From contig CBDCTS010000007.1 in NCBI GenBank assembly GCA_965222345.1, forward strand, positions 43,853 to 107,852: a stretch of DNA of 64,000 bases, given 5' to 3'. The stretch comes from Terriglobia bacterium. GTDB lineage: Bacteria > Acidobacteriota > Terriglobia > 2-12-FULL-54-10. How positions within the stretch are numbered: position 1 is the first letter of the stretch; each line of letters begins with the position of its first letter. Below, in pieces: positions 1-64,000 of this stretch. Position numbers and translations under genes: made by a program. The notes beneath the pieces are model-generated. The model was not told the origin of the DNA and searched no databases. It saw only the letters and a list, made by a program, of their open reading frames with translations.

Positions 1-38
1 TGCCTACGGGTCAGAATTTTGACGACGGAACAGCAGAA

Positions 39-1206
39 GTGGCAAGCCCGGCGTCGAGGGCTACCACCGAAGACTTCTTGATGGGACGATTCGATTCCAA
101 TATCTCAGAGAGTGATTCCTTCTTTCTGAGCTTGACTACCAGTGCCGCGAAGTTGGTGGCGCCTGAGGATCTGCCCCTCTTCGCCGACAATACAGAAACC
201 CGAAACTACACGGCGAGCCTGGAATGGACGCACATCTTTTCGCCAAGGTTGCTGCATGTGGCTGGGGTGGGTTTCGACCGCGCATTCTTCCTTAACGAAG
301 GCCGCCCGCAGAGCGCTCTCGACCCTTCGCTCGACTTTACCCCGGGTGCGGGGTTTGGAGAGATTGACTTTCAGACCAACATTACAACGTTGGGGCAGGT
401 GAACGCTCTCAATGAGATCACAAACAATACGTTCCAGTTCTCTGAACGATTCCTTTACAGCACTGGGTCTCACAGTTTGAAGGCGGGGTGGCAGATTCAG
501 CGAATTCGGAGAAATGAGATTCCAACGCTTCGTCAGCGGGGAACTCATCGCTTTGGGTCCCTGGAGGATTTTCTCGCCGGCGAACCCAATCGCTTTACCG
601 GTATCATACCCGGTGATGTCCGTGGAGCAACTCTGAACCTGGGCCTGGTGGCGCAGCCGAATTTCAGGAAAGGCTGGCGCCAAACCTACGGGGGCTTCTA
701 TGTGCAGGATTCCTGGAAAGCGACACCGACTTTTTCCGTCGATGCGGGTCTGCGGTTTGAATTCGCAACGGCTCCGGACGAAGTGGATGGCAAAACTCAC
801 CGATGGCTTGTGGACAAGTTGGTGCCGGAGGGCCTGTTTCTCCAGACGACTCCGGTGCTTGGAAAGCCGGTCTTCGATCACACCTCCACAGGCTTGGGTC
901 CGCGCCTGGGACTTGCGTGGGATCCGAGGGGAGACGGCAGGACGGTCATTCGGGTAGGTGGGGGGATGTTTTTTGAGCAGTTGGACAACAAGTTTCGGTT
1001 TTTCATGGACGCCTCTCCCCCGTTTACGGCCCGGGCGCAGTTTAGCGGGGAAGGGGATGTCCCCTTTCCAAGGCCCTTTGAAGGAAGGGATGCGAGTGAA
1101 TTAACCATTGAGGGTCGGGGGGTGGATCCCAACGCCGAAAAGGCGACGGTGTTTCACTACAACCTGGGCGTGCAACAGGAGCTGTTTTCAGACCTGGCCC
1201 TGAAGG
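39..1206 (+). pseudogene. TonB-dependent outer-membrane receptor, 5' portion (N-terminus lies upstream of the window), truncated by IS insertion
   Basis: The reading frame is continuous with 4053..4991 once the two IS copies are removed. The junction peptide ...DLALKV is repeated at both junctions. The 3' part ends in the receptor C-terminal motif (QIQFGLRLEF), as does the intact paralog at 28768..31968. Confidence 0.75.
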
Positions 1207-1207
1207 T

Positions 1208-2621
1208 GTTGTTAGCAAGTTAAAATGTCCGGTATATGTAGCAAGTGAAATGTCCGCTTTCATGATTCTACCGAAAGTGATTTGGCGCTGACCGAAGGAG
1301 CCCGTAGGGCGACGGAGGTGAGCGCCAAATGGTGTTGTCGGGAAGCCACAGGGCTCCGCCGCCGACCGCCGCACCGGATCGCCACCCCCTCGGAGGAGTA
1401 GCGGCCCACCGTGTGCGGCCCATAGCCAATGCTTAACGTCCCATCCAGGTGTTCATAGACGGTCACCCGGCAGCCCGCCAGAGTCCCGCGCCAAGGAGTT
1501 TTCTCGATCTGGAGGAGGCGGTTCTCCAGACTGACCGTATTGTCCCGATTCACTATCCGCTGGTGCTGGATCGAGAAGATTCGCTCTAACTCCCGCCTGG
1601 CTGACGGCAAAAAGGCGCTGCCTGGTTGGGTGGCCGGCACGGCAAAGCGCCGGTTGAACTCCCCGATATAGCCCTCCCGCAGGAACCGATTCGCTGCCTC
1701 TAGCGTGATGATTCCCCGCAGGCGCAGTTCCTGCGGCAGCCGCCCTTGCCAGGTCCCGAAGTTCCGCTCGCTGCGTCCCCGCGCCTGCGGCGAATAGGCC
1801 GGAATCATCTGAATGCCCAGCTCCCGCAGGGCGCGGCCCACCTGGGTCAGCCGTTGCCGATCCACCGGCTCGCCCGCCTTCCGGGTCAGGAAGAAATGAC
1901 TGGCCCGGTCGCTATAAAGGGCGCAAAAGATCCCCTGCTGCTCGACCACCTCCCGCAGGGCAGCCAGCACCGTCCGCGTCGATTCCTGCTCTACCAGTTG
2001 CGCATAGTAAATCTCGCTGCTGGCATCATCCAGGACCACCAGCAGGTCATACCAGCGATCATCGACAAACCACCGATGCTGGCTCCCATCCAGATGCAGC
2101 AGCATTCCCGGCAACGGCCGCCGGGGCCGCCTCTGGCGGTGCAGGCCCCGCTTCCGCCTCCTGTTCACTAGCCCCGCCCCTTGCAATGCCAGCTTCACCC
2201 AGGTGTAGCTCAGCCGGAGGCCGTGCTCTTCCCGCAGCTTTTCGTGAAAGTGCCGCACGTTGAAGTCAAAGTACTTCTCCTGATACAGCCCCAACACCTT
2301 CTCCACCGTCCCCAGGGGTACCCGCCGCGGACTCGGCTTTCCCCGCCGCCGGTCAAACAGCCCGTCGTAGCCGTACTGCTCGTACCGGCTGCGCCACCGC
2401 CTCATCTGCCGGTCGCTGATCCCGATGATCTCGGCTGCCTGCCACCAGTTGATCCGCTTCCCTATCGCTCGCAAAATTACTTCTTGTATCTTCATCGCCC
2501 GCTCCATCGCAGCTTCCGAGTAGAACTTCATGCCACCTCCTGGCAAAAAGCCCTACCCTACGCCGCTCAAAGCGGACATTTCACATGTTAATTAGACCGG
2601 ACATATCATGTGCTAAGAACA
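1208..2621 (-). mobile_element. ISNCY-family (IS1202-group-like) insertion sequence, copy 1 of a head-to-tail tandem pair
   Basis: ~1414 bp with imperfect ~48-bp terminal inverted repeats (TGTTGTTAGCAAGTTAAAATGTCCGG...GTGAAATGTCCGCTTT). Single 428-aa HTH + rve transposase. 99-100% identical to the copies at 2640..4052 and 37068..38482. Confidence 0.85.
1260..2546 (-). CDS. DDE transposase (N-terminal HTH + rve integrase core), ISNCY/IS1202-like
   Basis: 428-aa ORF, identical in all three copies. The N-terminal segment AAEIIGISDRQMRRWRSRYEQYGYDGL...RRGKPSPRR...LYQEKYFDFNVRHFHEKL matches the IS1202-group transposase architecture. Confidence 0.8.
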   Translation of the reverse strand: MPGGGMKFYSEAAMERAMKIQEVILRAIGKRINWWQAAEIIGISDRQMRRWRSRYEQYGYDGLFDRRRGKPSPRRVPLGTVEKVLGLYQEKYFDFNVRHFHEKLREEHGLRLSYTWVKLALQGAGLVNRRRKRGLHRQRRPRRPLPGMLLHLDGSQHRWFVDDRWYDLLVVLDDASSEIYYAQLVEQESTRTVLAALREVVEQQGIFCALYSDRASHFFLTRKAGEPVDRQRLTQVGRALRELGIQMIPAYSPQARGRSERNFGTWQGRLPQELRLRGIITLEAANRFLREGYIGEFNRRFAVPATQPGSAFLPSARRELERIFSIQHQRIVNRDNTVSLENRLLQIEKTPWRGTLAGCRVTVYEHLDGTLSIGYGPHTVGRYSSEGVAIRCGGRRRSPVASRQHHLALTSVALRAPSVSAKSLSVES

Positions 2622-2639
2622 AGCCATCGCTATTTTCTG

Positions 2640-4052
2640 TTGTTAGCAAGTTAAAATGTCCGGTATATGTAGCAAGTGAAATGTCCGCTTTCATGATTCT
2701 ACCGAAAGTGATTTGGCGCTGACCGAAGGAGCCCGTAGGGCGACGGAGGTGAGCGCCAAATGGTGTTGTCGGGAAGCCACAGGGCTCCGCCGCCGACCGC
2801 CGCACCGGATCGCCACCCCCTCGGAGGAGTAGCGGCCCACCGTGTGCGGCCCATAGCCAATGCTTAACGTCCCATCCAGGTGTTCATAGACGGTCACCCG
2901 GCAGCCCGCCAGAGTCCCGCGCCAAGGAGTTTTCTCGATCTGGAGGAGGCGGTTCTCCAGACTGACCGTATTGTCCCGATTCACTATCCGCTGGTGCTGG
3001 ATCGAGAAGATTCGCTCTAACTCCCGCCTGGCTGACGGCAAAAAGGCGCTGCCTGGTTGGGTGGCCGGCACGGCAAAGCGCCGGTTGAACTCCCCGATAT
3101 AGCCCTCCCGCAGGAACCGATTCGCTGCCTCTAGCGTGATGATTCCCCGCAGGCGCAGTTCCTGCGGCAGCCGCCCTTGCCAGGTCCCGAAGTTCCGCTC
3201 GCTGCGTCCCCGCGCCTGCGGCGAATAGGCCGGAATCATCTGAATGCCCAGCTCCCGCAGGGCGCGGCCCACCTGGGTCAGCCGTTGCCGATCCACCGGC
3301 TCGCCCGCCTTCCGGGTCAGGAAGAAATGACTGGCCCGGTCGCTATAAAGGGCGCAAAAGATCCCCTGCTGCTCGACCACCTCCCGCAGGGCAGCCAGCA
3401 CCGTCCGCGTCGATTCCTGCTCTACCAGTTGCGCATAGTAAATCTCGCTGCTGGCATCATCCAGGACCACCAGCAGGTCATACCAGCGATCATCGACAAA
3501 CCACCGATGCTGGCTCCCATCCAGATGCAGCAGCATTCCCGGTAACGGCCGCCGGGGCCGCCTCTGGCGGTGCAGGCCCCGCTTCCGCCTCCTGTTCACT
3601 AGCCCCGCCCCTTGCAATGCCAGCTTCACCCAGGTGTAGCTCAGCCGGAGGCCGTGCTCTTCCCGCAGCTTTTCGTGAAAGTGCCGCACGTTGAAGTCAA
3701 AGTACTTCTCCTGATACAGCCCCAACACCTTCTCCACCGTCCCCAGGGGTACCCGCCGCGGACTCGGCTTTCCCCGCCGCCGGTCAAACAGCCCGTCGTA
3801 GCCGTACTGCTCGTACCGGCTGCGCCACCGCCTCATCTGCCGGTCGCTGATCCCGATGATCTCGGCTGCCTGCCACCAGTTGATCCGCTTCCCTATCGCT
3901 CGCAAAATTACTTCTTGTATCTTCATCGCCCGCTCCATCGCAGCTTCCGAGTAGAACTTCATGCCACCTCCTGGCAAAAAGCCCTACCCTACGCCGCTCA
4001 AAGCGGACATTTCACATGTTAATTAGACCGGACATATCATGTGCTAACGACA
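2640..4052 (-). mobile_element. ISNCY/IS1202-like insertion sequence, copy 2 (tandem with copy 1)
   Basis: Same ends as copy 1. Separated from copy 1 by an ~18-bp spacer. A 17-bp direct repeat of target DNA (GACCTGGCCCTGAAGGT) flanks the pair at 1190..1206 and 4053..4069. Confidence 0.85.
2691..3977 (-). CDS. DDE transposase, ISNCY/IS1202-like (identical to 1260..2546)
   Basis: 428 aa, 100% identical protein. Confidence 0.8.
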   Translation of the reverse strand: MPGGGMKFYSEAAMERAMKIQEVILRAIGKRINWWQAAEIIGISDRQMRRWRSRYEQYGYDGLFDRRRGKPSPRRVPLGTVEKVLGLYQEKYFDFNVRHFHEKLREEHGLRLSYTWVKLALQGAGLVNRRRKRGLHRQRRPRRPLPGMLLHLDGSQHRWFVDDRWYDLLVVLDDASSEIYYAQLVEQESTRTVLAALREVVEQQGIFCALYSDRASHFFLTRKAGEPVDRQRLTQVGRALRELGIQMIPAYSPQARGRSERNFGTWQGRLPQELRLRGIITLEAANRFLREGYIGEFNRRFAVPATQPGSAFLPSARRELERIFSIQHQRIVNRDNTVSLENRLLQIEKTPWRGTLAGCRVTVYEHLDGTLSIGYGPHTVGRYSSEGVAIRCGGRRRSPVASRQHHLALTSVALRAPSVSAKSLSVES

Positions 4053-4991
4053 GACCTGGCCCTGAAGGTTGCGTACGCGGGATCGAAAGGGTATCATCTG
4101 AGCAATCAGATCAGCGCGAATCTCCGGCCAGCGGTAATTCTTCCTGATGGGAGAAAACATTGGCCCAATAGGCGCGGGCCATTCGCCAACCCCATCTTGG
4201 GCGCCGTAAATATCTTGAACGCCAATTCTAATTCTTGGTACAACTCCCTCCGGGTTGAACTGGAGAAGCGGTTTGGCAGTGGCGGGGGGACGCTGGAGAA
4301 TCTTCGCTTCAAGTGGGCTTACACCTTTGCCAAATCCATTGATCACCATTCAGTCAACCAGAACAGCGCGGCACGCAACGGTCGATCGCGACCACTGGAC
4401 TCATTCGATCTCGAGAGAGAAAAGGCGCTTTCCAACTTCGATCTCCGCCACAACGTGACGTTCAATTTCGGCTACGGGCTCCCACGGTTTTATTCGGGTG
4501 GTGGGTTCGGAGCCACGCTGCTCAATGACTGGTCCATCAATGGGATTCTGACGGGGAATACCGGCCACCCGGCAGGAGTTGAAGTCGGGACTAACCGGTC
4601 TCAAAATGGGGAATCCTCCGTCGTTGACCGGCCGGATCTGGTGCCGGGAGGGGACACGAATCCCGTGTTAGGGGGTCCGGATGAATACTTTGATTTCCAA
4701 GACTTCCTTTTCCCGGGGGCCGGCTTTCACGGCAATCTGGGCCGGAACACTCTGATCATGCCGGGGTTGGTGACTTTTGATTTTTCCCTGGTCAAAGCTT
4801 TTCCCCTCTCGGAAAGGTTCGGGCTTCAGTTCCGGTCCGAGTTTTTCAACCTGTTCAATAGGCCGAACTTTGGAGCGCCGGCAAAGAGGCTTTTCAACAG
4901 TCGCGGCAAGCTACGCGGGTCGGTTGGACGAATTAGTAACACGGTGACCACCGCTCGCCAGATACAGTTTGGCCTGCGGCTGGAATTTTGA
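4053..4991 (+). pseudogene. TonB-dependent receptor, 3' portion (continuation of 39..1206)
   Basis: Begins with the duplicated target DLALKV. Ends FRSEFFNLFNRPNF...RQIQFGLRLEF, the typical TonB-dependent receptor C-terminal barrel strand. Confidence 0.75.
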
Positions 4992-5078
4992 TCGCACTCC
5001 GGGGTAGAGCAGGAAGAGGTCCAAGTTTCGGCTCCAGGATCTGCTAGATCAAGCATCCATCGAGAGGAGGGAGAACAA

Positions 5079-6377
5079 GTGGATAACAAGAAACCTAGTC
5101 GCAGGCGATTCCTGAAGGAGGGAGTTGCGCTGCCGGTTCTCGCCATGGGTGGAATAGGCTCGGCCAGAGGTCAGACAACTGGGGCCCAGACACCCAAAGT
5201 ATGGCCCGAAGAATCCCGCGCTTATGGCAAGCGCTCAAGCTTCGACGACTTGGGGCGTGTTACCGAAAGCGGTAATCTCAGCAGCGGTGCGTTATTGACT
5301 CCGCATCAGGATTTGGAGGGGATCATCACTCCATCCCCACTCCACTACGTGGTGTCGCACGGGAATATTAATTCTGCCTTGGCCATCGACCACCGGAAGC
5401 ATCGTTTTCTGCTCCACGGCTTGGTCGACCGTCAATTGATCTTCACCCTGGAGGAGCTGAAACGCCTGCCCTCCGTATCCCGGATTCACTTTCTCGAGTG
5501 CTACTCCAACACCAACCCAACCCATCGGGTTCCTGTCGGCCCTGCCTCCAATACCACCCCAAGTTATCGGGGCCATGAGACGGTCCAGCTATCGCACGGG
5601 CGCACCAGTTGCAGCGAATGGACGGGGGTAAAGCTGTCCATGCTGCTCAAGGAGGCAGGCCTGCAGCCAGGGGCCAGTTGGCTGGTTGCGGAAGGGGCAG
5701 AGGCGGCTAGGCTTGCGATAAGCATTCCGCTGGAGAAGGCCATGGACGACGCGATGCTGGCCTACGCGCAAAATGGCGAGCCGTTGCGTCCTGAGAATGG
5801 CCACCCCTTGCGTCTGTTGGTCCCCGGCTTTGAAGGGATCAATAGCGTGAAGTGGCTGAGGCGAATCAAGGTGGTGGACCGGCCCTACGGGACCAAGAAC
5901 GAAACCGCCCAGCACACCCACCTGGGACCGGACGGCAAAGCGCGTTGGTTCATGTTCGAATTAGGGCCGAAGTCGGTCGTCACCAGACCCTCGGGCGGAC
6001 AGCGATTGCCTGGCCCCGGATTTTACGAGATCACCGGATTAGCTTGGTCGGGTGGAGGTACCATCCGAAGGGTGGAAGTCTCCACCAACGGGGGCCGAGA
6101 CTGGAAAGATGCGCAGCTTCAGGAGCCGGTGCTGCGATTGGCACATACCCGGTTTCGCTTCACTTGGAATTGGAACGGAGAAGAGGCGGTGTTGCAGTCC
6201 CGCTGCACCGACGATCAGGGGACCGTCCAGCCCTCGATAACCGAGGTTGCTAACGTCTGGGGTGTGAGCCTGGACTATTTCCAAACCACAACCAATAGCG
6301 TCGGGAGGTTCAATCCCATTCAACCCTGGAGGGTAACCCGTGAAGGTAACGTTCAAAATGCGTTATGGGAGTTCTAA
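5079..6377 (+). CDS. Sulfite-oxidase-family molybdopterin oxidoreductase (SorA/SoxC-like sulfite dehydrogenase catalytic subunit), TAT-exported
   Basis: Twin-arginine motif SRRRFLKEG at the N-terminus. The Mo-domain and dimerisation region are conserved. ~65% identical to the paralog at 16999..18249. The 3' end overlaps the downstream cytochrome gene. Confidence 0.75.
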   Translation: MDNKKPSRRRFLKEGVALPVLAMGGIGSARGQTTGAQTPKVWPEESRAYGKRSSFDDLGRVTESGNLSSGALLTPHQDLEGIITPSPLHYVVSHGNINSALAIDHRKHRFLLHGLVDRQLIFTLEELKRLPSVSRIHFLECYSNTNPTHRVPVGPASNTTPSYRGHETVQLSHGRTSCSEWTGVKLSMLLKEAGLQPGASWLVAEGAEAARLAISIPLEKAMDDAMLAYAQNGEPLRPENGHPLRLLVPGFEGINSVKWLRRIKVVDRPYGTKNETAQHTHLGPDGKARWFMFELGPKSVVTRPSGGQRLPGPGFYEITGLAWSGGGTIRRVEVSTNGGRDWKDAQLQEPVLRLAHTRFRFTWNWNGEEAVLQSRCTDDQGTVQPSITEVANVWGVSLDYFQTTTNSVGRFNPIQPWRVTREGNVQNALWEF

Positions 6378-6954
6378 GGTTCTGGCACCAGCGATGGTTC
6401 TAGCTACCTGTGTCGTGGCAGTAGCGCAGACGCCAACCTATAATCTGGGCAGAACCCCGAGTGCTGAAGAAATCCGGGCCTGGGACATCTCCATCGGACC
6501 CGAAGGGAAGGAACTGCCTCCGGGCAGCGGAACCGCCGAACAAGGCGCGCCGATCTATGCCCAAAAGTGCGCGGCCTGCCATGGATCAACCGGTGCGGAG
6601 GCCCGTGGCCCGTCTCGTTCAACGACTCGCAGATCACGTGCCCCCTTGGTGGGAGGCCAAGGCACCCTCACCAGTATTCACCCTGTGAAGAGTATCGGGA
6701 GTTACTGGCCTTACGCAACGACGGTATGGGACTATATCAACCGCGCTATGCCAGCGGACCAAGTGGGATCCCTCACTGCCGACGAGGTCTATGCATTGAC
6801 CGCGTTACTGCTTTATCGAAACGGCATCATCCAGGAGAGCGACGTCATCGACGCCAAGAGTCTTCCAGAAGTCCGCATGCCGAACAGAAATGGATTCGTC
6901 CCGCCGGTGGAAAAACTCAGTCGATGGCGTTGCCGCCAAGGACCTTGTCCTTGA
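6340..6954 (+). CDS. Monoheme cytochrome c (SorB-like electron-acceptor subunit)
   Basis: Signal peptide and a single CAACH heme-binding motif. Paralog of 16437..17033. Translationally coupled to the upstream Mo-enzyme gene. Confidence 0.7.
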   Translation: MKVTFKMRYGSSKVLAPAMVLATCVVAVAQTPTYNLGRTPSAEEIRAWDISIGPEGKELPPGSGTAEQGAPIYAQKCAACHGSTGAEARGPSRSTTRRSRAPLVGGQGTLTSIHPVKSIGSYWPYATTVWDYINRAMPADQVGSLTADEVYALTALLLYRNGIIQESDVIDAKSLPEVRMPNRNGFVPPVEKLSRWRCRQGPCP

Positions 6955-7135
6955 AGCACGCTGGCTAACGGAACTCTCCGATCTTCGAAGAGCAGAGGCT
7001 TCAGCTTTCTTGCCATGAAGGCTTAGAGGTTCAGTGCATCGAGCGCCTGAGGTGAAGAATACCGGGGCGTTGGTTTCAAACGATCTGTTTCCTTCCTCGC
7101 CTTGGACTATGCAAATTTGAGGGCCGGAACATGGA

Positions 7136-8800
7136 TTGCTGGAGGAAAAGGCCGTGCTAACCAAGATCAGTATGCCTAAGACAAGTCGAGGAGCGGTGAT
7201 GCTGATGATGGCTTTGGCCATGATGGGCTCCGACCGCTTGCAAGCTCAGAACAGCACCCTGACGGGTGTTGTCCAAGACGCTTCCGGGCAGCCGGTAGCC
7301 GGAGCTCTTGTCAAAGTCAAGAACTCAGATGCCGGCCTCACCTTCATGGTCGTGAGCCAGGTGCAAGGCCGATTCATCACCCCGATCCTTCCTCCCGGCA
7401 GCTACATGGTCCAGGGTTTCGGAGGTGGTTACCAAAGCTCTCAGTCGGGTCCAGTCGAGCTCAGCGAAGACCAGCAGGGGAAAGCGAATCTGGAGTTGAG
7501 TAACCCTCATAAGACGGTTGCACCAGGAAAGAAGATGACAGACACCGACTTCGCCAAGCTCATGCCGGAGGGAGACGGCAAACAACTTGTTCGAACCCAA
7601 TGTGTTCTCTGCCATGGCCTGGATCGGGTTGTTCCCACGAGGCATACCAGGGAACAGTGGCAACATACCGTGGACCGCATGCGGGCGTTTATTAATGAAC
7701 GCAGCGACCTTCAAAAGCGAATCAATCGCGGGCCCCTGTCGGATCAGGAATGGGATTTGGTCCGGGATTATCTGGCCGATAATTTCGGCATGGACAAGCC
7801 CCGCCTTCCCCGGAAGGGACCGCCCGATCCCAACCAACATTTCTCCAACACCTTGCTTCAGGGCGCCGAAGCTAAGTTCATCGCCATGGAGTTGGAACTG
7901 CCGAGCAATCGGGATGAATATGAGGTCGCCATAGATTCCAAGGGTACTGCCTGGATCAGCGAAAGAGAGACCAGCATGTTCGGTCGTTTCCACCCAGAGA
8001 CGTTTACCTATACCCGTCTTTCTACTCCCCCGGGCCAGGTTCCTCGCTTGGTGGCTCAAATCGGGGTCGATCCACGCGACCATGTATGGATTCTGGACAA
8101 CGGCCTCCGTCCGAAGGCCGAGTTACTGGAGTACGATCCCAAGACCGAGGAGTTTAATATCTATGAGATTCCCGCTCCCCCGGTATTCGGTTACGCTCCC
8201 CTCAACACACTCCGATTCCTGGATGGGGATGTCTGGGGACCGGGAAACGTATCCAATCGGATCGTGAAGCTGGACCCGAGTACCGGAGAAGTGAGTCTGT
8301 ACCCTGTTCCCAAAGGTTCACACCCGTACGGGATCGATGTCGGCCCAGATAAGATGGTTTATTACGTTGCCATGTATGACGACGAAGTTGTTCGACTGGA
8401 CCCGAAGACCGGCCAGCTAACACCATTCAGAGTGCCAACCCGGAAATCCGGACTGCGTCGGATGGGGGCCGACGCTGAAGGAAACCTCTGGGTAGGGGCC
8501 CAGAACATTGACAAACTGGTTAAGGTTGATCCTCGAACAGGCGAGGCTACCGAGTACACGGTACCCACAAAATATTCCGGCGTTTACACCGCAGACGTGG
8601 ACAAGGAACATAACCTGATCTGGTTCGTCGAGCGGGAAGCAGACAGAATCGGCCGGTTTGATCCGGCCAGCAACACTTTTGTCGAGTTTCCTCTGGTAAC
8701 TGCAGGAACGGAGTCCCGAAGGATTCTGGTAGACAAAAGCAACCCCAACCGGATCTGGTTTACAGGCCAGCGGATAGGCTACATTGAGGTCGTGGAATAA
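7136..8800 (+). CDS. Secreted CarboxypepD_reg-like domain + cytochrome c (CVLCH) + Vgb/NHL-like beta-propeller fusion protein
   Basis: Signal peptide; TGVVQDASGQPVAGALVKVKN Cna-B/CarboxypepD_reg segment; CxxCH motif; C-terminal repeated propeller blades. Paralogs at 13159..14826 and 40139..41425. Confidence 0.65.
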   Translation: MLEEKAVLTKISMPKTSRGAVMLMMALAMMGSDRLQAQNSTLTGVVQDASGQPVAGALVKVKNSDAGLTFMVVSQVQGRFITPILPPGSYMVQGFGGGYQSSQSGPVELSEDQQGKANLELSNPHKTVAPGKKMTDTDFAKLMPEGDGKQLVRTQCVLCHGLDRVVPTRHTREQWQHTVDRMRAFINERSDLQKRINRGPLSDQEWDLVRDYLADNFGMDKPRLPRKGPPDPNQHFSNTLLQGAEAKFIAMELELPSNRDEYEVAIDSKGTAWISERETSMFGRFHPETFTYTRLSTPPGQVPRLVAQIGVDPRDHVWILDNGLRPKAELLEYDPKTEEFNIYEIPAPPVFGYAPLNTLRFLDGDVWGPGNVSNRIVKLDPSTGEVSLYPVPKGSHPYGIDVGPDKMVYYVAMYDDEVVRLDPKTGQLTPFRVPTRKSGLRRMGADAEGNLWVGAQNIDKLVKVDPRTGEATEYTVPTKYSGVYTADVDKEHNLIWFVEREADRIGRFDPASNTFVEFPLVTAGTESRRILVDKSNPNRIWFTGQRIGYIEVVE

Positions 8801-8902
8801 GAAGAGGGAGCCTACCTTCCCTTTCGACAGTAAGACATCTGGATGACATGACTATCGAGGCGGAGGAATGGCCCTTAAAATTGGGAGGCGAATAGAAGTC
8901 AG

Positions 8903-9551
8903 ATGAAAGGGATAACAAGCAAAGCGCTGTTTTCGTTCGTAAGTCTGGTCTTGGCAGTGACCCTGCTAGTGGGCAGCGCAGGGCTCCGGTCCGCTTCCTC
9001 CCAATCGGCAGTAGCGGACTCCCCTCCTCCCCTGGCTGAAGAGGTCTACGAAAATATCGATGTCCTAAAAGGTGTGCCCTATAGTCTGGTGATTCCCACA
9101 ATGTATCTGTTCTCGGAGTCACTTGGCGTAGAATGCGACTATTGCCACGCCCCAAGCAGGATGCGGCATTTGGACGTGAAGCCTGCCAAACAGACCGCAA
9201 AAGAAATGCTGCGGATGGTCAATACCATCAACCAGAACAACTTCGGTGGAAATCCCAAGATCACTTGTCAAATGTGCCATCGTGGGCGCCCCAAGCCGGT
9301 CGATCAACAGATTCTCGCCGGTGAGCCTCTGGAGATACTCTCCGCCGAATCGAATCGAGCCGGGGATATCGATTCGGAATTGGAGCTCACGGTGGATCAA
9401 GTTCTCGACACTTACACAACCGCACTTGGCGGGGCAGCCGCTCTTGAGAAGATTTCCACCCGCGTGGAAAGGGGTGTTGTTACCGAGCGCAGGACCGACC
9501 GACCCGAGACGGTTGCGGTGGAAATCTATTCCAAGTTTCCGGACAAACGGT
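8903..9551 (+). pseudogene. Diheme c-type cytochrome, 5' part, interrupted by an IS3-family insertion
   Basis: Signal peptide and two CxxCH motifs (CDYCH, CQMCH). Reading resumes in frame at 10813 (SVAHIGNLEPAFGIYDGEEGW...). This aligns residue-for-residue with the intact paralog at 15161..16378. Confidence 0.75.
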
Positions 9552-9628
9552 GGACCTGCCCCCCCAAAAACGGTCCAGTTGATAAGTTAGAGTAAAGGGT
9601 TTCAACTGGACTTGAAAAAGGGGGAAGG

Positions 9629-9907
9629 ATGGCTAAGAAGCGGTATACGGTCGAACAGATCATCCGACATCTACGAGAGGCAGAAGTGGAACTGGCTAAG
9701 GGCCAGACAACGGGAGTGGTCTGTCGGAAGTTGGGAATCACGGAGCAGACATATTATCGATGGCGGAAGGAGTATGGGAGCTTGCGGGTTGATCAGGTGA
9801 GGCGTTTGAAGGAACTGGAACGGGAGAATGGCCGACTGAAGAAGTTGGTAGCGGATCAGGCGTTGGACCTTGCGATTCTGAAGGAGGCATCCTCGGGAAA
9901 CTTCTAA
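9629..9907 (+). CDS. IS3-family transposase OrfA (HTH)
   Basis: 92 aa. MAKKRYTVEQIIRHLREAE...RWRKEYG is the typical IS3/IS911 OrfA helix-turn-helix followed by a leucine zipper. Confidence 0.85.
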   Translation: MAKKRYTVEQIIRHLREAEVELAKGQTTGVVCRKLGITEQTYYRWRKEYGSLRVDQVRRLKELERENGRLKKLVADQALDLAILKEASSGNF

Positions 9908-9930
9908 GCCCGTGCCGACGGAGGCAGGCA

Positions 9931-10782
9931 GTGGAGCGTGTCTGTCAGACCTTGGGAGTGTCGGAGCGGCGGGCGTGTCGAGTGCTGAGGCAGTACCGAT
10001 CCACCCAGCGGCATCGAACCTTGACACCACAGGATGAACCGCGACTGGTGACCCGGACGCTGCAGTTAGCCGGCGAGTACGGTCGATACGGCTACCGGCG
10101 AATCACGGCGCTGTTGCGACGGGAGGGGTGGAGGGTGAACCATAAGCGGGAGAGAATCTGGAGGCAGGAGGGACTGAAAGTGCCGAAGAAACAACCCCGG
10201 AAAAGCCGCCTGTGGTTGAACGATGGGTCGTGTCTTCGGTTAAGACCGTGCTGGCGGGATCATGTCTGGGCGTACGATTTTGTGGCAGATCGAACCCAGG
10301 ATGGTCGTCCCCTGAAGATGTTGACGGTGGTGGATGAGTACACGCGAGAATGTTTGGCAATCGACGTAGAACGGCGAGCTGATTCGATGAGTGTCTTGGA
10401 ACGGCTGGCAGCCTTGTTTGTGGAGCGAGGAGTTCCCGATTACATTCGCTCGGATAACGGGTCCGAGTTCACAGCACGGTTGGTTCGGAACTGGCTGGAG
10501 CGGGTAGGGGTAAAGACCTTGTTCATCGAGCCGGGGAGCCCATGGGAAAACGGGTATGTAGAATCGTTGAACGGGAAGTTTCGAGACGAGTTTCTCAATG
10601 GGGAGATCTTCTACACCTTGCAGGAAGCGAAGGTGTTGATTGAGGGATGGCGGCGGGAGTATAACAAAGTTCGCCCGCACAGCGCGTTAGGCTACCGGCC
10701 GCCAGCCCCGGAAGCGATCCTGCCGTTACGGCCGGGTTCCGCTCCGCTCCACCCGGCTGCAACGGCTTATGGACTAACATAA
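9931..10782 (+). CDS. IS3-family transposase OrfB (rve integrase core, DDE)
   Basis: 283 aa with the conserved integrase catalytic core. Carries a 1-codon deletion relative to the copy at 43186..44040. Confidence 0.85.
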   Translation: MERVCQTLGVSERRACRVLRQYRSTQRHRTLTPQDEPRLVTRTLQLAGEYGRYGYRRITALLRREGWRVNHKRERIWRQEGLKVPKKQPRKSRLWLNDGSCLRLRPCWRDHVWAYDFVADRTQDGRPLKMLTVVDEYTRECLAIDVERRADSMSVLERLAALFVERGVPDYIRSDNGSEFTARLVRNWLERVGVKTLFIEPGSPWENGYVESLNGKFRDEFLNGEIFYTLQEAKVLIEGWRREYNKVRPHSALGYRPPAPEAILPLRPGSAPLHPAATAYGLT

Positions 10783-10812
10783 AAAGTGGACCAACAACCG
10801 GGGGCAGGTCAC

Positions 10813-11336
10813 GGTCGACCAGGGGTTTCTCGGTAGCCCACATTGGAAATCTCGAACCAGCTTTCGGAATCTATGACGGGGAGGAAGGCTGGCTCCGAGA
10901 GTCGGATGGCCCCGTGCGCGTTATGTACCGATCGCGACTCGATGCTGCCAAACTGGAAGATACGCTAACCCTCTCCAGGGGTGTGGAACGGATTGTCAAC
11001 CAACTGGTTTTTGAGGGTACGGAAAAGGTCGGCGATCGGGAAACATACGTACTTTCCGGCCGGACCCAGATTTTACCCCTCGTCAAACTTCACTTTGATC
11101 AGGCCTCCGGCTTACTGACCCGGCTGGAATATTTCACGGCGACGCTGGTTGGCTCCTATCCGACTGTGGTGGAGTATTCCGATTATCGGGAGGTGGATGG
11201 TATAAAGGTCCCCTTCCGCTGGACCGTGGCCCTGATCAGGAATCGTCGATTGATATATCAAATACAAGAAGTGGAGCAGAATATCCCGATCGATGACTCT
11301 GTGTTCGCCCAGCCCACCTCATCTCCGGAATTTTGA
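10813..11336 (+). pseudogene. Diheme c-type cytochrome, 3' part (continuation of 8903..9551)
   Basis: In-frame continuation. The C-terminal domain aligns with the paralog 15161..16378 (…RLEDTL…YSDYR(D/E)V(D/E)G…). Confidence 0.7.
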
Positions 11337-12021
11337 GAAACGAGCCTGGGCTGTATTTTCAGATGGAGACATTCCACCAGAGCGAGCGGCACATCCTGCT
11401 TTGCAGTCATCCTCCTATCCAACTAACCCGCATAATTCACCAGAAGGACCAGAGATAAGGCCGCCCTGTTTGGTAAAGGCGTTTAACAAGAACGTCTAAC
11501 AAACTAAACGGAGGCGACCCTTATGACTACAGGAGGTAACTAGGCCACATTGGAATTTCACGGACTCGTTCAATGCAAAGTGAAGGCCCGATTCGGCGGA
11601 TGAAACATCACCTACGACGCCGGGGGATTTGCTGTTGCGGAAGTGGAAAAGCGGATCGGACCGCTGGCGTGATTGGCCGGGTGTTTTCGCAACCACCGGG
11701 ATTCACGGTTGATCAAGCACACCACTTTTGACAATATCTCTCTTAACGGCAGCCGGGTATATAATCGCATGTGCTGAAGGTGCATTGAAGCATTTCAATG
11801 CGATTTATGCAACGGGCTGGAAAGTATAATCAGTTTGATATGATGGACTCGATGTTGAGCGGCAATACATTCCAGGTCCGATCACTTATGACACTGAGGC
11901 CACCCGCAGTCTTTATGCAAGCGAGAAAGAATTATTTTCATGGAGATTTCCAGTGTGACGGTGATTATGAAATCCTGAACCCAGCGGGTTCCAAGACTGA
12001 TTTTAGTGGGTTTTTTGACCA

Positions 12022-13077
12022 TTGAGCGCAGTGGCTTCTATGAGGAGTATCGAGATGATTAAACCATTATCGGGGCTGTTTTTCGGGGGGGGTGTTATCG
12101 TTTTAGCTGTATTAGCTTGGCTGGCGATGCAAGCTGAACAGGAACCGGGCGGGACGAGTGAGAAAAGCGTCGTTCAACTGGACCCGGCGCTGGACACGAT
12201 TGTGGACCTTGAAGCGAAACTGGAATTGCTTTCCGATGATTTCCCGCACACCTCCCGACCTTCCACGGAAGGACCTGTCTGGATCGACAGCAGCGAGGAG
12301 CCTGACGGAGGCTATTTCCTGTTCACCGACTCACGGCGCTCTCGACTCGCCAAGTGGAGCACCCGCGCTGGATTGACCGGAGCATACGATCTCCAGGAGA
12401 TGCTGGGCGAACTTGACCCGGCCCGATCATCTTCGAGTGGCTTGGCCATCGACCCGCAAAGGCGTGTGGTGTTTTGCTCCTCCGGCAGACACGCCGTAGT
12501 ACGCATTGAGAAGAATGGCACGCCGACGATTCTGGCGGAATCCTACGACGGCAAGCGGCTCGATAATCCCAATGATCTAACGATCAGCGCCGACGGGTCG
12601 ATCTACTTCACCGACAATGCCCGCGAGGAGACGAGGCAGATGCCACCCACGGTTTATCTGCTGAAGGACGGCGATCTGACCCCGCTGATCACAGATCTGA
12701 CAAGCCCTAACGGCATTACCCTTTCGCCCGATGGCACGGTGCTTTACGTGAACGACATTCGTCCGCGAAAATTGTATCGCTACGAAGTCCAGCCGGACGG
12801 TTCAGTTGCCAATGGCCGGCTCTTTGTCGACATGAGTGGCCGCGAGGAGCCCGGCGCCAACGACGGCATGCGGACGGATCGAAACGGAAATCTTTACAGC
12901 AGCGGCCCCGGCGGAGTGTGGATCATCTCGCCCAACGGCAAGCATATGGGCACAATCCTTGCGCCCGACCGCATCACGAACCTGACCTTTGGGGGTGCCG
13001 ACGGCAAGACACTCTTCATGACTGCACATGGCTCCATATTCCGCATCCAGTTGAAGGCGAGTGGCCGGAGGCAATAG
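12022..13077 (+). CDS. SMP-30/gluconolactonase/LRE-family six-bladed beta-propeller protein
   Basis: N-terminal hydrophobic segment, then the typical lactonase-like blades (…DNPNDLTISADGSIYFTDN…, …SPNGITLSPDGTVLYVND…). Confidence 0.7.
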   Translation: MSAVASMRSIEMIKPLSGLFFGGGVIVLAVLAWLAMQAEQEPGGTSEKSVVQLDPALDTIVDLEAKLELLSDDFPHTSRPSTEGPVWIDSSEEPDGGYFLFTDSRRSRLAKWSTRAGLTGAYDLQEMLGELDPARSSSSGLAIDPQRRVVFCSSGRHAVVRIEKNGTPTILAESYDGKRLDNPNDLTISADGSIYFTDNAREETRQMPPTVYLLKDGDLTPLITDLTSPNGITLSPDGTVLYVNDIRPRKLYRYEVQPDGSVANGRLFVDMSGREEPGANDGMRTDRNGNLYSSGPGGVWIISPNGKHMGTILAPDRITNLTFGGADGKTLFMTAHGSIFRIQLKASGRRQ

Positions 13078-13158
13078 CTCTGCGTCAAGGGCTTCTGCAT
13101 CCAGCCCAGGGCTGTGAATGACTGTCATTCGATGGACTCGCCAGTCGTTTCAGTGGAC

Positions 13159-14826
13159 CTATTCAAGAATATCAATATAGCCGAACCCTCCATCCGAACA
13201 TCCCCACCACACTCGGTTTGGGTTGGACGGGTCCACCAGAACCCTTCGAGCCTCTGAAGCCCTGTGTACCAGCGGAAATTCAGTAAAAGACTCCGTTGAG
13301 GGGTCGAACCGGCCTAACTTGTCTCCGTCACGTTCGCTGAACCAAACCAGATTGTGGACTGTATCCACGTCCACGGAATACGGCCCTGCATTTGGCGTGG
13401 GCACATCGTATTCAGACATTTCACCACTCTCCATGTGGAGCTTGATCAGTTTGCCCGTATTCTGAGCACCAATCCACATGTTGCCAACCGCATCTCCTCC
13501 CATCCGGCGTATTCCAGATCCTCGCCGAGTTTTATGCGTTTTCGTCTCACCTGTCAACGGATCGATCCGTACAATGGCATTGTCGTAGTTCCCCGTGTAC
13601 CAGACCGCCTGATCCGACCCGATCGCGATCCCGTAGGGATGCGAGCCCTTCGGTGCCGGATATTCTGTGATCTCACCGCTGGCCGGGTCGAGCCGGATCA
13701 CCCGGGTCGATGCATTCCCCGTACCCCAGACGTACCCGTTCAGGAATCGAATGGTGTTGATGGGGGCCCTCAACAGGTCCGGCGCCTTGATCGGATATTC
13801 GCGAAATTCTTCTGTCGTCGTACTGTATCGAAGCAGGGCCGCATCCGGCGTGGGCCCATTGTCCAGAATCCAGACGTCTCCGTTCGGATCGACTGCGATC
13901 TGAGCCAGAATTCTTGGGACACTGCCTTCCGGCACCTTGATTTTTGTGTACGTTAACGAATCGGGATCAAAGAAACCAAACCTGTCTGTTCTACCTTCCG
14001 TGATCCATGCATTACCCTCGGCATCCACCCCGATTTCGTACTCCCCGGATCCGTTCGGCGGCGCAAATTCCATCACGATAAACTTTTCGTCGAACAGATC
14101 CATCGGGATATGGGTATTCGGACCGCTGTCGCTTTCCTGCGCGGGAATCGGAGGCACCTCCATCCCGTTGTGTGTAGACAGGTAAGCAACCATATCATCC
14201 CTTTCCTGCTTGAAAATGGGCTGCAACCGGAACTCCTCCAGCAAATCCGGCCGTTCGTTCAGGAACCAAACCATTCGGTCCACAGACTTCTCCCAGGTCT
14301 GTCTGTTGTGCCGCGTCGGTGCGATCCTGTCCAGATGATGGCAGAGGACGCAACGGGTCATAATCAACTCGCGGCCATTTGCTTCTCTCCCTTCGGCCTC
14401 CGGCATCAGTCTTGCGTAATCCTGCAAACTCATTCGGGCTTCTGGTTCCGGGATCGCTCTTGGAATATCCAGTGTAATGTCGATCAGCGGAGCGGAGTCT
14501 GCCCGTACCGCGAACGCGTCAGAAACACGGCTTTCAAAACCCTCCCCAAACCCCTGTGCCTTGTAAGTTCCTGCCAACAACCTCGGCGTCGCAAAATCAC
14601 CACCTTCCTTGCTGACAACGAGAAACGACAAGCCGGAATCCTCGCTCTCGACCCGCACCACAGCTCCTGCAATTGCTTGCCCGTCAGCATCCCGGACGAT
14701 CCCTGAAATAATGGGACCATCACCATCCGACCCTGACTGGCAGGCGAACGTCAGCAGAATAGCCAGACACAAAACGCCTGCCCTTCCTTTCCTCCATTGC
14801 ACGCGATTCTGTTTTGACAAGATCAT
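13159..14826 (-). CDS. CarboxypepD_reg-like + cytochrome c + beta-propeller fusion protein (paralog of 7136..8800)
   Basis: 555 aa. CVLCHHLDRIAPTRH heme motif. Same domain order and length as 7136..8800. Confidence 0.65.
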   Translation of the reverse strand: MILSKQNRVQWRKGRAGVLCLAILLTFACQSGSDGDGPIISGIVRDADGQAIAGAVVRVESEDSGLSFLVVSKEGGDFATPRLLAGTYKAQGFGEGFESRVSDAFAVRADSAPLIDITLDIPRAIPEPEARMSLQDYARLMPEAEGREANGRELIMTRCVLCHHLDRIAPTRHNRQTWEKSVDRMVWFLNERPDLLEEFRLQPIFKQERDDMVAYLSTHNGMEVPPIPAQESDSGPNTHIPMDLFDEKFIVMEFAPPNGSGEYEIGVDAEGNAWITEGRTDRFGFFDPDSLTYTKIKVPEGSVPRILAQIAVDPNGDVWILDNGPTPDAALLRYSTTTEEFREYPIKAPDLLRAPINTIRFLNGYVWGTGNASTRVIRLDPASGEITEYPAPKGSHPYGIAIGSDQAVWYTGNYDNAIVRIDPLTGETKTHKTRRGSGIRRMGGDAVGNMWIGAQNTGKLIKLHMESGEMSEYDVPTPNAGPYSVDVDTVHNLVWFSERDGDKLGRFDPSTESFTEFPLVHRASEARRVLVDPSNPNRVWWGCSDGGFGYIDILE

Positions 14827-15160
14827 TTCCTCCTTAAACCAAAATAGAATCTTCCATCAGCACGGATTCTCTCTGCACATTGTCTCCGACAGCATCCTTT
14901 TTCCGACGCGGCAAATGCTCCACTGAAGTCTTCTCATTCGCAGCAATGCCTATTGCGGCACCCGAAGCTTACATCCATTCAGCAGCCCGTTGTCAGACCG
15001 AACAGTATCTCGGACGCGGTAGCAGCCAAAATCTGAATTGAGCAAACCTCTTTATCCAATTCTCAACTGGCCTTGTCGTTTCGCTCAGTGCTCGACCAGC
15101 CATATTCGAAAGTGAAGGATTGAATCCGGAAAGAAACTAATCTGCCCAAACGGCACGCAA

Positions 15161-16378
15161 CTAGCGGTACAGTGAAGGAAGAGGAGTTGGAAGGAGAAAA
15201 TTCGTCTCCGGAACCTCTCCGTTCTGTCGCACATCATTGATTTGATAGCGGGCTCGCACTCCTCTCACAACTGCTACATCCCATTGGTGAGGAATCAGCA
15301 CTCCTTCCACATCTCTGTAGTCTGAATAGTCAATCCGGCTGGGAAATATCCCTACCACCGTATTCGTGTAATACTCGATTCGCTGCAGCAGGGCTGTATT
15401 CTTTCCGAAATACAGTTCAACCTCGGGAAGGTATTCCGTACTGCCGGAGACCACATACACATCCTCGCCATCGATCGAGGTTGCTCGGTTCACCCGGAGT
15501 TGGCGGATGAACTTTTTTACGTTCATCGGGAAATTGAGCGTGTCCTCCAATCTTGCTGCGTCTCGCCGCCATCCAAACATGATCCTTGTGGGGCCGGAAC
15601 CCTCGCGCATCCACCCTGCGTCCCCGTTGTAAACACCGTAAGCACGGGAACTGTTTCCAAGATGCGAGACGGAATATGATTTCGTATATCTCTTGTCAGG
15701 AGAAACTGCAATTGCCTCAATGGGAAGGGTGACGGGCGGCTGATTCGGACGAGTCGATGTGACTGTTCCACGTTCTATGCGGGTTTTGATCTCCCCCAGC
15801 GCATCGGCTCCCCCCAAGGCCTCTATGTAACGCGCGAGCACTTCATCCACAGTTGGCAGGGGTGTCTCATCGGGTTTACGGTCCGACGGGGCGGAATCCG
15901 ACCGCACGGCAACGCCATCGGCCTGCTGGACCGCATCACCGCGGCTTCTTCCAAGTACGCTTTCCCAGTCCGGCATCGTTTCCGTCAACGGCACACCACG
16001 GTGGCAGGTGTAACAGGTTACTACAGTCCGGCCTCCAAAGGATTCCCGGTTGATTGTCGCGACCATTTGAAACATTCTCCGCGAAATCTGCTTCTGAGGA
16101 ATGCCCTCCACAGCCCGGTTATCTTCTGCATGGCAAAATTCGCACTGCACACCTAGCATCTCTGACACTAGCTGCATCGTGGGAATCAGTTCTCCATACG
16201 GAACGCCCCGAAATACTTCGATGTTGTCGTATACTTCTTCGGCTAGCTTGGAGGAGGGATGGGCATAGGACAGGTCCGCGGCCTCACCGGAAGATTGCCC
16301 TGCTGTCCCGGCGCTGGTTAGCCAGAGCAGGGAGAAGGTTAGTGCTGTCAGAATGATGATCTTGCCGGCGCTTCCCAT
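15161..16378 (-). CDS. Diheme c-type cytochrome (intact paralog of the IS-split gene at 8903/10813)
   Basis: CEFCH and CYTCH motifs. The start is probably the internal Met (MGSAGKIIILTALTF… signal peptide); the ORF track extends to 16504. Confidence 0.65.
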   Translation of the reverse strand: MGSAGKIIILTALTFSLLWLTSAGTAGQSSGEAADLSYAHPSSKLAEEVYDNIEVFRGVPYGELIPTMQLVSEMLGVQCEFCHAEDNRAVEGIPQKQISRRMFQMVATINRESFGGRTVVTCYTCHRGVPLTETMPDWESVLGRSRGDAVQQADGVAVRSDSAPSDRKPDETPLPTVDEVLARYIEALGGADALGEIKTRIERGTVTSTRPNQPPVTLPIEAIAVSPDKRYTKSYSVSHLGNSSRAYGVYNGDAGWMREGSGPTRIMFGWRRDAARLEDTLNFPMNVKKFIRQLRVNRATSIDGEDVYVVSGSTEYLPEVELYFGKNTALLQRIEYYTNTVVGIFPSRIDYSDYRDVEGVLIPHQWDVAVVRGVRARYQINDVRQNGEVPETNFLLPTPLPSLYR

Positions 16379-16436
16379 CTCCCGCTCAACCTCCGGTTTG
16401 GCAACCATGATCCTACGCTCCAGCGGCATAGACTCC

Positions 16437-17033
16437 CTATGGGCAGGTCCCGGTTTGGCAGCGCAGCCGGTTGATATCTTCCAGCTTCGTGGGTACAAAT
16501 CCATCTCGGTTCGGCATATTGATCTTCGGCAGGCGCTCTCTGTTCAGCTCTTCGTCTTCCTTCAAAATCCCGTTCCAATAGAGGATGAGGGCAGTCAATG
16601 AATACACCTCATCCGGTTTAAGCGTTCCTTCCTGGCCCCTTGGCATTCCACGATTGATGACGTCCCAGATGGTTGTAGCAAATGCCCAGTAACGTCCTGC
16701 GGAACGGACTGGATGTGGCGTAGTGAAAGTTCCGTCTCCACCCACAAGAGGAACCCTCGGTCCACCTGGAACAACTTCCTTCCCCGTCGGGCCATGGCAA
16801 ACGGCGCACTTCTGGGCATACAGCGGAGCACCCTGCTCCGCCGTTCCTTTGCCTGGAGGCAATTCTTTTCCTTCCGGACCGATGGAGATATCCCAAGCCC
16901 GCGCCTCCTGCGGCGTCGGTGCTCTCCCGACGCCATAGGTCGGCATCTGCGCATTGACATGAGAAACACCACTCAGTGCGAGGATGACCGCAACTCCACT
17001 AAACGTCCCAAACCGCATTTTGAACTTTCCCAT
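16437..17033 (-). CDS. Monoheme cytochrome c (SorB-like), paralog of 6340..6954
   Basis: Signal peptide and CAVCH motif. Overlaps the stop of the upstream Mo-enzyme gene. Confidence 0.7.
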   Translation of the reverse strand: MGKFKMRFGTFSGVAVILALSGVSHVNAQMPTYGVGRAPTPQEARAWDISIGPEGKELPPGKGTAEQGAPLYAQKCAVCHGPTGKEVVPGGPRVPLVGGDGTFTTPHPVRSAGRYWAFATTIWDVINRGMPRGQEGTLKPDEVYSLTALILYWNGILKEDEELNRERLPKINMPNRDGFVPTKLEDINRLRCQTGTCP

Positions 17034-18249
17034 TGCGAGTAATCCTCCATGGCTGAATCGGATTGAAATGGATAACCGTATTCGTGGTTGTACGGAAATA
17101 GTCCGGCGTTACTCCCCACATTTCCGCGAACTCAAGCAGCGACGGTTGCCGGACACCCTGGTCATCCGTGCACCGAGAGAGCAGCATTACCTCCTGTCCT
17201 TCCCAATTCCATGGGAAGCGGAATCTCACATGCGCTTTCGGCAGAATCGGATTCTGCAGTTCGGCATCCTGCCAATTTGACCCGCCATCCACGGAAACCT
17301 CCACCCTGCGAATCGTTCCCAGCCCGGACCAGGCCAGCCCGGTGATTTCATGGAAACCCTTGTGAGTGAGTTCCTGCCCGCCGGACGGAAACGTGATGAC
17401 GGATTTCGGCCCCATCTCGAAGTTGAACCATCTTGCCTTGCCGTCGCCTCGCAGGCTCGGGTTGTTGCTGCTCTCCGTATGCGTCATGAAGGGACGGTCG
17501 CCGACCTTGATGCGTCGGAGCCATTTCACGTTCCGCACTCCCTCCCAACCCGGCACCAATAGCCGCAACGGATACCCCTGGTCGGGCCGGATCATCTCTC
17601 CGTTCTGCCCATAGGCCAGTAACACATCGTCCATCGCCTTTTCGAGTGGAATGCTCATCGCATGCTTGACTCGATCCGCAGACTCGGCCACCAGCCAGCT
17701 GGCATTCGGCTTCAACCCGGCTTCCCGTAGTACCAGCGACAGCAGCACACCGGTCCATTCACTGCAACTCGTCTTGCCGTGGCGTTCCTGTACGGTTTCC
17801 GCTGCATGCCGTCCACGAGTGGGATTGGTGTTCGATACGCACTCCACAAAGTGGATTCTCGAGACGGAGGGAAGTCTCTTCAACTCCTCCATCGTTAGCA
17901 TCAATGGCCTCTCCACCATTCCGTGAATCATCAACCGATGCCGGCTCGGGTCGATGTCGGGAGGTTTTGCATCCCTGGTGAACACGTAATGCAGAGCCGA
18001 AGGTGTGATGATGCCGGCCAAATCCTGTAAGGGCGTATAGGTGCTCGGCCCTCCGGTACGTGTCCGCGTACGAACCGATTTCTCGAACCGCGAGCGCCGC
18101 CCGTACTCCCTCAGATCGGGCTTGTTCTCCGTCTCCTCCCCGGAGCTTGTTTCCTGACTCCGGCCAGCGATCACGGAACCTGCCACGATTCCTCCGAACA
18201 GGGTAGTCTGCTTCAGAAATTTTCTCCGTTGCTGATCTTGCTCCTTCAT
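16999..18249 (-). CDS. Sulfite-oxidase-family molybdopterin oxidoreductase (SorA/SoxC-like), TAT-exported, paralog of 5079..6377
   Basis: QQRRKFLKQ twin-arginine signal. Conserved Mo-domain residues. ~65% identity to 5079..6377. Confidence 0.75.
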   Translation of the reverse strand: MKEQDQQRRKFLKQTTLFGGIVAGSVIAGRSQETSSGEETENKPDLREYGRRSRFEKSVRTRTRTGGPSTYTPLQDLAGIITPSALHYVFTRDAKPPDIDPSRHRLMIHGMVERPLMLTMEELKRLPSVSRIHFVECVSNTNPTRGRHAAETVQERHGKTSCSEWTGVLLSLVLREAGLKPNASWLVAESADRVKHAMSIPLEKAMDDVLLAYGQNGEMIRPDQGYPLRLLVPGWEGVRNVKWLRRIKVGDRPFMTHTESSNNPSLRGDGKARWFNFEMGPKSVITFPSGGQELTHKGFHEITGLAWSGLGTIRRVEVSVDGGSNWQDAELQNPILPKAHVRFRFPWNWEGQEVMLLSRCTDDQGVRQPSLLEFAEMWGVTPDYFRTTTNTVIHFNPIQPWRITRNGKVQNAVWDV

Positions 18250-18523
18250 TTTTCCTCACCTCACCTTGCTGATTGGAATTGCCGACGGACCGTAACGGCG
18301 GATCTGTCCGTCAACGGGTTGAAGAATTAAGGGTTCGGATGTGTTCTCAACGGTGGAACCGCCGCCGGGTAGTCAGAAACATTTTGCAGCCTCCTGACTT
18401 ACCGAACAGGCCCTTGCGCAAGCTGCACCGCGCTCCGCTTGACAAGAGGAGAACCGATAGCATCAGAAGTTCGGGGCCAGCATAGTCTCCTGCCCGATTC
18501 ATCTAGAAATTCAGCTCAGCGGT

Positions 18524-20773
18524 TCAAAAGATCTCCGGAAAGTGGAAGGTCAGGACGGCATTCATCCGCATGTCGCTGACGATTAATTCCTTGTGATTGG
18601 GATTCAATGCCACGCCGCGCGGCTTCTTCATTCCATTTTCAGGAGTCCCGTCAATTCTCCACCGCGGCGGAACATCGCCTTGATCGGTAACGTGCCAAAC
18701 GCCTACGAAAGTGCCTTCCGGTTCTGCGATGCTGCCGGATGTGATCTGTGCAACGACGATCCAGCCGGTCGCCGGATTGATGTCCATTTGCCGAATACCT
18801 TTGATGCCCGTGTTCGGCCCCCGTATGATCCGTAAGGGTTGCACCTTCCCTTCGGCTGTACGGTCGAAGATGAGCAAGCTGTCCCTCGTCCCACCCCGTC
18901 GACCTTCCGCATCATACACACCCCCATCGGCGACGATTAGATTGCGTACCGGGTCGATCACCGAACCGGATGGATAGGACGTATACCATCCAACGTCCCT
19001 GCCGCCCTGAATCATTCTCTTGGGAGCCACATCTCCGCTGGCCAGCAACGGAAACACCAGAATTTCATTGGCGCCTGTTATGACCATCTCCTCGTTTATA
19101 TCATCCACGGCGATCATGTCGGGATTCGTCAGCCGCGTACGCGGCCCCTGAATGACGCGAATGGGAGCCTCCTCGCCGGTCGCCGAGCCGCGGAAGGTGA
19201 GGACCGCCTGTGCAAAGGGATTCGCCACATAGATCTCATCCCTTTTTTCGCTGTAGCGAATGTCGTGCATCGTCCTGCTGAGTTTGGTGTCCTGACCGAA
19301 AATCACTCTGTTGGGAGCATCGCCGCCCTTGGCCATCCTGGCAAAGATCGCAATCTGCGGATGAGCCACTCAGTTGGGCACGAGAATCTCATTCCGCCGT
19401 GTGTCGTATCCAACGGCCCCCGGATTTCCGATCTGTTGCGCCGTGCGCCCCAGCGGCCCGCCTCGGATGATTCGCTTCGGCCGAACGTTCCCGGAGGCAT
19501 CCAGCGGAAACACGGTCGCGGAATGATTCCCCATATTCGCAATGACCAGTTCGTTGTTTGCCTTGTCCACAAAAACGCCGGTCGGATTCTTGATCTGTGT
19601 CCGGGAGCCCTGAATCACCCGTTTAGGAGCGACGTCGCCATCCGACGCGGCGTCGAATACCAGGATGGAATGGCCGCCGTCGTTGGCGACAAAAAGTTCC
19701 TGCATTTCCTGGTCGAGCGAGATGTGCGCCGGCCAGTTCAGCTGTGTCCTGGGCCCTTGGATCGTCCGCAAGGGTGGGGATTCACCGCTTGCGTCCAACG
19801 GATAGATGGTAATGGAGGGCGGATGGTATCGTCCCGATCCGGGAATCTCACTCCGGATCGGCCAGTTCGCCTTGGCTTGGCCTCCTCGTGCCGGATCCTC
19901 CAGCGCCTTCTTCTCATGGTAATTCCCATAGTTCCCGACAAACATCAGGCGGTTCGCCGGATCCACGGCTATCCCGTGAGGATCAGCGAGTTGTGTCCCG
20001 GCTCCCTGCAGAAGACGAATCGGAGGATCGTCGTCCTTTGCGTACTTATCGAAGACAACAACTGCATTGTCGTGCTGGATGGTCAGAAACATCTCCTCGG
20101 CTTGCTCGTCCACCGCTATTCCGAAGGAACCATGCGGTGTCCGTAATTCGCGCGTTGGAGGTGTGTCACCCTGAACGTCCCGGCTGAAGATGACCATCGT
20201 GTTGATGGTGTCGTTGTTCACCGAATAGATGTCACCCGATTGCGGATCGACGTACAGAGCACAGTTGAACTCGATCTTTGTATGATGTCCGCCGATAATC
20301 CGCTTCGGCTCCGTCATCGTGGCGGAAGGGGGTGTATTGTCCAGCCGGTCATACACCATGATCTGAAAAAGATTTTCGTCCTGGAGAACGATTTCATCGT
20401 TCGCCAAGTCCAGCGCAACGGCGCTATAGGTGGGATATGGATCGCTGATGTTGCGTAACGGGGGACGGATCAGCGATTCGGACGTTCGCGCTGCATTGCC
20501 CTGGCTCGCCGGGCCCAACCCTCTTGTCTCCTCCTGCCATCCAGAAGCCATGAAGGTTGTCGTATTTGCGGGCGTCATCCACTGGCACATCTCCCCTATC
20601 TCTGACATTAGCGGAGTGGTAGAAACTAGCCTCGGCCCACCGAGCCGTTCCCGGTTCCCGGCAACGACAACAATTCCAATCAGTATGGTAAGGAAGACAA
20701 TCCAGCCTGCAGGGGAGATCCCCGATGCAATCCTGAACCGTTTACGAGTCAGTTGAAACACAGCGGACCTCAT
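18524..20773 (-). CDS. Large beta-propeller repeat protein (~12 blades), membrane-anchored, interrupted by an in-frame TGA at 19370..19372 (possible pseudogene)
   Basis: The two ORFs 19370..20773 and 18524..19369 are in the same frame, separated only by TGA followed by GTG. The stop falls inside one copy of the repeat (…RNEILVPN*VAHPQIAIF… versus …NELVIANMGNHSATVF…). The repeat unit …D(A/G)xP(K/L)R(V/I)IxGxxTxLxxPxGIAVD… continues on both sides. Confidence 0.6.
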
Positions 20774-20857
20774 TGCCTATCCGCTCTCATCTAGAAGAGT
20801 CAAAAAGACCTCTCTCTCCTGAGAGGAGGAAGGAGAAAGCGGTTGCTATTCTTGCAA

Positions 20858-22786
20858 TCAGCGCAGACCTTCACCGGCCCGGGCAGCCGTGCCGCGTCGT
20901 TCCGTCAGGTCCTCATAGGTACTGATGACGGCTCCGTCAGGCTGAAGGCTGTACTCGCCCGAGAAATCATTGTGGACGAATACGACCCGTCCATCCACCA
21001 TCGTCATCAGCGGCTTGATCCCGCCCAGCTCCTCTTCGGGAATCGACATATAATCTTTGTCCAGCACGACCATGTCGGCCAATTTCCCCACGACAATCGA
21101 CCCCAGCCGGTCTCCTTTGAGAACATAGTCAGCCGCCCATTGAGTAGCCGTTCGGAGCGCCGTCGCCCGGTCAACCCGCTCCTGCGGCCCCCAGACCCTT
21201 CCCTGTGCATCCTTGCGAGTAATCATCAACTGCAGGTCTGCCCAGATATAAGCGCCCGTTCCGGATTCATAGGCCACCTTCGCCCCCGCGTCGATCATGC
21301 TCTTGATCGGGACGATAAACGTGTTCGCCATCTCCCCGCCGTAGGACGCTGAAGCCGATAGGCCTCCCAGAATGTATTTTGGAGCACAACTGAAAGACAC
21401 TCCGAGCCGGACCGCCCGGCCGATGTCGTCCGGGTCCATGAAGGTGCAGTGATCAAAGGCCCAGTCGCGCGTCGCCTCAGGCCCATGTCGCTGCTGAATC
21501 TCTTCGATCATCGTTAGCAGATTGGTCGCCGTCCGGTCTCCGGCCACATGGTCATTGGCCAGTCGGAGACCGTAGTCTCCCATCGCCATGATCCATTCCT
21601 TGAAGTAGTTTCCGCTGATCTGAGCCGCGCGCCCGCTGCCGCCCCGGTATTCATCGTCGGTGAGGCACTGGCCGGTGGGAAACCAGGTGTTGAGTTCCCC
21701 GTAGGCCTCGGATCGCTTCTGGTTCGTGCAGGCTCGCGTGCCGCTGCCGTCGATCGATGACGGCGCAACGGAGTTCATCCAGATCATGTCCGTGCCCGAA
21801 CCGATCTTGCCCTGAAACTGCTCGAGTTCCTTCGGATCGGTGATGTTGCCGAAATACTCCCACCCCAGTCCGTAGGCAAGCCGGACGGTCTGCTCCCCGC
21901 TGCTCTCCAGTTTCCTGTAGGCCTCGATTCCATGCAGCAGCATTTTGTTGGAGATGGTCGTGATCCCCTGTGCGTTCAACTCCTCCATGACCTTCTTGTA
22001 TCCGGGCGCCATCACCTCCGGCGTGGCACGGGGCAGGTAGCGATTCAGGATGATACGGGTCGCCGGCGCTTCCAGGTGTCCATCCGGCTTGCCATCGCTG
22101 CCCAGCCAGTACCTTCCATACTTGCCGATGAAATCTCCGTAATCTCCCCACACCTGATCGATCGCCTTGCTGTTCACAAAGATCATGTTCTCTGCCGGCA
22201 GGCCCAGTGTCAGAACGGCGGGGTTGTCCGGCGTGACTTCATCCAGGTCGTAACGGTCCATGTCATCCAGCAGAATCTTGTTATGCGCCACGGAGCGAGG
22301 TTCATTGTGAAACAGCAGCCAGCGCCCGGCAGGAGGGCGGTGCTTCTCTATCAGTTGCCGGATCTGTCCCAGCACGTCCTCTTTGCTCGCAACAGCACGC
22401 CAATCCAGATGCATGTCCCAGTAATCGTCTTCGGGCAGCTGTGCCCGGTACGGACCTGGATCGTTCCAGTTGTTGATATGGGTATCGATCATGCCGGGCA
22501 CTACTGTACGGCCTTTGAGATCCAACAGGATCGTATCCGGCCAGGCATGGGGGAGGACTTCCTCGTTGGTGCCGACAGCGATGATTCTGTTCCCGGCAAC
22601 AGCAACAGCTTCCGCAACGGAAAAATCCTCGTCCACCGTCAAAACCTTCGCGTAGTGCAGGATGGTCGTGGCTCTAGCAGACCCCGTCTGTGCCCGGATG
22701 GTCTGGATATTCTGTACCGCCAGAGCTGCCATGAAGAGCAGGCCGGCTAGTGATTTTAGACGCCAGTTTCTTTCCAACACTTTCAC
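20858..22786 (-). CDS. Secreted amidohydrolase-family (amidohydrolase 3-like) metal-dependent hydrolase
   Basis: Signal peptide. …VVPGMIDTHINNW… metal-binding motif. 642 aa, typical of amidohydrolase 3. Confidence 0.65.
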   Translation of the reverse strand: MKVLERNWRLKSLAGLLFMAALAVQNIQTIRAQTGSARATTILHYAKVLTVDEDFSVAEAVAVAGNRIIAVGTNEEVLPHAWPDTILLDLKGRTVVPGMIDTHINNWNDPGPYRAQLPEDDYWDMHLDWRAVASKEDVLGQIRQLIEKHRPPAGRWLLFHNEPRSVAHNKILLDDMDRYDLDEVTPDNPAVLTLGLPAENMIFVNSKAIDQVWGDYGDFIGKYGRYWLGSDGKPDGHLEAPATRIILNRYLPRATPEVMAPGYKKVMEELNAQGITTISNKMLLHGIEAYRKLESSGEQTVRLAYGLGWEYFGNITDPKELEQFQGKIGSGTDMIWMNSVAPSSIDGSGTRACTNQKRSEAYGELNTWFPTGQCLTDDEYRGGSGRAAQISGNYFKEWIMAMGDYGLRLANDHVAGDRTATNLLTMIEEIQQRHGPEATRDWAFDHCTFMDPDDIGRAVRLGVSFSCAPKYILGGLSASASYGGEMANTFIVPIKSMIDAGAKVAYESGTGAYIWADLQLMITRKDAQGRVWGPQERVDRATALRTATQWAADYVLKGDRLGSIVVGKLADMVVLDKDYMSIPEEELGGIKPLMTMVDGRVVFVHNDFSGEYSLQPDGAVISTYEDLTERRGTAARAGEGLR

Positions 22787-22993
22787 TTCCTGTCAGTCAA
22801 GCGATTACCCCTGAGATTGCCAACTGGGCCACAGTGGAAAGGCTTCCGCAGGCGCTCAAATACTCACCCCAATTTTCGTCAATGAGATGTGCCCGACTCT
22901 GCCGCTTCAGTTACAGGAATAACGTCCTGTATCTGTGAAATCCGAATCAAAGCAAGGTCTTTATTTTTCCGGCCGCTTGCCAAAGAGACTGTT

Positions 22994-24589
22994 TTATTGC
23001 CCGGAACGATCCGCCACGGGACCCGTATAAGGGGCGGCGCCCAAATCGAGCAGAAAGTCGGCGACCTCTTTCAGTGGGGCGAGTTCGCGGAATCTGCGGT
23101 CAGTTTCGCCGCCGGGAAGCGGCTTGTAGGAGAACTGACCCGGGTCGCCCAATGCGATCGACATCGCCGTCTGGCCGTACTTGTCCTCGGACTCCAGGTC
23201 AGCGCCGTTTTCGGTCAGAATCCGCAGCGCTTCGGTTTCTCCTAGAATCGCCGCTCCATGCACCGCCGACCGGCCGCCGGGACCTTTGGCGTTTACATCG
23301 CCACCCAGGTCCAGCGCCAGCTTCAGAGCTTCCAGATAGCCCTTCCGTTCCTCGTTCGTCGCTGCACCCCGCTCGCGCCCCACGCCGGCCGCCACCATCA
23401 GCGGTGTCAGCCCCTCCAGCGTCGCTATACCCGGATTCGCTTTCGCCTCCAGCATGAAACGCATCGTCTGGGCATCCCCGGAAGCAGCCGCCAATAGGAA
23501 CGGCGTCGATCCGGCAAAATCAGCCTGCGGCAGTTCGTTGCTCAGCGTGCGGGCATAGCGGTGAATATCCCACGGCAGGAAGTCCTTCACGATTCGGGCG
23601 TTGGGATCCGCTCCCCGCAATAAGAGCGCTTTGGCCAGCTCGGGTGAGTTGCGGTGATTCCAGAACCGGTCCGTTCTATAAGGCCTGCTGTAAAGAAACG
23701 CGATTCCCCTTTGCATCGTCCAGTGCAAAGCAGTGACCCCGTAGCCATCGGCGGCAGTTGGGTCCGCACCCTTTTCCAGCAGATACAGCCCCACCTTTTC
23801 ATGACCGTTGGTGGCGGCCAGCACCAGTGCGCTGCCATCATCCGGTGTGGCATCATTCACATCTCCACCCGCATCAACCAGGACCTGCACCGACTCCAGA
23901 TCGCCCGACTGGGCCGCGAACATAAGCGGGGTAAATCCTCCTTTTACCTTGGGCAGGTAAACATTCTTGCTGTAGCTAACCGCCATCAGCGGTTCGTAGA
24001 GGTCCACAGTGCGCGACCTCGGATGAAGATCCGCCCCATGCTCCAGCAGAACCTTTATGACCTCCGGATGCCCCTGCGCCGCGGCCCACATCAGAGCCGT
24101 CTGCCCGCGCTCCTGCTCTGCCGCGTGGACGTCCGCTCCATGCTCCAGCAGGGCCTTTGCTCCATCCGCGGCTCCCGTACGGGAGCATGTCATCAGAACG
24201 GTTTCTCCAGTCCAAAGAGCGGCATTAGGATCTGCACCCTTATTCAGCAATCTTTCCACCAGAAAAGAATTGCCGTTGCTGCAGGCCTGCGAAAGGGGAG
24301 TGTGCCCGTAATCGTTCGCCAGGTTCACGTCTGCGCCGGCGCGGATCAGTAGGTCGGCGGTTTCCACGTCGTTCCAATGAACCGCCCAGGCCAGCGCGGT
24401 CGTGCCGTCTCCTTCCGCCTCATTTATGTCGACGCTTTGCTCGATGAGAGACCCGACAGCCGCCAAGTCCTGGTTTCTGACCGCCTCTACCAGACTCTGA
24501 GATCGCCCGATCCCGGAAAAGCCTTCCAGGATCAGCAGTGAAACAATGCTGATCCGGCACAGACCGGCTATTTTCTTCCTGCTCACCAT
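22994..24589 (-). CDS. Secreted ankyrin-repeat protein (>=12 ANK repeats)
   Basis: Signal peptide, then tandem ~33-aa units (…GxTALxxAxxxGHxxVVxxLLxxGADxN…). Confidence 0.8.
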   Translation of the reverse strand: MVSRKKIAGLCRISIVSLLILEGFSGIGRSQSLVEAVRNQDLAAVGSLIEQSVDINEAEGDGTTALAWAVHWNDVETADLLIRAGADVNLANDYGHTPLSQACSNGNSFLVERLLNKGADPNAALWTGETVLMTCSRTGAADGAKALLEHGADVHAAEQERGQTALMWAAAQGHPEVIKVLLEHGADLHPRSRTVDLYEPLMAVSYSKNVYLPKVKGGFTPLMFAAQSGDLESVQVLVDAGGDVNDATPDDGSALVLAATNGHEKVGLYLLEKGADPTAADGYGVTALHWTMQRGIAFLYSRPYRTDRFWNHRNSPELAKALLLRGADPNARIVKDFLPWDIHRYARTLSNELPQADFAGSTPFLLAAASGDAQTMRFMLEAKANPGIATLEGLTPLMVAAGVGRERGAATNEERKGYLEALKLALDLGGDVNAKGPGGRSAVHGAAILGETEALRILTENGADLESEDKYGQTAMSIALGDPGQFSYKPLPGGETDRRFRELAPLKEVADFLLDLGAAPYTGPVADRSGQ

Positions 24590-24636
24590 AGTCGCTTCTC
24601 CGGGGCACTCCTTCCGGGCTTTCGTTGTCCCGCGTG

Positions 24637-25986
24637 CTACAGCACAATTCCTTCCAGCTTGCCCGTTGCGTCGCTGTCCTCGTTATCCCGGTAGCCGTCG
24701 TCTGGTACTCCGGCCATGTCAAACACGGTCAGCCAGAGGTTCGACAGCGGCAGCCCCTGATACCTGACGTGGCGTCCTGTTCGGATCTTCCCCTTTGCGC
24801 CCAATACCAGCAACGGCACGTCGTTGTGCGTATGCAGCATTCCGTCATTCAGGCCGCAACCGTTGACGACCAGCGTGTGGTCCAGCAGCGAACCGTCACC
24901 ATCCGAGGCGAGCTGCAGCTTCTCCAGATAGTAGGCGAACAGTTGGGAATGAAAAATGTCGATCCTCTCGCAGGCAGCGATCGGCTCGGCATAGTTGCTG
25001 TGGTGCGACAGGGCGTGGTGTCCTTCCGATATGCCCAGTTCGCGATAGTCCCCCTCACCCGACTCGAGCCCGAACATGAAGGTGATCATACGGGTCAGGT
25101 CCGTCTGCAGGGCCAATACCTGCAGATCGAAAAGCAGCTTTGCTTGTTCGGAATAATTGGTGGGCAGGCCGGTCGGCCGGTCGATATCCGGAAGCTTGCG
25201 CGAGACCTGCTGTTCGGCCAGCTGAATGCGCCGTTCGATATCGCGGACAGAATCGAGATATTCGCTCAACTTTCGCTTGTCTGACGAGCCCAGCGCAGCA
25301 GTAAACCGCGCCGTCTCTTCGCGGATGAAATCCAGAATGCTGCGGTTCATCTGAATATTGCGCAGCCGGACTTCCGGATCGGTGCTTCGGCTGTTACCGA
25401 GAAGGCGGTCGAATACCTTACGAGGATTGTTCTCGATTGGAAGCGGCTGAGTGCCCGATCGCCAGCAGACCGTGTTCGTGTAGGATTCTTTGTATGAGCC
25501 GTCCGCCCTGCCGTCCAGGTCCGGTGCTTCCATTCCGAGCTCCAGCGATCCGAGCTGCGTATGCTTGCCGAACTCCCTCGCAATGATCTGGTCGGCCGAG
25601 GGACCCAGCGCACCATTGGGTTTCGGATGTATGCCGGTGAGATACGCCGCGCTGGCTCGGGCGTGTCCGGAGCCGCCCTCGCCTGGACGCATATCGGCGG
25701 CCTTGATATTCAGCCCGCTCACAACCATCATCTGGTCACGGAAGGCAGCCAGCGGCTCCAGCGACGGGGTCATTTCATAGCCGGTTCCCACCGTTTGCGG
25801 AGTCCACTTATTGAGGATTTTTCCGTTGGGGCCGTAGAGGAACGACACCCGCAGCGGCGTCTGCTCGGCCACCTTCCCGGAAGATGCGAAGGCCGGGACC
25901 ATCCCATCCAGCAGCGGCAGTGCCAGCGCCCCTCCCACTCCGCGCAGAAATGTCCGTCGTGGAATAGCCTTTTTGAATATCATCAT
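24637..25986 (-). CDS. DUF1552-family protein with twin-arginine signal
   Basis: N-terminal PRRTFLRGVGGALALPLL. This family is characteristically paired with DUF1592-type proteins in Planctomycetes/Acidobacteria. Its stop overlaps the start region of the upstream gene. Confidence 0.6.
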   Translation of the reverse strand: MMIFKKAIPRRTFLRGVGGALALPLLDGMVPAFASSGKVAEQTPLRVSFLYGPNGKILNKWTPQTVGTGYEMTPSLEPLAAFRDQMMVVSGLNIKAADMRPGEGGSGHARASAAYLTGIHPKPNGALGPSADQIIAREFGKHTQLGSLELGMEAPDLDGRADGSYKESYTNTVCWRSGTQPLPIENNPRKVFDRLLGNSRSTDPEVRLRNIQMNRSILDFIREETARFTAALGSSDKRKLSEYLDSVRDIERRIQLAEQQVSRKLPDIDRPTGLPTNYSEQAKLLFDLQVLALQTDLTRMITFMFGLESGEGDYRELGISEGHHALSHHSNYAEPIAACERIDIFHSQLFAYYLEKLQLASDGDGSLLDHTLVVNGCGLNDGMLHTHNDVPLLVLGAKGKIRTGRHVRYQGLPLSNLWLTVFDMAGVPDDGYRDNEDSDATGKLEGIVL

Positions 25987-28553
25987 AACGGTCGCGACCT
26001 CCTCATCTGAAATGGCGTGCTCTTTACGATGCCCAATATCAGCGACGACCAGCGGTAGTCGTCCGCGGCGGCATCCCGCAGAATCCCGCGGATCGCCGGC
26101 TGGTCGTAATGTTGGACTCCTCGGCCCAGGGCGTATGTCAGAAGTTTTTCCGTAACATTGTGAACGAACAGTTCCGGTCGGCTCAACAATATCTCTCGCA
26201 GCTCGCCGGGGCCTATGAACTTCGAGCCGCTCGGCAGCGTACCCGAGGCGTCGATCGGCGCTCCGCCGTCATCGTTCCGCCACCGGCCCGTGGCGTCGAA
26301 GTTTTCCAACGCAAACCCGATCGGATCCATCTGCGCGTGGCAACTTGAGCATACCGGATTGACTCGATGCTCCTCCAGCCGTTGCCGCACCGTCGTTGGC
26401 TTCGCGTTGCGGGAATTCTCGGGAAGGGTCGGGATATTCGGTGGAGGGGCCGGGGGAGGCGTGCCGAACAGGTTGTTCAGCACCCACTTGCCACGCAGAA
26501 CCGGAGAGGTTCGATTGGGACGGGAAGTCAACGTAAGAATGCTGCCCTGCCCGAGCAGTCCGCGCCGGTTTTCATCGCTGACCGATAACCGGCGGAAGTT
26601 GCTGCCATAGATATCCGGAATCCCGTAATGCAGGGCCAGACGCTCGTTGACGAACGTATAGTCCGCATCCAGCAGTTCCGTCGCGGGCCGGTCCTCCCGG
26701 AGCATGCTTTTCAGGAACAGTTCCGTTTCCTGCTGGAAGGCTTGGCGCAGTTCGTCGTCAAAATCGGGAAAAGCACGCCCATCCGGAAAGTGATGATTCA
26801 GATTGCGCAGGTACAGCCACTGCGCCGCGAAATTGGATATGAGCGTCTCGGACTTCGGATCCGCCAGCATCCGCCGCACCTGCCGCTCCAGAACCGCTGG
26901 CTTCCTCAGCTTGCCGCTCTCAGCCAGCTCGAGAAGTTTTTCATCGGGAATGCTGCTCCACAGGAAAAAGGAGAGGCGCGAGGCCAGATCAAGATCGCTC
27001 ACCTCGTACGGCGTGTCCGGGGACACTCCTTCTGGATCGCGCTCGGCCCGGAACAGGAACTGCGGGCTTACCAGTATGCCCTGCAGCGCCCGCTGAACAC
27101 CCATCTGAAGCCCTCCTCCGGCGCGGCCGAGCGAATAGAGTCTGAGCAACGGCTGAATCTCCCTGTCGCCCACTGGCCGACGGTATGCCCGGCGCGCCAG
27201 TCTTCCGATAATCTTCCGCGCGCAGGTCAACTCCTGCTCGCTGGCCTCACTGCCGCCGCCGTCCATTCCCGCATCACCGCTGCCCGGGTGGCAAACAAAG
27301 ATCCTCCGGCGGCTTAGCGTATTCCCTGGGCCTGTCGGGTCGAACGGCCCGGAAATAGTGAACAATTTGACACGCGGCTCGCCTCCTTTGAAATCAATAA
27401 AGTCCGCCTCCATCGGTCGCACAGGAAAATATTCCAACAGCCCCTCTCCCGAAATATTTCTCTTCAGGAAAAACACCTGCACCAGATGATTGCCGGCCTT
27501 GGCCGGAAACCGCACCTCCAGTCCCGCATCCGCGCCAACGATCTCATGCTCCATCTGCTCGGGATCGAACCGATACTGCCCCCCGATGCGCGAGTGGATC
27601 GGTCCGGTCGTGCCTTTACGCACTCCGCCTACCGGAAATTGCGCGATTCTCTTTCCATCCACTCGCACTTCCAGCGGATGCACCTGATCCAGCAGACCGC
27701 GGATATATCCATCCTGGTTTCTCTGCAGCCGAATGTTTATTGCATACTCGCCGTCAAGCGAAAAATTATGCTGCACAGCGAATCCGCCGCGCGATCCCAG
27801 TGGCATATTCTCACCCATCCGGTCATCCTGCATGAACGTGACCGGTATGTTGTATGTTTCGCTGTCCACGCCGATTTCCGGGTCTCCCACCGCCAGCTGG
27901 CTGATTCGTTCCGCCACAGCCAGATATCGCTCCATCAGCAGTGGCGAAACCGATAGCGCATCGCCCACGTTGTCGAATCCGTAGTCCGCGTCATCGTCGG
28001 GAAGCATTGCGGCCCCGTCAATCTCCACGGCCAGCAGGTCTCGAACGGCATTGGTGTACTCGGAACGATTCAGCCGGTGGAAATCCACCGTCCTGCCGGG
28101 ATTCGGGCTTGCCGCCGCAGCCCGGTCAAGCGCTGTCTCCAGGTATGTAACGAGCGAATCGTACTCGGCTTCATCCGGCCTCGGAACGCCCGGTGGCGGC
28201 ATGGCGCGGCCTCGCAGCTTGCGCACCACTTTTTCCCATATCTCTGCTTTCGCGCCCGCGTTTCCCAGGTCAGCCTTGTCCAGCAGCAGCTCCGCAGTAC
28301 GCAGCTTCTCATTGTGGCAGGTAACGCAGTACCGGTTCAGCAAAGCTTGTTGAGAGGATGTTTCCTGAGCGGGGGCAGTGATGGGATGTACGTATCCCCC
28401 ACTGAAAATTGCTAATGCGATCCAGGTCAGGAGCCGTAGTCTCATCGAAGCAGGCTCTCCCTGTCGTTCTTCGCGCGTAAATACAAGCGGCTGATCGCCG
28501 CCCGTGGACGTCATTCTATGCCCCGCCCATTCTGCGGTCAAGCGGGAATTCAT
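25983..28553 (-). CDS. DUF1592/DUF1588/DUF1587/DUF1585/DUF1595-type large protein with cytochrome-c-like CxxCH motif
   Basis: 856 aa. N-terminal NRYCVTCHNEKLRTAELLL motif; C-terminal …CSSCHAQMDPIGFALENFDATGRWR… signature. It is the partner of the DUF1552 gene. Confidence 0.65.
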   Translation of the reverse strand: MNSRLTAEWAGHRMTSTGGDQPLVFTREERQGEPASMRLRLLTWIALAIFSGGYVHPITAPAQETSSQQALLNRYCVTCHNEKLRTAELLLDKADLGNAGAKAEIWEKVVRKLRGRAMPPPGVPRPDEAEYDSLVTYLETALDRAAAASPNPGRTVDFHRLNRSEYTNAVRDLLAVEIDGAAMLPDDDADYGFDNVGDALSVSPLLMERYLAVAERISQLAVGDPEIGVDSETYNIPVTFMQDDRMGENMPLGSRGGFAVQHNFSLDGEYAINIRLQRNQDGYIRGLLDQVHPLEVRVDGKRIAQFPVGGVRKGTTGPIHSRIGGQYRFDPEQMEHEIVGADAGLEVRFPAKAGNHLVQVFFLKRNISGEGLLEYFPVRPMEADFIDFKGGEPRVKLFTISGPFDPTGPGNTLSRRRIFVCHPGSGDAGMDGGGSEASEQELTCARKIIGRLARRAYRRPVGDREIQPLLRLYSLGRAGGGLQMGVQRALQGILVSPQFLFRAERDPEGVSPDTPYEVSDLDLASRLSFFLWSSIPDEKLLELAESGKLRKPAVLERQVRRMLADPKSETLISNFAAQWLYLRNLNHHFPDGRAFPDFDDELRQAFQQETELFLKSMLREDRPATELLDADYTFVNERLALHYGIPDIYGSNFRRLSVSDENRRGLLGQGSILTLTSRPNRTSPVLRGKWVLNNLFGTPPPAPPPNIPTLPENSRNAKPTTVRQRLEEHRVNPVCSSCHAQMDPIGFALENFDATGRWRNDDGGAPIDASGTLPSGSKFIGPGELREILLSRPELFVHNVTEKLLTYALGRGVQHYDQPAIRGILRDAAADDYRWSSLILGIVKSTPFQMRRSRPL

Positions 28554-28702
28554 CCTTAGTTACACATCTAACTTATTGATAAAGAATACTCGCTCTCATG
28601 TTGCTTGAGCGCGTGGCGCCCTGGCTATCATCGACCGATCCGGCTGCAAGCGGTCCCGTGAGCCACCGCCATCCTATCATTCTCCATGGCCACCCGGCGT
28701 CC

Positions 28703-28745
28703 GCTAAGAAACACCCCCGCTCACATTCTTCCGCGAACGGGGGTT
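28703..28745 (-). terminator. Rho-independent terminator downstream of the TonB-dependent receptor gene
   Basis: On the minus strand: ACCCCCG-N18-CGGGGGT stem followed by GTTTCTT, immediately 3' of the receptor stop codon. Confidence 0.5.
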
Positions 28746-28767
28746 TCTCTTCAATATAAACGATCCG

Positions 28768-31700
28768 TTAGAACTCGAAACGCAGACCGAACTGAATCTG
28801 CCGCGCCGAGCCGGTCGTCGAAGTGATCTGCCCTGCGGAGTTGGGAATTTCTCCTAGACCATCGTCGCCGCGGTCGTCAAACACGTTCCTCTCGTCGTCT
28901 TCCGGAGCGCGGAAATTCGGCCGGTTGAACAGATTGAAGAACTCCGACCGGAACTCCAGACTCTTTGACTCTCCAACGGCAAAACGTTTCTTCAGAGTGA
29001 AGTCGAATACAAAATTCCCCGGACCCACCAGCGCGGTACGGCTCATGTTTCCGAGGTATCCTTCTGGCGGCAATTCGAACAGCGCGGCCGCGTCGAAGTA
29101 CTGCTCCGGATTATTGGGATTCACCGCATTGCGCAGGTTCACGCCAGGCTTCACATTCGGCCTCAGACTGTCTCCGCCGCTGCGAGTCAGCATATTCGCA
29201 TTGTCGAATTCCATGTAAGGCGTGAATGGATGTCCCGTGGAGACGGTGAAGATTCCGCCCAATTGCCAGCCTCCCAGCACATTCCTGGCCATTGCATTCG
29301 TGTCCGCCAACTCAGGCAGGTTGTAGTTCGCGTTCGACGTGAAGACGTGCCGTGCGTCAAAGGCAGACAGTCCCCTCTCCGTATGAGGCTGGTAGAGGTT
29401 CTGAAGCGAAACCGTGTTTCCACCTTCCGAGCTGTATGTGAAGATGCTTCCGTTGTCGATGCTCTTCGACCACGTGTAGGAGGACTGGAATTGCAACCCT
29501 CCCGAACGGCGCTGCAGTTGTAACTGAAGCGAATTGTAGGAGCTGTGCCCCCCCGTTGCACGGTACTGCATGGTCCCAAAGTTCGGATTCACACGCCCTT
29601 CCGGATCGCCCGGATGAGCATCCTCATCGAAGAAGATCCGACCGCTGCTGTCGAACGACGGAATCCGGGTATTCGCATTCAAATACATCTGCGATGTATG
29701 TACTCCCTGTGCTCCCACGTACCACATTCCCAGGGACGTATTCGGCATGATTTCATGCTGGAAACCCATGTTGTACTGGATTCGGTAGGGCTGGTCGATC
29801 TCCGCCTCCGATAGAGTCAAATCAAAAGGCCGGTTCGCTGTGGCCAGAACTTGCTCAATCGACCCCGGAAATACTGCGCCGTTGATGCGCCGCGCCAGTC
29901 GGAACGGTGGATTGTTCTGGATGGTGGGAAGGTGATAGTAGGTCGTCAGAGGATCCATAAACAGTCCAAAGCCGCCGCGAACCGCCGTTCGCTGCGTGCC
30001 GGTGACGTCCCAGGCAAAGCCAACTCGCGGCGCAAAGTTCTTGAAGGTGGGATTTCTGGACCACCACGTATGGCCCGTCGTCAACTCAGGATCGGTCAGG
30101 TTCCGCAGCGTGGACTGATGGGGCAGCTGATCTCGAGGCGTGGTAACGATTTCATACCGCATTCCAAGGTTCAACGTCAAATTGGGAGTCGCGCGGATAT
30201 CATCTTGCACGTATGCGCCGTACATCTCCTGGAAGATGCTCGCGCGGCGGCCCAGAGCCTGCGGGTCCTGTACCTCCCAGCGCTGGGTATCGGCCTGGAG
30301 AAATTGACGGATCCCCCTGAATCGGAATCGGCCGCCGCCGCCGGTGCGCCCATCCGTCACGTAACGGAATCCAAACCGGTAGGCCTCAAATCCGAATTTC
30401 AAAGTGTGGCTGCCTCTAACAACCGTCAGGTTATCGGAAAACTGCCAAGTATTCAGAACCAGATCGCGGCCGGAGGTGGAGCTTTCGGTAAAGTTATATT
30501 CCAGACGGCCCAATCCGCTTATATCAAAGGTTTGCCACTCGGCCCCGGGAAGAAAGGCAAGGCTCTGAGGAAAATCATAGAGTGGGATATGCAGTTCCAG
30601 ACCCTTGCTTCGATTGAAGCCGGCATTGAAGGTATTCAGAGTCGTGGGAGTAAAGCTGTGCGTGTACCGCAGCGTTACATATTGAGCCCGCGATTTTTGG
30701 TTGGTTTCAAACGTAGGCATTCCACCCCTGGGCGCCGGATTGACTATTACACCCTGATTAAACGTATAGCTGCCTGAAAGCATATCGGAGTCGGACAACG
30801 TATGATCCATCTTGCCCACGATATAGTTTTCGTCAGCGCTGGTGGCAAACGTATGAGCGATCTGGGCGCTCCCGCGGCTCTCGTTCTCGCTTCCGGCCAC
30901 GTTCGGCAGCGGTATGGAATCGATATACGGTTGCACTACAGGCTCCACTCCAATGAACCTCCCGCCCAGATATCCCATACGGGCCTGCGGACTCAGGACG
31001 TTGGCTACTGTTGTCGCAGCGGACCGGTCCCGCAACCCCTCATAGGCGCCGAAGAAGAACAAACGATCCCGCAATATAGGGCCGCCGGCCGAACCGCCAA
31101 ACTGGTTCCTCTTGAACTCCGGCTTGAATCCACCCGCGAAGCGGTTGTTCTCCCACCGGTTTGCATCGAAGTTGTCGTTTCGCAAAAACTCGAATGCCGA
31201 CCCGTGTAGCTGGTTCGTTCCCGATTTGTGCACTACGTTGATGACCCCGCCGGCCGATTTGCCATACTCGGACGAGTAGGTATTGGTCAGAACCTGAAAC
31301 TCCTGAATCGCGTCCACGCCCAGGTTGTTTCCCGTCACGCTGCCGGGCGTCGTGCCGGCGCCGTCGGCAATGTCCAGACCATTCAGCCGGTAACTTACCT
31401 GATTTGCGCGGGCTCCGCCAATCGACATCCGTATGCCCATTCCGCGGTTCAACTCAGCATTCTGCTCGCGGTACTGCACCACACCCGGCTGCAGCAGAAC
31501 AAGCTGCACATAATCGCGGCCATTCAGCGGCAGCTCGCTGATCTGCTCTTCAGCTACCAGGTTCCCCACCGCCGATGTTGTAGTATCCACCAGCGGCGCT
31601 TCTCCAACCACCGTAACCGTTTCGGCTACCGCGCCGGGATTCAGCGTGAAGTTGATGACGGCCTGCTGTCCCAGTGTAAGCCGCACGCCCGTCCGGGATA

Positions 31701-31968
31701 CGGTCTGGAATCCTCCGGACGTTGCCTGCAGACTGTATTGCCCGAGGGCAAGATTCGGAACCAGGTATCGGCCGCGAGAATCCGTCATGATTTGCTGGAC
31801 ACTCCCGATCTCCTCATGGTTGATCGTGACCTCCGCGCCGGGGATAACCGCTCCCGTTGTGTCCCGCACAGTCCCCGATATAGTCCCCGTTGTTACCTGG
31901 GCTGCCGCCAGCCCCGGCAGGATCATCATCGTCAGAACCACTAACTGAAATCGTTGCAGAATGCTCAT
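28768..31968 (-). CDS. TonB-dependent receptor with N-terminal carboxypeptidase-regulatory-like domain (Acidobacteria-type, 1066 aa)
   Basis: Signal peptide. QVTTGTISGTVRDTTGAVIPGAEVTI CarboxypepD_reg segment, plug and barrel regions. C-terminal …GSARQIQFGLRFEF. Confidence 0.85.
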   Translation of the reverse strand: MSILQRFQLVVLTMMILPGLAAAQVTTGTISGTVRDTTGAVIPGAEVTINHEEIGSVQQIMTDSRGRYLVPNLALGQYSLQATSGGFQTVSRTGVRLTLGQQAVINFTLNPGAVAETVTVVGEAPLVDTTTSAVGNLVAEEQISELPLNGRDYVQLVLLQPGVVQYREQNAELNRGMGIRMSIGGARANQVSYRLNGLDIADGAGTTPGSVTGNNLGVDAIQEFQVLTNTYSSEYGKSAGGVINVVHKSGTNQLHGSAFEFLRNDNFDANRWENNRFAGGFKPEFKRNQFGGSAGGPILRDRLFFFGAYEGLRDRSAATTVANVLSPQARMGYLGGRFIGVEPVVQPYIDSIPLPNVAGSENESRGSAQIAHTFATSADENYIVGKMDHTLSDSDMLSGSYTFNQGVIVNPAPRGGMPTFETNQKSRAQYVTLRYTHSFTPTTLNTFNAGFNRSKGLELHIPLYDFPQSLAFLPGAEWQTFDISGLGRLEYNFTESSTSGRDLVLNTWQFSDNLTVVRGSHTLKFGFEAYRFGFRYVTDGRTGGGGRFRFRGIRQFLQADTQRWEVQDPQALGRRASIFQEMYGAYVQDDIRATPNLTLNLGMRYEIVTTPRDQLPHQSTLRNLTDPELTTGHTWWSRNPTFKNFAPRVGFAWDVTGTQRTAVRGGFGLFMDPLTTYYHLPTIQNNPPFRLARRINGAVFPGSIEQVLATANRPFDLTLSEAEIDQPYRIQYNMGFQHEIMPNTSLGMWYVGAQGVHTSQMYLNANTRIPSFDSSGRIFFDEDAHPGDPEGRVNPNFGTMQYRATGGHSSYNSLQLQLQRRSGGLQFQSSYTWSKSIDNGSIFTYSSEGGNTVSLQNLYQPHTERGLSAFDARHVFTSNANYNLPELADTNAMARNVLGGWQLGGIFTVSTGHPFTPYMEFDNANMLTRSGGDSLRPNVKPGVNLRNAVNPNNPEQYFDAAALFELPPEGYLGNMSRTALVGPGNFVFDFTLKKRFAVGESKSLEFRSEFFNLFNRPNFRAPEDDERNVFDDRGDDGLGEIPNSAGQITSTTGSARQIQFGLRFEF

Positions 31969-32502
31969 GCGTCCTCCTTAGGAATTAGGTCCAATGTCTC
32001 TTAACGAACAAGGCTTTCCCTTTGATGAATAATTGCTAAATTGACCGCCCGTTTCTGGGACAAGTTGAATGATACTCAAGCAGGAAAAAATATTAGTCTG
32101 TTAAACCAAAATCTTGCCTATTATAGCTTGCTGTTTACGATTTGCAACACAAATGCGAGTTAGAGTTGGTCTCAAGAATAGTTCTTTGGCAACCGGAAGA
32201 AAAGAAAGAGGGTTGCAGAGCAGAGGGGACAGGGCAAACGAAAGCAGTTCTGGCGTTTGTGACGCCAAACCAACGTCGTGCATGTACGCTGGGAAGTCAG
32301 CGGCGAGCAGGGGGCTTTGCTGGAACTGATCCTACGTTCAAAGCGACGGCTCGATAGGAAGGGGCAGCTACCGAAGGACCTGCGTAGGGTGTTGAACCGG
32401 GCAGGGCAGGCATTCTTTCCTGCCCCGGGCGTACAGCGTACCTCGCGCCGTCCGTGTCCGTGCTGCTTCGCCCCGCGAAAGCCACTTGATTGATGATGAA
32501 AA

Positions 32503-32577
32503 TGGTAGCGCTACCGGGAATCGAACCCGGGTTTTGAGATTGAGAATCTCACGTCCTAACCCCTAGACGATAGCGCC
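32503..32577 (-). tRNA. tRNA-Glu (anticodon CUC)
   Basis: Folded by hand on the minus strand: GGCGCUA|UC|GUC-UAGGGGUUAG-GAC|G|UGAGA-UUCUCAA-UCUCA|AAAC|CCGGG-UUCGAUU-CCCGG|UAGCGCU|A|CCA. Canonical cloverleaf closely resembling E. coli tRNA-Glu, with G1·U72 and encoded CCA. Confidence 0.8.
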
Positions 32578-32856
32578 GCTGGAAGCCTTCCTGCCCGTTA
32601 CGCAAATTTATGCTACTGGATTCCCCGGCGTCAGGTCAAGACTTTCGGATCTTGCCGGATCGGACGCTTCCGCAACAGACCGATCAGGGCATCGACCGGC
32701 TCCAGGTTGGAGGTTTCGATGGCAGCTCAAATGCCGAAAAACAGACTCGCGGCGAGTGACGCCACAAGCCCTGCCGCCATCACCTAAAGCGGAACCGTCG
32801 ATGTGATTTTGTTGCTTGGTATGAGGCTGGTTTGCCGGTGCGGCAGCAGGATATTT

Positions 32857-33414
32857 CTAGACCATCATAATTTCTGTTTCCTTGTTCCTGCCCATCTCAT
32901 CCAGCCGGGCAATCCACTGGTCGGTTAATTTCTGCGCCTCGTCATGAGCGCGCCGCTCCTCATCCTCGCCGATCGTTTTATCCTTGAGCAACTTTTTAAT
33001 GGCCTCGTTGGCCTCGCGCCGGGCGTTCCTCACAGCCGTGCGGTGCGACTCCAGCACCTTGTGAAGATGTTTCACCAGATGCTTCCGGCGCTCCTCGGTC
33101 AGCGGAGGAATGGGAACGCGAATCACCTTCCCGTCGTTGAGCGGGTTCAAGCCGAGATCAGCGCTGCGAATTGCCTTTTCAATCAGCGGCATCGCCGTCG
33201 GATCCCAGGCCTGCACCAAAATTGTGGTGGGTTCCGGCACGGAAAGGGTGGCCAATTGATTGACGGGCGTAGGGGTGCCGTAATAATCCACCTTCGTATG
33301 ATCGAGCAGGGTGACGGAGGCCCGGCCAGTACGTAGGGTAGCTAGTTCCGAGCGCAGGTCTTCGCTTACTTTCTCCATTCGCCGCTTTGCTGCGGTGAGA
33401 GCATCTTTTGTCAT
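32857..33414 (-). CDS. frr: Ribosome recycling factor
   Basis: 185 aa, full-length similarity to RRF (…VRVPIPPLTEERRKHLVK…). Confidence 0.9.
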   Translation of the reverse strand: MTKDALTAAKRRMEKVSEDLRSELATLRTGRASVTLLDHTKVDYYGTPTPVNQLATLSVPEPTTILVQAWDPTAMPLIEKAIRSADLGLNPLNDGKVIRVPIPPLTEERRKHLVKHLHKVLESHRTAVRNARREANEAIKKLLKDKTIGEDEERRAHDEAQKLTDQWIARLDEMGRNKETEIMMV

Positions 33415-33457
33415 GAGCTGTTCCCAAGCTGGTTTTCCGGGTCCGCTGGAATCAAGA

Positions 33458-34177
33458 TCAGCCGCTTACCAGCGAACCCACCTTTTCCCCCAGAATGACA
33501 CGCACGATATTTCCTGGCTCATTGAGGTTGAAGACAACGATGGGCAGGCCGTGGTCGCGGCACAGCGAAAGTGCCGTAGAATCCATGACGGCCAAATTCT
33601 GGGAGATCATTTCCAGATAAGAGATTTCCGAAAACATCTTGGCGTCCTTGACCTTGACCGGGTCCGCATCGTATATGCCGTCCACTTTAGTGGCTTTTAA
33701 GATCACCTCGGCCCGAATCTCCATGGCGCGCAAGGCGGCTGCCGTATCGGTGGAAAAAAAAGGATTCCCCGTGCCCGCAGCAAAGATCACCACGCGGCCC
33801 TTTTCCAGATGGCGGAGGGCGCGACGGCGAATGTAAGGCTCCGCGACCTGATGCATCGCCATGGCGGTCATCAGCCGCGTCTGGACTCCTTGTTTTTCCA
33901 GCGCATCCTGCAAAGCGATGCCGTTGATCAGGGTTGCCAGCATGCCCATGTGGTCCGCGGCCACCCGGTCCATGTCCCGGGCCGCTCCGGCAAATCCCCG
34001 GAAGATGTTTCCTCCTCCGATGACCAGGGCCGTTTGAACGCCCAGATGGGTGATCTCGCAGACCTGCTGCGCGATTTCCCGGAAGCGGGCCGCACCGATG
34101 CCGTATCCGGAGGCGCCAGCTAGCGCCTCTCCGCTCAGCTTCAGCAAAACACGATTGAAAACGGGTTTAGGGGACAT
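33458..34177 (-). CDS. pyrH: UMP kinase
   Basis: 239 aa, …[12 protein letters not shown]…[14 protein letters not shown]… Ends in TGA, showing that TGA is a normal stop codon in this genome. Confidence 0.9.
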
Positions 34178-34191
34178 GGAGGAAGGAGCTC

Positions 34192-34824
34192 TTAGCTCGC
34201 GTTGGAGGTCCTCTCCGTACTCTCGCCAACCTTAAAACGGACAAAGCGCTGCACGCTGATATTTTCCCTGAGCTTTCCGATCGCGGAGGCGATGATCTGG
34301 CCTACCGTCTGTCCCGGGTCCTTGACAAAGTGCTGCTCCAGAAGACAAACCTCTTCATAGAACTTCTCCATCTTGCCTTGCACAATGCGGTCCAGCACTT
34401 TTTCCGGCTTGCCCAACGCCTGAGCCTGCACCCGGTAAATCTCTTTCTCCTTTTCCAGAATCTCCGGGGTCACTTCTTCCTTGCGGATGAAACGCGGGTC
34501 CGAGGCGGCGATGTGCATTGCAAGATCGTGCGCCAGTTGCTGAAACTCTGCGGTGCGGGCCACAAAGTCGGTTTCGCAGTTCAGCTCCACCAATACTCCG
34601 ATCTTTGAGCCGGCGTGAATGTAGGAGCCGACCAACCCCTCCAGCGTGGCGCGTCCTGCCTTCTTTTGCGCTGCGGCGAGACCTCTCTTGCGCAGAACCA
34701 ATTCCGCTCCGTCCAGGTCTCCTTTGGACTCGGTGAGCGCCGCTTTGCAATCCGACCAGGGGGCGCCGGTCCGCTCTCGAAGTTGCTTCACAGTTTGTGC
34801 TGAAATGTTGCTCTTGGTTTCCAT
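34192..34824 (-). CDS. tsf: Elongation factor Ts
   Basis: 210 aa, N-terminal UBA-like …[19 protein letters not shown]… and EF-Ts core. Confidence 0.9.
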
Positions 34825-35061
34825 AATTTTGGGATGACCTGCTATCGGAATCGCTTTTGCCGCCTAGTTCCAGCGATGTTTTTTGCGGAACCTTTACTCC
34901 AGTACTCCAGAGGGGAACAGCGGAACTTCCCCGTTCGCTCCCCTCAACCTGCCCGCATGCAAGTCCTGCTTCCGGATAACCTTTTGCGATTGCAGAACTG
35001 GCTGAGAACCAAACAGCCAAGCGGTGAAGAATGTCACAATATCCGGGCTAGCGTAGTAGTC

Positions 35062-35940
35062 CTACTGGACGCTCCCCGGGGCCGCCACGTTAGGGGTATT
35101 GGCGGGCAAATCTTGCTTCCCTGCCGGTTCAACCGCTGGCCCTTTTCGCAACTCGGAATACGGCAGCGAACTTTCTTCTTCCACGTACGGTGCAGTATCC
35201 TGGCTTTCGGCGGCCTCCTCGGAGGCTCTGCGCTCTTCCTCCAAGGCATTCTCAGCAGCGATTTTTCTTCCTTCCAGGACTGCATCGGCCACTTTGGAGG
35301 CGAATAGACGGATGGCCCGCAAGGCGTCATCATTACCGGGAATGATGTATGTCACCTTATCCGGATCGCAATTGGTGTCCACTACTCCCACTACCGGGAT
35401 TTCCAGCTTGCGCGCCTCGTGAACCGCAATCTCTTCTTTGTGGGAATCAATTACAAAAACGGCGTCCGGAAGGCCGGGCATATCCTTGATGCCGGAGAGG
35501 TTTTGCTCCAGATGCTTCCGTTCACGCTCCAGCTTGATGACTTCTTTTTTGGGCAGCAACTCGTAGCGGCCGTCCTCGGACATCTCATCCAGATCTTTGA
35601 GCCTCTGAATCGACTTCCGAATGGTCTCGAAATTGGTCAGCAACCCGCCCAGCCATCGCTGGTTAACAAAAAACATGGAACATCGCCGGGCCTCTTCGAC
35701 GATAGCTTCCTGCGCCTGCCGCTTGGTTCCTACAAACAGGAGAGTCTTCCCCTCCTTGGCCAACTCCACCACAAACCGAGTGGCTTCCTTAAACATCTTG
35801 AGGGTCTTCTGCAAGTCAATAATATGGATGCCATTGCGTTGCCCGAAAATATACTCCTTCATTTTCGGATTCCAGCGCCTGGTCTGGTGACCAAAGTGAA
35901 CGCCAGCCTCCAACAACTCTTTCATTGTAATTGCCGCCAA
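35062..35940 (-). CDS. rpsB: 30S ribosomal protein S2
   Basis: …[19 protein letters not shown]… with an acidic C-terminal extension. Confidence 0.9.
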
Positions 35941-36108
35941 AAACCCTCCTCTTTACGGATTTACTGCGTTTCTGCCCGGGTTCTCCGTTTCGCAGTCGCT
36001 TCCCGAGCCTGAGATTTCCCCTATTTCCGGCTTCTCCAGCCGCCCCTTACCTGCTTTGTTTGGCTGAAAAGCTGAAACCGGATTAGCACGGCTGTTGCAT
36101 CCGTTGCA

Positions 36109-36519
36109 TCAGCGCTTGGAAAACTGGAACCGTTTTCGGGCGCCCTTCTGGCCGTATTTCTTGCGTTCCTTGATCCGCGCATCGCGAGTTATAAAACCCA
36201 TTTTTTTGAGATTCCCCCGCAATTCGGCATCATAAACCAACAGGGCGCGCGTTATCCCCAGCCGGGCCGCCCCGGCCTGTGCCACGACGCCGCCACCTTT
36301 TACATTGATGAGGACATCGAACTTTCCCAGCAATTCCACAACTTGCAAGGGATGCTGAACCACTACCCGCTGCGACTCCGCCAGGAAATAGGCGCCCATC
36401 GGACGGCCATTCACCCGGAAGTCTCCCTTGCCGGGACGCAAAAAGACGCGTGCCACGCTGCACTTGCGCCTTCCAGTCCCGTAATATTGCTCGATTTGCC
36501 CTGTGGGCTGATCTCCCAT
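36109..36519 (-). CDS. rpsI: 30S ribosomal protein S9
   Basis: C-terminal …[18 protein letters not shown]. Confidence 0.9.
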
Positions 36520-36546
36520 TTTTTCCTTCCAGACTTGTGTAAATAA

Positions 36547-37020
36547 CTACTTGGCCGGGCGTAGCGGGTAAGTCTGCGGCTTCTGCGCCTGATGAGGATG
36601 ATTGTCATCCCGATAAATCATCAACTTTCTCCCCATCGCCTTGCCCAGCTTGTTCTTGGGCAACATTCCGAGCACTGCCGCGCGCACCATGTTTTCCGGC
36701 TTTCGCTCAAACATTTTCTGCGCACTGATCTCCACCAGCCCGCCGGGATAACCCGTATGATGGCGGTACATCTTTTGCGCCAGCTTGTTGCCCGTCAGGC
36801 GCACCTTGGCCGCATTGATTACAATGACGTGATCCCCGAGATTCAGGAAAGGAGTAAATTCCGCTTTATGCTTGCCTCGCAGCAAAGTGGCCACCTGCGT
36901 TGCCAGCCGGCCCAAGACCTGCCCCTTCGCGTCCACGCAATACCATTTTAGTTGCACTTCCCCCTTTGAGGGGAAATAAGTTGACACCTCTACCACCGCC
37001 TCAACAATGTTACAGAACAA
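36547..37020 (-). CDS. rplM: 50S ribosomal protein L13 (true start probably an internal GTG near 36966)
   Basis: …KWYCVDAKGQVLGRLATQVATLLRGKH…TGNK… The N-terminal 18 aa of the ORF are unlike L13. Confidence 0.85.
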   Translation of the reverse strand: MFCNIVEAVVEVSTYFPSKGEVQLKWYCVDAKGQVLGRLATQVATLLRGKHKAEFTPFLNLGDHVIVINAAKVRLTGNKLAQKMYRHHTGYPGGLVEISAQKMFERKPENMVRAAVLGMLPKNKLGKAMGRKLMIYRDDNHPHQAQKPQTYPLRPAK

Positions 37021-37067
37021 TCAGATTAGTGAAGCAAACCCAAATTGTCAAGTAGGAGAGGGCTTTG

Positions 37068-38482
37068 TGTCGTTAGCACATGATATGTCCGGTCTAATTA
37101 ACATGTGAAATGTCCGCTTTGAGCGGCGTAGGGTAGGGCTTTTTGCCAGGAGGTGGCATGAAGTTCTACTCGGAAGCTGCGATGGAGCGGGCGATGAAGA
37201 TACAAGAAGTAATTTTGCGAGCGATAGGGAAGCGGATCAACTGGTGGCAGGCAGCCGAGATCATCGGGATCAGCGACCGGCAGATGAGGCGGTGGCGCAG
37301 CCGGTACGAGCAGTACGGCTACGACGGGCTGTTTGACCGGCGGCGGGGAAAGCCGAGTCCGCGGCGGGTACCCCTGGGGACGGTGGAGAAGGTGTTGGGG
37401 CTGTATCAGGAGAAGTACTTTGACTTCAACGTGCGGCACTTTCACGAAAAGCTGCGGGAAGAGCACGGCCTCCGGCTGAGCTACACCTGGGTGAAGCTGG
37501 CATTGCAAGGGGCGGGGCTAGTGAACAGGAGGCGGAAGCGGGGCCTGCACCGCCAGAGGCGGCCCCGGCGGCCGTTGCCGGGAATGCTGCTGCATCTGGA
37601 TGGGAGCCAGCATCGGTGGTTTGTCGATGATCGCTGGTATGACCTGCTGGTGGTCCTGGATGATGCCAGCAGCGAGATTTACTATGCGCAACTGGTAGAG
37701 CAGGAATCGACGCGGACGGTGCTGGCTGCCCTGCGGGAGGTGGTCGAGCAGCAGGGGATCTTTTGCGCCCTTTATAGCGACCGGGCCAGTCATTTCTTCC
37801 TGACCCGGAAGGCGGGCGAGCCGGTGGATCGGCAACGGCTGACCCAGGTGGGCCGCGCCCTGCGGGAGCTGGGCATTCAGATGATTCCGGCCTATTCGCC
37901 GCAGGCGCGGGGACGCAGCGAGCGGAACTTCGGGACCTGGCAAGGGCGGCTGCCGCAGGAACTGCGCCTGCGGGGAATCATCACGCTAGAGGCAGCGAAT
38001 CGGTTCCTGCGGGAGGGCTATATCGGGGAGTTCAACCGGCGCTTTGCCGTGCCGGCCACCCAACCAGGCAGCGCCTTTTTGCCGTCAGCCAGGCGGGAGT
38101 TAGAGCGAATCTTCTCGATCCAGCACCAGCGGATAGTGAATCGGGACAATACGGTCAGTCTGGAGAACCGCCTCCTCCAGATCGAGAAAACTCCTTGGCG
38201 CGGGACTCTGGCGGGCTGCCGGGTGACCGTCTATGAACACCTGGATGGGACGTTAAGCATTGGCTATGGGCCGCACACGGTGGGCCGCTACTCCTCCGAG
38301 GGGGTGGCGATCCGGTGCGGCGGTCGGCGGCGGAGCCCTGTGGCTTCCCGACAACACCATTTGGCGCTCACCTCCGTCGCCCTACGGGCTCCTTCGGTCA
38401 GCGCCAAATCACTTTCGGTAGAATCATGAAAGCGGACATTTCACTTGCTACATATACCGGACATTTTAACTTGCTAACAACA
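37068..38482 (+). mobile_element. ISNCY/IS1202-like insertion sequence, copy 3 (inverted relative to copies 1 and 2)
   Basis: Same IRs and transposase. Flanked by a 16-bp direct repeat GTAGGAGAGGGCTTTG (37052..37067 and 38483..38498). Inserted 1 bp upstream of a TTGACA-N17-TAATCT promoter-like sequence facing rplM. Confidence 0.85.
37143..38429 (+). CDS. DDE transposase, ISNCY/IS1202-like (identical to copies 1 and 2)
   Basis: 428 aa, identical protein. Confidence 0.8.
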   Translation: MPGGGMKFYSEAAMERAMKIQEVILRAIGKRINWWQAAEIIGISDRQMRRWRSRYEQYGYDGLFDRRRGKPSPRRVPLGTVEKVLGLYQEKYFDFNVRHFHEKLREEHGLRLSYTWVKLALQGAGLVNRRRKRGLHRQRRPRRPLPGMLLHLDGSQHRWFVDDRWYDLLVVLDDASSEIYYAQLVEQESTRTVLAALREVVEQQGIFCALYSDRASHFFLTRKAGEPVDRQRLTQVGRALRELGIQMIPAYSPQARGRSERNFGTWQGRLPQELRLRGIITLEAANRFLREGYIGEFNRRFAVPATQPGSAFLPSARRELERIFSIQHQRIVNRDNTVSLENRLLQIEKTPWRGTLAGCRVTVYEHLDGTLSIGYGPHTVGRYSSEGVAIRCGGRRRSPVASRQHHLALTSVALRAPSVSAKSLSVES

Positions 38483-38794
38483 GTAGGAGAGGGCTTTGGA
38501 CACTGCAAGGGTAGCCCGGTTGACTTAATTTCAGTTGCCGATTCCTGTTGAAATACCGCACTGCACTTGGCTGCCCAGTCCGCGCAGGACCGGGGCAAGG
38601 GAAGCATCCGTTGCAGCACTCCGTTGATATTTCCCCATTTGCCAACCTCCTCTTGTCCTCGATTTGGCCGCCACGGCGCTCTTTACGCATCCGGCCAAAA
38701 AGGCTAGGATGACTAGCCGATCAAACTCCCCCGGCAGGGGATCACCGTTGTGACCTGAAGACATCCATGCCGGGGTGAACGAGGAAACTTCTGC

Positions 38795-39442
38795 TTGCCA
38801 AGCGGCCACACCTCCCTATTCTATCTGCATGGATTTGCTTCCGGTCCGGATTCGAGCAAGGGACAGTTCTTCCTCCAGCGGTTCGCCGAGCTGGGCTACG
38901 AACTCAAGCTGCCGGATTTGACCGAAGGCGACTTTGAAAACACAACGCTCTCACGGCAACTGGCGTTGCTGGACCGGCTGGTGGGAACAGCTCCTGCCGT
39001 TTTGATAGGCTCCAGCATGGGAGCTTACCTGGCGGCGCTGTTTGCGGCAAGGCATCCCAAGCGGGCGCCGGGCGTGGTCCTGCTGGCGCCGGCCTTCGAC
39101 TTGGCGCGAAACGTGGCTGCTTCGCTCGGCGAAGATGCCGTGCGTGAGTGGCGCCAGCGGGGCCAGCGCCAGGTGTACCACTGGGGAGAAAAACAAATCC
39201 GCAATCTTTCCTACAGCCTTTTGGAAGACGCCCTCCAGTACGAGGCCTTCCCCGACCTGCGGCAACCTGTGCTGGTTGTCCACGGACGCGCCGATGAGAC
39301 AGTGGATCACCGCCTTTCGGTCCGGTTCGCCGAAGGCCGCCCAAACGCCGAGCTGGTCCTTTATGACTCGGACCACCAACTGCAGAATGTGCTGCAAGTA
39401 ATCTGGGAGCGCGTCCGCCAATTCACCGCAGAGATCCTTTAG
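38795..39442 (+). CDS. Alpha/beta hydrolase, YqiA/UPF0227-like esterase
   Basis: LFYLHGFASGPDSSKGQF…LIGSSMGAY… and a C-terminal HG…D…H catalytic arrangement. Confidence 0.65.
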   Translation: MPSGHTSLFYLHGFASGPDSSKGQFFLQRFAELGYELKLPDLTEGDFENTTLSRQLALLDRLVGTAPAVLIGSSMGAYLAALFAARHPKRAPGVVLLAPAFDLARNVAASLGEDAVREWRQRGQRQVYHWGEKQIRNLSYSLLEDALQYEAFPDLRQPVLVVHGRADETVDHRLSVRFAEGRPNAELVLYDSDHQLQNVLQVIWERVRQFTAEIL

Positions 39443-39525
39443 AGCCGTTCACAAAAGCTGCCAAAGAATAAGGGCCTCAGCGCCCTGGAAGAGGAGCAAC
39501 TCCGAGGCGTCGGCTGAGGCCTTTC

Positions 39526-40125
39526 TGCCGCCATTACGTAGCGACAGGCATTCCTGCCTGCCCCACCGATCAATGGCTTTCCAGTGGCTTTTTTAGCCAA
39601 ACAAACCCAATCAAACCCAATAACAAAACCATTGCCCGATCTTCTGTATATCTCATAACTCTTTTTATTACAATTGGTTATCTGGATATCAGAAGTTTTG
39701 CAATGGCTTCGTTTTGCAAAAAAAGCTTTTTTCTCCCGCTCCCCTCCCCCCGGAGGGTTTTGACAGTCGGTCTATAGCTCCCCACAACGCCCGTGAAGTC
39801 CCAGCGGGGCGCAAGAGTCTAGCCCACGGCGCCAGCCGTGGGTGGGAAAGACCACTCTGGATCAGCCCCGGATGGTGCGAAAGAAGGAGGCCTTAAACCT
39901 CCCAAACGCCCTCCGGCCCGATTGTCCCTCGCCCAAATTCCGGGAGCAACAAAATTCTTCCGAGGATTCCGAATCTGCCGAGCATTCCGAGAATCCCGAA
40001 ACAGGTAGCGACAGGCATTCCTGTCTGTAAGGTAGCGACAGGGCTCCAGGCCTGTGCTTCTGCGCGCACATGCATCCAAGGCCTGTACGCTAAGGGCAGG
40101 TCAAGAATGCCTGCCCTATTTCCAC
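39526..40125. repeat. Intergenic cluster of short hairpin-forming repeats and a degenerate TTCCGA(G) tandem motif
   Basis: GTAGCGACAGGCATTCCTG(C/T)CTG occurs at ~39538 and ~40003, with a variant at ~40033. An inverted relative GGGCAGG-N9-CCTGCCC lies at ~40093. CATTCCGAG-type 9-mers recur at 39955..40000. Confidence 0.45.
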
Positions 40126-40138
40126 TAGGTGAAATGCT

Positions 40139-41425
40139 CTAGTTGCTCTTCACCTCGACCTTGGCAATCCCGTTGACACCGCTTGTGGCGAGCCACAGGT
40201 TGCCGTCCGGTGCTGCTACCATATGGCGCACCACGCCTCCGCCCGACGGGATCAGCCAGGTTTGGAATTTCTCCGCCTGGGGATCAAACAACACCACCGT
40301 ATTCGGCTTCACGCCCGATTCGCTGTACCACAGCTTGTTGCCGAACGTGGTGATGCCGTAAGGCGCGGACTTCGGCCCGCCGGGAGAGGGCCACTCGGTG
40401 GCTTGGCCCGTCTTGGGGTCGTACCGGCCCAGGGCGCCGCGCGCATAGTCGGTGTACCAGAGCACGTCATCCGGCGTGACGGCGATACGTCGCGGACGCG
40501 CGTCCGGATTCGGCAAGACGTATTCCCGAATCTCCATGGTGTCCGGATCGATGCTGGCCAGCTTGTTGGTGCGGAACTCGGTGAAGAAAGGAACGCCCTT
40601 GGAGTTCACCACGATGCCGTAGGGATTCGATCCCGCCGTGGGCGGAGTGGCCACCTTCACCTCGCCGGTCTCAGGGATGATTCTTCCTATCCTGTTGGAC
40701 CCGGACATGGTGAACCAAAGAGTTCCCTTTTGGTCGAAGATGGGCGTATGAGCGCGGCGGGCTTCGGGGTCCGGCATGCGGTATTCGGCTATCTCGCCTG
40801 TTTTTGGGTCGAGCTTGCCGACGTAAGCTCCATCAATGGCCGTGAACCAAATGTTGCCTTCTTTGTCGGCAACCAGGCCATGCGGCGCTGAATCGGGAGT
40901 CTTCAGGGGATATTGCTTGAACTGGCCGGTGGTGGGATCAAACCGCCCCAGCAAATTTTTCCTCTGACCCGTGTACCAGATGGAACCGTCCGGCGCAACG
41001 AGAGGATCGTGAGGCCGCGCGCCGGGTGTCGGCACGGTCCACTCCTGGATGGAGACTTCGACGCTGCCTGGAATCACCACCGCCTTGGGGGCCGTGTCCG
41101 GAAAATTGCTGATCAAATACGCGGTCACAACGCCGACCTGCTCTTCCGTCAGGGGAATGCCCAGCTCGACCATGCTGTTCATAATCGATTGCCATTCCTC
41201 CGGCGTATGGCCGCTCGGCCGGGTTATCAGGTTGAGTCCGTGGCACTCCCTGCAAGCCACCTCGACAAGATGCTTGCCAGCGCCTTCGGGCAATGCGCTT
41301 TGCTCCGATGAGGGACCCTGCTGGCTTTGTGCAGGAACCAAAGAAAACAGAAATACTGCCGACAGCAGCAACGCTGTTCGGACTCCGCCGGAATACCTCG
41401 CCATGCTCTGAGAGACTACTTTCAT
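40139..41425 (-). CDS. Secreted cytochrome c (CRECH) + Vgb/NHL-like beta-propeller protein (lacks the CarboxypepD_reg domain)
   Basis: Signal peptide. …LVEVACRECHGLNLITRPSGHTPEEW… followed by propeller blades homologous to 7136..8800 and 13159..14826. Confidence 0.65.
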   Translation of the reverse strand: MKVVSQSMARYSGGVRTALLLSAVFLFSLVPAQSQQGPSSEQSALPEGAGKHLVEVACRECHGLNLITRPSGHTPEEWQSIMNSMVELGIPLTEEQVGVVTAYLISNFPDTAPKAVVIPGSVEVSIQEWTVPTPGARPHDPLVAPDGSIWYTGQRKNLLGRFDPTTGQFKQYPLKTPDSAPHGLVADKEGNIWFTAIDGAYVGKLDPKTGEIAEYRMPDPEARRAHTPIFDQKGTLWFTMSGSNRIGRIIPETGEVKVATPPTAGSNPYGIVVNSKGVPFFTEFRTNKLASIDPDTMEIREYVLPNPDARPRRIAVTPDDVLWYTDYARGALGRYDPKTGQATEWPSPGGPKSAPYGITTFGNKLWYSESGVKPNTVVLFDPQAEKFQTWLIPSGGGVVRHMVAAPDGNLWLATSGVNGIAKVEVKSN

Positions 41426-41582
41426 AAAACCCTCCCCCTTCTCTGCAAGGGTGGAATTGTAGAGATTTTTGGATTTTCCGTCTTGCCCTGAGGCCAGATA
41501 TTACGCCACTTGATGCGGCGCTTCAAGCCGCGCGCCTCAAATCTTCAAACCAGTTCAGGACGACGTTGGCTTGCGCCACCTC

Positions 41583-42677
41583 TTATTCGAGTGGCTTGTT
41601 TTGCATTAAATACGGATCAATCCCAACACGCCGAAAGTATCCGGACGCCTTGATTTGAAGAAACCGCACGCCGGCGTCCGCAAGAGGGCGCAGGTTATGA
41701 TATTCATTGGCTTCGACGATAAACAAATCACCTTCTTTCCAATCCACCCTCCTTTCCGCTTCCCCTTCGCGCTGCAGCAAGACATATCCTTCTCCGCTCA
41801 GGATATAGTAAACGACCTCCCAAAGGTGCCGGTGCGAGGGGGTCGTTGCTTCCATTCCGACGAATTCCCGCACTTCCATTTCCAACAGCCGATTGTCAGC
41901 CATATCTCCTGACGGATTGATGGTGATGCCCAGCATTCTTTCCCCGCGGTCCTTCATTTCCCGGTTCCTGAGATTCGGCAATATGTGGCCAACATTCATT
42001 CGAACCGTATCCGGACCTTCCGTTGCGTTACCCACATATTCCGGCCTCTGTCCAACTGCCTTTCCCCATCGCTCCTCAAAGCTGAAATCGGAAGAGGAAA
42101 GGAAGGCGCTATTGTGAAAAACATTTTCCGTCAGAGGCGTGGTGGTGATTGACAGGTAGCGGGCGGGGGTGTCCGAAGAGCCGTTGAAGTGTTGATGCCA
42201 GGAATTCAGGGCGGGCGACAGCAAATCCCCCTCGGCCCATTCGTACCGTTCCTTCTTCCCTTCCGTGCGGTTCCACATCAGCGAATAGCCATTGCCCGAA
42301 ACGATGTAAATCATCTCTTCGGCCAAGTGCCGGTGCGGGGCCAGCGCCCCTCCGGGCGGGATCTCTACTAGAGTCGTATCGACTTGCCGAAGACGTCCTT
42401 CGCCAATGATCGCGGTGCCCGCTCCCAAAGCCTGATCGAACTGCACCGGGTGTTGTTTCAGACGGAGCGTCTCCGGGGATGAAGGCATTTGCTGCCCAAG
42501 CAGTTCTGTAGCGCCTCCCAGAAGCGTATAAGCAAAGCCAAAGAAAAAGAAAATGATACCCGGCAATCCGTGCAGAAATTTGTTCATTGCCTTCCCGCCT
42601 TTCCTGTTGCCTTCGACGTGCGCCGCCAGGAGATTCGAACCGGTAATATGCGGCGTTGAGTTTCCTCTTAGCCCCAA
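41583..42677 (-). CDS. Bicupin (two cupin domains) protein, probably secreted
   Basis: Two cupin cores (…EMIYIVSGNGYSLMW…GDLLSPALNSWHQHFN… and …WEVVYYILSGEGYVLLQ…GDLFIVEANEYHNL…). Hydrophobic N-terminus after an internal Met. Confidence 0.6.
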   Translation of the reverse strand: MGLRGNSTPHITGSNLLAAHVEGNRKGGKAMNKFLHGLPGIIFFFFGFAYTLLGGATELLGQQMPSSPETLRLKQHPVQFDQALGAGTAIIGEGRLRQVDTTLVEIPPGGALAPHRHLAEEMIYIVSGNGYSLMWNRTEGKKERYEWAEGDLLSPALNSWHQHFNGSSDTPARYLSITTTPLTENVFHNSAFLSSSDFSFEERWGKAVGQRPEYVGNATEGPDTVRMNVGHILPNLRNREMKDRGERMLGITINPSGDMADNRLLEMEVREFVGMEATTPSHRHLWEVVYYILSGEGYVLLQREGEAERRVDWKEGDLFIVEANEYHNLRPLADAGVRFLQIKASGYFRRVGIDPYLMQNKPLE

Positions 42678-42828
42678 AGCATACGCCAGCCGTCTTTACG
42701 GCTCAAGGATCGGATCACCCTTCCCGTTTTGAATCATCCATCCCCGCTGCAATCGTGGGAACGGAAATGCTATTGGGAATCAAGATGCGTGCAGGATTTC
42801 AGGCCCCGCCCTGCCTTCTTTCTGACTT

Positions 42829-43155
42829 CTACAAACCCAGGATTCCTGGTTGGCCATGGTAAAAGAGTCCGGCCAGCGCGCCTGTCATGAGCGTGGCCAG
42901 AGTAGCTCCCGCCAGCGCGCGAAACGCCAGAGCAGTGAGATCGTTCCGGCGAGAGGGAACCAGAGCGGTGATGCCTCCGACAAAGATTCCCATCGAAGCC
43001 ACATGGGCAAACCCGCACAGCGCATAAGAGAGGACGAGCAAAGCCCTGGGAGAGACGGCCTGAGCGGCGGCCATTTCTCCCAACTGCTGGTATGCCACCA
43101 CCTCGGTCAGGATGACTCGCTTGCCGAGAAGCTGGGCAGCCAGGGGAAGATCGCT
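42829..43155 (-). pseudogene. NupC/CNT-family nucleoside transporter, 3' fragment (separated from the 5' part by IS3 copy 2)
   Basis: …[19 protein letters not shown]…[22 protein letters not shown]… is the conserved CNT C-terminal region. The first 9 codons of the ORF derive from the IS end. Confidence 0.7.
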
Positions 43156-43185
43156 GTGACCTGCCCCCGGTTGTTGGTCCACTTT

Positions 43186-44040
43186 TTATGTTAGTCCATA
43201 AGCCGTTGCAGCCGGGTGGAGCGGAGCGGAACCCGGCCGTAACGGCAGGATCGCTTCCGGGGCTGGCGGCCGGTAGCCTAACGCGCTGTGCGGGCGAACT
43301 TTGTTATACTCCCGCCGCCATCCCTCAATCAACACCTTCGCTTCCTGCAAGGTGTAGAAGATCTCCCCATTGAGAAACTCGTCTCGAAACTTCCCGTTCA
43401 ACGATTCTACATACCCGTTTTCCCATGGGCTCCCCGGCTCGATGAACAAGGTCTTTACCCCTACCCGCTCCAGCCAGTTCCGAACCAACCGTGCTGTGAA
43501 CTCGGACCCGTTATCCGAGCGAATGTAATCGGGAACTCCTCGCTCCACAAACAAGGCTGCCAGCCGTTCCAAGACACTCATCGAATCAGCTCGCCGTTCT
43601 ACGTCGATTGCCAAACATTCTCGCGTGTACTCATCCACCACCGTCAACATCTTCAGGGGACGACCATCCTGGGTTCGATCTGCCACAAAATCGTACGCCC
43701 AGACATGATCCCGCCAGCACGGTCTTAACCGAAGACACGACCCATCGTTCAACCACAGGCGGCTTTTCCGGGGTTGTTTCTTCGGCACTTTCAGTCCCTC
43801 CTGCCTCCAGATTCTCTCCACCCGCTTATGGTTCACCCTCCACCCCTCCCGTCGCAACAGCGCCGTGATTCGCCGGTAGCCGTATCGACCGTACTCGCCG
43901 GCTAACTGCAGCGTCCGGGTCACCAGTCGCGGTTCATCCTGTGGTGTCAAGGTTCGATGCCGCTGGGTGGATCGGTACTGCCTCAGCACTCGACACGCCC
44001 GCCGCTCCGACACTCCCAAGGTCTGACAGACACGCTCCAC
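43186..44040 (-). CDS. IS3-family transposase OrfB
   Basis: 284 aa; identical to 9931..10782 except for one extra residue (HKRVERIW). Confidence 0.85.
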   Translation of the reverse strand: MERVCQTLGVSERRACRVLRQYRSTQRHRTLTPQDEPRLVTRTLQLAGEYGRYGYRRITALLRREGWRVNHKRVERIWRQEGLKVPKKQPRKSRLWLNDGSCLRLRPCWRDHVWAYDFVADRTQDGRPLKMLTVVDEYTRECLAIDVERRADSMSVLERLAALFVERGVPDYIRSDNGSEFTARLVRNWLERVGVKTLFIEPGSPWENGYVESLNGKFRDEFLNGEIFYTLQEAKVLIEGWRREYNKVRPHSALGYRPPAPEAILPLRPGSAPLHPAATAYGLT

Positions 44041-44063
44041 TGCCTGCCTCCGTCGGCACGGGC

Positions 44064-44342
44064 TTAGAAGTTTCCCGAGGATGCCTCCTTCAGAATCGCA
44101 AGGTCCAACGCCTGATCCGCTACCAACTTCTTCAGTCGGCCATTCTCCCGTTCCAGTTCCTTCAAACGCCTCACCTGATCAACCCGCAAGCTCCCATACT
44201 CCTTCCGCCATCGATAATATGTCTGCTCCGTGATTCCCAACTTCCGACAGACCACTCCCGTTGTCTGGCCCTTAGCCAGTTCCACTTCTGCCTCTCGTAG
44301 ATGTCGGATGATCTGTTCGACCGTATACCGCTTCTTAGCCAT
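44064..44342 (-). CDS. IS3-family transposase OrfA
   Basis: Identical to 9629..9907. Confidence 0.85.
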   Translation of the reverse strand: MAKKRYTVEQIIRHLREAEVELAKGQTTGVVCRKLGITEQTYYRWRKEYGSLRVDQVRRLKELERENGRLKKLVADQALDLAILKEASSGNF

Positions 44343-44419
44343 CCTTCCCCCTTTTTCAAGTCCAGTTGAAACCCTTTACTCTAACTTATCAACTGGACCG
44401 TTTTTGGGGGGGCAGGTCC

Positions 44420-45400
44420 GCTGCTTCCCAGGCCCAGCAGCCAGGCGAGCGGGGTGAACAGCCAGCCCAGAATTCGCTCCAGGCTCAGCGGCGCGCCAAA
44501 CCAAACTTCCAAAGGTGCGGTCAACTTCCCCAACGCCAGGTCCACGATCCCAACCACGCCCAAGACCGCAATCAGCAGCGTGGCGATGCCTGCGGCCAGC
44601 TTTAAACCGTCCCAGGAACCGGCGCTCAGCGCGGCCATGCTGTTGTCGTGAAGCTGGGACTCGGCCAGAGGAGGCAGAGCGCCTAGCGTCTCCGGTTTGC
44701 CCGTCTCGGGAAGCATCAGTTTGGAGACCAGAACCGCTGCCGGTATGGAAAGAACGGAGGTGGAGATGAGATGCCCGGCGATCTGGGGAAAACCATCCTG
44801 GAGAAAGAAGACGTACAGAGCCAGAGTGGTGGAGGCGGCGGTTGACATGGCGCAGGTAAGAAGGGTCAACAGTTCCGAGCGAGTCATCCCGGCCAGATAG
44901 GGCCGGATGGTAGTGGCGGATTCGATCCCCACGAAGATGTTCGAGGAGCCGGCCAGCGCCTCCGCCCCGGACAGGCGCAGCGTCTTTTGGAACAACCGCG
45001 CGAACAGCCGGATCACCGGCTGAATCAGGCCCAGGTGGTAGCACACCGACATCAGTGCGGCGAAGAAAACCACGGCGGGCAGCACCTGCGCCGCCAGGAT
45101 AAATCCCACGGAGGGTTCCCCCGCCGAGGTGGTCTCGCCCGGATTAAGAGCCAGAGGTCCGAAAAGAAACTCAGCCCCGGTGCGGCTTGCTCCCAGCAAG
45201 GCAACCACCAGGTCATTGATGCTCAGCAGGAGAAGGCGTGTCTGCGGCAGCAAGAAGACCAGCGCCCCCAGTGCCAGCATCAACACCCCTGAGCCGCAAA
45301 CCGGCCGCCAAGGCAGCGGCCTGCGGAAGCCTCCCGCTGCCCACCCCAGACAGCCCAACCCAAGCAGTCCAAGCAAAGAGATCAGATTCAGCACGCTCAT
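44420..45400 (-). pseudogene. NupC/CNT-family nucleoside transporter, 5' fragment
   Basis: N-terminal TM helices and the …SNIFVGIESATTIRPYL… region of CNT transporters. The frame runs into the IS end at 44420. Confidence 0.7.
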
Positions 45401-45471
45401 GATTCAATTCGCGCAGCCTTCCGCCTTGAACCGGCTGGCGCAAGTCTGGAGTTTGGAGCGGACAATTTGCC

Positions 45472-46389
45472 CTAAAGCGCCGGTCGCCGCGTCCAATAAG
45501 CAGCAAGCAAAGAGCCGCTGAGATTGTGCCAGACGCTGAACACGGCTCCGGGCAGCGCGGCTGCGGCCGGGAAGAATTGCGTCGCCAGAGCGACCCCAAG
45601 CCCGGAGTTTTGCATTCCGACTTCTATGGCGAATGTCCGGGAAATACGCGCTTCCAGGCCGAGCAGCCTTGGCAGAGTATAGCCTGCTGCAAGTCCCAGG
45701 CAATTGTGAAGCATCACGGCAATCACCACCGGCCAAGCCAGAACTACCTCGCGGCCGGCATTCAGGGCAACGACAATCGCAATGATAATCACGATGGCTG
45801 CTACGGAGACCAGCGGAAACGCTCTGCTCAGAAATGCAAGCCTCACTCCGAAAAGCTGGTTGATGGTAACCCCAGCCAACACCGGCATAATGACGACCTT
45901 CAGAATGGACAGCAGCATGGAGGCTACGGGGACAGGCACCAATTCTCCGACATAGAACCAGGTCAGCGCCGGGGTAAGCAGCACGGCGAGCAGAGTAGAG
46001 GCAGTGGTCATGGTGATGGAAAGGGCCACGTCTCCGCGCGCCAAGTAACATATCACATTCGACGCGGTGCCTCCCGGACAGGCTCCCACCAGAATGAGGC
46101 CCGCCAAAAGCTCTGGCCGCAAGCCCAAAGCATGGCCAACGAGCCACGCCGCAAGAGGCATGATCCCAAACTGCAACGCCGCGCCGCCCGCTATCAGCAC
46201 AGGCCTGCGGGCCACTTCCAGAAAGTCGCGCGCTCTCAAGGTCAAGCCCATTCCGAACATGACCACGCCGAGCAGCGGAACGATCGCGGGGCTCAGCGGC
46301 GTCAGGCGGTCCGGCCACGCCAGCGCCCCTGCAGCGCCGGCTACAGCCCAAAGCGGAAACAGGAGCACCAAAAGATCAACAACCCGCAT
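45472..46389 (-). CDS. Bile acid:sodium symporter (BASS/SBF) family transporter
   Basis: Start assigned to the internal Met (MRVVDLLVLLFPLW…). …LVGACPGGTASNV… BASS signature. The ORF track extends to 46512. Confidence 0.7.
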   Translation of the reverse strand: MRVVDLLVLLFPLWAVAGAAGALAWPDRLTPLSPAIVPLLGVVMFGMGLTLRARDFLEVARRPVLIAGGAALQFGIMPLAAWLVGHALGLRPELLAGLILVGACPGGTASNVICYLARGDVALSITMTTASTLLAVLLTPALTWFYVGELVPVPVASMLLSILKVVIMPVLAGVTINQLFGVRLAFLSRAFPLVSVAAIVIIIAIVVALNAGREVVLAWPVVIAVMLHNCLGLAAGYTLPRLLGLEARISRTFAIEVGMQNSGLGVALATQFFPAAAALPGAVFSVWHNLSGSLLAAYWTRRPAL

Positions 46390-46580
46390 GGACCGTGACC
46401 TGCCCAAGATGTTGCGACAACGTGAATTCTCCGGCATTCCGATCTGCGATTCCTCGCCGCCGGGCGGCTGCGACTCAGCGCGCGCCAGCCTCGCTCGCTG
46501 GCATCCGAACACGCGGTCCGCCGGCAGGGCAAGACAGGCGATTTCCCTTTCCAGCTTGCCCCACGGGAATGAGATTGGGG

Positions 46581-48188
46581 TCAGTTAACGCGTTTGGTCT
46601 GTCCGGTCCAGTATTGCTCTCGCAACACTTTCTTCAGAATCTTCCCCGTGCCGCTTTTCGGCAACTCCGACAGAAACTCGAAAGACCGCGGAATCTTGAA
46701 CCTTGCCAGCCGCTTGCTGAGGAAGGCGGTCAACTCCTGCTTGGTGGGGGAAGCATTATCTTTCAGAACTACCAGCGCTTTGGGCAGCTCCCCCCACTTC
46801 TCGTCCGGAACCGCAATGACGGCGCATTCATAGACGCCAGGATGGGCCGACAAGGCTTTCTCCACTTCCAGCGAGGAGATATTCTCTCCGCCGCTGATGA
46901 TGATTTCCTTCTTGCGATCCACAATCAGCAAATAGCCTTCTTCATCCCAAACCGCCATGTCCCCCGTATAAAACCAGCCGTTGCGAATAACCGCCCGGGT
47001 CTGCTCGGGACGGCGCCAGTATCCTTCCATTACGCCGTCGCTGCGGGCTACGATTTCCCCCACCGTCTGCCCATCCCGGGGAACGTTCCGGCCCGTCTCA
47101 TCCACAATCCGCAGTTCTACTCCGACTGCTGAAAACCCGGTCATCGCCTGTCGGCGCAACTGCTCCTGGGGACTGGCGCCCAGCAGGGTGTCTTTGACAT
47201 AGGCAATCGTCAGCACCGGCGATGTCTCCGTCAGCCCATAACCTGCGTAGCATTTGCAGCCGAGTTTCTGCTCGACCGATTGAATCAACTCCTCCGAGGA
47301 CGCCGAGCCGCCAATCATGAGCCACTTCAGACTGCTCAAGTCATAACGGGCCAGTTCCGGATAATGAACCAGCGCTGCGGCCATGGTGGGGACCAAGGAA
47401 AAAGTGGTCACTTTTTCCTTCTGGACCAGACGGCAAACTTGCTGAGGATCGAACCGCCTCAGGATCACATGCGTAGCGCCCGCCGCCGTCACCGTATGCG
47501 CATGCCCCCAGCCGTTGGCGTGAAAGAGGGGAATCGTGTGCAGTTCAACCCCCGTATCGGGAGTCTGAAACGTCGCCAGGACATTGAGCGCATGCAGGTA
47601 AACGGTACGATGGCTCAGCATGACTCCTTTGGGTTGACCGCTGGTGCCACTGGTGTAAAACAGCTCGGCAAGCGAGTTCTCATCGACCCCCAGAAAATCG
47701 TAGGGAGCCGGAGAGGCTTCGGCCAATAGCTGGTCGTAGTCCCGCGATTCAATCCAGCCGGGAGCGTGTTCGGAAGACCGTCCTGCCGCTTCCAGCAGAA
47801 AGAACCTGTCCAATCCCGTCAACTGTTGCTTGATCCCTCCCACCAGGGAAATAAAGTCCTGGTCCAAAAATAATAACCGGGCCCCGGAATCTTGCAGGAT
47901 AAAGGCGACCTCGTGAGACGCCAGCCGGATATTCAGCGGCAGCAACACCCCCCCGGCTTGCAACACTCCGTAGTAGGCCTCCAGCAGCCGGTGGCAGTTA
48001 TAGCTGAGGAATGCCACTGGCTCGCCGGGCCGCAGCCCCTGGCTCCGAAGCGCGCCCGCCAGCCGCATGCATCTGTCAAAAAATTCCGAATAAGTGAAGC
48101 TATGTTCCCCGCAAACGACGCCGGCTTTTTTTCCATAGATTCTATGTGCCCGCTCCAAAAATCGCAGTGGGGACAACGGTAAAATCAT
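46581..48188 (-). CDS. AMP-dependent synthetase/ligase (long-chain acyl-CoA synthetase-like)
   Basis: …YTSGTSGQPKGVMLSHR… AMP-binding motif. 535 aa. Confidence 0.85.
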   Translation of the reverse strand: MILPLSPLRFLERAHRIYGKKAGVVCGEHSFTYSEFFDRCMRLAGALRSQGLRPGEPVAFLSYNCHRLLEAYYGVLQAGGVLLPLNIRLASHEVAFILQDSGARLLFLDQDFISLVGGIKQQLTGLDRFFLLEAAGRSSEHAPGWIESRDYDQLLAEASPAPYDFLGVDENSLAELFYTSGTSGQPKGVMLSHRTVYLHALNVLATFQTPDTGVELHTIPLFHANGWGHAHTVTAAGATHVILRRFDPQQVCRLVQKEKVTTFSLVPTMAAALVHYPELARYDLSSLKWLMIGGSASSEELIQSVEQKLGCKCYAGYGLTETSPVLTIAYVKDTLLGASPQEQLRRQAMTGFSAVGVELRIVDETGRNVPRDGQTVGEIVARSDGVMEGYWRRPEQTRAVIRNGWFYTGDMAVWDEEGYLLIVDRKKEIIISGGENISSLEVEKALSAHPGVYECAVIAVPDEKWGELPKALVVLKDNASPTKQELTAFLSKRLARFKIPRSFEFLSELPKSGTGKILKKVLREQYWTGQTKRVN

Positions 48189-48599
48189 GATTGCTCTTTA
48201 TCCTCCCCGCGTGCCCACATGCTTCCTCTCTCACCTGTCCAGGAAACGCATCCCGGCGCCAGCCGTTATCCGGAAAACGGCTGGAGAAAAACGTCGCCTC
48301 ATTCTAACCAAGGTGGGAGGCAGGTTCAATCCAGGCTGGATTGCAGTTATAGAAAATTCGACGAAACAGGAGAAACCGTGCTCCGGGCCGGCCCCGAACG
48401 GGAGGACGGTTGAAAGCGGCTTGGCAGGTTCAAGAAACTTCGGGAACCGTGAGGTCTTCGACTTCTCGTTCCCGGAACTGCCCTGGAAGGAACGAATCCC
48501 ATGCCATCCGGGCTTGAGTCGGCAGGAGAAACTGTCGTATCTTTGTGGACGAGGAAGCAATGGAAACCGTGATCCCCTCATAAAGGTTGCTGATTTGGC

Positions 48600-49133
48600 A
48601 TGAGAAAAATAATTCAAGATTTCCTCGATGAATATCTTCGCTACAGGATTACAGCGGAAAAAGCGATGGCTCAAGTTCCCGACGATGCTTTGAACCGCAT
48701 CGTCACCCCCTCCGGCAACTCCATCGCGATGCTAGTTCGCCATATCAGTGGAAACCTGACCTCCCGGTTTACGGACTTCTTAACGACGGACGGAGAAAAA
48801 CCGTGGCGCAATCGCGACTCAGAATTTGAAACCAGGGAGTACCAGCGCAGCGAGGTTAATGATCTGTGGGAAAGGGGATGGGCAGTGCTGGAGAAAGAAC
48901 TGGGCTCCGTAACGGATAGCGACCTGAGCAAGACGGTCCGGATTCGCGGCCGGGCATGGACCGTACATGAGGCACTGACCCGATCGCTTGCCCACTCGTC
49001 ATACCACGTCGGAGAGATCGTCCTGCTTGCGCGAATGTTCTCCGGAGCCGAATGGAAGTGGATTAGCATTCCGAAGGGAATGTCCAAACAGTACAGCCAA
49101 AACCCGACGCTAGAAAAAAAACCATCCTCGTGA
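48600..49133 (+). CDS. DinB/YfiT-like (DUF1572) putative metal-dependent hydrolase
   Basis: …MLVRHISGNLTSRFTDF… …SLAHSSYHVGEIVLL… with a His-rich four-helix DinB_2 pattern. Confidence 0.55.
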   Translation: MRKIIQDFLDEYLRYRITAEKAMAQVPDDALNRIVTPSGNSIAMLVRHISGNLTSRFTDFLTTDGEKPWRNRDSEFETREYQRSEVNDLWERGWAVLEKELGSVTDSDLSKTVRIRGRAWTVHEALTRSLAHSSYHVGEIVLLARMFSGAEWKWISIPKGMSKQYSQNPTLEKKPSS

Positions 49134-49421
49134 TGCTTTTCACAACTCCTGGGCGCGGGCAACACTCCAAAACCGTATTTGTAAGATATAAACCCGCATT
49201 TCCATTTTGAAAACGCAGCTGCAATCTTCTGCTAACCTCCCACATCAATGCGGTGTCGGACGAATCTGGCCTTCGGGAGTGGTTGCAAGGGGTCGTGAGG
49301 ACTTCTGGCAGGTGGGTTCTGAGCTAGCGGCCCTCTCGGAGGGAAAATTGAACTCGGTGGGACGCAAATGGGTGTATATTTTCAATCGTTGGAAGGGCAA
49401 AAAGGAAATTACGGCTAAGAT

Positions 49422-50771
49422 ATGAGAAGTTTGGAACAACTGTTTGATGACCTTTGCGAACAGCGATTTCATCTCGATTTCAGTCGCATCGAGCTTCAGC
49501 GTTTTCGTGATGGAAACCAGTTCATTGGACCGGGGTACATTCGCCAAAAGGTTCCGCGGGATTTCGAGATCAAGATTTACGCAAAGGGTCGTGTAGATAT
49601 CTCCGAATTCTTCAAGGAATTCCAGTCCGTTAAGCCAGGGGTGTTTTATGAGGAGAATGACCTCTACCGTCTGAGTGCGACTGACATTTACGGCAGACGC
49701 TGGACAGCTGAAGGGATTGTTAATCCCGAACCGAGCGGCCTCGCTCACGGCGACGGGTACATCGTTGTCGCCACATGCAACGAATTAGCACTTACCGAAA
49801 GATCGTCGAAACAGAACTCTACATCTCTTTCACTAAGGTCGTTGGCTCCGATCCGATTCCCCTACAACGTGCATACTGAGGAAACGACTCGCATCGGTCA
49901 ACAGGAACGTCGTGGTCGCCGCCTCAATGTAGCGCAGTTTACGTCGAATGGATTTGATTTTCTCTTTAAAGACGATCAAGGTCTCTCCGTTTGGGCGGTG
50001 TTTAAGGGCCAGTCATTACCAGCGAGGGCCACCGAACGAATTACGGAGGCGGTCGCATTCACTCTTGGCACGCTGCCGCTATGGACGATGCGCACTTGCT
50101 CCGATGGAGGCAGCCAAGTCACACGTTTTCAGAATCCTAAGCAGCCCTTCAGGAAGTCGACACCGTGGCCTCCCTATAGGGTTGAACTCGTGGATGACAC
50201 GGGGGCGATCTGGGGAATGTTTGACAAGTACCTGGCCTACGTGCTGCGGGATACAGAGAATCAGACCCATCCGTTATCACGATGGGTCGGCAGTATAGGA
50301 CTAGCCCGCGGCAGCTCCCTGGAAGGTCTAGCCCTAACACTTGCCGTCGCAGTCGAATCTGTCTTGGATCAATTTTACAAGGACATCGGACAACCGGCGT
50401 CTACGTATGTGAAAGCTGTCGAAGATTTGATTGAACATCTGGAGAAATGGGACGGAGATAACCATGTTATTTCACGTGCGAAGGGCTCGATCAGCGGTTT
50501 GAAGGGTGCTCGTGCTGATGATCGGTTGCGGCAGTTGGTGAACGACGGAGTAATATTCGAGAACGACCGTGTGGCATGGAAGAAACTTCGTAATGCCGCT
50601 GCTCACGGCAGCTGGGACTTCAATGGTGACAGTCTGCAGAAACTGCTGGACCTGACAGGGACTGCTCTTTGTTTATTCAATCGGCTCGTATTCTGCCTAA
50701 TCGGTTATTCGGGTAAGCAAACCGATTACGGAAGGCATGGCTGGCCAACTGTGGAATACGTTCCCGGATGA
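49422..50771 (+). CDS. Hypothetical protein (449 aa) with a C-terminal helical domain carrying an R-x4-H (HEPN-like) motif, in a low-GC island
   Basis: No family recognised by eye. C-terminal …VAWKKLRNAAAHGSWDF… The local GC is clearly lower than flanking DNA. A 136-bp gap separates its stop from the methyltransferase start. Confidence 0.6.
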   Translation: MRSLEQLFDDLCEQRFHLDFSRIELQRFRDGNQFIGPGYIRQKVPRDFEIKIYAKGRVDISEFFKEFQSVKPGVFYEENDLYRLSATDIYGRRWTAEGIVNPEPSGLAHGDGYIVVATCNELALTERSSKQNSTSLSLRSLAPIRFPYNVHTEETTRIGQQERRGRRLNVAQFTSNGFDFLFKDDQGLSVWAVFKGQSLPARATERITEAVAFTLGTLPLWTMRTCSDGGSQVTRFQNPKQPFRKSTPWPPYRVELVDDTGAIWGMFDKYLAYVLRDTENQTHPLSRWVGSIGLARGSSLEGLALTLAVAVESVLDQFYKDIGQPASTYVKAVEDLIEHLEKWDGDNHVISRAKGSISGLKGARADDRLRQLVNDGVIFENDRVAWKKLRNAAAHGSWDFNGDSLQKLLDLTGTALCLFNRLVFCLIGYSGKQTDYGRHGWPTVEYVPG

Positions 50772-50907
50772 GTTTCAAGCATCTGTACCGGTATGTAAAA
50801 GAGTTTGCGGGGCGGCAGAATATCCGCGAGTTTGGCACTTTGGATCAAATGGGATTGCTTGCTCAGGGTATAGTCGGCAAGCGGCTTCGTTACAAGGATT
50901 TGACGGC

Positions 50908-52284
50908 GTGAAACCCAACTGGAAAAATCAGACTATATGGACAGGCGACAACCTGCCAATCATGCGCGGTATGAACTCCGAGTCCGTTGATCTTATCTAT
51001 CTTGATCCGCCGTTCAATTCCAAAACCGACTATGCAGCCCCAATCGGCAGCAAGGCAGCAGGGGCCGCTTTCAAAGACACTTGGAAGCTTTCCGATGTAG
51101 ATGTGGAGTGGGTGAATCTAATCGAGGAAAAGCATCCGGCTTTGCACCGCGTATTGCTGGCCGCAATGACAAATAGCGACAAGTCCTATTTGGTGTACAT
51201 GGCTGCGCGGTTATTGGAAATGCGCCGAATTCTGAAGCCGACCGGCTCAATCTACCTGCATTGCGATCCCACTATGTCGCACTACCTGAAACTGGTAATG
51301 GATGCGGTATTCGGCACGTCGAGCTATGCGAATGAGATTGTTTGGCGGCGGACGCCCGCCAAGGCTTTGATGACTAAGCGGCTTCCGACAAATCACGATT
51401 TGATCTTGTCGTATCAGCGCACCGATCAGGCGATATGGAATTCCGATGCGGCTTTTGTCCCTTACGACCCTGTCAACTTGGACGAAAAGACTGCTTCCAA
51501 GTACCGCTACAAGGACCCTGACGGTCGCATTTACAGGCTCGACAACCTCATCAATCCGAACAAGGATCGTCCCAATCTGACTTATGAGTTCTTGGGTGTC
51601 ACGCGCGTTTGGCGATGGACGCGGGATAGGATGCAAGCGGCCCATGCTGCGGGCTTGGTGGTGCAAAGAAGGCCGGGTAGCGTCCCCCAGCTTAAGCGGT
51701 ATCTCGACGACCAGCGAGGCAGGCCGATGGGCGATGTTTGGAACGACATTTCTCCGATCAATTCACGTGCGCAGGAACGCATAGGCTATCCGACGCAAAA
51801 GCCCGTCGCCTTGCTCGACCGAATCATCCGCGCCAGTTCTAACGAAGGCGATATTGTACTAGACCCATTTTGCGGTTGCGCAACAACCTTAGCGGCGGCA
51901 GACCGCTTAAAACGCTCCTGGTTGGGAATTGACATATCGCCAAAGGCGGCGGAACTTGTTGTCCGGCGCATTACAGCGCAGCAAGGATTATGGCGCAATA
52001 TCATTCACCGAACGGATATCCCCAAAAGAACCGATATCGGCAAGCTACCTCCGTATAACAGCCAATCAAACCGTCAAAAGCTTTATGGAATCCAAGAGGG
52101 AAATTGTGCCGGATGCAATACGCATTTTGAAACCCGTCACCTGGAAGTGGATCACATCATTTCCCGCAGCAACGGGGGCACGGATCACATTGAAAATCTG
52201 CAACTGTTGTGCGGCAACTGCAACCGGGTCAAAGGCGACCGAGGCATGGAATATCTGAAAGCGAAGTTGCAGATTGGGGGCTAG
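50908..52284 (+). CDS. Beta-class N6A/N4C DNA methyltransferase fused to a C-terminal HNH endonuclease domain
   Basis: Motif IV DLIYLDPPFNS, then ~290 aa (TRD-like) and motif I VLDPFCGCATT, the beta-class order. C-terminal HNH: CAGCN…EVDHIISRSNGGTDHIENLQLLCGNCNRVKG. GTG start at 50908 with AAGGA 9 nt upstream. An alternative ATG at 50737 would add 57 aa. Confidence 0.75.
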   Translation: MKPNWKNQTIWTGDNLPIMRGMNSESVDLIYLDPPFNSKTDYAAPIGSKAAGAAFKDTWKLSDVDVEWVNLIEEKHPALHRVLLAAMTNSDKSYLVYMAARLLEMRRILKPTGSIYLHCDPTMSHYLKLVMDAVFGTSSYANEIVWRRTPAKALMTKRLPTNHDLILSYQRTDQAIWNSDAAFVPYDPVNLDEKTASKYRYKDPDGRIYRLDNLINPNKDRPNLTYEFLGVTRVWRWTRDRMQAAHAAGLVVQRRPGSVPQLKRYLDDQRGRPMGDVWNDISPINSRAQERIGYPTQKPVALLDRIIRASSNEGDIVLDPFCGCATTLAAADRLKRSWLGIDISPKAAELVVRRITAQQGLWRNIIHRTDIPKRTDIGKLPPYNSQSNRQKLYGIQEGNCAGCNTHFETRHLEVDHIISRSNGGTDHIENLQLLCGNCNRVKGDRGMEYLKAKLQIGG

Positions 52285-52460
52285 TGAGTGGTCAAAGAAT
52301 ACACCGGAGCTTGGCTAGTTTGGTATGTAATGCCCTTTTTAATACAGCCCCGAGTTCCTCCAATCTTCCAATTTGAACAAAAGGGGAAATCAATTCCCTT
52401 CTACAGGCCATTGCGGATAAAATTTACCGGCTCGGAGTTTGGAAAAAGGGGAGATGATCC

Positions 52461-53528
52461 ATGCGCAAGATAAACCGCCTGACAGCAGCCGTTCCCATCC
52501 TGTTGCTTTTGCTATTTGCCGTGATGATGGGAAGGAAGGTGTTGTCCGTTCCAGCCGGGCTGGACAATCCCCAGGAAACCCATCTCCGCAACCTACGTCA
52601 ACTTACCTTCGGGGGCGAAAACGCGGAAGCCTATTTTTCAGCTGATGACCGCCGGCTGATCTTTCAAACTCACCAGGGCGAGGGGAGCTGCGACCAGATA
52701 TACGTAATGGATCGCGAGGGCGGCAGCCCACGGATGGTGAGCACCGGCAAAGGGCGGACCACCTGCGCCTATTTCTTTCCCGACGGGCAACGCATTCTCT
52801 ATGCTTCGACCCACTTGGGCAGCGCAGCCTGCCCTCCCCCGCCGGATTACTCTCGCGGTTACGTCTGGCCTCTGGAGAAATCCTATGACATCTTCACGGC
52901 TAAGCCGGACGGCAGCGGCCTGCAACGTCTGACCGCCACGCCGGGCTACGATGCCGAGGCCACCATCTCCCGCGACGGCAAGAAGATCGTTTTCACTTCC
53001 GTGCGCAACGGGGACCTCGATATTTACAGCATGGACGCTGACGGCAAGAGCATAAAAAGGCTGACCCACGAAACGGGCTATGATGGGGGAGCCTTCTATT
53101 CAGCAGACGGTGCCCAGATTGTCTACCGTGCACATCATCCTACCGACCCCAAGGAACTGGAAGATTACCAAGCCTTGTTACAGGAAGGATTGATCCGCCC
53201 CAACCAACTGGAACTGTTCGTCATGGATGCAGATGGCGGCAACAAACGTCAAGTGACCCGCAACGGCGCCGCCAATTTCGGACCCTTTTTCCATCCCGAC
53301 GGGAAACGAATCATCTTCAGCAGCAACCTGGCCGACCCCCGTGGGCGAAATTTCGACCTCTACCTCATCAACGTGGACGGTTCGGGGCTGGAGCGGATCA
53401 CTTACGACGATAGCTTTGACGGCTTTCCCATGTTCACCTCAGACGGCAAACAACTGGTTTTCGCTTCCAACCGTAACGCCCAAAAGCAGGGCGACACAAA
53501 CATCTTTCTGGCCGATTGGGTCGACTGA
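52461..53528 (+). CDS. Periplasmic TolB-like beta-propeller protein (PD40/WD40-like repeats)
   Basis: Signal peptide; repeated …F(S/T)(A/S)DG(K/Q)x(I/L)(V/I)F… PD40 units. RBS GGGGAG upstream. Confidence 0.7.
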   Translation: MRKINRLTAAVPILLLLLFAVMMGRKVLSVPAGLDNPQETHLRNLRQLTFGGENAEAYFSADDRRLIFQTHQGEGSCDQIYVMDREGGSPRMVSTGKGRTTCAYFFPDGQRILYASTHLGSAACPPPPDYSRGYVWPLEKSYDIFTAKPDGSGLQRLTATPGYDAEATISRDGKKIVFTSVRNGDLDIYSMDADGKSIKRLTHETGYDGGAFYSADGAQIVYRAHHPTDPKELEDYQALLQEGLIRPNQLELFVMDADGGNKRQVTRNGAANFGPFFHPDGKRIIFSSNLADPRGRNFDLYLINVDGSGLERITYDDSFDGFPMFTSDGKQLVFASNRNAQKQGDTNIFLADWVD

Positions 53529-53752
53529 ACCTGCCGGAAACGACGCCGGCAGCAGGCCGGAATGTTTTTCGCAGCGCAAGACATCCCGCCTGGGCTCAAT
53601 CGGCTCAATTCTTTTTGCAGAATTGCCAGCCCCTCTGTACACAACGAGTCATGCTGGAGTGTGGTTTCCTCCTGTAACCCGGCAGAGCAAAATGCTATCC
53701 TTAGAAAATCATAATCAGCTAATGCCTCTAGCATTCAGAAAGTGGTTTCAAG

Positions 53753-55015
53753 ATGGAAGACCGACTCCGAATAGCCGTTTTTATCGATTTTGACAACATC
53801 GAGATCGGCGTAAAAGATACCCTGGGAAGAAACTTTGACGTCTCCGCCGTCCTGGAAGCGTTGAAAGAACGGGGCGAAATCCTGACGAAAATTGCCTACG
53901 CCGACTGGACCCGGCAGGGCTCGCTCAGCCGCAACATGACCCAGCACGCCGTGCAGATGGTGCAAAGACACCCGAGTCCCCGGGGCGACAAGAACGGCGC
54001 TGACATCAATCTGGCGCTCGACGCCCTGGAGATGGCGCTGACCAAGCCGCACATCGACGCCTTCGCCATCGTCTCCGGCGACAGCGACTTCATTTCCCTG
54101 GTGGAAAAACTGAAGCAATACAACAAAACCGTCTTCATCGTGGGTGGGCGAGCTTTCACCAGCACCATTTTGCAGAAAAACTGCCGGGAATTTATCAGTT
54201 ACGAGAGCCTTTTGGCGCCCGCTTCCTCCGGACGGGGCCGAGGGTCGCAGCGAGCTTCGAAATTGTCGCCTGCCCTTCCCCTCTCGAACGTCGCTCCTCT
54301 GGTTGTCAGGGCTCTGGAAGTGCTTGCCCGGCGGGAGGTGCAACCGCAGCTGGGACTGCTGAAAAGCACCATGCTCCAGCTCGATTCCTCCTTTACGGAA
54401 AGGGACTACGGCACCTCTTCGTTCCGCCAATTCGTGGATATGCTCCACAAAGCGCACATCGTCCAGGCCAAGAAGGTTGGCGGACAATTCATCGTTTCAG
54501 ACCCCCAGCAAGAGAAGGAAGAGGATGCCGAGCAACCCCTCCTCAAACGCGAGGACGCGCTTCCGGCGCTGTACAAGGCGCTGAAGGTCATTGACGAGAA
54601 CGACCTTTGGGGAAAGCTCGGCTTCGGGGACGTGAGGCAATACGTGGAGCGCCTGGAGCCCGACTTTGATGAAACGCGCTACGGCTTCGGTCAATTCGCC
54701 GAACTGCTGAACTATGCCCAGGACCTGGGGCTGATCCGGCTTGAACCGGATGACCTGTCCGTTTTGCGGGTCGCCCCCGGCACGCAGTTCACTCCCACGC
54801 GGGACACGATCCCGGAGGCTATCGAATCCCTCGCTCTCTCCGCCGAACCTGGTGCTGCAGATACGGTGGAAGCTTCCCCGGAAGCCGCCGTAGCACCCTC
54901 TCCCGAGCCAGCCGAGCCCGCCCCGCAAAAACCGAAGAGGCCCTACCGCAGGCGGAGCCGGAAGACTACCGGCAGAGCGCGCCAGCCGCGCAAGTCGCCT
55001 CCGGCGGAACAGTAA
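53753..55015 (+). CDS. NYN (LabA-like) nuclease-domain protein with OST-HTH/LOTUS domains and a basic Pro-rich C-terminal tail
   Basis: N-terminal …IAVFIDFDNI…YADW… …GADINLALDA…IVSGDSDF… NYN core. Central helical OST-HTH-like repeats. Tail …KPKRPYRRRSRKTTGRARQPRKSPP. Confidence 0.65.
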   Translation: MEDRLRIAVFIDFDNIEIGVKDTLGRNFDVSAVLEALKERGEILTKIAYADWTRQGSLSRNMTQHAVQMVQRHPSPRGDKNGADINLALDALEMALTKPHIDAFAIVSGDSDFISLVEKLKQYNKTVFIVGGRAFTSTILQKNCREFISYESLLAPASSGRGRGSQRASKLSPALPLSNVAPLVVRALEVLARREVQPQLGLLKSTMLQLDSSFTERDYGTSSFRQFVDMLHKAHIVQAKKVGGQFIVSDPQQEKEEDAEQPLLKREDALPALYKALKVIDENDLWGKLGFGDVRQYVERLEPDFDETRYGFGQFAELLNYAQDLGLIRLEPDDLSVLRVAPGTQFTPTRDTIPEAIESLALSAEPGAADTVEASPEAAVAPSPEPAEPAPQKPKRPYRRRSRKTTGRARQPRKSPPAEQ

Positions 55016-55158
55016 TGCGCCGTTTGACCTATTTCAAGCGATTACGTTAAGGTATTGTATCTATCGAGCGGCGGGAAGTTGCTTCGACCTGCCTAGCCGG
55101 AAATCCGGGATTCGGGAGTTTCTGCCCGGCATCAGGTGCGGCGCTCCGGTGACCCTGG

Positions 55159-56352
55159 GTGAGGAGAAAGCAAATGCGCAAAATCGGTTTTCAGTACAAA
55201 GAGGCCGTGGTTGTTTTGGCGTTGTATCTGATACTTGCCCCGCTCCTTTGGGGGCAAACCGGCCCAGACGGCTCTGCAGCAGCGGACTCGGAGATTCCTA
55301 CCGGTCCTGCCGTCGGCGAGATGATTCCATCCTTCCAAGCCCCGGATCAGTACGAAAAAATGCAAGACTTGAGCTCCATTCGCGGGCCCAAGGGAGCCAT
55401 GATTGTTTTTTTCCGGTCCGCGGATTGGTGACCATTCTGCAAATCGCAGCTCGTGGAGCTGGAACAGTACGCCGAAGATTTCCGGAAACAGGGAATTGGG
55501 GTCGTGGCAATCAGTTACGATCCGGTTTCTATCCTGAAGGATTTCACCGAACGGCACGGCATTTCCTTTCCCCTTCTGTCGGATCGCGGGTCCCAAATAA
55601 TCCAGCGGTTCGGGATATTGAACACCTCCACCCCACCCTACAGCTCCTCCGGCACTTTGGTATTCGGCATCCCGTATCCGGGAACTTACCTTGTGAATCG
55701 GGAAGGCGTTATCCAGTCCAAGTATTTCGAGACCAGACAAGCAGACCGCTATACTGCTCCTACCATTTTACTGCGAGAGTTTGGGTCCGATCTTGGCACG
55801 CGGGAAACCGTAGTGCAGACGGATCATCTGAGCTTGAAATACTATTCAAGCCGGGACGTGGTCCGGCCGGGTGCCCGGATCACCTTGGTGGCGGATGTGC
55901 AATTAGGGCCAAAACTGCACGTCTATGCGCCGACTGTCGAAAACTACATCCCGATCCAATTTGCGCTGGACGAAACGCCATACAGCGTGACGTTTCCGGC
56001 AGAGTACCCCGCCTCGGAAATGCTGTTCCTGCCCGCCATCAAGGAGACCGTTCCGGTTTATCATGGAACCTTCCGGGTGACTCAAGATGTCCGACTGAAG
56101 GGCCCAGGAGCCCTGAAATCAATCCTTGCCGGAAGCCGGGAGATCAAAATCAGCGGCCGGTTTCGCTACCAAGCCTGCGACGACAAAATATGCTATTTGC
56201 CCCAGACGCTTCCTTTGGAATGGGCTTTGAAAGTGGAGCCGCTCGAACGCCGGCGTGTCCCTGAATCTCTCCAACATCCCGCAGCGCCAGCGCCGTTCAG
56301 TGAAGAGATTTCCACCCCGGAATCTGCCACGGACGCCGGTGCCAGCCAGTAG
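55159..56352 (+). CDS. Candidate selenoprotein: secreted AhpC/TSA-redoxin (BCP/PrxQ-like) domain with a UxxC active site, fused to a DsbD-alpha-like domain; in-frame TGA at 55429..55431
   Basis: The ORFs 55159..55431 and 55453..56352 share one frame. The sequence reads …IVFFRSADW-U-PFCKSQLVELEQYAEDF…, so the UGA sits where redoxins have the first active-site Cys/Thr. A hairpin CAGCUC-GUG-GAGCUG lies ~16 nt downstream. The C-terminal …QACDDKICYLPQT… resembles the DsbD-alpha CxxxxxC region. Confidence 0.55.
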
Positions 56353-56504
56353 CTTCCAAAAAGAAATACGAATCTGGAAACTGCTCCGCGCCTCATCTAT
56401 AATTAGATTTCAGCATCAAAACCGGCTAGACCTTGAAGCGAATGGGACAGTCAGTATTAAAAACCCGGATAGCCAGGATAGAAAGATTGAGCTGGAGGTG
56501 AAAG

Positions 56505-57209
56505 ATGCGCATCTTGCTAACCACGGTTATAGCTTTGCTCCTGGCAGGCCAACTGAGCACGGCCTGGGGCGCCAGCAAACAAGAGGAGCGGCTTGCGAAA
56601 TCCGCAGAAGTGTTGCAGCAAATCATGGACACTCCGGACAAAGGGATCCCGGCTGATTTGCTGGTGCGCGCCGCTTGTATCGGCATCATTCCCAGCGTCA
56701 AGAAGTTTGCCCTCGGCTTCGGAGGCCGTCACGGCGCCGGATTCGTTCTGTGCCGCAAGAACCGGGGCACGGGAGCTTGGGGACCGCCCTCCGGTTTTTC
56801 CATATCGGGCGGCAGCTTCGGACTGCAACTGGGGTTTTCGGCCACAGACTACGTGCTGCTGTTTATGAATGTGGACGGCGTGGACAAGCTTCTGTCGGAT
56901 AAATTCATGCTCGGAGCCGACGCCGCCGTAGCTGCCGGCCCGGTAGGACGCACGGCGGAGGCCGCAACCGACGCGCAAATGACCGCCAAGATTCTCGGCT
57001 ACTCTCGCAGCAAGGGCCTGTTTGCCGGCCTGGCTCTGGAGGGCGCCGTGCTGAAACCCTCCGGCGGCGACAACAAGTCACTCTACGGCAGGGAGATCGA
57101 CCCCAGGGACTTGTTGCTCACGGGCAACGTGGCTGCTCCGCCGAGCGCCGGCACCTTGATCCAGATGCTTTCCCGCTACTCTGGAGAAAAAAGCAAAAAG
57201 GCGCTTTAA
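56505..57209 (+). CDS. SYLF (Ysc84/DUF500) lipid-binding domain protein, secreted
   Basis: Signal peptide; …ACIGIIPSVKKFALGFGGRHGAGFV… and …MLGADAAVAAGPVGR… SYLF signature repeats. Confidence 0.7.
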   Translation: MRILLTTVIALLLAGQLSTAWGASKQEERLAKSAEVLQQIMDTPDKGIPADLLVRAACIGIIPSVKKFALGFGGRHGAGFVLCRKNRGTGAWGPPSGFSISGGSFGLQLGFSATDYVLLFMNVDGVDKLLSDKFMLGADAAVAAGPVGRTAEAATDAQMTAKILGYSRSKGLFAGLALEGAVLKPSGGDNKSLYGREIDPRDLLLTGNVAAPPSAGTLIQMLSRYSGEKSKKAL

Positions 57210-57288
57210 AGAAAAGTCCTCTGTCACTGCCCGGCTCGAAAACAAGAGGGGGCGTCCTCTCTCAGGCGCGTCTTGCAGGAACCTGAGT

Positions 57289-58230
57289 TTGTCCCGCAGA
57301 GGTGACCTGCTGCCGTTGCCTTTGCCGATGCGCCACTCGATTGAATATATCGTTGCTTGGATCGTTCTGAAAGTTCTGGGCCTGCTGCCCCGCCCTGCCG
57401 CACGTCAGCTAGCCGTTCTTCCGGCCCGCCTGTTCTATTGGACCACGCCGCGCCTCCGCCGGACCGCCGAGACAAATCTGCAGATGGCGCTGCCGGAGTT
57501 GCCCGCCGCCGAGCGATCCGCTCTCTGCTGGGAAACGTACCGGAGCCTGGGTCGCCTGCTGGTGGAGTTTTCACAATTCCCGCGGCTGAACCCAGGGAAC
57601 GTCCACCACGTGGTCTCCTACGAAGGCCTCGACAATTACCAAGCCGCCCTCGCTCAAAAAAAGGGAGTTCTGTTCCTGACCGCTCATTTAGGTGCATGGG
57701 AACTGGGAGCCTTTGCGCATGGCCTGAACGGGTACCGGCTCCACATTGTCCACCGCCCGCTGGACAATCTCTTTCTCAACCGGTTGATCAACCGCTACCG
57801 GACGCTCTGCGGAAACCGGCTGATCGAAAAAAAAGACTTTGCCCGCGGCATCCTGACCGCCCTGGCCCATAACGAAACGGTGGGAATTCTGGCCGACCAG
57901 AACGCAGTCCTGGAGGAAGGAGTGTTTGTAAACTTCTTTGGGATTCCGGCTTGCACGACGGCCGGCATCGCCAAGATTGCGTTGCGCAGCGGAGCCGCCG
58001 TGGTTCCGGCTTTCTGCATCTATGATGCGGAGACCTCGCGGTTCCGTATCTGTTTTGATCCGCCCCTGCGGCTGGAAACCTCCGGAGACTCGCAAGCAGA
58101 CATCCGCGCGGCAACCCAGCAGATGGCTAGCGTCATCGAGCGTTTTGTGCGGCGGTACCCCGATCAGTGGCTGTGGATTCACCGGCGATGGAAAACCCGC
58201 CCCCCAGGCGAGCCTTCTCTTTATTCATGA
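57289..58230 (+). CDS. Lipid A biosynthesis acyltransferase (LpxL/HtrB family)
   Basis: …FLTAHLGAWELGA… HX4D-type acyltransferase motif. ~300 aa. Close to the lpxA/lpxD genes. Confidence 0.7.
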   Translation: MSRRGDLLPLPLPMRHSIEYIVAWIVLKVLGLLPRPAARQLAVLPARLFYWTTPRLRRTAETNLQMALPELPAAERSALCWETYRSLGRLLVEFSQFPRLNPGNVHHVVSYEGLDNYQAALAQKKGVLFLTAHLGAWELGAFAHGLNGYRLHIVHRPLDNLFLNRLINRYRTLCGNRLIEKKDFARGILTALAHNETVGILADQNAVLEEGVFVNFFGIPACTTAGIAKIALRSGAAVVPAFCIYDAETSRFRICFDPPLRLETSGDSQADIRAATQQMASVIERFVRRYPDQWLWIHRRWKTRPPGEPSLYS

Positions 58231-58495
58231 GGCCTGCGGCCCCTGTTCGCTTCTGGAAAGTTAATGCGAGATCACAACTCTCAGATTCTCCAGGAAAACC
58301 TTTTTTAGGGACTCATATACTTGAATCAACAAATCCGTTCTTTCTTCATGTAGAGCCTGCAAACCTCATCCGGCGCGATGCGGAACTTTGTGAAAGAGCG
58401 TTATCAGCGAAGCCTTAGGGGTGTAGTAGTTGATTTCCCAGCCTACCGAATCTGCGGTTTGGAGAGGTTGATGGGGGCAGAGGCCATTTTTTAGG

Positions 58496-58939
58496 TCATC
58501 CTGCGATTGGGCGGCGAGGCCGAGTTGGGGGTTGCCACGCCCAGAACTTCTGCTGCCCCCTTGCTCTAACAGGTTCCGCCAGAGCTGCCACTTTGCCGAG
58601 CTGCCACACCCAACGCCCAGGGCTATAATCACCATAATCATCCAAGGGCGGTCTTGTGCGCGGGGAAACCGGTGGACCTTTGATGTTGACAATCTTTTTG
58701 TTAGCTATCTGAAATGCGCGAATTATTACAGCGGTACAAATAACCGCCCCAGCCGGTAAATCTTTCGTTCCCTCGCCAAACCATTTGTAAACGAGTTCCC
58801 AATGCACCTGCTTTCCGGCGTGGATGGCGATTCTTTCTCCGATTAATTTTTCTGGCGGAGGCCAAGAGCGAGTCTCGAATTTCTTTCGCCCCTCTGCAAT
58901 CAACGATGCCCACGGCTGATGCAGGGTGATGGCTTTCAT
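58496..58939 (-). CDS. ASCH-domain protein
   Basis: MKAITLHQPWASLIAEGRKKFETR is the canonical ASCH N-terminal motif. Confidence 0.65.
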   Translation of the reverse strand: MKAITLHQPWASLIAEGRKKFETRSWPPPEKLIGERIAIHAGKQVHWELVYKWFGEGTKDLPAGAVICTAVIIRAFQIANKKIVNIKGPPVSPRTRPPLDDYGDYSPGRWVWQLGKVAALAEPVRARGQQKFWAWQPPTRPRRPIAG

Positions 58940-59033
58940 TTGATTCAGCCCCTTCCAGAATTGCCCGCTATGCCACGTATTTTATCCCCTGGCGGCGGAG
59001 TTCTAGTGGTGTCAAGTATATAATTCCCCTTTT

Positions 59034-59867
59034 TTACTCCGAAGAATCGTCCGAGTCGTCCTCATTGGATATTTCTCTGCGAGATTTTCTTCGCGGAGCC
59101 TCCCGGCAAATTCCCCGCTCGGAACTCCGGATGAACTGGACGAACTGACGAGCTTCTTCCGTGGGAACTTCCCGTTCAATCCGCTCCAGAGCCTGCTGCA
59201 AAGGCGCGCCAGAGCGGTAGAGGATCCGATAGGCTTGTTTCAACCCTCGAATTGCCTCCGGGCCGATTCCGGCCCGCTTCAGCCCCACGCGGTTGAGACC
59301 AATGGCGGTGACGTCGAACTCAGAGGCCAGCAAAAACGGCGGCACGTCGCGGGTGACTCGCGTGTTGCCGCTGATCATCGCCAACCTTCCGATGCGGGTA
59401 AACTGCTGCACCAGAACCCCGCCGGAGAGAAAGGCGCCGTCTTCGATTTGGACATAGCCCGCCAGCGAACAAAAGTTGCAAACAACGATGTTGTTTCCCA
59501 ACCGGCAGTTGTGAGCCGCGTGCGTCCCGATCATGATGTAGTTGTCGTCACCGATTACGGTTGTCGATTCCGGCGGCGTGCCCCGGCTGGCTGTAAAGTT
59601 CTCCCGCAAGATATTGCGGTTGCCGATCCGCAGGTAGGAACGTTCGCCCGTAAAGTTCTTGTCCTCCGGGTCGCTTCCCAACAGGACCCCCGCGTGCAAA
59701 TGATTGTTCTCTCCGATGGTCGTGTAGTTTTTGATGACTACGTGGGAATCCAGGCGCGTTCCCGCGCCGATCTCCACCTCATCCTCAATGATGCAGAATG
59801 GCCCTACATAGACGTCTTCCGCCAAGCGAGCCTGAGGACTGACAATTGCGCTGCTCGAAATTTCCAT
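59034..59867 (-). CDS. lpxA: Acyl-ACP--UDP-N-acetylglucosamine O-acyltransferase
   Basis: Hexapeptide repeats, then …FGVNxxGLKRxGxxxExIxxLxxAYxxxYRSG… Start assigned to MEISSS (the ORF track extends to 59993). Acidic C-terminal tail. Confidence 0.85.
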   Translation of the reverse strand: MEISSSAIVSPQARLAEDVYVGPFCIIEDEVEIGAGTRLDSHVVIKNYTTIGENNHLHAGVLLGSDPEDKNFTGERSYLRIGNRNILRENFTASRGTPPESTTVIGDDNYIMIGTHAAHNCRLGNNIVVCNFCSLAGYVQIEDGAFLSGGVLVQQFTRIGRLAMISGNTRVTRDVPPFLLASEFDVTAIGLNRVGLKRAGIGPEAIRGLKQAYRILYRSGAPLQQALERIEREVPTEEARQFVQFIRSSERGICREAPRRKSRREISNEDDSDDSSE

Positions 59868-60052
59868 AGTTGGCCGGAAGGTTCCGTGCCCCCGGCTGCA
59901 CTCTCTCGCGTTATACTCCGCCAAGAGACAGCACGAAGGTAGCATCGAGATTCTTGCGGTTCCCAAAACGGACCAGGAAACCATTGTATGCAAAAACTCG
60001 CGTGACGCCGAACATTTTGACTATCGAAAGGCTTACTCTAAGAGGCTCGCTA

Positions 60053-61063
60053 ATGACAATAGAAAAAACCGTGAACGATTTGGCCCGTTTGGTGGGAGGA
60101 GAAGCGGAAGGCGCAACCACCAGGGTGATTTCCGGAGTTGCGCCGCTCGAAAGCGCAGGAGAAGCAGACGCTTCCTTCCTGGAGTCGGATAGGAAGCTTA
60201 AGCAAGCCATCACCTCTCGCGCGGGGTGCTTGGTAGCTCCGCCGGGTTTGGACCTTCCGGGAAAAACAACCATTCGGGTTCGCAATCCTCGTTACGGGTT
60301 TGCCCGGATCATGCGGATATTTTTCCCTCCACCGCTCCGGCAGCCTGGAATCCATCCGACCGCCCAGATCGGCGACAACGTTACGCTGGAAGCCGGAATC
60401 GAGGTCGGCCCCTATGCGGTGATCGGCGCAGGAACCAGGATGGGTGCGCGGTGTTCCATCGGCGCCGGTTGCGTCCTGGGAGAAAACATCGTTTTGGGAG
60501 AAGACTGCGTATTGTATCCCCGCGTCACCCTATACGCTGGCACGCGGCTCGGCTGCCGGGTGATCCTGCACAGCGGCTGCGTGGTGGGAAGCGACGGATT
60601 CGGCTATGTGTTCGAGGCAGGGCGGTATCACAAATTCCCGCAGACCGGCGGCGTGGAGATTGCCGACGACGTGGAGATCGGCGCCAACAGCACCGTGGAC
60701 CGGGGAGCTTTGGAAAACACGCGAATTGGCCGTGGAACGAAAATCGACAATTTGGTTCAGGTGGGCCACAGCGTGCAATTAGGGGCAAACTGCGTGGTGG
60801 CGTCCCAGACGGGCATCTCCGGAAGCTCTGTGATTGAAGACAACGTAGTTATCGCCGGGCAGGTGGGCCTCGGCGAACATGCGAGGGTGCAGAAGGGCGC
60901 AATTCTAGGGGGGCAGTGCGGTGTTCTTCCTCACAAAACCATCCGCGCGGGCCAAACCGTCTGGGGCACCCCGGCCCGGCCTATTCGCGAGCATCTGGAA
61001 CAACAGGCGCTGGTGGCCCGCCTGCCGCGATTGCTCCAAAAACTGGGTGTGTCGCGGACCTGA
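60053..61063 (+). CDS. lpxD: UDP-3-O-acylglucosamine N-acyltransferase
   Basis: Start at MTIEKT. N-terminal domain, long left-handed beta-helix hexapeptide repeats and a C-terminal helical tail. Confidence 0.85.
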
Positions 61064-61443
61064 AACGCAACGGAAGCTGCCCGGAACAACCGTCCAGACT
61101 GAGACTGGCAGCTTTACCCGCCGGAGGCTGTGCTAAAAATTTGGGCATGAAGCCGGCTGCCGCCAAGATGACCTACGATCAACATTGCCTCCTCCCCATT
61201 GCCTCCTCCCCGAGGAAGGTAAACATTATGAGTTGATTGACGGAGAATTTTTCGCGACTCCTGCGCCAACGCCCCGACATCAACAGATTCTGAGACGACT
61301 TGCGTTCCAGCTCCCGGCCTATATAGACGCCAACGGGCTTGGTGAGGTTTATCCGGCTCCCGTGAACATCGTTCAGGCAAGCAACCCCGTCCCGGCCCTT
61401 CCCGGCTGAACTGTTTCTTGAAATGCTCCAAGCCCAGACCCTG

Positions 61444-61821
61444 CTATGGGGTCGGTTTGGTAACGTCAGGATAGCGATCGAGCAGCCTCAGCAATTGGGG
61501 ATCGCCCAGGTCGGCGGCTGCTTTCGCATGTCGCCGAGCCTGTTCGTAATCTCCCCGCACGGCGCACATCTGTCCCAGTTGGATGTGGCTCTCCGCCAGA
61601 CGCGGGTCCAGCGATAAAGCTTTCCGGAACTGTTCCTCTGCTTCCGCCGCCTTCCCCTGCAAACGGTAAAGCACTCCCAGGTTGTGATGGGGTTTGGCAG
61701 CGGCCGGGTCGGCCTCGATGGCCTTCTGTTGCTCCCGAATGTGCCGTCCGGTTTCGTGATCGAGAGCAGGCTCAATAACTTCTTCGCGAAAGAATCCCTT
61801 CTGCACGGTTTTCTTCTTCAT
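61444..61821 (-). CDS. Tetratricopeptide-repeat protein
   Basis: Three TPR units (…HHNLGVLYRLQGKAAEAEEQFRKALSLDP…). Confidence 0.6.
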   Translation of the reverse strand: MKKKTVQKGFFREEVIEPALDHETGRHIREQQKAIEADPAAAKPHHNLGVLYRLQGKAAEAEEQFRKALSLDPRLAESHIQLGQMCAVRGDYEQARRHAKAAADLGDPQLLRLLDRYPDVTKPTP

Positions 61822-61861
61822 GAAACCATCCCAACCCTGACTGGCTCAGTGGAAAAGCATA

Positions 61862-62470
61862 TCAGCGGCGGCTGAGGTCGTTGAGGAAAGTCTGGCGGGT
61901 TTGATGAAAAATTCCAGATTCGGACGATTCCGGGCTTGTGTCGCTGCCGAGAACGTTCAGCACCTTCAATTCGGACGGGGGGCCAGCCGCGGATGCTGCT
62001 GCACGTCCCGCCGCCGTTTGATCAAAGCGAGCGTGCGCCGACCGTGCTGCTTGCTGCTCCTGGGCAATGCCGTCCAGCAGGTTCAGCAAGGCCGCGCCGT
62101 AACATTCAATCAGAACGAGGTCGTAGCGCTCTGCCCCGTCCAGCCGCTCGTTCCAGCCGACCAGTTCCTGGCAGGCCTGCCCGGCCCGCGCGATGCTCGA
62201 ACCGGAAGGCAAACTTCCCGGCAAACCGTCGATACTCCGGCTGAACCGCTCGTTCAGATCCTTCCATCGCTCCAGCACAATCAACGCGCCGTAACGCGCC
62301 TGATCCAGAGCCATCTCCCAGCCGAAAAAGGAGCCCTTCTTCTTTCCTTCCAAACGCGCCAGATAGCTTCTTGTCTGCGTGAGGTGGCCGGAAAACGAAT
62401 CGACAAAAGCCGCCAGGCAGCCAAGATATTCCGGCTCCGAGAGAGCCTCTCTGGAAAATATTTCCTGCAT
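61862..62470 (-). CDS. Hypothetical protein (202 aa)
   Basis: ORF with coding-like GC3. No motif recognised. Confidence 0.4.
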   Translation of the reverse strand: MQEIFSREALSEPEYLGCLAAFVDSFSGHLTQTRSYLARLEGKKKGSFFGWEMALDQARYGALIVLERWKDLNERFSRSIDGLPGSLPSGSSIARAGQACQELVGWNERLDGAERYDLVLIECYGAALLNLLDGIAQEQQAARSAHARFDQTAAGRAAASAAGPPSELKVLNVLGSDTSPESSESGIFHQTRQTFLNDLSRR

Positions 62471-62501
62471 CCGCTATTTATTCGGAAAAAGCGCTGGGAC
62501 C

Positions 62502-62849
62502 CTAAGAGCTGTGTTCCTCAGAGGCCGGAATAAACCCAGCCAGTGCCGTCTCGATGTCCTCCGGCCCGAGTTTCTCCCCTCCATTCAACCGTTCCACAAT
62601 CCCCTGGATTAGGGTCTTGGCTTGGTCCTTGCGGTAGTTTTTGATGAAGCCGTCGTAGAAGTGTTCCCCGCTGAGGGCGCGGCTGATTTCATACTCCTTG
62701 TTGTGATCCTGCAGCTCCGTGAAATAAACGACCTTGTATTTTCCGGAGTACGCCGTCTCGCGATAAATCTCAAACATCACCTGATCGGACTCCATTGTCG
62801 TTTGACTCCTCAACCCGCCGTTCGCCAGGCATCCCCTGTCTTGGGCCAC
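62502..62849 (-). CDS. Hypothetical small protein (probable start at the internal Met MESDQVMFEIY…)
   Basis: ORF only. No motif recognised. Confidence 0.35.
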   Translation of the reverse strand: MAQDRGCLANGGLRSQTTMESDQVMFEIYRETAYSGKYKVVYFTELQDHNKEYEISRALSGEHFYDGFIKNYRKDQAKTLIQGIVERLNGGEKLGPEDIETALAGFIPASEEHSS

Positions 62850-63004
62850 CAGGCGTAGCGATCTTTTCTTCAGCCTTCCACTGGATTATACCAAACGAAA
62901 GCCCCCCTTGATCCGCCGGAGACTTCCGCAAAATAAAAAAGGAGGCAGCAACTGCCTGCTGCCTCCTTCCATATTGTTCGGGGTCAGAACCCCGGCCTGA
63001 GCCG

Positions 63005-64000
63005 TTAATCGCCGGAGACGGGTTGCTCCAAATCGAGGGTCTCCGCCAGCGGCATCTCCGCCATCTTCTGAAGCGGCATATCTGCCATCTCCCGGCGCAG
63101 GCGGGCTTCGAATTCCCTCAACTGGGCGTCCAGCCCCTGCTTCTTCTGCTTCTCCCGCACCATATCTTCGCGGTACCGCTTCAGGAAGTAGCCGATGGTT
63201 TCCACACGGATCTTGATGGAACCGGTAGGCTTGTTCTCGTCGATGTCCTTGAAGGCGAAGTAGGGAGTCCCGGACTTCTCCACAATCTCTTCCACCACCG
63301 TGTAAATGGGGGCATCGTGGCCGCACTTGAAGCTCGACAGCTCCAGCGCGATCAGGTTGGGATGGCGGGCCACATACTTGGCCGTCCAAACCTTCCGGCT
63401 GGTATTCTCGCTGTAAGAGTTCTTCCATACGTCGCTGATGTCCATCGGATGGGGAATAATCCCGGCGCGCACCTCCTCGCCAAAGAGCCGGTCGAGGATC
63501 TCTGCGTCGATGGGCAGCGAGTCCTGCGAGAAGATGGGGTAGTCGATCTTCTGGAATTCCTCCAAAATCTCGTGGTTGATGCCGGGATCGTTGTGATAGG
63601 GGCGTCCGAGCAGGACGATACCCAGGCGGTCTTCCGCCTCCAATTGCGCCAGCACTTTCCGTGCTTCGCCTCGCATCACCACGTTGTCAAATTGGTCCAG
63701 AGCCTTGTAGCCTTCTTTGATTGCGCGCAGGTTCTCTTCCTCGCTCAATCCCAAAATATCCTTGAACTGGAGATACATCTGCCGGGTCAGCAGGTCCGGC
63801 TTGCTGGGGTTCACGAAGGTATCGAGAAACAAGACGCCTTTTTCCTGAAACAGATCGCCTTCCTTGGTGAAGGCCGCCTTCACCGAAGCCGGCGTCGCGC
63901 TCACCGTCGGGCAGGACCGGGTGCTCTGGACATTCTTCAGGTCGGTGGTCAGGCAGTCGATCATCGGGAAAAAGATCAGATCCAGTTTCTTCTTGGCATG
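63005..64000 (-). CDS. Acyl-CoA dehydratase activase-related protein (COG3580/COG3581-like, DUF2229 C-terminal region), partial; the N-terminus lies beyond the window
   Basis: …LLGRPYHNDPGINHEIL…KYVARHPNLIALELSSFKCGHDAPIY… resembles the C-terminal domain of the large CoA-substrate-specific enzyme activase-associated proteins. Confidence 0.5.
   Translation of the reverse strand, partial: HAKKKLDLIFFPMIDCLTTDLKNVQSTRSCPTVSATPASVKAAFTKEGDLFQEKGVLFLDTFVNPSKPDLLTRQMYLQFKDILGLSEEENLRAIKEGYKALDQFDNVVMRGEARKVLAQLEAEDRLGIVLLGRPYHNDPGINHEILEEFQKIDYPIFSQDSLPIDAEILDRLFGEEVRAGIIPHPMDISDVWKNSYSENTSRKVWTAKYVARHPNLIALELSSFKCGHDAPIYTVVEEIVEKSGTPYFAFKDIDENKPTGSIKIRVETIGYFLKRYREDMVREKQKKQGLDAQLREFEARLRREMADMPLQKMAEMPLAETLDLEQPVSGD

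What the first reader, a model, noticed from the sequence alone, without database searches (positions are those of the whole stretch)
55159..56352. Candidate selenocysteine-containing redoxin fused to a DsbD-alpha-like domain
A single reading frame runs from 55159 to 56352 except for one TGA (55429..55431). The stop falls exactly at the first position of a thioredoxin-fold active-site motif: FFRSADW-[TGA]-PFCKSQLVELEQYAEDFRKQGIGVVAISYDP…FPLLSD (BCP/PrxQ-like AhpC/TSA layout, giving U-x-x-C). Established selenoprotein families of the Prx and Prx-like thiol:disulfide oxidoreductase types place Sec at this position. About 16 nt after the UGA there is a perfect 6-bp hairpin with a G/U-containing triloop (CAGCUCGUGGAGCUG). 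A smaller hairpin (CUGCAAAUCGCAG) lies 6 nt after it, at roughly the position of a bacterial SECIS. The downstream domain (…QACDDKICYLPQT…) resembles the N-terminal (alpha) domain of DsbD, which would make a secreted disulfide-relay protein. TGA is a normal stop elsewhere in the window (e.g. pyrH), so this is not a reassigned codon.
Basis: partly seen in the sequence, partly recalled or inferred. Interest (0 to 1): 0.65.

Follow-up and report, generated by a model that had tools for sequence, protein, structure and literature searches.

The report
Selenocysteine redoxin fused to DsbD-alpha-like domain
This is very probably a real selenoprotein gene: an exported two-domain thiol-disulfide redox protein whose in-frame UGA encodes selenocysteine. 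It belongs to a family common in soil Acidobacteriota that public annotation routinely cuts in half at that codon.

Summary
One frame runs from ATG 55174 to TAG 56352 with a single TGA at 55429-55431, in the motif W-[UGA]-P-F-C-K.

Full-length homologues have Cys at this position. In 80 species-representative Acidobacteriota genomes plus metagenome contigs, 83 family copies carry TGA there and 6 carry TGC/TGT. Both flanks show the same coding-type conservation.

A hairpin 15 nt after the UGA (55447-55461, CAGCUC-GUG-GAGCUG) is kept through compensatory, mostly synonymous, changes. Its loop G-U never varies and sits 2 nt further from the UGA than in E. coli fdhF. Cys-form genes have mostly lost the hairpin.

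In one relative, selD-selA-selB lie directly upstream of the gene. In the window, TGA ends 19 of 51 crude gene calls, so the codon is not reassigned.

The N-terminal domain has a Prx-like fold but is not a canonical peroxiredoxin. Sec replaces the Prx Thr and a cis-Pro replaces the Prx Arg, as in ResA/TlpA-type CxxC redoxins. The C-terminal domain is DsbD-alpha-like by Pfam and by fold, with an invariant C-x4-C pair.

UxxC "Prx-like" selenoproteins are already known. I found no description of this fusion and no curated model for it. Sec machinery in the window's own genome could not be checked. Substrate and electron-flow direction are inferred.

The parts
55161..55166 (+). Shine-Dalgarno-like GAGGAG, 7 nt upstream of the ATG
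   Evidence: Read directly from the sequence.
55174..56352 (+). Complete selenoprotein gene: 392 codons including Sec86, with stop TAG at 56350-56352
   Evidence: One open frame with a single TGA. The same start was chosen by the ENA gene caller on L001. Full-length Cys orthologues align from residue about 10 to about 370.
55174..55260 (+). N-terminal signal peptide or signal anchor (MRK..., hydrophobic core AVVVLALYLILAPLLW), followed by a linker
   Evidence: Read from the sequence. In the AF2 model of orthologue P0012, residues 4-14 form a lone helix followed by a low-confidence linker. Export itself is inferred; no signal-peptide predictor was available.
55312..55719 (+). Prx-like (AhpC/TSA, thioredoxin-fold) redoxin domain, residues 47-182
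   Evidence: Pfam PF00578 E 1e-28. Foldseek best PDB matches are Bcp4, BcpB, AhpE and ResA, target-normalised TM 0.76-0.79.
55426..55443 (+). Active-site motif W85-U86-P87-F88-C89-K90
   Evidence: W, C/U, C and K are invariant in the family, and the motif aligns with ResA WCxxC.
55429..55431 (+). UGA read as selenocysteine (residue 86)
   Evidence: Cys stands here in 44 full-length database homologues. TGA is at the same codon in 83 family copies against 6 TGC/TGT. There is no in-frame stop in the 45 upstream codons of 78 loci, and codon-position entropy is alike on both sides.
55447..55461 (+). SECIS-like hairpin: stem CAGCUC/GAGCUG, loop GUG, with the invariant loop G-U at 55453-55454
   Evidence: 94% of cells paired, 4 of 6 pairs with changes on both sides, 0 of 500 shuffles as good. 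RNAalifold recovers it. G24 and U25 are invariant. Mean dG is -9.8 kcal/mol in Sec forms against 0 to -4.9 in 5 of 6 Cys forms. The loop G-U is at +24/+25 against +22/+23 in E. coli fdhF.
55678..55680 (+). Pro169, the cis-Pro position of CxxC thioredoxin-fold proteins, which aligns with the catalytic Arg of peroxiredoxins
   Evidence: The AhpE alignment puts GIANRGTF against GIPYPGTY. Pro is found in all 92 family motif matches.
55789..56262 (+). DsbD-alpha-like all-beta domain as modelled (the Pfam DsbD_N match is 55867-56208)
   Evidence: Pfam PF11412, 32.3 bits against cutoff 25. AF2 model pLDDT 92.6. The ten best Foldseek PDB hits are all DsbD N-terminal domains or ScsB-alpha. tblastn to the alpha domain of a full-length DsbD in L076 gives E 9e-7.
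56176..56193 (+). Second redox centre: Cys335-x4-Cys340 in YQACDDKICYLPQ
   Evidence: Both Cys are invariant in alignments A1, A3, A4 and A5. The full-length DsbD of L076 has the same motif and spacing, YQACDANLCYPP.

Best explanation
The gene at 55174-56352 encodes an exported, or membrane-anchored and outward-facing, two-domain thiol-disulfide oxidoreductase of 392 residues. The UGA at 55429-55431 is decoded as selenocysteine.

Decoding: during translation, the hairpin at 55447-55461 presents a conserved G-U loop 21 nt after the UGA. It is expected to recruit SelB carrying Sec-tRNA(Sec), so that Sec86 is inserted instead of terminating the chain.

Catalysis: Sec86 and Cys89 form a U-x-x-C redox centre on a Prx-like thioredoxin fold of the ResA/TlpA/CcmG type, with a cis-Pro opposite the motif. 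Sec occupies the exposed, nucleophilic first position. This centre most likely exchanges electrons, through a selenenylsulfide intermediate, with the invariant Cys335-x4-Cys340 pair of the fused DsbD-alpha-like domain. DsbD-alpha does the same with the first Cys of its thioredoxin-fold partners. Reducing power would come from a CcdA/DsbD-type membrane transporter encoded elsewhere in the genome.

Shown: the UGA is functional and conserved, the hairpin covaries, the two folds are as stated, and both redox pairs are invariant.

Inferred: export, SelB dependence, electron exchange between the two domains, its direction, and the final substrate (disulfides, sulfenic acids or peroxides).
For: UGA/Cys correspondence:
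- 44 full-length homologues have SADW-C-P[YF]-CK.
- 65 of the 120 best database hits are gene calls that begin after the site, at scattered positions (query residues 94-134). So there is no conserved restart, and the short calls are annotation artefacts.
- The DNA of such calls shows TGA in frame.
- Two hits showing W at the site fit TGA read under another genetic code. L006, checked directly, has TGA there and does not translate back to its database protein under table 11.

Conservation:
- 83 copies have TGA and 6 have TGC/TGT across Bryobacterales, Terriglobia, Vicinamibacterales and others.
- Third codon positions are the most variable on both sides of the TGA, and no locus has an upstream in-frame stop.

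SECIS:
- G20:C30 switches to A20:U30 through synonymous CAG>CAA and CUG>UUG changes in 13 sequences.
- L026 and L028 have a fully rewritten stem, GAGGUG...GACCUC.
- Sec forms encode QLVEL or QLVQL in 77 of 79 copies. Cys forms mostly encode QLADL or QLVDL, whose codons break the stem.
- The loop G-U is invariant and placed as in fdhF.

Sec machinery and codon usage:
- L042 has selD-selA-selB immediately upstream on the same strand, and L020 has selB about 5 kb away.
- Acidobacteria are documented Sec users (PMC1794560, PMC12013277).
- TGA is an ordinary stop for 19 of 51 window ORFs.

Domains.
Against: - No selA, selB, selD or tRNA-Sec lies in the 64-kb window, and the rest of this genome is not available.
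- Nearly all loci come from MAGs or metagenomes, and there is no experimental evidence of selenium incorporation.
- The window hairpin alone is thermodynamically unremarkable, and its stem is only 5-6 bp, shorter than the classic fdhF SECIS.
- Much of the stem sequence is shared by descent, so the shuffle control overstates significance. The independent compensatory events number only about three or four types.
- Linkage to sel genes was seen in only 2 of about 80 loci.
- No CcdA/DsbD gene is conserved next to the gene. The electron donor, electron exchange between the domains and its direction are therefore conjecture.
Confidence: 0.85

Rival explanations
1. The protein is a Sec-dependent envelope peroxidase. 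Sec86 is oxidised by H2O2 or organic peroxides to a selenenic acid and resolved by Cys89. The fused DsbD-alpha-like domain then re-reduces it. This would be a one-polypeptide analogue of the ScsB > TlpA > PprX periplasmic peroxide-reduction pathway. It differs from the best explanation only in the substrate.
For: - The scaffold is AhpC/TSA, and the closest structures are BCP and AhpE peroxiredoxins.
- Selenols react quickly with peroxides (general chemistry of GPx and Sec-Prx, my own knowledge).
- A DsbD-family protein feeds a periplasmic peroxiredoxin in Caulobacter (PMC3322552).
Against: - The Prx signature is absent. There is no Pro at -7 and no Thr at -3 of the Cys that aligns with the peroxidatic Cys, and Pro169 replaces the catalytic Arg.
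- The NCBIfam BCP model scores 54 bits against a cutoff of 140.
- Caulobacter PrxL, a Prx-like envelope protein lacking the conserved Prx residues, had no detectable peroxidase activity (PMC3322552).
Confidence: 0.2
2. The gene is a pseudogene, or the TGA is an assembly error. Alternatively there are two real genes, an 85-aa upstream peptide and a 299-aa protein starting at GTG 55453, as current annotation has it.
For: Gene callers on the ENA contigs call exactly these two ORFs. No Sec machinery is visible in the window.
Against: - The same TGA is present in separate assemblies and in 83 family copies from different species.
- Both halves are under coding-type constraint in one frame, with no other stops.
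- The TGA splits a thioredoxin fold at its active site, so neither half could fold alone.
- Restart positions of the truncated calls are scattered over query residues 94-134.
Confidence: 0.02
3. The UGA is read through or recoded as a standard amino acid (Trp, Gly or Cys), either by genome-wide stop-codon reassignment or by near-cognate suppression, without selenium.
For: Two database entries translate the site as Trp. Cys insertion at Sec codons is known under selenium limitation in other systems (my own knowledge).
Against: - TGA terminates 19 of 51 crude ORFs in the window, including pyrH, so there is no reassignment.
- The site aligns only with Cys in homologues, never with genuine Trp or Gly. 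L006, the one W entry checked at DNA level, has TGA there.
- A hairpin maintained by compensatory changes and lost in Cys forms is what a SelB-dependent mechanism predicts.
- selD-selA-selB are adjacent to the gene in L042.
Confidence: 0.03

Closest known systems
Prx-like thiol:disulfide oxidoreductase selenoprotein family (PF00578, UxxC). It was predicted in Geobacter, Syntrophus and Desulfotalea and is listed as 'predicted with high confidence' in PMC13188914; see also PMC1794560.
   Same: AhpC/TSA (PF00578) domain with Sec at the first position of a U-x-x-C motif. It has Cys-containing homologues and is known only from bioinformatics.
   Different: The window protein carries a C-terminal DsbD-alpha-like domain with a second invariant Cys pair, plus an N-terminal export signal or anchor. 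It is found in Acidobacteriota, where the Sec form dominates the genomes sampled. No NCBIfam model reaches its cutoff. I could not obtain the Geobacter sequence, so direct orthology was not tested.
ResA / TlpA / CcmG (DsbE) extracytoplasmic CxxC thiol-disulfide oxidoreductases
   Same: Prx-like thioredoxin fold, W-C-x-x-C motif, cis-Pro loop and an N-terminal membrane anchor or signal. They are reduced by CcdA or DsbD. PDB ResA matches at E 4e-10, and the NCBIfam ResA model gives 53.5 bits.
   Different: Scores fall far below the family cutoffs (53.5 against 170). Sec replaces the first Cys. A DsbD-alpha-like domain is fused on. There is no link to cytochrome c maturation genes in the neighbourhood.
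DsbD N-terminal (alpha) domain and ScsB-alpha
   Same: Immunoglobulin-like all-beta fold. All ten best PDB matches are of this type, and the Pfam DsbD_N match is above its cutoff. The redox Cys pair sits in a ...YQ[AG]C....C[YF].P... motif. In known systems this domain exchanges electrons only with thioredoxin-fold CxxC partners.
   Different: It is not attached to the DsbD transmembrane (beta) or gamma domains, and it is fused instead to a redoxin. Sequence similarity to solved DsbD-alpha is too low for a profile search to detect, and TM scores are moderate (0.45-0.66). The spacing is C-x4-C, as in the Acidobacteriota DsbD of L076. E. coli DsbD has C-x5-C, from my memory of its sequence.
ScsB > TlpA > PprX envelope peroxide-reduction pathway, and PrxL, of Caulobacter (PMC3322552)
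   Same: A DsbD-family alpha domain delivers electrons to exported Prx-fold or Trx-fold proteins in the envelope. PrxL is a Prx-like protein that lacks the Prx catalytic residues and has an unknown redox function.
   Different: There the components are separate proteins containing Cys only. Here the alpha-like domain and the Prx-like domain form one polypeptide, and the active site contains Sec.
TsoB, the rhodanese/DsbD fusion-like selenoprotein (NF045694, UxxxxU; listed in PMC13188914)
   Same: A selenoprotein that includes a DsbD-related part, with a two-residue redox motif of x4 spacing.
   Different: It has a different architecture (rhodanese), and Sec lies in the x4 motif itself. The window protein keeps Cys in its C-x4-C and has Sec in the redoxin domain. 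NF045694 did not match at E <= 0.01.

Membership tests
Bacterial selenoprotein (SelB/SECIS-dependent UGA decoding) | In-frame UGA aligned with Cys in homologues, with both flanks conserved in one frame | tested here: met
   44 homologues have Cys at the site, 83 copies have TGA against 6 with TGC/TGT, and both sides show the same codon-position entropy pattern.
Bacterial selenoprotein (SelB/SECIS-dependent UGA decoding) | Stem-loop just downstream of the UGA with a G(U) in the apical loop at fdhF-like distance, maintained by selection | tested here: met
   The stem is 5-6 bp and covaries. The loop G-U is invariant at +24/+25, against +22/+23 in fdhF. The hairpin has decayed in 5 of 6 Cys forms. 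bSECISearch itself was not available.
Bacterial selenoprotein (SelB/SECIS-dependent UGA decoding) | selA, selB, selD and tRNA-Sec present in the same genome | not testable with these tools
In relatives, selD-selA-selB are adjacent in L042 and selB is present in L020.
Bacterial selenoprotein (SelB/SECIS-dependent UGA decoding) | Selenium demonstrated in the protein | not testable with these tools
   Needs 75Se labelling or mass spectrometry.
Prx-like thiol:disulfide oxidoreductase selenoprotein family (PF00578, UxxC) | PF00578 domain above the gathering score, with Sec in a U-x-x-C motif | tested here: met
   PF00578 scores 100 bits against a cutoff of 26. The motif is W-U-P-F-C. The family definition is taken from the table in PMC13188914.
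Peroxiredoxin (BCP/PrxQ, AhpE types) | P-x-x-x-T/S-x-x-C active-site signature | tested here: not met
   The Cys aligned with the AhpE peroxidatic Cys is C89. Position -3 is Sec, not Thr, and position -7 is Ser, not Pro.
Peroxiredoxin (BCP/PrxQ, AhpE types) | Conserved catalytic Arg | tested here: not met
   AhpE Arg116 aligns with Pro169. Pro is found in all 92 family motif matches.
Peroxiredoxin (BCP/PrxQ, AhpE types) | Prx fold, and a curated model score above its cutoff | tested here: inconclusive
   The fold matches, with target-normalised TM 0.76-0.79 to Bcp4, BcpB and AhpE. The NCBIfam BCP model gives 54 bits against 140, and PrxQ gives 32 against 260.
ResA/TlpA/CcmG CxxC oxidoreductases | W-C-x-x-C motif plus a cis-Pro loop on a Prx-like Trx fold | tested here: met
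ResA/TlpA/CcmG CxxC oxidoreductases | Curated family model above its cutoff | tested here: not met
   ResA NF002854 gives 53.5 bits against 170. DsbE TIGR00385 gives 22 against 123.
DsbD alpha domain (PF11412) | Pfam DsbD_N above its gathering score, and an Ig-like fold closest to DsbD-alpha | tested here: met
   32.3 bits against a cutoff of 25. Foldseek ranks 1-10 are all DsbD-alpha or ScsB-alpha, prob 1.00, E about 2e-5.
DsbD alpha domain (PF11412) | Redox-active Cys pair in the conserved C...C[YF]xP motif | tested here: met
   C335 and C340 are invariant. The motif matches the full-length DsbD in L076. Redox activity itself was not tested.
Full-length DsbD/ScsB (alpha-beta-gamma) | Transmembrane beta domain with two Cys, and a C-terminal thioredoxin-like gamma domain in the same protein | tested here: not met
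   There is no transmembrane domain beyond the N-terminal signal, and the order is redoxin then alpha-like.

The most novel reading that the evidence does not exclude
The protein may be the periplasmic half of a split, selenium-dependent DsbD. In this reading the Sec-containing ResA-like domain plays the role of DsbD-gamma and takes electrons directly from a separate CcdA-type membrane protein. It passes them to the fused alpha-like domain, which then serves several envelope partners. Because the Sec form is the one found in most sampled Bryobacterales and Terriglobia genomes, envelope redox homeostasis in a dominant soil phylum would depend on selenium supply.
Probability: 0.2. Interest if true: 0.65.

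Novelty: new variant of a known kind. Interest (0 to 1): 0.45.

Why it matters
- Annotation: public pipelines systematically mis-annotate this family. Sixty-five of the 120 closest database proteins are 5'-truncated calls that lack the active site, and no curated NCBIfam model recognises the family. The selenoproteome of Acidobacteriota, one of the most abundant soil phyla, is therefore under-counted.
- A test case for SECIS biology: the family gives a compact SECIS (5-6 bp stem, G-U loop) embedded in the codons for Q-L-V-E-L. It also shows how an RNA structure constrains a protein sequence, because the peptide relaxes to QLADL or QLVDL when Sec is replaced by Cys.
- Function: a redoxin fused to a DsbD-alpha-like relay domain, with Sec at the exchange site, would be a new layout for envelope reducing pathways. 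It would be a good system for asking what Sec contributes to thiol-disulfide exchange.

Tried and rejected
- Single-sequence folding of the region after the UGA gave z = -0.06. It is uninformative, so I replaced it with comparative analysis.
Rejected.
- Rfam at gathering thresholds found only a tRNA-Glu in the window. ARAGORN found no tRNA-Sec in the window or in about 1.5 Mb of related loci.
- tblastn with E. coli SelA, SelB and SelD found nothing in the window.
- A scan of the window for other genes continuing through a TGA found no other credible candidate.
- Clustering of neighbouring genes across 80 loci found no conserved partner. Only L076 has a DsbD nearby, and the window has no CcdA/DsbD.
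- A profile of the C-terminal domain against PDB sequences found nothing. A fold search on a model of that domain alone resolved the question.
I used the Cys orthologue P0012, 57% identical, instead.
- The afdb50 fold library was unavailable.
- DNA for P0032, which shows Leu at the site, could not be retrieved.
- Literature searches for this fusion as a selenoprotein found nothing specific.
Full report
OBSERVATION

Translating 55159-56352 gives one open frame with a single stop, TGA at 55429-55431, inside ...FFRSADW*PFCKSQLVELEQ.... The probable start is ATG 55174, 7 nt after GAGGAG. The ENA gene caller chose the same start for the 85-aa fragment on the near-identical contig L001. With Cys substituted for the stop, Pfam finds AhpC-TSA (residues 47-182, E 1e-28) and DsbD_N (residues 232-345, 32.3 bits against a cutoff of 25). 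The window is about 57% G+C. TGA ends 19 of 51 crude ORF calls, including the pyrH-like gene between frr and tsf, so TGA is not reassigned.

IS THE UGA A SEC CODON?

A search of 5.8 billion proteins returned two groups of close homologues:
- 44 full-length proteins have Cys at the aligned position (SADW-C-P[YF]-CK).
- 65 proteins begin only after the site, at scattered positions (query residues 94-134).
- 8 proteins of about 616 aa are tandem forms whose first module also begins after the site.
- 2 entries have Trp at the site and 1 has Leu.

DNA behind the truncated calls shows TGA at exactly that codon, with the upstream frame open and conserved. L006, one of the two Trp entries, also has TGA there and does not translate back to its database protein under table 11.

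A scan of one genome per GTDB species found at least 477 related loci. The best 80 are all labelled Acidobacteriota, apart from three probably mis-binned MAGs (two labelled Acidimicrobiia, one Bordetella). Counting those 80 loci, the ENA and JGI contigs and second copies, 83 family copies have TGA and 6 have TGC or TGT (L007 added). This count exists despite a bias towards Cys, because one search pattern required Cys and ranking favoured unbroken matches.

In 78 TGA loci there is no other in-frame stop within 45 codons upstream. Codon-position entropy is the same on both sides of the TGA: 0.95/0.73/1.52 upstream and 0.90/0.69/1.36 downstream. Together with the TGA in separate assemblies of the window's own species (L001, L002), this rules out sequencing error, a pseudogene and two separate genes.

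SECIS

The window's 62 nt after the UGA fold no better than shuffled sequence, so the case rests on comparison between sequences. In 79 distinct TGA sequences, positions +18..+23 pair with +27..+32, counting the U of UGA as 0 (window 55447-55461).
- Pair 20:30 is G:C in 64 sequences and A:U in 13. The switch comes from synonymous CAG>CAA and CUG>UUG changes.
- L026 and L028 have a rewritten stem, GAGGUG/GACCUC, which flips pairs 18:32 and 21:29.
- G24 and U25 in the loop are invariant.

The formal count on 77 distinct rows gives 94.2% of cells paired, 4 of 6 pairs with changes on both sides, and 0 of 500 shuffles as high. All slid controls reach 44% paired or less. RNAalifold finds the same helix.

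Mean hairpin dG is -9.8 kcal/mol in Sec forms, against 0 to -4.9 in five of six Cys-form genes. The sixth, L085, keeps a perfect hairpin with TGC, which suggests a recent Sec-to-Cys switch.

At the protein level, Sec forms encode QLVEL or QLVQL in 77 of 79 copies. The 44 Cys-form proteins mostly have QLADL or QLVDL. So the RNA structure, not the protein, fixes these codons.

In E. coli fdhF, fetched for comparison, the loop G-U sits at +22/+23. Here it sits at +24/+25. That SelB contacts this G-U comes from my own knowledge of the literature.

SEC MACHINERY

The window holds no selA, selB, selD or tRNA-Sec, and the rest of the genome cannot be reached. In relatives, L042 (Ca. Acidoferrum) has selD(partial)-selA-selB directly upstream of this gene on the same strand. 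L020 has selB about 5 kb away. Acidobacteria are recorded Sec users (PMC1794560; Occallatibacter in PMC12013277).

WHAT THE PROTEIN IS

The N-terminus has a basic start followed by a 17-residue hydrophobic stretch. In the model of orthologue P0012 it forms a lone helix followed by a disordered linker. This fits a signal peptide or signal anchor.

Domain 1 has a Prx-like fold. Foldseek's best matches are Bcp4, BcpB, AhpE and ResA, with target-normalised TM 0.76-0.79. The alignments show it is not a canonical peroxiredoxin:
- ResA's WCxxC aligns with W-U-P-F-C.
- The AhpE peroxidatic Cys aligns with Cys89, so Sec86 sits where Prx has its Thr.
- AhpE Arg116 aligns with Pro169, the cis-Pro position of CxxC redoxins. 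Pro is found in all 92 family motif matches.
- No NCBIfam model comes near its cutoff: BCP 54 against 140, ResA 53.5 against 170.

Domain 2, modelled from the window's own sequence (pLDDT 92.6), is all-beta. Its ten best PDB matches are all DsbD N-terminal domains or ScsB-alpha. A sequence profile of this domain alone finds nothing in the PDB. Its Cys335-x4-Cys340 pair, in YQACDDKICYLPQ, is invariant. The pair matches the motif of a full-length DsbD found in L076.

MECHANISM

Shown: a functional, conserved UGA with a selected hairpin, two folds, and two invariant redox pairs.

Inferred: SelB inserts Sec86 and the protein is exported. Sec86, at the nucleophilic first position of the U-x-x-C motif, exchanges electrons with the Cys pair of the alpha-like domain through a selenenylsulfide. 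DsbD-alpha does the same with the first Cys of its Trx-fold partners DsbC, CcmG and DsbD-gamma (PDB 1jzd, 1z5y and 1vrs appear among the fold hits). A CcdA/DsbD-type transporter would supply the electrons.

The direction of flow is open: alpha-like to redoxin to substrate, or CcdA to redoxin to alpha-like to partners. The substrate is also open. A peroxidase role remains a live rival, because selenols react with peroxides even without the Prx triad. Against that, Caulobacter PrxL, a Prx-like envelope protein lacking the conserved Prx residues, has no peroxidase activity (PMC3322552). No partner gene is conserved next to the gene.

COMPARISON AND NOVELTY

A selenoprotein family called 'Prx-like thiol:disulfide oxidoreductase' (PF00578, UxxC) has been predicted since the first bacterial selenoproteome surveys (PMC1794560; table in PMC13188914). 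By that definition the window gene belongs to it.

What I did not find described is this architecture, a redoxin plus a DsbD-alpha-like domain, or its prevalence in Acidobacteriota. No curated model covers it, and public annotation truncates it. The only DsbD-related selenoprotein in the review, TsoB, is a rhodanese fusion with Sec in the x4 motif, and it does not match.

I therefore rate this a new variant of a known kind. Confidence that the UGA encodes Sec is high, about 0.9. Confidence in the relay mechanism is moderate.

LIMITS

- Nearly all data come from MAGs, and nothing has been tested experimentally.
- The independent compensatory events in the hairpin are few.
- The shuffle control ignores phylogeny.

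Noticed in passing
window 1207-2628 (-), 2637-4052 (-), 37058-38483 (+): Three copies, 99.7-99.9% identical, of an IS element about 1.42 kb long. Each encodes the same 428-aa HTH + rve (DDE integrase-core) transposase. Two copies lie in direct tandem only about 8 nt apart, and the third is inverted 33 kb away. This suggests recent transposition, or possibly an assembly duplication.
   Followed up: partly
window 9552-10812 and 43156-44419: A second repeat pair, 1.26 kb, 99.8% identical and inverted. It encodes a 283-aa rve/rve_3 transposase (IS3-like). Together with the first IS family, these repeats bracket a large part of the window.
   Followed up: partly
window 32857-35940 (-): A conserved rpsB-tsf-pyrH-frr cluster, with tRNA-Glu(CUC) at 32503-32577 just downstream. 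The pyrH-like ORF (33458-34177) ends in TGA, which confirms ordinary stop usage.
   Followed up: yes
proteins P0001, P0003-P0009 (about 616 aa; metagenome contigs): Tandem two-module versions of the family. Module 1 is the Sec type, because its gene call starts after the UGA. Module 2 has lost the CxxC (SxxC or DxxS) but keeps the DsbD-alpha-like Cys pair. This hints that the alpha-like centre works without its own module's redoxin site.
   Followed up: partly
L042:2-5169 (Ca. Acidoferrum sp. contig DASXLU010000199.1): selD (partial), selA, selB and then this selenoprotein gene all lie on one strand, about 290 nt apart at the last junction. This may be a Sec-machinery/selenoprotein operon. L020 also has selB about 5 kb from the gene.
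   Followed up: partly
L038:9060 and 10145; L013 both strands: Some genomes carry two TGA-type paralogues. They are in tandem in L038 and on opposite strands in L013.
   Followed up: no
L085:2037 (Vicinamibacteraceae): A Cys-form (TGC) gene that still has the perfect SECIS-like hairpin, which probably marks a recent Sec-to-Cys replacement. Three of the four Vicinamibacterales loci sampled are Cys forms.
   Followed up: no
L076:6777-8576: A full-length DsbD-type protein (alpha domain YQACDANLCYPP plus a transmembrane domain with a PCxxP motif) lies 2.5 kb upstream of the selenoprotein gene. It is the only locus of about 80 with a DsbD nearby.
   Followed up: partly
protein P0032 (ENA ERZ27301951, 3.5-kb contig): This database entry shows Leu at the Sec/Cys position (SADW-L-PYCK). 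The DNA could not be retrieved, so I cannot tell whether it is a real Leu codon or a translation artefact.
   Followed up: partly
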